Virus record (IMG/VR): IMGVR_UViG_2565956731_000002
DNA from: a virus
Taxonomy: Duplodnaviria > Heunggongvirae > Uroviricota > Caudoviricetes
DNA: 21,775 nucleotides
Direction: 5' to 3' (one strand)
Shown here: in pieces, positions 1 through 21,775 of the stretch
Layout: the number at the start of each line of letters is the position of its first letter
Numbering within the stretch: position 1 is the first letter of the stretch
Notes under the pieces: model-generated
Database searches by the model: none
The model's input: the letters and a program-made list of their open reading frames with translations, nothing else
What the model was told of the DNA's origin: nothing
Translations under genes and position numbers: made by a program

Positions 1-11991: not shown

Positions 11992-12161
11992 TGGCTACAC
12001 CGCTTATTCGTGTCATGAACGGACACATCTACAAAGTACCAAATCGTCGTAAGCGTAAACCTGAGCTGAAGCCATCCGAAATACCAACACTGCTCGGGTA
12101 TACCGCCAGCCTGGTTGATAAAAAATGGTTGCGACTGGCAGCAAGGAGGAATCATGGCTGA
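11991..12161 (+). CDS. ninE: NinE-family small protein, 56 aa (below the ORF-track size cut-off)
   Basis: ATG at 11991 overlaps the upstream stop (TAATG); translation [56 protein letters not shown]; its end overlaps the next start. Confidence 0.6.
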   Translation: MATPLIRVMNGHIYKVPNRRKRKPELKPSEIPTLLGYTASLVDKKWLRLAARRNHG

Positions 12162-12444
12162 TTTAAGAAAAGCAGCGCGTGGTCGGGAATGCCAGGTAAG
12201 AATCCCTGGCGTATGTAATGGCAATCCTGAAACGTCAGTACTGGCACATATCCGGCTGGCTGGATTGTGCGGTACCGGTATCAAACCGCCAGACCTGATT
12301 GCCACCATTGCATGTTCTGCCTGCCACGACGAAATCGACCGTCGCACGCATTTTGTTGACGCTGGATATGCAAAAGAATGCGCGCTGGAAGGTATGGCGA
12401 GAACACAGGTTATCTGGTTGAAAGAGGGGGTTATTGAGGCGTGA
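12154..12444 (+). CDS. ybcO: YbcO-like nin-region protein (Cys/His-rich, putative nuclease), 96 aa
   Basis: ATG at 12154 preceded by [48 protein letters not shown]…[11 protein letters not shown]; sits between ninE and rusA as in DLP12. Confidence 0.6.
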
Positions 12445-12803
12445 ATACCTACAGCATCACATTACCCTGGCCTCCGAGCAATAATCGCTATTACCGCCAT
12501 AATCGTGGGCGCACGCACGTCAGCGCAGAGGGGCAGGCATACTGCGATAACGTCGCCCGAATCATTAAAAACGCAATGCTGGATATCGGCTTGGCTATGC
12601 CAGTGAAAATCAGCATTGAGTGCCACATGCCGGATCGCCGTCGCCGTGACCTTGATAATCTGCAAAAGGCCGCTTTTGACGCACTCACCAAAGCAGGTTT
12701 CTGGCTGGATGATGCTCAGGTCGTTGATTACCGCGTTGTGAAGATGCCCGTTACCAAAGGTGGGAAGCTGGAGCTGACTATCACTGAACTGGGAGATGAA
12801 TGA
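12441..12803 (+). CDS. rusA: RusA Holliday-junction resolvase
   Basis: Translation [34 protein letters not shown]…[39 protein letters not shown]… recognised as RusA; GTG start overlapping the ybcO stop. Confidence 0.9.
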
Positions 12804-12940
12804 TGTTTGAGTCTTATATGGCAGAGCGTCTTCGCCGCCGCTGGGTGCGCCTGCGCTTATATCGTTTTCCTGGTTCTGTTTTGACCGATTACCGAATACT
12901 GAAGAATTACGCCAAAACCCTGACAGGAGCAGGAGTATGA
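12800..12940 (+). CDS. ylcG: YlcG-like small protein, 46 aa (below the ORF-track size cut-off)
   Basis: ATGATG at 12800 overlapping the rusA stop; [46 protein letters not shown]; stop at 12938..12940; same position as ylcG between rusA and Q in DLP12. Confidence 0.5.
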
Positions 12941-13025
12941 AGTCAGAGATAACAATCAACTAATACTGTTTTGTTGATTTTTGCTTGTAATTGGCGTTCT
13001 GGTCTGATTTTTGTGGAGTAAGTTG

Positions 13026-13409
13026 ATGCGTGATATTCAGATGGTTCTTGAGCGTTGGGGAGCGTGGGCGGCTAATAATCATGAAGATGTGACCTGGTCG
13101 TCCGTTGCCGCCGGTTTTAAGGGATTAATTCCTTCAAAAGTAAAATCTCGCCCGCAATGTTGTGACGATGACGCGATGATCATTTGCGGGTGCATGGCCC
13201 GTCTGAAAAAGAACAACAGCGATTTACACGATTTATTAGTAGATTATTATGTATGTGGTATGACATTCATGTCACTGGCAAGTAAGCATTGCTGCTCGGA
13301 TGGTTATATCGGGAAAAGGTTACAGAAGGCTGAGGGCATAATTGAAGGGATGTTAATGGCATTAGATATCCGGTTAGATATGGATATCGTTGCTAATAAT
13401 TCTAATTGA
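13026..13409 (+). CDS. quuD: Late-gene antiterminator Q (DLP12 QuuD-like)
   Basis: [26 protein letters not shown]…[18 protein letters not shown]… recognised as QuuD-type Q; ATG at 13026 with GGAG upstream (the ORF track begins at an upstream TTG at 13011). Confidence 0.85.
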
Positions 13410-13424
13410 TATGCAATTGTTTAC

Positions 13425-13597
13425 TAAAAGTTATTAAAAATGGGGCGTGGAAACGCCCCCAAAATAAAGGGTAATATATAACAGAAGGTTTATATAGTAA
13501 GAAGCAAGGTAGTGCTTCTAAAGGAAGTGGCTTGAGGGCTCCACTTATATGTTGCGGAGGCAAAGCCTCCCGCAACATATCTTTTTCGTAAGTCAGA
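13425..13597 (-). ncRNA. ipeX: nmpC 3' UTR with its own minus-strand terminator; corresponds in position to the IpeX regulatory RNA described downstream of nmpC/lc
   Basis: Highly structured stretch between the porin stop (13598) and a minus-strand hairpin GGGGCG-TTTCCA-CGCCCC (13442..13459) followed by AUUUUUAAUAACUUUU. The published description places ipeX between the nmpC stop and its terminator. Confidence 0.4.
13547..13588 (+). terminator. Plus-strand intrinsic terminator about 140-180 nt downstream of Q; candidate tR'-type terminator of a short 6S-like late leader
   Basis: ATATGTTGCGGAGG-CAAAG-CCTCCCGCAACATAT (about 14-bp stem with one bulge) followed by CTTTTTCG. It is not a terminator on the minus strand, where there is no U-run after the hairpin. 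Confidence 0.5.
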
Positions 13598-14680
13598 TTA
13601 GAACTGATAAACCAGACCTACAGCGACGATGTCGTCGGTATCAATACCAGCTGTTTTGGTAAACTTACTATCGTCAATTAAGTTGATTTTGTAATCAACA
13701 AAAGTGGACATGTTTTTATTAAAGTAGTAAGTAGCACCGACATCGACATACTTGACTAAGTCTCGGTCACCATGAACACCAAGGTCTTTACCTTTTGACT
13801 GAAGGTAAGCAACAGATGGTCGCAGACCGAAGTCAAACTGATATTGTGCTACTGCTTCAAAGTTTTGTGCTTTGTTTGCAATATGGTTATTACCAAAAAC
13901 GGTCATATTCTGAGTTTCAGAATATGTGGTAGCCAGATAGATATTGTTCGCATCATATTTCAGGCCTGCAGCCCATACTTCCGCATTTTTGCCGGAGGCA
14001 TTGAATTTGCTCTTACCATAGGCGACCTGACCGTCAGTGCGATCTGATTTAGCATAGGTTGCACCCACGCCGAATCCTTCATACTCATAAGTAGTGGAGA
14101 AACCGAAACCATCACCATTGGCTTCAGTTACGTCAGTGCGGTCATTTTTACCCTGATACTGAGCAGCAAAGTTCAGGCCATCGACCAGACCAAAGAAGTC
14201 GTTGTTACGATAAGTTGCAACACCAGTAGTGCGACCAGTCATGAACACATCTGTTTGGGTCCAGGTATCACCACCGAATTCTGGCAGGACGTCAGTCCAC
14301 GCACCGATGTCGTATGCTACACCGTAGTTACGGCCGTAATCGATTGAGCCGTAATCACCAAATTTCAGGCCTGCAAATGCAAGACGGGTTTTGTCTTTGG
14401 AAGAACCTTGAGATTCAGCACGGTTGCCTTTGAATTCATATTCCCACTGACCGAAACCAGTCAGTTGATCGTTGATTTGGGTTTCACCTTTGAAGCCAAG
14501 ACGGGCATAAGTAGTATCACCATCATCTGCATCATTAGAGGAGAAGTAGTGCTTGGCATTAACTTTCCCGTATAGATCCAGCTTGTTACTGTCTTTATTA
14601 TAAATTTCAGCTGCCTGAGCAGACATCGCCATCAGTACTGATGCAGCTACAGCAGAAATTGCCACTGTTAATTTTTTCAT
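13598..14680 (-). CDS. nmpC: OmpC/OmpF-family general porin (NmpC / Lc type), intact, with signal peptide
   Basis: [40 protein letters not shown]… and the C-terminal …VAVGLVYQF are typical enterobacterial trimeric porin; location between Q and the holin as in DLP12/PA-2. Confidence 0.9.
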
Positions 14681-15108
14681 TGTACGCCCTTTTTTTTGAA
14701 CTATTATTAAAAAATGATGTCACTGCGCGATAAATATTCATCTAATCAATGCGATTATTTCAAGATGTAAGTTTTAGTTTCTCATTTAATTTGTGAAGTA
14801 GATCTCTATTTTTATCTGAACCTTTTCTATCTAATCCTATTCATGGCTCTTGTTTGAACGAAAATAAATCTATTAGCTAATTTATATTAATGGCACTTAT
14901 TTATAAGCGCTCTATAATTCTTTAACTTAATTTAAACAAACTAAAAATAACATCGGAAATTATTCATTGGTTATTTGTTGAAGTTTTCTTATGTATTTGT
15001 GGTGGTGTTTTGAACACTCGGTGGCATTCTCACAAATATCATTTAGTAGTTTACGTACGTAAAAAATTGGTTATGCTGTTAAGAGTGGTTACTTCGTCAC
15101 ACAGCTTA

Positions 15109-15140
15109 AACCCGCCGTCGAGCGGGTTTTTCCATTTTTT
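15109..15140 (+). terminator. Plus-strand intrinsic terminator inside the 590-bp AT-rich region between the porin start and the holin
   Basis: AACCCGC-CGTCGA-GCGGGTT hairpin followed by TTTCCATTTTTT; no ORF of meaningful size upstream on the plus strand. Confidence 0.55.
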
Positions 15141-15269
15141 GAGTCTCGATATTAGCTGATAACCCAATACCTGAGTTATTCACTGACTCCGAATCTGTTA
15201 CGTTTCTGCCTTTATTGCGATACGTAGTATCCCCTTAATTTACACCCGCTTTGTCTGCGAGGTGGGGTT

Positions 15270-15485
15270 ATGAAATCCATGGATAAGTTAACAACGGGTG
15301 TCGCCTATGGCACCTCAGCAGGTAGTGCCGGGTACTGGTTTTTACAGTTGCTCGATAAAGTCACGCCCTCACAGTGGGCGGCAATAGGTGTGCTGGGTAG
15401 TCTGGTATTTGGCTTGCTGACGTATCTGACAAACCTTTATTTCAAGATTAAAGAAGATAAGCGTAAGGCTGCGAGAGGTGAATAA
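15270..15485 (+). CDS. essD: Phage 21-type class II holin/pinholin with dual-start motif (Met1-Lys-Ser-Met4)
   Basis: [71 protein letters not shown] closely matches S21 as remembered; GAGGTGGGG ribosome-binding site; stop overlaps the next start (TAATG). Confidence 0.85.
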
Positions 15486-18400
15486 TGTCGCCATCATTAC
15501 GCAAGGCTATTGCTGCTGCTATTGGTGGTGGGGCTGTTGCCATAGCGTCTGTGCTCATCACTGGTCCGAGTGGTGACGATGGCCTGGAAGGTGTCAGCTA
15601 CATACCATACAAAGATATTGTTGGTGTATGGACTGTATGTCACGGGCATACAGGAAAAGACATCATGCTCGGTAAAACGTATAAAGGCAGCAGTAAGGGG
15701 CATACCCCGCGCGAAGCGAAGGACAACCTGAAATCCACGCAGTTACTGAGTGTGATCGATGCCATCAGCGAAGGGCCGATTGAAGGTCCGGTGGATGGGT
15801 TAAAAAGCGTGCTACTGAACAGTACGCCGGTGCTGGACACTGAGGGGAATACCAATATCTCCGGTGTCACGGTGGTGTTCCGGGCAGGTGAGCAGGAGCA
15901 GACTCCGCCGGAGGGGTTTGAATCCTCCGGCTCCGAGACGGTGCTGGGTACGGAAGTGAAATACGACACGCCGATCACCCGCACCATCACGTCGGCAAAC
16001 ATCGACCGTCTGCGTTTTACCTTCGGTGTGCAGGCACTGGTGGAAACCACTTCAAAGGGTGACCGGAATCCGTCGGAAGTTCGCCTGCTGGTTCAGATAC
16101 AGCGTAACGGTGGCTGGGTGACGGAAAAAGACATCACCATTAAGGGCAAAACCACCTCGCAGTATCTGGCCTCGGTGGTGGTGGATAACCTGCCTCCGCG
16201 CCCGTTCAATATCCGGATGCGCAGGATGACACCGGACAGCACCACAGACCAGCTGCAGAACAAAACGCTCTGGTCGTCATACACCGAAATCATCGATATG
16301 AAACAGTGCTACCCGAACACGGCACTGGTCGGTGTGCAGGTGGACTCGGAGCAGTTCGGCAGTCAGCAGGTGAGTCGTAATTATCATCTGCGCGGGCGCA
16401 TTCTGCAGGTGCCGTCGAACTATAACCCGCAGACGCGACAATACAGCGGTATCTGGGACGGAACGTTAAAACCGGCATACAGCAACAACATGGCCTGGTG
16501 TCTGTGGGATATGCTGACCCATCCGCGCTACGGCATGGGGAAACGTCTTGGTGCGGCGGATGTGGACAAATGGGCGCTGTATGTCATCGGCCAGAATTGC
16601 GACCAGTCGGTGCCGGATGGTTTTGGTGGCACGGAGCCGCGCATCACCTGTAATGCCTGGCTGACCACACAGCGTAAGGCGTGGGATGTTCTCAGTGATT
16701 TCTGCTCGGCGATGCGCTGTATGCCGGTATGGAACGGGCAGACGCTGACGTTCGTGCAGGACCGGCCGTCGGATAAGGTGTGGACCTATAACCGCAGTAA
16801 TGTGGTGATGCCGGATGATGGCGCGCCGTTCCGCTACAGTTTCAGCGCCCTGAAGGACCGCCATAATGCCGTTGAGGTGAACTGGATTGACCCGGATAAC
16901 GGCTGGGAGACGGCGACAGAGCTTGTGGAGGACACGCAGGCCATTGCCCGTTACGGTCGTAACGTCACGAAGATGGATGCCTTTGGCTGTACCAGTCGGG
17001 GGCAGGCACACCGAGCCGGGCTGTGGCTGATTAAAACGGAACTGCTGGAAACGCAGACCGTGGATTTCAGCGTGGGCGCAGAAGGGCTTCGCCATGTGCC
17101 GGGCGATGTTATTGAAATCTGCGATGATGACTATGCGGGTATCAGCATCGGCGGGCGCGTGCTGGCGGTGAACAGCCAGACCCGGACGCTGACGCTCGAC
17201 CGTGAAATCACTCTGCCATCCTCCGGTACCACGCTGATAAGCCTGGTTGACGGAAGCGGCAATCCGGTCAGCGTGGAGGTCCAGTCCGTCACCGACGGCG
17301 TGAAGGTAAAAGTGAGCCGGGTTCCTGACGGCGTTGCCGGATACAGCGTGTGGGGGCTGAAGTTGCCGACGTTGCGCCAGCGCCTGTTCCGCTGCGTGAG
17401 TATCCGTGAGAACGATGACGGCACGTATGCCATCACTGCCGTGCAGCATGTACCGGAAAAAGAGGCCATCGTGGATAACGGGGCGCACTTTGACGGCGAC
17501 CAGAGCGGCACGGTGAATGGTGTCACGCCGCCAGCGGTGCAGCACCTGACTGCCGAAGTCACCGCAGACAGCGGGGAATATCAGGTGCTGGCGCGCTGGG
17601 ACACGCCGAAGGTGGTGAAGGGGGTGAGCTTTATGCTTCGCCTGACCGTGGCAGCGGATGACGGCAGTGAGCGGCTGGTCAGCACGGCCCGGACGACGGA
17701 AACCACATACCGCTTCACGCAACTGGCGCTGGGGCGGTACACGCTGACAGTCCGGGCGGTAAATGCGTGGGGGCAGCAGGGCGATCCGGCGTCGGTATCG
17801 TTCCGGATTGCCGCACCGGCAGCACCGTCGAGGATTGATCTGACGCCGGGCTATTTTCAGATAACCGCCACGCCGCATCTTGCCGTTTATGACCCGACGG
17901 TACAGTTTGAATTCTGGTTCTCGGAAAAGCGGATTACCGATATCAGGCAGGTTGAAACCACAGCCCGCTATCTTGGCACGGCGCTGTACTGGATAGCTGC
18001 CAGTATCAATATTAAGCCGGGCCATGATTATTATTTTTATATCCGCAGTGTGAATACTGTTGGCAAATCGGCATTCGTGGAGGCTGTCGGTCAGGCGAGC
18101 GATGATGCTTCCGGCTATCTGGATTTTTTCAAAGGCCAGATAACTGAATCCCATCTCGGCAAGGAGCTGCTGGAAAAAGTCGAGCTGACGGAGGATAACG
18201 CCAGCAAACTGGAGGAGTTTTCGAAAGAGTGGAAAGACGCCAACGATAAATGGAATGCCATGTGGGGCGTCAAAATTGAGCAGACCGAAGACGGCAGGCA
18301 TTATGTCGCGGGTATTGGCCTCAGCATGGAGGATACGGAGGAAGGCAAACTGAGCCAGTTCCTGGTTGCCGCTAACCGTATCGCGTTTATTGACCCGGCA

Positions 18401-19075
18401 AACGGGAATGAAACGCCGATGTTTGTGGCGCAGGGCAACCAGATATTCATGAACGAAGTGTTCCTGAAGTATCTGACGGCTCCCACCATTACCAGCGGCG
18501 GCAATCCGCCGGTATTTTCCCTGACACCGGACGGGCGGTTGACGGCGAAAAATGCCGATATCAGCGGTAACGTGAATGCGAACTCAGGGACGCTCAATAA
18601 TGTCACGATTAACCAGAACTGTCGGATTCTGGGAAAACTGTCTGCCAACCAGATTGAAGGTGATATTGTCAAAACGGTGGGAAAAGCCTTTCCGAGAAAT
18701 GGCAGTTATGCCAGCGGTACAATAACGGTCACTGTGTACGATGACCAGGCTTTTGACCGTCAGATAGTAATCCCACCCGTTCTGTTTCGCGGTGGTAAGC
18801 ATGAAAACTTCAACAGCAACAACCAACAGTCATACTGGTATTCAACCTGTAAGCTGCAGGTACTGAAGAACGGACAGGAAATCTTTCAGCAACCCGCGAC
18901 GGATGTCAGCAGGGTATTTTCATCCGTCATTGATATGCCAGCGGGACACGGCCATGTCACCCTGACTTTCAATGTTTCTTCATATGGTGCAAATAACTGG
19001 ACGCCAACGACCAGTATCAGCGACCTTCTTGTTGTCGTGATGAAGAAATCAACAGCCGGTATCAGTATCAGTTGA
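15485..19075 (+). CDS. J: In-frame deletion fusion: first ~65 codons of a SAR endolysin (R21-like) joined to nearly full-length tail-tip host-specificity protein J (from J residue ~3)
   Basis: N-terminus [66 protein letters not shown] matches the R21 SAR endolysin start; from ~15677 the sequence [39 protein letters not shown]… is lambda J from its N-terminus through >1000 aa. The last ~150 aa diverge from lambda J. Confidence 0.85.
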
Positions 19076-19093
19076 ATTTTATAACCCAAATAC

Positions 19094-19120
19094 GGGCGCC
19101 AGAAATGGCGCCTTTTTTAT
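19094..19120 (+). terminator. Intrinsic terminator after J
   Basis: GGCGCC-AGAAAT-GGCGCC hairpin followed by TTTTTTATTT, 20 bp after the J stop. Confidence 0.55.
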
Positions 19121-19133
19121 TTGTGGAGTGAAT

Positions 19134-21194
19134 ATGGCAGTACAGATTTCAGGCGTGCTGAAAGACGGTGCAGGAAAACCAATACAGAACTGTACTATTC
19201 AGCTCAAAGCAAAGCGTAACAGCACCACGGTACTGGTGAACACGGTGGCCTCTGAAAATCCGGATGAAGCCGGGCGTTACAGCATGGATGTTGAGTATGG
19301 CCAGTACAGCGTCACCCTGCTGGTTGAAGGTTTTCCGCCTTCACATGCCGGGACCATTACCGTCTATGAAGGTTCCAGACCAGGTACGCTGAATGATTTT
19401 CTCGGTGCCATGACGGAAGATGATGTCATGCCGGAGGCATTGCGTCGTTTTGAGGTAATGGTGGAGGATGTGGCACGCAACGCTGAAGCCGCCTCTCAGA
19501 GCGCAGCGGCAGCAAAGAAATCAGAAACAGCAGCGGCATCGTCCAGGAACGCGGCGAAAACATCAGAGACGAATGCAGGTAACAGCGCGAAAGCGGCAGC
19601 TTCTTCAAAAACAGCCGCACAAAACGCAGCAACAGCGGCAGAACGTTCAGAGACAAATGCCCGTGCGTCAGAAGAAGCCTCCGCAGACAGTGAAGAGGCT
19701 TCCCGCCGTAATGCAGAGTCAGCCGCTGAAAATGCCGGAGTCGCCACCACAAAAGCGCGGGAGGCTGCAGCAGACGCAACAAAGGCCGGGCAGAAAAAGG
19801 ATGAGGCTCTGTCGGCAGCGACACGAGCTGAAAAGGCGGCAGACCGCGCAGAAGCCGCAGCGGAAGTGACTGCAGAGCCCTATGCGAATATAGTGCCGCC
19901 GCTGCCTGATGTGTGGATACCGTTTAACGATTCACTGGATATGATTGCGGGTTTTTCTCCGGGCTATAAAAAAATAGCTATTGGTGACGATGTGGTTCAG
20001 GTCGCCAGTGATAAACAGGTTAATTTCAGTCGCGCATCAACGGCAACATATATCAACAAATCTGGCGAACTGAAAACGGCGGAAATTAATGAGCCGCGAT
20101 TTGAGTGTGATGGCCTGCTTATTGAGGGACAAAGAACGAACTACATGCTCAATTCGGAAAGTCCAGCCAGCTGGGGGAAGTCATCAAACATGGATGTGCC
20201 CGAAACCGGGACGGATAGTTTTGGTTTTACTTATGGAAAGTTTGTCTGCAACGATTCTCTGGTTGGGCAAACTTCGGCTATTAATATGGCATCAATTGCT
20301 GCAACAAAGTCAGTTGATGTCTCAGGCGATAACAAGTACGTGACAACCTCATGCCGTTTTAAAACAGAACGACAGGTAAGGTTACGTATACGGTTTGATA
20401 AGTATGATGGTAGTGCAACAACTTTTCTTGGCGATGCGTACATTGATACGCAAACGCTTGAAATTAATATGACAGGTGGTGCTGCCGGCAGAATTACGGC
20501 ACGAGTCAGGAAGGATAAGACCACGGGCTGGATTTTTGCAGAGGCAACGATTCAGGCAATTGATGGTGAGTTAAAAATAGGCTCTCAGATACAGTATTCT
20601 CCTGAGCAGGGTGGGGCAACAGTATCTGGTGACTATATTTATCTTGCCACCCCACAAGTAGAGAATGGGCCGTGTGTATCATCATTTATTATTTCAGGAG
20701 GCAGCGCAACGACAAGAGCCAGTGATTTGGTTAGTATCCCCACCAGAAATAATCTTTATAAGTTACCATTTACTTTTTTACTTGAGATTCATAAAAACTG
20801 GGATATTGCACCAAACGCCGCACCCCGCGTGTGGGATATAGCAGCAGCCAATACCGGGCAATCAGCAATTGCAGCAATCAACAGAGGTAGTGGTAAGTTA
20901 TATATGAGTCTGTCAAACCCTTCAGGCTCGTATGTTAATAGCGCAGCGACAGATGTATTTGCAGAGAAAACCACATTTGGATGTATTGCAAAAGCTGATG
21001 GTCACTTTCATGTGGTGACAAATGGTAAAGCGGTTAATGAAGTTTATTGTGAATATAATGGCGTGACCGCTGATAAAAATATCCGATTTGGAGGGCAGAC
21101 GAATACTGGAGAACGACATCTGTTTGGCCATATTCGCAATTTCCGCATATGGCATAAAGAATTAAATGACAGGCAATTAAAAGAGGTCGTATGA
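19134..21194 (+). CDS. stf: Side tail fibre protein: lambda Stf-like N-terminus, short Ala-rich shaft, and a non-lambda C-terminal domain with a lectin-type (laminin-G / concanavalin-A-like) signature
   Basis: N-terminus MAVQISGVLKDGAGKPIQNCTIQLKAKRNSTTVLVNTVASENPDEAGRYSMDVEYGQYSV… resembles lambda Stf; the C-terminal tail …FGHIRNFRIWHKELNDRQLKEVV fits the conserved end of LamG-type jelly-roll domains. ATG at 19134 with GGAG upstream. Confidence 0.75.
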   Translation: MAVQISGVLKDGAGKPIQNCTIQLKAKRNSTTVLVNTVASENPDEAGRYSMDVEYGQYSVTLLVEGFPPSHAGTITVYEGSRPGTLNDFLGAMTEDDVMPEALRRFEVMVEDVARNAEAASQSAAAAKKSETAAASSRNAAKTSETNAGNSAKAAASSKTAAQNAATAAERSETNARASEEASADSEEASRRNAESAAENAGVATTKAREAAADATKAGQKKDEALSAATRAEKAADRAEAAAEVTAEPYANIVPPLPDVWIPFNDSLDMIAGFSPGYKKIAIGDDVVQVASDKQVNFSRASTATYINKSGELKTAEINEPRFECDGLLIEGQRTNYMLNSESPASWGKSSNMDVPETGTDSFGFTYGKFVCNDSLVGQTSAINMASIAATKSVDVSGDNKYVTTSCRFKTERQVRLRIRFDKYDGSATTFLGDAYIDTQTLEINMTGGAAGRITARVRKDKTTGWIFAEATIQAIDGELKIGSQIQYSPEQGGATVSGDYIYLATPQVENGPCVSSFIISGGSATTRASDLVSIPTRNNLYKLPFTFLLEIHKNWDIAPNAAPRVWDIAAANTGQSAIAAINRGSGKLYMSLSNPSGSYVNSAATDVFAEKTTFGCIAKADGHFHVVTNGKAVNEVYCEYNGVTADKNIRFGGQTNTGERHLFGHIRNFRIWHKELNDRQLKEVV

Positions 21195-21469
21195 AAGATT
21201 TAACTTTGAAGTTTCATGACAAACTGCAGTTTAAGGCCTTCCTGTCATCTCTTGGCTGGGCGGAAGATGAAGACCTCCAGAATAAACTGTTAGTTGATGA
21301 AATTGGTTTCACCTACACAGAAACAGGGGTAACAGAAGAGGGAGAACCTGTCTGTATCCGGAATGATGGTTATTTTGTCAACATTCGCATTCTTGATGAC
21401 TTGTTTGATGTTTCTGTATTCTCTGATTATGTCGTGGAGCTGGAAACACCGCTTCGGGAATGGAGCTGA
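21191..21469 (+). CDS. Small acidic hypothetical protein (92 aa), translationally coupled to the tail fibre gene
   Basis: ATGA overlap with the stf stop; Asp/Glu-rich; no recognisable family; occupies the slot where a tail-fibre assembly chaperone is usually found but is half the usual length. Confidence 0.5.
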   Translation: MKDLTLKFHDKLQFKAFLSSLGWAEDEDLQNKLLVDEIGFTYTETGVTEEGEPVCIRNDGYFVNIRILDDLFDVSVFSDYVVELETPLREWS

Positions 21470-21481
21470 AAGGAGGAAATA

Positions 21482-21775: not shown

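Follow-up and report, generated by a model that had tools for sequence, protein, structure and literature searches.

The quuD-porin spacer of a DLP12-like prophage is an IpeX-type porin 3' UTR, and late transcription probably starts beyond the porin gene

The spacer between the Q antiterminator gene and the oppositely oriented porin gene of this prophage (positions 13410-13597 of the window, that is, of the whole stretch of 21,775 nucleotides analysed) raises the question of which RNAs end in it and from where the late genes are transcribed. The original prediction had placed overlapping regulatory RNAs on both strands, a lambdoid late leader on the plus strand and a structured porin 3' UTR of the IpeX type on the minus strand. 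The explanation reached here, which we consider highly probable, is that the spacer is the IpeX 3' UTR of the porin mRNA, that porin and IpeX together form a moron located between Q and the late promoter pR', that late transcription starts past the porin, and that the hairpin at 13547-13580 is not a tR' terminator.

The window represents a defective lambdoid prophage of E. coli that resembles DLP12. A region of 2.4 kb around the spacer was 100% identical to many chromosomes in which the gene order ylcG - quuD - porin - essD is annotated. The genes needed for the following description are:

13026..13409, plus strand: quuD, Q antiterminator of the Q21/933W family (PF06530), 127 aa, Pfam E 9e-54
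13598..14680, minus strand: intact nmpC/lc-type porin of 360 aa, Porin_1 E 2e-151, stop codon at 13598-13600
15270..15485, plus strand: essD, holin and first late gene, Phage_holin_2_1 E 2e-35, annotated as essD in the identical genomes

QuuD matched the Q21 structures at E 3e-8 and was 80% identical to Q933W over aa 1-120. The similarity ended abruptly at codon 120, and the C-terminal ~24 residues of Q933W were missing from QuuD. The porin was 90.7% identical to Lc of PA-2 and 81% identical to NmpC of P7. Using the porin as query, 80 copies of the locus were retrieved, all of them identical and thus without diversity. The porin of 'Salmonella phage SPF_0923' was considered as a phage moron and rejected, as it represents the chromosomal ydbK-ompN-uspF region. 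Downstream of essD, a single ORF of 1196 aa (15485-19075, plus strand) fuses an endolysin N-terminus (Phage_lysozyme, aa 34-83) to domains of the tail tip protein J. The stretch from the lysis genes to J was lost by deletion, and the prophage is therefore defective.

The spacer showed 97% column identity to the quuD-nmpC spacer of DLP12 in E. coli K-12, and in this region PA-2 is the same as K-12. The K-12 spacer is the published IpeX locus, and the minus strand of the window is an IpeX-type porin 3' UTR. IpeX is a 167-nt RNA of DLP12 that forms part of the porin transcript, originates from the porin promoter and represses OmpC and OmpF (PMC12197685; also PMC5069750 and PMC7177473); it was described for DLP12 and phage PA-2 by Castillo-Keller et al. 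2006, as cited in PMC12197685 and PMC5069750. As a class, IpeX is characterised by a post-transcriptional lowering of OmpC and OmpF, in multicopy or with the porin transcribed. The element in the window lies directly 3' of the stop codon of an nmpC/lc-type porin and on the same strand, adjoins quuD, is homologous to the ipeX region of K-12 and PA-2, and with ~167 nt and a Rho-independent terminator at its end also agrees in size and architecture. The UTR begins at 13597, and the distance from the porin stop codon to the minus-strand U-run was 162-165 nt. The minus-strand identification in the original prediction was thus correct, and it was already known for this locus. The differences from K-12 are small and consist of a few substitutions in hairpin loops, the position of the SL1 bulge and the closing pair of SL2; in addition, the porin gene of the window is intact, whereas nmpC of K-12 is interrupted by IS5. 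The elements of the UTR are listed below.

13433..13597, minus strand: IpeX-type 3' UTR of the porin mRNA, ~165 nt, 97% identical to K-12, fold z -7.0
13547..13580, minus strand: SL1, 5' stem-loop of IpeX, 15-bp stem with one bulge, -21.9 kcal/mol, z -6.1, equalled by 0 of 200 shuffles
13525..13546, minus strand: SL2, 4 of 7 pairs changed on both sides, 96.7% paired
13500..13519, minus strand: SL3, 4 of 9 pairs changed on both sides
13462..13497, minus strand: conserved block, mostly single-stranded, between SL3 and the terminator, proposed seed with complementarity to ompC and ompF
13436..13459, minus strand: predicted intrinsic terminator of the porin/IpeX transcript, stem 13442-13459, U-run 13436-13440, from a terminator scan, -13.8 kcal/mol

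The element was present between quuD and a porin gene in 2510 of 5426 complete E. coli genomes (~46%), and it was 100% identical in plaque-forming lambdoid phages. A scan of genome contigs of species representatives with the SL2 pattern yielded E. coli only, plus one contaminant contig. The latter, NZ_VJYK02000722.1, is a 442-bp contig filed under Streptomyces alkaliterrae that was 94% identical to the spacer and is almost certainly the product of assembly contamination. No Rfam family reached its gathering score anywhere in the window, and permissive thresholds gave only matches at chance level; IpeX has no Rfam model. In the K-12 RefSeq record NC_000913.3 micF and micC are annotated as ncRNA, while the quuD-nmpC spacer carries no ipeX feature. 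A 58-aa ORF on the minus strand (13402-13578) was rejected as a gene because it had no Pfam match and its frame is broken by single-base indels between alleles. By the same indels the region 13433..13597 is non-coding. Since the flagged feature proves to be an RNA already known, from a prophage remnant that is very common, its recognition adds little on its own.

The hairpins noticed behind Q in the original prediction were well above chance. Compared with dinucleotide shuffles, the fold of the whole spacer had a z value of -7.0 for the minus strand and -4.2 for the plus strand. Conservation of the structure was examined in a set of 13 distinct alleles from E. coli genomes, phages, P7 and IMG/VR. 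Over SL1, SL2, SL3 and the terminator, which covaried, 96.5% of the cells were paired and 12 pairs were changed on both sides, which was equalled by none of 500 shuffles, while controls in which the pairing was slid along the alignment were paired to 54.5% at most. Compensatory changes in SL1 were found in the alleles L070, L073 and L061 and in the P7-type alleles. In SL3 several cells were G.U solely in the minus-strand reading. Altogether 16 G.U cells were counted in the minus-strand reading and 4 in the plus-strand reading of the 13 alleles, so selection appears to act mainly on the minus-strand RNA. An AU hairpin local to the conserved block of the window allele was not kept in other alleles.

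The terminator stem at 13442-13459 comprises 7 bp, 6 of them GC, and is followed on the minus strand by AUUUUUAAUAA (AUUUUU). Stem and U-run were kept in 13 of 13 alleles, while the loop varied freely. P7 has a compensatory stem followed by 7 U, and its porin gene follows ssb without any Q gene. The scan and the conserved stem and U-run together bear out the proposal that the minus-strand porin transcript ends at this hairpin. No entries for quuD, nmpC, ipeX or essD are present in the Term-seq supplement for E. coli K-12 (Adams 2021), and the locus is silent in K-12. Transcription from the porin promoter would be expected to proceed leftward through the porin ORF, to continue for ~165 nt via SL1, SL2, SL3 and the unstructured block, and to stop at the intrinsic terminator 13442-13459.

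The late promoter was sought by comparison with phage 933W, in which Q runs directly into the annotated pR' (-35 TTTACG, -10 TATCAT), followed by qut and a terminator. Window positions 15046-15135 aligned column for column with this 933W pR'/qut/terminator region, the shared positions being TAGTTTACG..CGTAAAAA..TAT..TG.TAAGAGTGGTTAC...AACCCGCCG..GCGGGTTTTT. The module follows the porin promoter region just upstream of essD, 1.6 kb past the Q-proximal spacer, and contains:

15046..15092, plus strand: pR' homologue, -35 TTTACG at 15050-15055, -10 TATGCT at 15072-15077, putative start A15084, from the alignment to the annotated pR'/qut of 933W
15080-15092, plus strand: initial transcribed block TAAGAGTGGTTAC, exact in K-12, 434B, PA-2, VT2-Sakai, 933W and Chlobot
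15108..15140, plus strand: promoter-proximal, tR'-like intrinsic terminator from the terminator scan, the sole one before essD, aligned with the first annotated terminator after the 933W pR'

A module homologous to the late leader of lambdoid phages with its order pR'-qut-tR' (6S RNA in lambda, StxS in Stx phages, PMC7547250) is thus located at 15046-15140 of the window. In the Stx phages of strain Sakai, which are near-identical to 933W, the late-promoter start was mapped by dRNA-seq (together with Term-seq) 258 nt upstream of tR' (PMC7547250). In 933W a distance of exactly 258 nt leads from the A seven bases downstream of TATCAT to where the T-run of the second terminator ends; the coordinates of PMC7547250 were matched to 933W by this spacing and not directly, as the RefSeq record has since been revised. 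The Sakai spacing fits a promoter homologous to the pR' of the window. The mapped tR' of Sakai corresponds to the second terminator, and the window has the promoter-proximal hairpin only, without the distal tR' that defines the 258-nt StxS precursor, so the hairpin at 15108-15129 is to be regarded as a putative working tR'. Window 15046-15140 is the homologue of the 5' part of the StxS precursor region.

Further comparisons agreed with this position of the promoter. The order of Q, antisense porin and the block AGAGTG(G/A)TT(A/G)C was the same in two prophages whose spacers were 72-81% identical. The mutant phage 434B, whose DLP12 segment has nmpC::IS5 placed between Q and pR', is viable. For the lysis operon of DLP12 a separate regulatory region under control of Q has been reported upstream of essD (PMC7918800). 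The homology therefore supports a start of Q-dependent late transcription beyond the porin gene, at a pR' just upstream of essD. In such an arrangement pR', the Q-loading region and the promoter-proximal terminator at 15046-15140 would serve late transcription from beyond the porin. This corrects the map of DLP12-type prophages, explains why phages tolerate IS5 in the porin gene and explains how lysogens can express the porin without a collision with the constitutive pR' transcript.

The interval between Q and pR' also indicates how the locus arose. Q of 933W abuts pR', whereas in the window 1.64 kb lie between Q codon 120 and the -35 element of pR'. Porin and IpeX are therefore regarded as a moron inserted between Q and pR', and late transcription need not cross the porin gene. 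Positions 15048-15062 encode S-L-R-T-stop, a remnant of the longer C-terminus of the ancestral Q, and the junctions of the moron lie inside the ancestral Q 3' end. As in other lambdoid morons, a gene with its own AT-rich promoter region and terminator is located in opposite orientation between conserved functions, here Q and pR', and it is absent from 933W. In the PA-2 record, the annotation of lc includes CRP sites and a promoter region. Unlike in the usual lambdoid morons, the terminator-proximal UTR is here itself a regulator of host genes. In phage 1H12 a QuuD-like Q (87% identical) is directly followed by a lipocalin gene, blc, in opposite orientation, and no porin is present, which suggests that the gap between Q and pR' is a hot spot for moron insertion.

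On the plus strand of the spacer one further feature has to be considered:

13581..13588, plus strand: tail C-TTTTT-CG after SL1, read from the sequence, which with SL1 makes a plausible plus-strand terminator for transcription leaving quuD

This tail contains five T in the window allele and in K-12. In other alleles it reads CTTTTAG, CCTTTAT, CTTGTTAA or TCTTACC, and in L073 CTTTTTTAA; the plus-strand T-run is allele-specific and not conserved. NZ_CP148331.1 holds a DLP12 remnant that has lost quuD by deletion, with ybcM followed by the spacer; its porin and 3' UTR are kept, and its tail is only CTTTGAG. A sigma-70 promoter scan of the end of Q and the spacer yielded nothing of at least 9/12; the best matches in 13380-13590 were two 8/12 sites without conservation in diverged alleles, one of which falls within the minus-strand terminator, in its variable loop. 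Consensus scoring is of no power here, as the pR' homologue also scored only 8/12 and a weak promoter in the spacer would be indistinguishable from it. Alignment of the 933W pR'/qut region to the Q-proximal spacer found no counterpart.

The original prediction had assumed a late promoter at the end of Q, with the hairpin at 13547-13588 acting as the tR' of a 6S-like leader and Q-dependent transcription reading antisense through the whole porin gene to reach the holin. A strong hairpin and a run of five T are indeed located on the plus strand 140-180 nt past the Q stop codon, as in the lambda late leader, and the sequence GTTTAC..TAAAA at 13418-13429 weakly resembles the -35 region of pR'. Nevertheless, the likeness of the hairpin to tR' is confined to the generic shape of a hairpin plus T-run. 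The spacer showed no homology to the promoter, qut or pause element, nor to the pR'/initial region of phages with the same type of Q, and neither an identifiable promoter, conserved or feeding SL1, nor any likeness to qut was found near the end of Q. The 933W homologue was kept at 15046-15135 in all alleles examined, which places the late promoter immediately upstream of the holin, a location that the original prediction itself had named as incompatible with its model. In addition, the T-run varies as described, the hairpin is present in P7 without any Q gene, and 434B tolerates IS5 within the porin gene. We therefore regard a late leader in the spacer as very improbable, and of the two overlapping RNAs that had been proposed the minus-strand IpeX is retained, while the plus-strand late leader is given up.

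Transcripts of quuD may still overlap IpeX. SL1 and its T-run could at most end non-antiterminated transcripts leaving quuD, which would then overlap IpeX by ~155 nt, just before such transcripts enter the porin ORF in antisense direction. Two terminators might consequently work face to face, one at 13442-13459 for the porin transcript and one at SL1 plus T-run for quuD transcripts, insulating the moron and giving the two RNAs ~155 nt of perfectly complementary 3' ends; the Q mRNA could then titrate IpeX or trigger its cleavage after induction. This arrangement is conceivable, and we judge it somewhat less probable than not. The stability of SL1 speaks for it, as do the CUUUUUCG that follows and ends 9-12 nt before the porin stop codon, the lack of a plus-strand U-run at the 13442-13459 hairpin, which rightward transcripts would therefore pass, and the T-rich tails of most Q-linked alleles, including L073 with six T. 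However, the tail is reduced to 3-4 T in many alleles and absent in P7 types, the G.U counts point to selection on the minus strand, four A-U pairs at the base of the stem followed by a C would make a poor terminator geometry, and N-modified early transcription would ignore a terminator at SL1.

The conserved block of IpeX was compared with the leaders of its target genes. Nucleotides 107-136 of IpeX were complementary to the ompC leader from -32 to -6, the Shine-Dalgarno sequence being covered (window 13476-13490 and 13462-13470). Nucleotides 108-122 (AACCUUCUGUUAUAU) could form 14 Watson-Crick pairs and one G.U pair with ompC -21 to -7, over GAGGG, and nucleotides 128-136 a 9-bp helix with -31 to -23. 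When the plus strand was aligned to the ompC leader, the score was reached by 1 of 1000 shuffles. IpeX nucleotides 117-130 (window 13468-13481) matched the Shine-Dalgarno region of ompF in 13 of 14 positions. The P7-type tail contained a 22-bp complement of the ompF start region, and the L073 type matched both ompC and ompF. The porin 3' UTR of P7 type has its hairpins and terminator in common with the window allele, and it shares UUAUUUAUUACC with MicF. No complementarity signal was obtained between IpeX and the leader of the phage porin itself, the score being reached by 62 of 100 shuffles.

Duplex energies were calculated for windowed duplexes with opening energies, using MicC and MicF as positive controls. 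By this one crude method, values of -26.1 kcal/mol for IpeX-ompC, -22.5 kcal/mol for MicC-ompC and -23.4 kcal/mol for MicF-ompF were predicted. Full-length RNAduplex runs of IpeX against targets of 140-170 nt were dropped, as they gave meaningless whole-molecule duplexes. The loop nucleotides 109-116 and the linker 124-128 of IpeX were predicted to be mostly unpaired, as in base-pairing sRNAs. Among 7 E. coli alleles the conserved block formed the longest run without changes, although the invariant 26-nt run over the seed in these alleles was not significant alone (~0.2 expected by chance). The pattern by which the diverged IMG/VR alleles were collected is itself part of the seed block, which biases their conservation there, and P7 alone is free of this bias. 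IpeX resembles MicC and MicF in that a single-stranded stretch facing the ompC leader (the MicC site, -32 to -14) and the ompF Shine-Dalgarno sequence (the MicF site) is followed by a terminator, and the predicted duplex energies of IpeX are equal or better. It differs from them in being the 3' UTR of a phage mRNA and not a free-standing chromosomal gene, in having its seed internally and not at the 5' end, and in that its pairing is only predicted and is denied by published reviews.

Reviews state that IpeX is without complementarity to its targets and does not act by base pairing (PMC3617542; PMC10690425; PMC12197685), and its effect on ompC was reported to be Hfq-independent (PMC8313858). 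Both statements favour the view of the literature that IpeX lowers OmpC and OmpF by other means, such as titration of a factor or envelope stress, in which case the block might be conserved for, e.g., Hfq binding or processing. Against this stand the 15 contiguous pairs and the 9-bp helix with ompC, in a duplex predicted to be stronger than MicC-ompC, the 22-bp ompF complement of the P7-type tail and the absence of complementarity to the phage porin leader; the Hfq independence could be explained by the length of the duplex. Action without pairing is therefore rather doubtful, though still a serious alternative. As the reviews deny a complementarity that is predicted here, it was either overlooked or dismissed in the original paper.

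We tentatively propose, close to the point of balance between acceptance and doubt, that IpeX acts as a conventional antisense regulator, its block 13462-13490 (nucleotides 108-136) copying the ompC leader in inverted form and, in P7-type alleles, the ompF start, and that a quuD transcript possibly ends on the other strand. The IpeX tail, either released or acting while linked in cis, would lower the synthesis of OmpC and OmpF by pairing of the block with the initiation regions of ompC (-32 to -6) and ompF, over the Shine-Dalgarno sequences of the host porins as MicC and MicF do, while the phage porin leader, having no target, would escape. If the quuD transcript does end there, the Q mRNA would carry a perfect anti-IpeX tail after induction. 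The pairing model could settle the question, standing since 2006, of how IpeX represses OmpC and OmpF, and such a mechanism bears on porin loss and on antibiotic permeability in clinical E. coli with an intact copy.

Some additional features of the window were recorded. Inside quuD, on the minus strand at 13246-13275, a 10/12 sigma-70-like site (GTGACA-18-CATAAT) was found whose placement recalls the antisense promoter paQ of lambda. A 1423-aa inverse autotransporter of the intimin/invasin type with IAT_beta and Big_1/Invasin_D3 repeats is encoded on the plus strand at 5737-10008, and an alpha/beta hydrolase gene on the minus strand at 10045-11088 is convergent with it. Both genes lie within the prophage, with the replication gene P on one side and ybcN on the other. 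In genome H1, which has identical flanks, the autotransporter copy is shorter and comprises 1302 aa.

Follow-up and report, generated by a model that had tools for sequence, protein, structure and literature searches.

An intact NmpC/Lc-type porin gene with an IpeX-like transcript end in a decayed lambda-like prophage at icd of Escherichia coli

Phage PA-2 carries the porin gene lc beside its lysis genes and expresses it in lysogens. Its counterpart in Escherichia coli K-12, nmpC, lies in the cryptic prophage DLP12 (qsr') at argU and is annotated in MG1655 (NC_000913.3) as a pseudogene, b0553, in two fragments split by IS5B. The insertion is found 58 nt before the stop codon, with a TTAG target duplication at its junctions, and once it is removed the restored NmpC has 365 residues, just four of which differ from PA-2 Lc (J02580.1). 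The initial annotation of the DNA described here had mentioned this disruption of the K-12 copy by IS5, correctly as the K-12 genome attests, and had asked for a comparison with K-12, which is given below. The end of the porin transcript has been described as well. In a review (PMC12197685), ipeX is a 167-nt DLP12 RNA that forms part of the porin transcript and is processed from it, and reviews assign to IpeX the post-transcriptional repression of OmpC and OmpF.

Intact copies of the gene have been studied in other strains. In CFT073 the gene C_RS07310 (= c1560, nmpC) is induced at 37 °C relative to 23 °C, with log2 fold changes of 6.45 for RNA (2.4e-39) and 2.67 for protein (PMC12890032). The NmpC of Perceval, an active phage, is expressed 10-fold above the local background in the LF82 lysogen, where the sitABCD genes of Perceval are expressed too (PMC9928086). 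Among UPEC isolates, 89% had NmpC in their outer-membrane proteome (Wurpel et al. 2015, cited in the review PMC9609314), and nmpC mRNA is a reported target of the small RNA RybB in E. coli (PMC3333887). Gene, location, RNA tail, regulation and expression have thus all been published already, and nothing in the present locus is new in kind; what we add is a precise placement, that of a Perceval/CFT073-type allele within a defunct icd prophage, together with one small idea that connects IpeX to the thermoregulation of OmpC.

The DNA analysed here (the window) is a stretch of 21,775 nucleotides from a tailed-phage record of IMG/VR (IMGVR_UViG_2565956731_000002). The porin gene lies antisense between quuD and essD, the classic position of lc and nmpC, and has a terminator of its own. 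The genes concerned are the following.

13026-13409, plus strand: quuD, a Q-type late antiterminator gene, convergent with the porin gene (RefSeq annotation; PHROG 79, E=2e-52; 97% identical to K-12 quuD)
13598-14680, minus strand: coding sequence of an nmpC/lc-type general porin (ORF; Pfam, NCBIfam and PHROG matches; identity to Lc, NmpC and the CFT073 protein)
14612-14680, minus strand: predicted signal peptide of the porin, codons 1-23
15270-15485, plus strand: essD, a holin gene, divergent from the porin gene (annotation; PHROG holin families)

The porin reading frame is single and uninterrupted in the ORF listing, begins with ATG, includes its stop codon and specifies 360 residues that correspond to WP_000737271.1. 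Residues 29-360 align with positions 1-337 of the 337 in the Pfam profile PF00267 (Porin_1) at E=1.9e-151, and the match to PHROG 410 runs end to end, over all 360 positions; such full-length family matches in an intact ORF of this size far exceed chance. The top relatives in the PDB are OmpC, OmpK36 and OmpF (E<=1e-119). Because the mature PDB porin chains (OmpC, OmpK36, PhoE and OmpF) align to residues 24-360 and the sig_peptide of PA-2 lc spans 69 nt, residues 1-23 are assigned as the signal peptide. The C-terminus, ..VGLVYQF, presents a beta-signal with a terminal phenylalanine, and the initial annotation was right in describing an uninterrupted frame with a full signal peptide and a C-terminal beta-strand signature (VYQF). 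In an alignment with K-12 OmpC and OmpF, the loop-3 motif PEFGG (P133-G137) is invariant, as are K39, R60, R99, R150, D130 and E134, which we take to be the equivalents of K16, R42, R82, R132, D113 and E117 of the OmpF constriction. A single-sequence AlphaFold2 model was unusable (mean pLDDT 32.6); the identity of 62–66% to solved porins points to a trimeric, 16-stranded diffusion pore. As judged from its sequence, the gene encodes the complete precursor of a general porin of the OmpC/OmpF family.

Membership in this family brings up the question of whether the gene is simply the core chromosomal ompC and not prophage-borne at all. The product name given by PGAP/RefSeq is 'porin OmpC', and the protein scores 521 bits against the NCBIfam OmpC model, a subfamily model and not an equivalog, for which the cutoff is 484. 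The identities nevertheless run the other way, with 66% to K-12 OmpC (and 62% to OmpF) against 91-92% to NmpC and Lc, and the position between Q and holin in a prophage at icd, in a module that is also found in free temperate phages, refutes a core ompC by gene context, so that we give this explanation practically no chance. With the general porins OmpC, OmpF and PhoE of E. coli and OmpD of Salmonella the protein shares the Pfam family and the C-terminal signature, and its constriction residues align with those of OmpC and OmpF. It differs from OmpC, OmpF and PhoE in being carried by a prophage and in its regulation (CRP sites here; induction at 37 °C in CFT073).

Comparison with the nearest relatives places the gene within the NmpC/Lc group as an allele of its own. 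The porin shares 331 of 365 aligned residues (~91%) with the restored K-12 NmpC, and the same number of 365 with Lc, from which it differs at 34 aligned positions. Residues 1-148 are identical to K-12 NmpC; beyond them, 30-codon blocks with 98-99% DNA identity to K-12 give way to blocks with 65-82%, in which synonymous differences are numerous, and over the whole coding sequence the identity is 84.9%. Five clusters (182-187, 217-227, 263-267, 303-306 and 335-347) hold the amino-acid changes and two short indels; they are spaced around 40 residues apart and coincide in the alignment with sites of OmpC/OmpF indels. From these indel positions, the spacing and the topology of OmpF, the clusters probably represent surface loops L4-L8, which would mean that the exposed face has undergone allelic diversification. 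Outside the clusters the changes in the coding sequence are synonymous in many cases and non-synonymous in few, so that the protein is clearly under purifying selection there. With its clustered and synonymous divergence after residue 148, the gene is an old allele in its own right within the NmpC/Lc group. The type proposed at the outset, NmpC/Lc, accordingly holds for the group, at 91% to both members, but the gene is neither Lc nor K-12 NmpC itself, the differences being clustered.

The locus also shares its surroundings with these systems. The order Q-porin-holin is common to DLP12 and Perceval, and the partial PA-2 record agrees with it on the side of the lysis genes, the only side covered. 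Like PA-2 lc, the gene lies beside the lysis genes in the same orientation, has a 23-residue signal peptide and is preceded by near-identical upstream DNA with both CRP sites; unlike Lc, which has 365 residues and belongs to an active phage, it encodes 360 residues, is heavily diverged at synonymous positions in its distal half and resides in a dead prophage. With the K-12 copy it shares the block ybcN-ninE-ybcO-rusA-ylcG-quuD-nmpC-essD, the flanks of which are 90-97% identical, whereas the K-12 gene is split by IS5B in an element at argU and the gene here is intact in an element at icd. Near copies are those of CFT073 and Perceval: the CFT073 protein C_RS07310 is identical, as confirmed by translation, and its gene occupies a prophage at the same icd site with the same sitABCD cargo, although the element described here lacks ~18.3 kb of that prophage, carries IS insertions and shows 10 differences in the upstream spacer. 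Perceval of LF82 has the same gene order and sitABCD cargo and is 99.9% identical over 13300-15300.

This 2-kb module (13300-15300) recurs widely. It is 100% identical in many genomes, FDAARGOS_536 and M1/5 among them, and some two dozen phage records, which include 4A7, Lambda_4C10, D2, 1W, 3W, Perceval and ev017, match it at 99-99.9% identity. Of 5426 complete E. coli genomes, 2503 have a match that covers at least 80% of the coding sequence, and from the 5426 come 1225 records with a coding sequence at least 99% identical. Roughly one complete E. coli genome in four has the identical protein; it is found on at least 1000 public contigs, in a protein cluster of 2741 members. An intact nmpC is the rule in E. 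coli, and the IS5 allele of K-12 is the exception.

In near-identical genomes the RefSeq annotation places the prophage in icd, the site of e14, bounded on the left by intE and on the right by sitABCD and then a duplicated 3' fragment of icd. The element is what is left of a lambda-like prophage in pathogenic E. coli, of the Perceval/CFT073 type, and no longer makes phage. The intE gene is frameshifted into two minus-strand ORFs (1-492 and 588-1127), the O-like replication gene is frameshifted too, and a copy of IS3 is broken by ISEc21 (transposase at 2456-3532); 1-5487 shows no sign of a repressor, cro or N region. On the plus strand, in an ORF of 1196 residues (15485-19075), the initial ~66 codons of the endolysin gene rrrD are joined in frame to the start of the tail-tip gene J, with the junction near 15683 (..GGTAAAACGTATA|AAGGCAGCAG..). 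Relative to the CFT073 icd prophage the fusion amounts to a deletion of ~18.3 kb, in which Rz, iss/bor, the terminase, head and tail genes were lost; RefSeq names the fused ORF plainly gpJ in strain MCJCHV-1. With the prophage dead, the porin gene has become a fixed part of the chromosome, and 'lysogen' is the wrong word for its host. The lysogenic conversion that the initial annotation had considered is to be qualified accordingly: given the frameshifts in intE and O and the ~18-kb rrrD-J deletion the carrier is not inducible, and the gene is a fixed trait of the chromosome instead of one conferred by a live lysogen.

What remains to be considered is whether the intact gene would be expressed, and here the 589-bp spacer between the porin start codon and essD (14681-15269) is of interest. 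With 33.3% GC against 47.6% for the whole window, the spacer is the long AT-rich upstream region that had been noted before, although part of it turns out to be DNA resembling a late promoter and terminator of the plus strand rather than porin control region. The following elements were located in it and at the start of the coding sequence.

14661-14667, minus strand: CAGUGGC (+14..+20 in the mRNA), the complement of GCCACUG, the seed at the 5' end of RybB (RybB sequence from MG1655)
14681-14889, minus strand: 5' UTR and porin promoter region, near-identical to the upstream sequence of PA-2 and K-12
14754-14762, minus strand: candidate extended -10 element TGAAATAAT, weak, from the relaxed promoter scan
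14789-14809, minus strand: annotated CRP site that the PA-2 record places upstream of lc (J02580.1 misc_binding 1363-1383), 100% conserved
14890-14918, plus strand: promoter-like site of consensus grade, ATGGCA-17-TATAAT, from the promoter scan
15084-15104, minus strand: the other annotated CRP site of PA-2 (J02580.1 misc_binding 1067-1087), 100% conserved
15108-15129, plus strand: intrinsic terminator ahead of the holin gene, ~190 nt after the plus-strand promoter, from the terminator scan

A strict scan for sigma-70 promoters gave nothing on the porin strand and a relaxed one only weak candidates, and the sole consensus-grade promoter in the spacer, at 14890-14918, is on the plus strand. Together with the terminator at 15108-15129 this site is probably the late promoter PR' with tR', arranged like PR'-6S-tR' of lambda, the target of Q; the pair and the divergent porin promoter share one AT-rich spacer. 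The CRP pattern scan returned three matches where 11 were expected by chance, and the match at 14792-14807 was retained solely for its agreement with the annotated PA-2 site. A duplex of RybB with the porin mRNA has a predicted energy of -13.9 kcal/mol, a value reached by 5% of shuffles and not significant alone, and the complementary seed is a weak hint that RybB may pair with this mRNA.

These features could also be read as those of a gene that is intact yet quiescent, its AT-rich upstream DNA silenced (for example by H-NS) and its promoter weak, so that the porin makes no normal contribution to the outer membrane. The nmpC gene of E. coli B was reportedly described as quiescent by Prilipov in 1998. 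The porin strand without a consensus promoter and the GC content of 33% in the spacer fit such a gene, as does the low level of the CFT073 gene at 23 °C relative to 37 °C, and three SNPs that separate the sequence here from CFT073 lie within 75 nt of the ATG. Against this, the proximal promoter region hardly differs from its counterpart at PA-2 lc, a gene that is expressed in lysogens. The identical protein of CFT073 is strongly induced and is detected at 37 °C, expression of the Perceval copy, 99.9% identical, was seen in LB, and the proteome survey places NmpC in the outer membranes of 89% of UPEC. Quiescence thus appears improbable to us. Expression of the exact copy in this remnant is very likely, though an extrapolation, because the spacer differs from that of CFT073 at 10 positions (SNPs or indels), five of them in 14681-14889 and three within the 75 nt next to the ATG.

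Downstream of the porin stop codon, the sequence matches the end of the described transcripts, with two features.

13436-13597, minus strand: 3' UTR with four hairpins, a homologue of the nmpC/lc transcript end that bears ipeX (homology to K-12 and PA-2; RNA fold)
13436-13460, minus strand: intrinsic terminator of the porin transcript, GGGGGCGTTTCCACGCCCC followed by ATTTTT (terminator scan)

The whole intergenic stretch of 188 nt (13410-13597) is 93.7% identical to K-12 and to PA-2 J02580.1, and its predicted RNA fold has four hairpins (-56.6 kcal/mol, z=-5.4). From the stop codon to the terminator the distance is ~162 nt, compared with the 167 nt reported for IpeX. The 12 differences from K-12 are mostly in predicted loops, and in the stem of hairpin 1 a C-G pair is found where K-12 has a C-C mismatch. 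Searches of Rfam, at the gathering threshold over the whole window and at E<=10 over 13300-15300, gave no credible family and hence no IpeX model. The likeness to IpeX is thus one of location after the porin stop codon, of 93.7% identity to K-12 and PA-2 and of the bounding terminator, and any activity in this copy is a prediction that sequence identity does not prove. The IpeX-like 3' UTR that had been proposed is in this way substantiated, by the identity over 188 nt and by the terminator, and with it all elements of the initial annotation that could be checked hold up. On the plus strand, hairpin 1 is followed by CTTTTTCG (together 13547-13580), a combination that could serve as a terminator for quuD transcription heading toward the porin 3' end.

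The high conservation of this 3' end allows a different emphasis, in which selection would have retained the unit in the decaying prophage chiefly for its RNA or exclusion effect: the IpeX end of the transcript, the replacement porin or both would remove OmpC from the surface and so block OmpC-dependent phages and colicins, and diffusion of solutes through the porin would be incidental. In line with this explanation, the receptor of PA-2 is OmpC, and Lc lysogens lose OmpC. The 3' UTR retains 93.7% identity to K-12 compared with 84.9% for the coding sequence, and the Q-porin-holin block has outlived both the 18-kb deletion and several IS hits. The higher identity of the UTR may, however, reflect just a recombination breakpoint, and the purifying selection on the protein outside the variable clusters, with its invariant pore-lining residues, speaks against this explanation. 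We consider such a primary role of the RNA or of exclusion rather unlikely, and it overlaps the interpretation of the unit as a functional porin, with which it is compatible.

Taken with the published behavior of the close copies, these observations lead us to the reading, to which we assign a probability of about 0.85, that the locus is a functional porin moron with a CRP-associated, temperature-responsive promoter of its own, a terminator at 13436-13460 and an IpeX 3' end that lowers OmpC and OmpF, so that the porin repertoire of the host is shifted. Under this functional-porin reading, a moron equipped with a promoter and a terminator would have entered a lambdoid prophage in antisense orientation, between the gene for the late antiterminator Q and the lysis cassette. 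In the prophage state its promoter would drive transcription, with strong induction at 37 °C, and NmpC would reach the outer membrane, as has been published for the identical and 99.9% identical copies. There the protein may form a trimeric diffusion pore that adds to or replaces OmpC and OmpF, while the 3' end of its mRNA may supply IpeX and bring OmpC and OmpF down post-transcriptionally. CRP-cAMP, and possibly RybB, would modulate the porin. The shifted repertoire could then alter the permeability and antigenicity of the surface, as well as the supply of receptors for OmpC-dependent phages. Because the porin repertoire influences antibiotic entry, surface antigens and the receptors for phages and colicins, a porin supplied by a prophage matters for the biology of ExPEC.

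One observation on CFT073 may be related. At 37 °C ompC goes down in this strain, the reverse of K-12, as nmpC goes up by more than six log2 units, and the paper that reports these changes makes no mention of IpeX. A tentative idea, which we hold to be possible but doubtful, is that the intact nmpC-ipeX transcript induced at 37 °C delivers IpeX and thereby causes the fall in OmpC, which would explain the reversal of thermoregulation between CFT073 and K-12, since in K-12 the IS5 insertion would uncouple the promoter from ipeX. If this is true, the remnant prophage would act as a temperature-triggered porin switch on entry into the host, with NmpC up and OmpC down.

The remnant holds other genes that appear as cargo. 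At its right end, just beyond the window, is the sitABCD operon for an iron/manganese transporter (23506-26955 in locus L001 and 28347-31796 in locus L004). Opposite the phage early genes, on the minus strand at 10045-11088, lies another moron, a gene for an alpha/beta hydrolase (esterase) that is found in Perceval too. The plus strand at 5737-10008 encodes an inverse autotransporter with an intimin/invasin-type beta domain, the length of which is 1423 aa here, 1302 aa in FDAARGOS_536 and 1183 aa in MCJCHV-1, strains that are otherwise near-identical, and this variation in length suggests variation in repeat copy number.

A K-12-type nmpC has also found its way into a phage. Isolate 434B of phage 434 (OL657227.1; L009 204-2500) carries the gene with the same IS5 insertion, after codon 346, within a region annotated as '434 nonhomology', and the isolate evidently took up the Q-nmpC segment of DLP12 by recombination with a K-12 host.

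Follow-up and report, generated by a model that had tools for sequence, protein, structure and literature searches.

The gene-free interval between the porin and holin genes of a defective lambdoid prophage is best explained as two modules: the control region of a porin moron (14681 to about 15045) and, following it, the late promoter unit pR' of the antiterminator QuuD (15046–15140). The term moron denotes a cargo gene that is self-contained, bringing along a promoter and a terminator of its own. We give this reading, which is drawn from sequence comparison, a probability of about 0.8. By the same comparison, the interval appears to hold an unannotated Q-dependent late cassette of a well-known kind, whose mechanism would be the textbook one; such a cassette is defined by a Q gene, the promoter pR', a pause element, a terminator and the late genes.

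The interval and its prophage setting

The stretch of DNA that we analysed, hereafter the window, is 21,775 nucleotides long and represents a defective lambdoid prophage. The interval spans 589 bp (14681–15269) and is flanked by the ATG of a porin gene on the minus strand (14680–14678) and by the start of essD at 15270. Its gene-free and AT-rich character, from which the original prediction had set out, is borne out: the list of open reading frames holds none of at least 50 aa inside it, no RefSeq feature is annotated in the equivalent segment of the best-matching E. coli genomes, and the AT-rich part is made up of its left 365 bp (14681–15045), with 27.4% G+C against 41% in 15046–15140, 44% in 15141–15269 and 47.6% in the whole window. 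On the left, quuD (13026–13409, plus strand) encodes a Q antiterminator of 127 aa (Pfam PF06530, E = 9e-54; QuuD in RefSeq) and the porin gene (13598–14680, minus strand) an nmpC/lc/OmpD-like protein of 360 aa (Pfam Porin_1, E = 2e-151), annotated as a porin in genomes and phages. On the right, downstream of the promoter/terminator unit, the lysis-operon leader (15141–15269, plus strand) is followed by the late lysis genes, that is, essD (15270–15485, plus strand; Pfam PF04971, E = 2e-35; annotated as essD), the first late gene, which encodes a phage-21-type holin, and then a truncated lysozyme gene.

The interval is identical to its copy in E. coli FDAARGOS_536, where the genes are arranged in the order ybcN, ninE, ybcO, rusA, ylcG, quuD (plus), porin (minus), essD (plus) and part of a lysozyme gene joined to what remains of a tail gene. 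Of 5,426 complete E. coli genomes, 3,277 (about 60%) contain this interval, as do 43 phage records, among which are viable phages, PA-2 and a 434 hybrid with the DLP12 region. The viable phages share the order Q, porin, promoter/terminator unit, holin gene, and the segment 15036–15150 is base-for-base identical to theirs.

Several other features of the window lie outside this unit or at its edge. The essD leader is most variable at 15201–15220, where K-12 carries a 17-bp deletion. A single long open reading frame (15485–19075) joins the first ∼66 lysozyme codons to a fragment of the host-specificity (J) tail gene, and both parts are pseudogenes in the matching RefSeq genome; this fusion indicates that a deletion took the remaining lysis genes along with the head and tail genes. 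The early region carries cargo of its own (5737–11088), comprising a large inverse autotransporter gene (intimin/invasin-like, plus strand) and an alpha/beta hydrolase gene (minus strand). Between the stop codons of Q and of the porin gene (13410–13597) we found a minus-strand terminator (13459–13442) and a second hairpin with a plus-strand T-run at about 13551–13585. IpeX RNA targets ompC. The two hairpins fall in the porin 3' region, which we take to be the place where this ompC repressor was described.

A predicted late promoter homologous to pR' of Stx phages

A sensitive search matched 15047–15131 to the segment located just after Q in about 320 Stx and other lambdoid phages, at 79–90% identity. 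In VT2-Sakai, the homologous segment is annotated as a putative late promoter, a Q-utilisation site and a possible terminator. The alignments share a −35 element TTTACG (15050–15055, plus strand), which aligns with the annotated VT2-Sakai promoter, the Q stop codon TAA inside CGTAAAAA, a −10 element (15072–15077, plus strand; TATGCT in the window versus TATCAT in Sakai), the block TAAGAGTGGTTAC and the hairpin CCCGCC...GCGGG with its T-run. The layout of the promoter in the window is thus TTTACG, 16 bp, TATGCT. It matches the consensus at only 8 of 12 positions and was missed by our promoter scan.

The position of the start was deduced from Stx phages. Sy et al. located the pR' start of both Sakai Stx phages by dRNA-seq, 258 nt before the 3' end of tR' determined by Term-seq. 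In the VT2-Sakai sequence, a length of 258 nt back from the last T of the second terminator leads to the second-last A in TAAGAG, which is located 7 nt past the −10 element, so that the homologous base of the window, 15084 on the plus strand, is the predicted start. This placement rests on the 258-nt length, the Sakai record being offset by 142 bp from the genome coordinates of the paper.

We then considered how the promoter is conserved. A family set was obtained by scanning a viral contig collection for the conserved block, which gave 133 occurrences, namely 132 loci and the window itself. Among 48 distinct upstream sequences from relatives, T at −12 is found in 94%, A at −11 in 100% and T at −7 in 98%, three positions that were outside the search pattern, while the bases at −10 to −8 reach only 50–56%. 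A TAnnnT pattern of this kind, at constant spacing from the putative start, is characteristic of a sigma70 −10 element. Moreover, 15050–15077 is invariant in the 37 distinct porin-type sequences. Hence, a late promoter is likely to lie at 15050–15077, with an activity that is predicted. The literature search for K-12 transcript-end data on essD brought nothing usable, and a text search of the literature for the conserved DNA block returned unrelated papers only.

The homology also accounts for an open reading frame of 23 codons (14991–15062, plus strand). Its lack of a ribosome-binding site, noted at the outset, was confirmed, no GGAG-like sequence being visible before its ATG. It ends in ...SSLRT*, and the Q proteins of VT2-Sakai and H-19B end in ...NSLRS* at the same TAA, the last five codons and the stop codon being aligned with the 3' end of these Q genes. 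The last five codons of a Stx-type Q presumably stayed on the promoter side because they overlap the −35 element, which would explain the end of the reading frame. Judged by this alignment, the frame carries a vestige of the Q 3' end and is not a gene.

The early transcribed block and the predicted terminator

The element TGGTTACTTC (15086–15095, plus strand; +3 to +12), which lies inside the block TAAGAGTGGTTAC, is a candidate sigma70-dependent pause element, by analogy with the known mechanism of Q proteins. Its −10-like hexamer, TACTTC, is missing the final T. The block was part of the search pattern and its invariance in that set is therefore imposed; a second scan revealed a few variants, and in loci found via the terminator alone TGGTTAC is kept, with single exceptions. 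Two further observations concern this segment. The 1986 PA-2 record carries an annotated CRP-binding site exactly on the early transcribed block (15084–15104, AGTGGTTACTTCGTCACACAG), and in most relatives the block holds an inverted repeat, GTGG-N8-CCAC, which could form a small hairpin at the 5' end of the RNA.

The predicted terminator tR' (15108–15140, plus strand) consists of a stem-loop at 15108–15129, AAACCCGC-CGTCGA-GCGGGTTT, that is, from +25 to +46 relative to the predicted start, followed by the U-tract TTCCATTTTTT up to 15140. It folds with an energy of −12 kcal/mol (z = −2.9), and 1 of 200 shuffled sequences folds equally well. Terminator-like sites are not rare (4 in 2.8 kb for 2.3 expected), so that the significance of this one comes from its conservation and not from its rarity. 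Of 58 distinct relatives, 52 have a terminator-like site beginning between +24 and +37, and the same test gave 3/65, 3/60 and 14/59 on control segments. At least five unrelated stem sequences occupy the position; the stem itself hardly varies, and this replacement by unrelated hairpins served as evidence in place of covariation. The 15108 hairpin is the only terminator-like site that the scan detected between the start and essD, and viable phages have the same arrangement; for these reasons it is most likely the terminator that keeps the holin gene silent in the lysogen. The plus-strand terminator proposed in the original prediction is real as a sequence feature, and its assignment to the late operon gains support from its conserved position. 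The λ-like spacing of about 190 nt between promoter and terminator does not stand: given a start at 15084 the hairpin begins at +25, and the terminated RNA would measure about 50 nt (48–51).

In 17 of the 37 distinct porin-type sequences, among them PA-2, the substitution G15124T breaks the stem and leaves a weaker alternative hairpin (CAGCUU/GAGCUG, −6.5 kcal/mol) before the same U-tract. As Stx phages make a 258-nt RNA, some of their polymerases at least get past the homologous first hairpin to a second terminator at +258; the 15108 hairpin may therefore terminate inefficiently. The hairpin sequence also occurs elsewhere. Out of 100 distinct viral contexts, 34 belong to this promoter type, 15 have a λ/P22-type pause motif AACGATGGG and 51 are unrelated, and with half of its viral occurrences thus unrelated, the terminator motif has no diagnostic value by itself. 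At several loci (L143, L146, L150, L171, L176 and others) the same hairpin, sometimes with the same downstream sequence, stands behind a λ/P22-type late promoter with AACGATGGG. The terminator and the late region seem to recombine with unrelated Q and promoter modules.

QuuD and a candidate Q-binding element

QuuD scores 180.8 bits against the PF06530 profile (cut-off 26) and matches the chains of the solved Q21 structure over residues 8–88 (E = 3e-8). These matches place it in the Q21 family (PF06530), not in the 82 or λ families; an assignment to the phage-82 Q family had been considered and was dropped, as both Pfam and the structure search give the Q21 family. Its identity with the Q proteins of Stx phages amounts to 80–83% and covers residues 1–120 only. 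Residues 121–127 (13386–13409; VANNSN) are unrelated to Stx-phage Q. As the similarity stops at residue 120, the cargo junction would be inside the Q reading frame, and the C-terminal tail of Q seems dispensable or variable.

Between the −35 and −10 elements sits the palindrome TTTACGTACGTAAA (15050–15063; −34 to −21), and a conserved A/T tract comes next, at −23 to −19. We compared the palindromes at this position with the clades of Q. QuuD and the Stx-phage Q proteins go with a TTTACG/ACGTAAA-like palindrome, while other Q clades go with TGTTATAACA, GCGGTCCGC, GCGTACGC, GGAATTCC or TTCGTTACGAA; over six classes and about 100 loci, the nearest Q relative has the same palindrome class in 54 of 54 distinct Q cores. 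The Q-binding elements of λ, 21 and 82 are located between −35 and −10. We read the palindrome as a candidate QuuD site on account of both its tracking of the Q clade and this location in characterised phages, and QuuD probably binds there. The link between palindrome and Q clade could also reflect co-inheritance rather than binding, and Q21 binds direct repeats, not a palindrome.

Cargo between Q and its predicted promoter

Although quuD lies upstream on the same strand, it is not adjacent to the unit: a cargo gap of 1,675 nt (1.67 kb) separates it from the predicted start at 15084, and its product would act on the late promoter in trans. In Stx phages the Q stop is found 22 nt before the start, and in other relatives the gaps are 10–45 nt. 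Most loci with a locatable Q have a gap of 590–2,890 nt, filled mainly with minus-strand open reading frames, and wherever cargo is found Q loses its likeness to that of Stx phages after residue 120. Besides the porin, there are two types of cargo with matches to candidate defence families, PDC-S20 (E = 1e-177) and PDC-M68A/HNH (E = 8e-27). The slot, equivalent to 13410–15045 of the window, is seen at L007, L014, L036, L064 and many other loci, and at one locus it is occupied by a TIGR04255 family protein.

Breaks between modules were located in other genomes at about 15010–15043 and just after 15131. Segments 14686–15010 (in E. coli 042, without the late-promoter part), 15043–15269, and 15054–15132 behind other cargo, are each found alone, and in strain AR_0017 the segment 14681–15131 gives way to a Stx-like late region. 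Together with the homology of the unit to the segment that directly follows Q in Stx phages, these data uphold the idea, voiced in the original prediction, of a porin insertion separating Q from the late promoter.

The porin control region and proposed alternative promoters

The left module (14681–15045, 27% G+C) was analysed through its conservation profile in 37 distinct sequences. From 14681 to about 14830 it hardly changes, even in a copy whose overall identity is no more than 80%, which fits a porin leader and promoter area; the most variable segment is 14840–14940. In the record of phage PA-2, a CRP site is annotated at about 14788–14808. The AT-richness, the profile and the PA-2 site all agree with the earlier assignment of this part to control of the porin.

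This region also contains the promoter put forward for the lysis operon of DLP12. The original experimental claims for a sigma-E- and Q-responsive essD promoter are reportedly those of Rueggeberg 2015. According to this model, a sigma-E promoter, essDp, with its +1 near 14729, would be the target of QuuD, and the 15108 hairpin a terminator or attenuator within a 540-nt leader. A sigma-E-like motif, GAACTA, 16 nt, TCACT (14698–14724, plus strand), can be read from the sequence at the position implied for the published promoter. PMC7918800, an article citing these claims, refers to control of the operon by RpoE and Q and describes a fragment from −121 to +650. In the window, the primers used for it, Pdlp12Fw and Pdlp12Rv, correspond to about 14608 and 15393, and it is from these primers that we deduced the position of essDp, about 355 bp upstream of 15084. 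Against this model, known Q proteins load at a sigma70-dependent pause beside their binding site, and porin-less relatives that lack the segment keep Q, the 15046–15140 unit and the lysis genes. Furthermore, the reporter fragment includes the whole pR' unit and, carrying both promoters, cannot tell them apart. We regard this model as unlikely; the sigma-E promoter and pR' could nevertheless coexist.

Another reading takes the hairpin to be mainly an insulator against stray plus-strand transcription from the porin region, the pR' homology being a decayed remnant. The prophage is indeed defective, its lysozyme gene being joined to part of a tail gene, promoter-like sequence abounds in the AT-rich region, and the hairpin is a common general-purpose terminator, as its 51 unrelated viral contexts indicate. 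Decay is difficult to reconcile with a segment that has remained base-for-base identical to that of viable phages (15036–15150), with promoter, palindrome and terminator all intact, and with an intact QuuD. This makes the insulator reading quite improbable.

The original prediction had placed the late promoter, or that of an independent small RNA divergent from the porin gene, at a plus-strand TATAAT hexamer. The hexamer exists at 14913–14918, one base off from where it had been placed, and ends 190 nt before the hairpin; from there an RNA of about 210 nt would run to the 15108 hairpin, as a 6S-like leader or a small RNA in its own right. The promoter scan assigned to it the −35 sequence ATGGCA at 17 nt (10 of 12 matches), and 32 of 37 sequences retain the hexamer, which is better conserved than the bases right next to it. 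In addition, the K-12 homologue of the AT-rich region is listed among 'promoter islands', so that some transcription from it is possible. On the other hand, a plus-strand TATAAT arises in 53% of dinucleotide shuffles of the interval, the hexamer sits where the region varies most and has no conserved −35, and A-to-G changes fall inside it in 5 of 37 sequences. Porin-less relatives have no TATAAT segment and yet retain the terminator and the promoter at 15050–15077, to which both the homology and the TAnnnT pattern point. Nor did we find support for an independent small RNA, a search of Rfam at gathering and permissive thresholds having returned nothing relevant and the 74-nt StxS sequence being absent. 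A promoter at TATAAT from which such an RNA is made is accordingly very unlikely, and rather than marking the late promoter, the hexamer is probably a promoter-like site due to chance or of minor importance.

Discussion

We favour the two-module reading, with pR' at 15046–15140 as the late promoter unit of QuuD. Known Q proteins act on a sigma70 polymerase that pauses early at a −10-like element; the Q protein bound nearby is loaded, and terminators are then ignored. The scheme that we infer for the window, from promoter activity and exact start to pausing, Q binding and termination efficiency, follows these lines. Sigma70 RNA polymerase would initiate near 15084 from TTTACG/TATGCT and would probably pause in the TAAGAGTGGTTAC block with sigma still attached. 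Without Q, transcripts would stop at the 15108 hairpin, giving an RNA of about 50 nt and leaving essD silent. With QuuD, the paused polymerase would be modified and would read through into essD and what remains of the late operon.

The closest known systems are the Stx phages 933W, VT2-Sakai and H-19B. Their Q is homologous to QuuD and their DNA is 79% identical to the window from −38 to about +50, a stretch that covers the −35 TTTACG, the palindrome half-sites, TAAGAGTGGTTAC and the first hairpin with its T-run. In Stx phages, however, Q runs into the −35 element, whereas in the window the Q gene breaks off at codon 120 and 1.67 kb taken up by the porin cargo keeps it apart from the promoter. 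Stx phages also have the second terminator at +258 and a functional 74-nt StxS derived from that far end. The window is devoid of this part: neither StxS(S) nor StxSL beyond +47 has a significant match anywhere in it, and only the first hairpin was found. Since the functional 74-nt part is absent, the unit of the window is not StxS.

The likeness to pR'/6S/tR' of λ would be one of logic: presumably constitutive initiation is followed by an early pause, transcription ends at a terminator upstream of the holin gene, and Q, once made, allows read-through. In λ the terminator lies about 190 nt from the start and the 6S leader measures about 194 nt, in contrast to the hairpin at +25 and the leader of about 50 nt in the window. 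The Q protein of λ belongs to a different family (PF03589), and the unit of the window has no similarity to λ 44540–44800. Phage 21 (solved Q21 structures 6P18 and 6JNX, with binding and pause elements) resembles the window in having a Q of PF06530, a phage-21-type holin and a binding element between −35 and −10, where the candidate element of the window also lies. However, the Q21 site is a direct repeat of TGAGCA, whereas the window has a candidate palindrome and no TGAGCA repeat, and QuuD matches Q21 only distantly, over residues 8–88. Finally, the porin is similar to known morons, lc of PA-2 and nmpC of DLP12, in having its own AT-rich control region and terminator region and in being oriented against late transcription. 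Its slot, between Q and the promoter, is unusual when compared with that of stx, which is downstream of pR'-tR'.

Two aspects of the system that emerged from the comparison are less ordinary: palindromes that differ from one Q clade to another, and a slot between Q and pR' that repeatedly receives cargo. Taken jointly, and tentatively, they would suggest that, for this Q21-family branch, the stretch from Q to pR' is a recurrent insertion hot spot (0.6–2.9 kb, mostly reverse cargo such as porins and candidate defence genes), that a clade-specific palindrome bound by a symmetric dimer sets Q specificity, that the RNA of about 50 nt could be regulatory, and that G15124T could set the leakiness of the lysis genes; we consider this whole set of proposals possible but doubtful.

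Our analysis places a putative Q-responsive late promoter for the DLP12/PA-2 prophage group, found in about 60% of complete E. coli genomes, at a position that coincides neither with the original prediction nor with the sigma-E essD promoter of the literature. The interpretation of experimental work on the DLP12 lysis cassette, in biofilm formation and vesicles, is affected, as the reporter fragments carry both candidate promoters along with the terminator. More generally, cargo can separate a Q gene from its promoter, and pipelines that seek the late promoter directly behind Q would miss such units.

Follow-up and report, generated by a model that had tools for sequence, protein, structure and literature searches.

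SAR endolysins of the phage 21 R and DLP12 RrrD type are recognized by an N-terminal, weakly hydrophobic helix rich in Gly and Ala, by an E-X8-D-X5-T catalytic motif and by a full lysozyme domain (about 165 aa in all), and their SAR anchor puts cargo on the periplasmic side of the inner membrane (PMC9239132). The tail-tip protein J of lambda is a cytoplasmically folded trimeric hub protein whose assembly needs L, K, I and H (PMC10721106). Both genes are present in Lambda_4C10 (LR595861.1), a complete 49.2-kb lambda-like phage carrying sitABCD, with R at 47412-47909 and J at 15691-19089. We analyzed a stretch of 21,775 nucleotides (IMG/VR record IMGVR_UViG_2565956731_000002), referred to in full as the window, where parts of these two genes are joined in a single reading frame. 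The host element is a decayed lambda-like prophage of E. coli with sitABCD. Its integrase and a replication gene are frameshifted, its immunity region is absent, and IS3, ISEc21 and IS30 stand in that place. The features around the fusion are as follows.

13026..13409, plus strand: intact late antiterminator gene Q (quuD-type), from the ORF ending at 13409; PGAP names it 'antitermination protein QuuD' in FDAARGOS_536, M1/5 and MCJCHV-1
13598..14680, minus strand: prophage-borne OmpC/NmpC-like porin gene, 360 aa, between Q and the lysis genes; an ORF annotated 'porin OmpC'
14890..14918, plus strand: promoter-like site, candidate late promoter pR' (ATGGCA-17-TATAAT, 10 of 12 consensus matches)
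15108..15139, plus strand: terminator-like hairpin and T run, candidate tR' (8-bp stem with 5 GC pairs, then TTCCATTTTT)
15270..15485, plus strand: intact phage-21-type pinholin/antiholin gene, 71 aa, dual start MKSM (Pfam PF04971 'Bacteriophage P21 holin S', E 2e-35, profile positions 1-63 of 64)
15485..15683, plus strand: R', the first 66 codons of a SAR endolysin, truncated (3HDE/4ZPU alignment; match to R of Lambda_4C10 through 15683)
15682-15683, plus strand: deletion junction with a 2-nt overlap, TA, common to both parents (three-way alignment of the window with the R and J regions of Lambda_4C10)
15683..19075, plus strand: 'J, tail-tip attachment protein J from codon 3 (Lys) to the stop, free of indels and stops (8IYK alignment; gpJ Pfam domains)
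19094..19123, plus strand: terminator-like hairpin just past the J stop (8-bp stem with 6 GC pairs, then TTTTTATTTG)
19128..21194, plus strand: side tail-fiber-like gene, 688 aa, retained downstream of J (Pfam phage_tail_N, E 5e-67)

The Q region is 99.4% identical to that of Lambda_4C10, the porin gene occupies the same place there, and the side tail-fiber-like gene is collinear with the gene called 'tail fiber' in that phage. This last gene also has a weak Laminin_G_3 match (25 bits), below the gathering cut-off of 27.6 bits. An Rfam scan of the whole window returned no match.

Parentage of the endolysin-J chimera

In the ORF list of the window, 15485..19075 (+) is one ORF of 1196 aa, an endolysin' + 'J chimera. 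Its residues 1-67 align with residues 1-67 of phage 21 lysozyme (3HDE) and of RrrD (4ZPU) at E ~2e-38, in agreement with the sequence-only reading, which had taken the N-terminus for that of a SAR endolysin. As position 67 is a mismatch to both structures, the R-derived part is aa 1-66. Residues 1-30 are near-identical to 3HDE and 4ZPU and contain the Gly/Ala-rich SAR helix (aa 8-26), which is the single hydrophobic peak of the whole fusion, and the catalytic motif is present as E35-X8-D44-X5-T50. Homology to R stops at residue 66, short of a full lysozyme domain, and the Pfam match to Phage_lysozyme is partial (aa 34-83, profile positions 3-45 of 125). With its lysozyme fold incomplete, the chimera would not be expected to have muralytic activity.

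The remainder of the protein is a lambda-type J running from Lys3 to the stop. Fusion residues 67-1195 align with residues 3-1131 of lambda J (8IYK) with E = 0, which bears out the earlier suggestion that J continues from about residue 3 through more than 1100 residues. All six gpJ domains were detected by Pfam (E 1e-35 to 1e-43), and the series is complete: FNIII-A, the Phage-tail_3 hub, two Ig domains, the tail-tip fiber and the C-terminal receptor-binding domain. From these alignments, the annotated 1196-aa 'gpJ' reads as R(1-66)::J(3-1132). In RefSeq the fusion protein is WP_001556898.1, and most carrier genomes name it 'phage attachment tail tip protein J'.

Compared with J of Lambda_4C10, the retained part is of equal length (3393 nt) and differs by 132 substitutions, with a dN/dS of 0.075. 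Given this low ratio relative to an intact J, the divergence dates from before the deletion, when the gene was still part of working phages, and the value reflects only the pre-deletion history of J. An intact J near-identical to that of the fusion was sought to date the deletion, with a synthetic query in which the I gene was combined with J; identity reached only 96.8% at the best intact loci.

The deletion and its junction

The window is collinear with Lambda_4C10 on both sides of the junction, at 99.4% identity to the left and 97.0% to the right. The phage shares Q, the porin gene, holin, R, J, the tail fiber gene and sitABCD with the window, and it carries all of its late genes between R and J. 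Relative to Lambda_4C10, 17,294 bp are missing from the window, a segment that starts within R, ends at J codon 2 and includes Rz, cos and the terminase, head and tail genes. The comparison found no sequence from the interval between the breakpoints in the window. The two halves of the ORF are thus separate, distant genes in the intact relative, and the genes between them, including the tail genes H, M, L, K and I that stand upstream of J in Lambda_4C10, are absent here. This supports the central proposal of the sequence-only reading, that a SAR-endolysin'-'J in-frame fusion marks the loss of the Rz, terminase, head and tail genes.

Three-way nucleotide alignment placed R-derived sequence up to 15683 and J-derived sequence from 15682. 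The fusion had been recognized correctly, whereas its join, put at about 15677 after about 65 codons, was 5-6 nt off and follows 66 codons. The parental flanks do not align at the join, and the only sequence they share is TA. A microhomology at Gly-Lys codons common to both parents had been suggested as the cause. We rejected it: GGTAAA lies in R at 15671-15676, and the J copy, which has lost its GG, would be shifted by 9 nt, at 15680-15685. Microhomology-mediated deletion is therefore not demonstrated, as a 2-nt overlap can be explained by chance. By calculation, an in-frame join is expected in 1 of 3 cases and a microhomology of at least 2 nt with a probability of ~0.16, and neither the frame nor the overlap exceeds chance. 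The nucleotide sequences, with no substantial homology at the junction, point to illegitimate recombination.

Similar chimeras of independent origin are found in other prophage remnants, namely R(1-67)-gpW (R'-'W), R(1-110)-Lom (R'-'Lom) and portal'-'J. Further R'-'J fusions were looked for by a protein search with a 146-aa segment spanning the junction, in which the fusion itself is not listed because its 90% cluster is represented by a normal J. The top match of this search (P0001) was rejected as an R'-'J fusion, being a J with an internal duplication.

Distribution and fate of the fusion gene

The identical junction was found in 79 of 5,426 complete E. coli genomes. The fusion ORF occurs at 100.0% identity in at least 60 records, ST1193 strains included, and the exact protein is present on at least 1,000 contigs; the carriers are E. 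coli ST1193 and its close relatives. Lambdoid prophages are rich in repeats and the carriers hold several J copies, which could invite the explanation that the fusion is a sequencing or assembly artefact, such as a repeat collapsed between two prophages. We found no evidence in support of this. The 79 genomes were assembled independently in many laboratories, and parents sharing only 2 nt at the join offer no repeat to collapse, leaving an artefact with almost no probability.

Between the window and ST1193 strain MCJCHV-1 there are 5 SNPs in 14.1 kb (~0.035% in the flanks) and none in the ORF, where this comparison leads to an estimate of ~1.3 SNPs expected in 3.6 kb. With carriers 100.0% identical and flanks diverged by ~0.035%, the conservation therefore lacks the statistical power to test selection, and so little time has passed in this lineage that neutral decay of the ORF would not yet be expected. 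Conservation of the ORF reflects only clonality. A frameshifted variant (P0052) was considered as evidence of decay and rejected, as 10.3 kb of its assembly, CP054325.1, show 3 mismatches but 8 gap positions, a pattern typical of long-read indel errors. IS4, on the other hand, lies inside the fusion ORF in 3 of the 79 junction-bearing genomes, and the ORF is therefore dispensable. The earlier choice between a neutral scar and a selected protein leans toward neutrality on these two grounds, the IS4 insertions and clonality. We consider it highly probable that the chimeric ORF is an ordinary scar of prophage decay left by an illegitimate deletion and that it is most likely selectively neutral; we saw nothing that points to a selected function.

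Several observations count against reading the ORF as a scar. It is intact in most carriers, it has a good ribosome-binding site, and it is translationally coupled to an intact holin gene. The intact Q gene and the promoter-like site upstream would also make expression possible. The site at 14890..14918 may serve as pR', given its consensus match and its position between Q and the holin gene, and the hairpin at 15108..15139 may be tR' by analogy with lambdoid pR'-tR' units. The holin gene, annotated essD, was said earlier to be intact, and the nearly full-length Pfam match agrees; its stop overlaps the ATG of the fusion, which keeps the ribosome-binding site of R (SD GAGGT).

The start of translation bears on a second explanation, in which the relevant product is a near-native cytoplasmic J made from an internal start at Met61 (ATG 15665; a 6-residue N-terminal change), or in which the J and tail-fiber DNA serves as a recombination reservoir. 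By either route, co-resident or superinfecting lambdoid phages would gain this tail-tip specificity. The R-derived ATG at 15665, upstream of the junction, is a weak candidate start with a weak AGGA 9 nt before it, and a gene caller chose it in one assembly (P0052). J is full length and undamaged, and carrier genomes typically hold 3 further J-homologous places per record. However, this SD, itself situated within a translated ORF, is a poor one. We found no in-frame start with an SD after the junction in the fusion ORF, and the ATG, codon 2 and SD of J were deleted according to the three-way alignment, so the independent J start that would have spoken against a fusion is missing. Any such rescue may be incidental rather than selected, and the IS4 knock-outs count here too. 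We regard this explanation as unlikely.

A third explanation takes the chimera for an envelope protein under selection, with J exported by the SAR segment to the periplasmic face of the inner membrane. There, or after release on depolarization by the pinholin, the receptor-binding domain would bind an outer-membrane receptor, acting as a superinfection-exclusion factor or decoy or in an envelope or vesicle role. The frame is intact, with the ribosome-binding site of R, coupling to the holin gene and the SAR helix, and the whole set of J domains is kept, including the C-terminal receptor-binding domain, in a very successful clone. Against this, IS4 knock-outs persist in 3/79 genomes, clonality accounts for the conservation, and the frame would be kept by chance in 1 of 3 cases. 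Moreover, J is a trimeric hub folded in the cytoplasm and cannot assemble without L, K, I and H (PMC10721106), Q no longer has the immunity and early region by which it would normally be driven, and other random chimeras of the same kind exist. The SAR anchor also predicts a location on the periplasmic face of the inner membrane, which does not suit the earlier term 'surface protein'. A selected envelope protein is thus very unlikely. Slightly less credible still is its fullest form, a chimera expressed from the Q/pR'/pinholin late unit, exported by SAR and working for the host, in the periplasm or released in vesicles, as a receptor-binding protein that might, for instance, block or decoy phages with the same outer-membrane receptor, and so domesticated as an aid to the success of ST1193.

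Returning to the scar of prophage decay, its most probable ancestor is a lambda-like temperate phage integrated at icd with sitABCD and a porin gene as cargo, Lambda_4C10 being an intact relative. A single illegitimate deletion of ~17.3 kb, from R codon 67 to J codon 2, removed what followed in R together with Rz, cos and every terminase, head and tail gene ahead of J, and the ends were joined in frame by a 1-in-3 chance. The chimera has none of the assembly partners of J in this prophage remnant, which is also deprived of its immunity and early region. If Q-dependent late transcription were to fire, the retained ribosome-binding site of R would yield a Sec-targeted polypeptide anchored in the inner membrane and facing the periplasm. 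Such a polypeptide would have no function, and it might be toxic if it jammed the translocon.

The finding bears chiefly on genome annotation and on prophage natural history. A protein labeled as an ordinary J in RefSeq is really an endolysin'-'J chimera, and the locus shows how an icd prophage with sitABCD in the pandemic ST1193 clone was immobilized: its head, tail, terminase, endolysin and spanin genes are missing, as is the immunity region. The paper on the ST1193 genome has partial prophages and sitABCD in its listing and gives no description of the R'-'J fusion. The junction at 15682/15683 is clean and clone-specific and could be used as a lineage marker. The chimera would count as a case of tail-protein domestication only if the protein were made and had a function.

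Comparison with known systems

Lambda_4C10 is the nearest complete counterpart, with the O and P replication genes, the nin region, Q, porin, holin, the 5′ end of R, J, the tail fiber and the sitABCD-side cargo in common at 96.7-99.9% identity. The 17.3-kb late block and the immunity/recombination region of the phage are missing from the window, which differs from it also in having IS elements. With phage 21 R and DLP12 RrrD (3HDE, 4ZPU) the fusion shares an almost identical aa 1-66, with the Gly/Ala-rich SAR helix and the E-X8-D-X5-T motif, as well as a gene position directly after a P21-type pinholin with overlapping stop and start. Unlike these endolysins, it keeps 66 of 165 residues, and Rz/Rz1 are absent.

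Like lambda J (8IYK) and J of Lambda_4C10, the fusion is collinear from Lys3 to the C-terminus and has every gpJ domain, its receptor-binding domain being nearer to 'A8 gpJ' (9WCA) than to that of lambda J. It differs from both in lacking its own start codon and ribosome-binding site and in bearing a 66-residue prefix predicted to be a membrane anchor, and the partner genes V, G, T, H, M, L, K and I have been deleted from the window prophage. The closest parallels in kind are R'-'W and portal'-'J (NleG prophage) together with R'-'Lom, where, downstream of an intact holin gene, an illegitimate late-region deletion likewise joined the 5′ portion of R, or of a different late gene, in frame to a late gene that had been far away. 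The partner genes and breakpoints differ among these cases, and the window case stands apart in that the partner it keeps is complete and unusually long (1130 aa of J) and in being fixed in a pandemic clone.

A single illegitimate deletion created the R'-'J fusion

The fusion ORF joins the 5' part of the SAR endolysin gene R in frame to the tail-tip gene J. Its ATG overlaps the stop codon of the preceding holin gene (ATAATG).

15270-15485, + strand: holin gene, 71 codons (Pfam 'Bacteriophage P21 holin S', E 2e-35)
15485-19075, + strand: R'-'J fusion ORF, 1196 codons

Parentage was assigned by comparison against solved structures. The first 67 residues of the fusion align with the first 67 of both phage 21 lysozyme (3HDE) and DLP12 RrrD (4ZPU) at E about 2e-38, with position 67 a mismatch, and residues 67-1195 align to residues 3-1131 of lambda J (8IYK) at E = 0. 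Pfam detects part of Phage_lysozyme (aa 34-83, profile positions 3-45 of 125) and, after it, all domains of tip attachment protein J. A sequence-only reading had described an intact holin, about 65 codons of SAR endolysin and J continuing in frame from residue ~3, and each of these elements is borne out. The fusion contains the E35-X8-D44-X5-T50 motif, but with only about 40% of the lysozyme domain left, no lysozyme activity is expected. With this domain incomplete, the ORF does not qualify as a functional SAR endolysin; nor does it as a bona fide J gene, since its own start and the tail gene context are both missing.

The best phage match of the window is Lambda_4C10 (LR595861.1), which in effect represents this prophage in intact form. 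They have in common O, P, an alpha/beta hydrolase, the ybcN-ninE-rusA block, Q, an OmpC-like porin, holin, R, J, tail fibre and sitABCD, and in Lambda_4C10 every terminase, head and tail gene sits between cos and J. Two blocks are collinear, and phage 47611-49207 and 1-15695 have no counterpart in the window in this comparison.

Window 10041-15683: phage 41968-47610, 99.4% identity
Window 15682-21061: phage 15696-21072, 97.0% identity

Relative to Lambda_4C10, 17,294 bp are absent: R from codon 67 to codon 165, Rz with two small ORFs, cos, the 19 CDS that run from small terminase subunit to tail assembly protein I, and the first two J codons with J's Shine-Dalgarno (SD) sequence, which supports the deletion proposed earlier. 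By megablast against phage records, holin-plus-R homology ends at 15683; no phage record spans the junction, the best coverage (84%) being holin plus R only. In a three-way ungapped alignment, R-derived sequence runs up to 15683 (...ACGTATA) and J-derived sequence starts at 15682 (TAAAGGCAGC...), so that the parental overlap is the dinucleotide TA. The proposed Gly-Lys microhomology did not hold: GGTAAA codons exist in both parents, however, the R copy lies at 15671-15676 and the J copy would correspond to 15680-15685, with its GG lost, and this 9-nt difference in register rules out a crossover there. We calculate that random joining gives microhomology of at least 2 nt with probability about 0.16 and an in-frame outcome 1 time in 3; chance therefore suffices, and no special mechanism or selection is required. 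The product of this one deletion is R(1-66)::J(3-1132).

Expression signals and predicted product

Q and the holin gene are intact and R's SD (GAGGT) is retained; the pR/N-dependent transcription by which Q is normally supplied has been lost. Three consensus matches, which do not imply activity, flank or precede the ORF.

14890-14918: promoter-like site
15108-15139: tR'-like terminator
19094-19123: terminator-like hairpin after the J stop

We found no in-frame start with a preceding SD after the junction. The sole alternative start is the R-derived Met61 (ATG 15665), preceded by a weak AGGA. No hydrophobic segment other than the SAR helix (aa 8-26) is present. By analogy with SAR endolysins (criteria in PMC9239132), translation from 15485 would give a product that engages Sec and is anchored N-in/C-out in the inner membrane. 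The J moiety would then point into the periplasm rather than to the cell surface, a topology that does not support the surface protein raised earlier as one possibility. As a trimeric hub protein, J assembles together with gpL, gpI and gpH (PMC10721106). All three partner genes are deleted in this remnant, so J is not predicted to assemble a tail here. Classical LamB-LacZ hybrids jam the translocon; an export signal ahead of a large, fast-folding cytoplasmic protein may do the same, and the possible toxicity would argue, if anything, for low expression.

Conservation, decay and cargo

The J part equals Lambda_4C10's intact J in length and has no stops; the two differ by 104.5 synonymous and 27.5 nonsynonymous changes (dN/dS 0.075), a divergence built up in functional phages. 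Among complete genomes, the nearest intact I-J loci show 96.8% identity. The receptor-binding region (window 18413-19072, +) scores 408 bits against 'A8 gpJ 713' (9WCA) versus 245 bits against lambda J, and therefore its receptor is probably not LamB-type as in lambda. An antisense ORF inside J (16466-18301, - strand, 611 codons), without matching annotation in any genome inspected, is probably a by-product of G+C-rich codon usage in J.

The junction was found in 79 of 5,426 complete E. coli genomes (1-kb query, coverage at least 80%), and at least 60 records carry the whole 3,591-nt ORF at 100.0% identity, among them MCJCHV-1 and the MS10858 series, both described as ST1193 (PMC11488385). In a large protein collection, at least 1,000 contigs encode the exact protein, named 'phage attachment tail tip protein J' or 'host specificity protein J', and its database label is simply J. 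The element occupies the icd site, adjoining sitABCD. The window and MCJCHV-1 differ by 5 substitutions in 14.1 kb, none in the ORF; about 1.3 would be expected there under neutrality, and perfect conservation is therefore uninformative about selection. The ORF is also present in a 237-kb record of strain MY504 (NZ_AP026904.1). Another record, 195 kb and labelled plasmid (p23AR0151A, NZ_CP195449.1), holds at 1-43591 (locus L007) a second copy of the chromosomal icd-prophage remnant-sitABCD-bluF-minCDE segment, which reflects F-prime-like capture or else misassembly; its strain has the chromosomal copy too.

Three junction-bearing genomes (FDAARGOS_536, 21AR0173 and AREA_492) have IS4 inside the J part (window about 18208-18214; 19016-20440 in locus L001), and PGAP splits the interrupted ORF into pseudogenes; the chimera is therefore dispensable. 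The unrelated feral-pig strain RM10740 has IS4 at the equivalent site in a J gene of just 90% identity, which suggests a target hot spot. The left part of the prophage (window 1-5487) is heavily decayed, with frameshifts in integrase and replication gene O, and IS3/ISEc21 stand in place of the immunity/recombination region, joined in ST1193 by IS30.

2456-3532: ISEc21, splitting an IS3-family element where Lambda_4C10 has immunity/recombination genes
5737-10008, + strand: inverse-autotransporter (intimin/invasin-like) gene, 1423 codons, prophage cargo between P and the nin region
19128-21194, + strand: tail-fibre-like ORF, 688 aa (phage_tail_N, Ala-rich linker, weak Laminin_G_3 match)

The inverse autotransporter, whose internal repeats appear as overlapping BLAST matches at 7041-8114, varies in length (3909 nt in FDAARGOS_536, 3552 nt in MCJCHV-1), and M1/5 has only a 1506-nt Ig-like-domain CDS adjoining ISEc52. 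The fibre ORF is intact and runs collinear with its counterpart in the viable phage Lambda_4C10; PGAP nonetheless cuts this stretch in two, an N-terminal 'pseudogene' and a 'head spike fiber' CDS, with boundaries that vary by genome. The fusion is most likely a chimeric ORF of neutral status, and the grounded prophage that carries it would be kept for its cargo of sitABCD, porin and inverse autotransporter. That it is a domesticated, exported receptor-binding protein we regard as very improbable.

Comparison with other R chimeras

No description of this R'-'J fusion was found in the literature searched. Independent chimeras that arose by the same route surfaced in one protein search: P0105, an R(1-110)-Lom protein, and those at locus L004. 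At L004 (1527-3130), within a degraded, unrelated prophage that encodes NleG effectors, the same holin type precedes R(1-67)-gpW, and a portal-J C-terminal chimera follows. The R breakpoint there falls within about one codon of the window's, which may reflect coincidence or fragility of R at this point. The window's fusion is a deletion scar in a defective lambdoid prophage, of a kind already known, and is notable solely for the length and integrity of its J moiety and its fixation in a pandemic clone.

Follow-up and report, generated by a model that had tools for sequence, protein, structure and literature searches.

An intact S21-type pinholin gene beside a deletion of lysis and virion genes in a decaying lambdoid prophage at icd

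The biology of pinholins and SAR endolysins has been described previously (PMC9636201; PMC9239132; PMC7312051). In the phage 21 cassette, the holin S21 (S68/S71) is paired with the SAR endolysin R21. Holins of this kind carry a dual-start motif, in which Met1 (with an extra Lys) begins the antiholin and Met4 the holin (PMC9636201), and the catalytic triad of the endolysin is defined as E-X8-D-X5-T (PMC9239132). The DLP12 prophage of Escherichia coli K-12, located at argU, carries a module of quuD, nmpC, essD, rrrD, and rzpD/rzoD. The early promoters of DLP12 are absent, yet the cassette is reported to be transcribed under the control of Q, RpoE, and Hha, with effects on biofilm, peptidoglycan, and OMVs (PMC7918800). 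The nmpC-essD spacer contains a mapped binding site for sigma-S RNA polymerase (PMC5493296). An engineered K-12 ΔybcS ΔrzpD/rzoD mutant, a clean deletion in DLP12 that leaves the holin without R and Rz, is viable and produces 2.4-fold more OMVs (Pasqua et al., 2021; PMC7918800).

The window analyzed here is a stretch of 21,775 nt. It resembles that mutant in having a pinholin with neither endolysin nor spanin, except that the deletion is a natural one joining R to J. The prophage lies at icd, not at argU, and shares its chromosomal site and its sit-proximal right end with the icd/sitABCD lambdoid prophage of the UPEC strain UTI89. DNA identity to UTI89 is 97.9% up to the breakpoint in R, ~95% over the first 2.5 kb of J, and 97% in the right end. 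The porin and EssD accessions are identical in the two, and the QuuD accession of UTI89 is a different, close variant. Unlike the window, UTI89 has a full early region and the missing 18.35 kb (the 3′ part of R, Rz, iss, terminase, and head and tail genes to I). The ybcN-Q region of the window is 95% identical to that of DLP12, and both prophages have lost the immunity region. DLP12 differs in retaining intact rrrD and rzpD/rzoD, whereas R/Rz are deleted in the window, and in having its porin gene interrupted by IS5, whereas the window porin gene is intact.

The S21-type pinholin/antiholin gene, essD, is found on the plus strand (15270..15485) and encodes 71 aa ending in KAARGE. The product matches PF04971 (Bacteriophage P21 holin S; E-value 2e-35) across profile positions 1-63 of 64, with 121 bits against a curated cutoff of 26 bits. 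S21 likewise has 71 aa, the PF04971 domain, and an M-K-x-M dual start. In essD the dual start M1-K2-S3-M4 occupies 15270..15281. Initiation at Met1 (15270) would yield a 71 aa antiholin form and initiation at Met4 (15279) a 68 aa pinholin form. Direct reading of the sequence places a Shine-Dalgarno motif, GAGGTG (15259..15264, plus strand), 5 nt 5′ of the first ATG, and the motif is identical in DLP12. The dual-start pinholin and good ribosome-binding site described in the initial annotation of this DNA are thus both present. In silico hydropathy places a weakly hydrophobic segment rich in Gly, Ala, Ser, and Thr at residues ~8-27; the segment at ~36-56 is strongly hydrophobic. This is the predicted two-TMD layout of a class II holin, a SAR-like weak TMD1 followed by a hole-forming TMD2, and the same pairing is found in phage 21.

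With 100% identity, the EssD protein matches both EssD of K-12 DLP12 (b0554) and the phage 4A7 holin (NC_049946); at ≥99% it matches 41 records of deposited lambdoid phages. Because it is identical to the 4A7 and K-12 proteins, EssD carries no inactivating substitutions, the transmembrane helices included, and the initial description of the gene as intact stands. We infer from identity to characterized relatives that EssD alone would form small, PMF-collapsing pinholes and that its action would be lethal yet non-lytic. Folding of the essD leader RNA around the start codon gives no structure beyond that of shuffled controls (z = −0.2). A centroid hairpin overlapping the Shine-Dalgarno motif is only suggestive.

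The essD stop codon overlaps the ATG of the endolysin gene at 15485 (TAATG), as the holin stop overlaps the SAR endolysin start in phage 21. What remains of the endolysin, a T4-lysozyme-like muramidase of the R21/RrrD type, is codons 1-66 (15485..15682, plus strand). Its 66 residues match R21 (3HDE) and RrrD (4ZPU) with E-values of ~1e-37, aligning to residues 1-68 of these structures. The SAR anchor is kept (residues ~8-26), and so is the E-X8-D-X5-T triad of R21, here E35-X8-D44-X5-T50. Only positions 3-45 of 125 of PF00959 are covered, and the complete lysozyme fold of ~165 aa is lacking, with the C-terminal 99 residues (67-165) gone. To judge from this sequence, the remnant is not a functional SAR endolysin. 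Unlike phage 21, which has the whole endolysin and spanin genes, the window cassette could at most depolarize the membrane and would be unable to lyse the cell.

Homology to full-length R stops at 15683 by megablast and by alignment with phage 4A7. A three-way alignment with R and J of phage 4A7 places the deletion junction at 15682..15683 (plus strand; megablast end points 15683 and 15682). The junction microhomology is 2 bp, TA, common to the R side (…ACGTATA) and the J side (GGTAAAGG…). There is no stop codon at the R breakpoint. The frame runs on into codon 3 of a lambda-J-like tail-tip (host specificity) gene, which continues in frame with the R remnant to its own stop (15683..19075, plus strand). 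The resulting chimeric R::J ORF spans 15485..19075 and encodes 1196 aa (66 + 1130). Six J-specific Pfam domains are detected in it, with E-values between 1e-35 and 1e-43, and they make up the full J series: FNIII-A, Phage-tail_3, Ig_J, Ig_J_second, tail-tip fibre, and the C-terminal receptor-binding domain. Residues 67-189 of the chimera match residues 3-125 of lambda J (8IYK), so that J loses only Met1-Gly2. The endolysin had earlier been read as cut after about 65 residues. The gene is indeed non-functional, with homology ending after exactly 66 residues, but it is not simply cut; the in-frame fusion of the SAR stub to J was missed in that reading. The RefSeq name for the 1196 aa chimera, "tail tip protein J," takes no account of the SAR endolysin stub that makes up residues 1-66, a point for annotators to note. 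In the undeleted UTI89 prophage, which occupies the same icd site, R homology ends at 1258626 and J homology resumes at 1276978 of the record; relative to this prophage, the deletion is 18,353 bp. It starts 198 bp 3′ of the end of essD.

Upstream, quuD (13026..13409, plus strand) is an intact gene for a Q-type late antiterminator of 127 aa (PF06530; E-value 9e-54), with distant matches to the Q21 structures 6P18 and 6JNX (E-value 3e-8). The protein is identical to K-12 QuuD at 122 of 127 residues (96%), and one QuuD accession is found across all the junction carriers examined. Its family match and its place upstream of a late-promoter region, terminators, and lysis genes are those of a Q-type protein, for which antitermination is predicted. 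The Q-proximal late-promoter region (13410..13597, plus strand) ends in a strong terminator, T1, and has no differences from phage 4A7. The T1 hairpin (~13547..13580) is followed by CUUUUUC and has a folding energy of −22.6 kcal/mol (z = −4.4). An intact Lc/NmpC-type porin gene (13598..14680, minus strand; 360 aa; PF00267, E-value 2e-151) is situated antisense between Q and S, an arrangement also seen in phage 4A7, UTI89, and DLP12. With this gene order, any late transcripts coming from the Q side must traverse the antisense porin gene. A second intrinsic-terminator-like hairpin with a T-tract, T2 (15108..15141, plus strand), was detected by pattern scan and folding 130 nt upstream of essD and is conserved in DLP12. 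The essD leader, T2 included, aligns closely with that of DLP12 over the 330 nt upstream of the gene, except for a 17 bp indel. In a sigma-70 pattern scan, promoter-like sites were no commoner than in shuffled sequences, and the late promoter was not located. From 12900 to 15485 the window has only 2 differences from phage 4A7, a deposited phage genome, in agreement with the earlier statement that Q and the candidate late signals are intact.

The same earlier reading held that the early promoters feeding Q are deleted, and this is borne out. Between xis (1108..1296) and a 5′-truncated O (from ~3866) we found only IS3/IS110 material, and no repressor, cro, N, or pR. IS3-family fragments flank ISEc21, an IS110-family element (1320..3857, plus strand), as mapped from the annotation of a carrier record (L007) that is 99.99% identical to the window; Pfam rve and IS110 transposase domains are present. 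This stretch sits where relatives have exo/bet/gam/kil, the repressor, cro, ydaT, and the start of O. Two other carrier records (L004 and L006), in which the early region is kept, become homologous to the window again from 3866 onward, within O.

The exact 46 bp R::J junction was found in 80 records, among them 79 of 5426 complete E. coli genomes. It is of single origin and serves as a marker for one sublineage of the icd/sitABCD prophage, carried by ExPEC-type strains that include ST1193-type isolates. The ST1193 strain MCJCHV-1 and strain M1/5 are among the carriers. In A3 and O170:H18, two further carriers, exo/bet/gam, cro, O, and P persist along with a repressor gene (of XRE type in A3 and S24-peptidase type in O170:H18); in the window and its close relatives the early region has given way to IS elements. 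Since some junction carriers retain the repressor, cro, O, and P, the lysis deletion preceded the loss of the early region.

The DNA of essD is identical in all nine carriers examined, and both essD and quuD are intact in each. The surrounding ylcG-to-R′ segment (2.9 kb, of which 777 bp are intergenic) shows 0-2 SNPs across the same nine. With zero variable sites and equally invariant flanks, dN/dS of essD among carriers is undefined, and essD is conserved no better than the adjacent neutral DNA. Divergence of the Q-to-essD interval from phage 4A7 is 0.08%, which gives an expectation of 0.17 substitutions in essD and a probability of 0.85 of seeing none. The chromosomal flanks of the most distant carriers differ at ~2-5 positions per kb (~0.2-0.5%), and at so low a background well under one substitution is expected in the 216 bp of essD. 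As a target for IS insertion or deletion, essD is <1% of the remnant. Its intactness in every carrier seen is also what selection predicts; the data fit both selection and neutrality.

The adjoining chimera is under no selection. It carries a nonsense mutation in O170:H18 (TGG>TAG, codon 392), an IS4 insertion in FDAARGOS_536, and a 3 bp in-frame deletion in the SAR segment in AHB7, and it is annotated as a split pseudogene in 4 of 60 carriers listed. The codon changes that separate lineages in the J part (~90 synonymous to 20 non-synonymous) begin 62 bp beyond the junction and resemble alleles acquired from other prophages rather than the product of selection in place.

We consider it probable that the window holds the 5′ end of the late operon of a DLP12/phage-21-like lambdoid prophage at icd, beside sitABCD and early in its decay, in which essD is intact because the deletion is recent and the gene small, and not through selection. 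One illegitimate recombination at the 2 bp microhomology joined SAR endolysin codon 66 to J codon 3. By reference to UTI89, this event removed ~18.35 kb containing the rest of R, Rz/Rz1, iss/bor, terminase, and the head and tail genes up to I. Because the deletion began 198 bp downstream, it spared essD together with the ribosome-binding site, the dual start, and the coupled TAATG stop/start. The in-frame joint is fortuitous, a 1-in-3 chance. In the window lineage, IS elements later replaced the repressor/cro/pR/N region and truncated O. In a transcribed module, the target of QuuD would be RNA polymerase at the late promoter immediately 3′ of Q, and the polymerase so modified would pass T1, the antisense porin gene, and T2. 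The Met4 product would then build up in the inner membrane until it triggered, opening small pinholes that collapse the PMF; the Met1 antiholin form would set the timing. With 60% of the endolysin fold missing and the spanins absent, the outcome would be depolarization and death without lysis. Since nothing strong feeds Q in the window strain, expression of essD is most probably weak or absent, and the gene effectively neutral. Low-level expression is possible by analogy with DLP12, because the ybcN-Q region and the 330 nt leader resemble those of that transcribed prophage. Structural silencing is plausible, given that pR, cI, and N are missing and that two terminator hairpins stand between Q and essD.

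The initial annotation took the retention of a potentially lethal pinholin as a sign of silencing or domestication. Retention by the host of essD together with quuD, for a benefit from PMF dissipation, envelope/OMV modulation, or biofilm, is in our view unlikely. All 8 nucleotide differences from DLP12 essD are synonymous and none is non-synonymous, which shows purifying selection. Such divergence is, however, expected of a functional-phage gene; the allele is also carried by deposited phage genomes, and the pattern therefore says nothing about domestication by the host. The reported activities of the DLP12 cassette and the vesiculation of the holin-retaining K-12 mutant are in keeping with a host role, but the DLP12 phenotypes are ascribed to the whole S-R-Rz operon, of which R and Rz are deleted here. 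A species-wide survey found an essD-type holin in ~80% of complete E. coli genomes, and the gene pair is intact in the nine carriers; set against this, the conservation of essD does not exceed that of flanking non-coding DNA, and loci elsewhere with essD and apparently no rrrD are mosaics and not pinholin-only remnants. One of these, in NRG 857C, was considered as an independent remnant and rejected, because this mosaic contains ydfR and another lysozyme. The step from retention to silencing or domestication is not needed when the flanks are as well conserved, less than one substitution is expected, and the target is small.

A more specific proposal is that the Q-pinholin pair, free of endolysin, spanin, and virion genes, acts as a host-retained stress switch (PMF collapse leading to death or dormancy) or as an envelope/OMV modulator in A3 and O170:H18, and possibly at low level here, with a functional exported SAR::J protein as a variant; we regard this as improbable. 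That the chimera itself works as a membrane-tethered or periplasmic J derivative, with essD as its release or trigger partner, is very improbable. In its favor, most carriers have the fusion as an uninterrupted frame of 1196 codons; the SAR export signal and the complete J domain set are retained, and the chimera is translationally coupled to essD. Against this, a joint in frame has the prior chance given above, the ORF is broken in independent carriers by nonsense mutation or IS4, the J-part differences look imported, and Sec export of a 1130-residue trimer-forming tail protein seems implausible. Hardly any probability attaches to essD being a dead gene or a chance ORF, a reading for which our searches returned no supporting evidence and which is contradicted by the Pfam match, the 100% identity to deposited phage holins and K-12 EssD, and the intact ribosome-binding site and dual start. 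Ordinary recent prophage decay therefore remains the preferred account; the retention of essD needs no special explanation and shows no sign of repurposing.

EssD is a textbook pinholin, and under neutral decay its gene would be expected to survive beside a deletion as it does here. By itself it has little significance. The mapped R::J deletion gives an order of decay, lysis and virion genes first and the immunity region later, and the natural pinholin-only genotype is a possible test bed for the contested claim that DLP12-type lysis genes are domesticated.

Two junction matches are labeled as plasmid. The record for pMY504-2 is linear and carries chromosomal icd′-bluF genes, and we rejected it as a mislabeled chromosomal piece; the second is in 23AR0151. 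In the inverse-autotransporter gene, TRF found no tandem array, and BLAST shows repeat-copy differences between strains.

Almost exactly the whole window is taken up by a single defective lambdoid prophage. Its insertion site is icd, which is also where e14 attaches, and complete genomes with this prophage have it between icd and sitABCD. The left end holds a frameshifted integrase gene (1..1127) and xis, followed by IS3 fragments surrounding an IS110-family element (1320..3857). Right of this block are a 5′-truncated, frameshifted O gene, an intact P gene, an inverse-autotransporter "moron" (5737..10008, plus strand; 1423 aa, intimin/invasin-like) between P and the nin block, and a convergent alpha/beta hydrolase gene (BD-FAE/Abhydrolase_3; 10045..11088, minus strand). 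The nin-like block (ybcN-ninE-ybcO-rusA-ylcG, from the annotation of near-identical carriers) is followed by quuD (13026..13409), an intact gene for an Lc/NmpC-type porin, antisense to Q and S on either side of it (13598..14680, minus strand), essD (15270..15485), a chimeric ORF (15485..19075), and a side-tail-fiber-like ORF (19128..21194, plus strand; 688 aa).

The 71-aa product of essD is a phage-21-type class II holin (PF04971, E = 2e-35, nearly the whole profile covered). An M-K-S-M N-terminus, GAGGTG 5 nt upstream of the start, and the helices expected for the class (weak TMD1, strong TMD2 by hydropathy) bear out the initial annotation of an intact pinholin with a good ribosome-binding site. 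Phage 4A7 (NC_049946) has an identical holin, as does K-12 DLP12 (EssD), and 41 phage records match at ≥99%; thus, the helices carry no inactivating substitutions. The protein is a member of the S21/EssD pinholin family, already known from K-12 as an identical protein, and 4315/5426 complete E. coli genomes contain an essD-type holin together with the first part of its SAR endolysin.

The endolysin start overlaps the essD stop (TAATG). The first 66 residues are an R21/RrrD-type SAR endolysin (PDB 3HDE, 4ZPU; E ~1e-37) with its SAR anchor retained, along with E35-X8-D44-X5-T50, an instance of the E-X8-D-X5-T motif defined for SAR endolysins (PMC9239132). With 60% of the lysozyme fold missing, the remnant falls short of a complete fold. 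The endolysin had been described as cut at about 65 residues; full-length R homology does end after residue 66, at 15683, but the ORF is not terminated there. Instead, the reading frame passes from R codon 66 straight into codon 3 of a lambda-J-like tail-tip gene (J). Compared with phage 4A7 R and J, the R side runs to …ACGTATA and the J side from TAAAGGCAGC…, with only "TA" (15682..15683) in common. Chimera residues 67-189 align with residues 3-125 of J in 8IYK, and the full set of six J Pfam domains is present downstream of the junction; the J part is full J, and the chimera is 66+1130=1196 aa. This R′::J chimera is demonstrably dispensable, because codon 392 has become a nonsense codon in O170:H18, IS4 has inserted into the ORF in FDAARGOS_536, and in AHB7 a 3-bp in-frame deletion (equivalent of window 15511) takes one residue out of the Ala/Gly-rich SAR segment.

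In UTI89, the icd/sit site is occupied by an undeleted relative, encoding int, xis, exo/bet/gam, kil, cIII, a LexA-family repressor, cro, cII, O, P, the nin region, quuD, the porin, the same EssD protein, rrrD, rzpD, iss, terminase, head genes, tail genes, J, and the side tail fiber. Homology to UTI89 stops at 1258626 (in R) and restarts at 1276978 (in J), which gives a deletion of 18,353 bp that UTI89 keeps (~17.2 kb in phage 4A7 coordinates). The 46-bp junction was found at 100% identity in 80 records, or 79/5426 complete E. coli genomes, whereas the sit-proximal prophage end is in 453/5426, among them UTI89, 536, and a derivative of Nissle 1917; the deletion is therefore a marker of a sublineage. 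In our comparison of nine carriers, A3 (bat source) and O170:H18 keep exo/bet/gam/kil, a repressor (XRE-type in A3, S24-peptidase type in O170:H18), cro, ydaT, O, and P, and IS elements replace the early region in the window, M1/5, MY504, FDAARGOS_536, XYEH3783, KE41, and AHB7. Thus, the R::J deletion preceded the loss, in the window's lineage, of immunity and the early region. What is added here is only the in-frame R::J scar, with its distribution and single origin, and this order of decay. Among the carriers, only O170:H18 (L004, 927..2392) has a PP2C phosphatase and Ser/Thr kinase gene pair, beside its S24-type repressor.

The initial annotation also held that Q and candidate late signals are intact and that the early promoters feeding Q are gone, and both points stand. 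Q and the interval between it and S hardly differ from phage 4A7 (2/2586 positions from Q to essD); pR and N are absent from the window, nothing obvious drives Q, and a strong bidirectional terminator (10020..10040) lies upstream of the nin block. Two plus-strand terminator hairpins, T1 (~13547..13580, z = −4.4) and T2 (15108..15129 plus T-tract), separate Q from essD, so essD expression should require Q-modified polymerase, as it does in the parent phage. If essD were expressed, the Met4 product would form PMF-collapsing pinholes, with the Met1 antiholin setting the timing (PMC9636201, PMC7312051); triggering of pinholins is lethal (PMC9239132). Since the spanins are absent, as is 60% of the lysozyme fold, the cell would be expected to die without lysing. 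The missing Q driver is no proof of silence, because K-12 DLP12, whose early part is likewise lost, is reported to be transcribed, with Q, RpoE, and Hha as regulators (PMC7918800). The DLP12 nmpC-essD spacer contains a mapped sigma-S holoenzyme site (PMC5493296). The essD leader is closely similar to that of DLP12 except for a 17-bp indel downstream of T2 (15200..15220; CTGCCTTTATTGCGATA here, missing in K-12 DLP12), which might affect any Q-independent promoter. The nearest experimental counterpart is a K-12 ΔRΔRz strain, which is viable with 2.4-fold higher OMV release (PMC7918800).

Retention of essD had been taken to suggest silencing or domestication. Neither is needed: the divergence from phage 4A7 predicts 0.17 substitutions in essD (P(none) = 0.85), and an intact gene is the null expectation. 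The proposed dN/dS check is undefined, as essD DNA is identical in 9/9 carriers and the ylcG-to-junction segment, 2.9 kb of which 777 bp is intergenic, has 0-2 SNPs. Between the most distant carriers, the chromosomal flanks show ~2-5 differences per kb. Between-lineage differences are patchy (J 116-117, tail-fiber ORF 24, rusA 10), and codon changes in the fusion ORF are ~90 synonymous and ~20 non-synonymous; this synonymous-rich pattern is characteristic of alleles exchanged with other prophages. From DLP12, essD differs by 8 synonymous and 0 non-synonymous changes, a result of constraint acting within the phage gene pool rather than the host. Domestication of essD is improbable; the finding is real but ordinary, and no new mechanism is required.

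The inverse autotransporter contains IAT_beta and multiple Big_1/Invasin_D3 repeats. Its gene is annotated at 3552, 3909, and 4266 nt among carriers (4272 nt in the window), through gain or loss of ~357-bp Ig-repeat units; TRF reported no tandem array in it. In M1/5, ISEc52 lies at its 5′ side and the sole annotated CDS is an Ig-domain one of 1506 nt. The hydrolase protein accession is identical across 9/9 carriers, and a close variant is found in the DLP12-position prophage of NRG 857C. Any late transcript must cross the porin gene antisense, given its position between Q and S. The porin (WP_000737271.1) is shared with the prophages of UTI89 and NRG 857C, and the phage 4A7 gene differs by 1 nt; the K-12 DLP12 homologue is split by IS5, unlike the intact gene here. 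The tail-fiber ORF has a prophage tail fiber N-terminal domain and a C-terminal Laminin_G_3/ConA-like domain, and is probably a chimera, since RefSeq divides it into a "partial tail fiber" pseudogene and a "phage head spike fiber domain" CDS.
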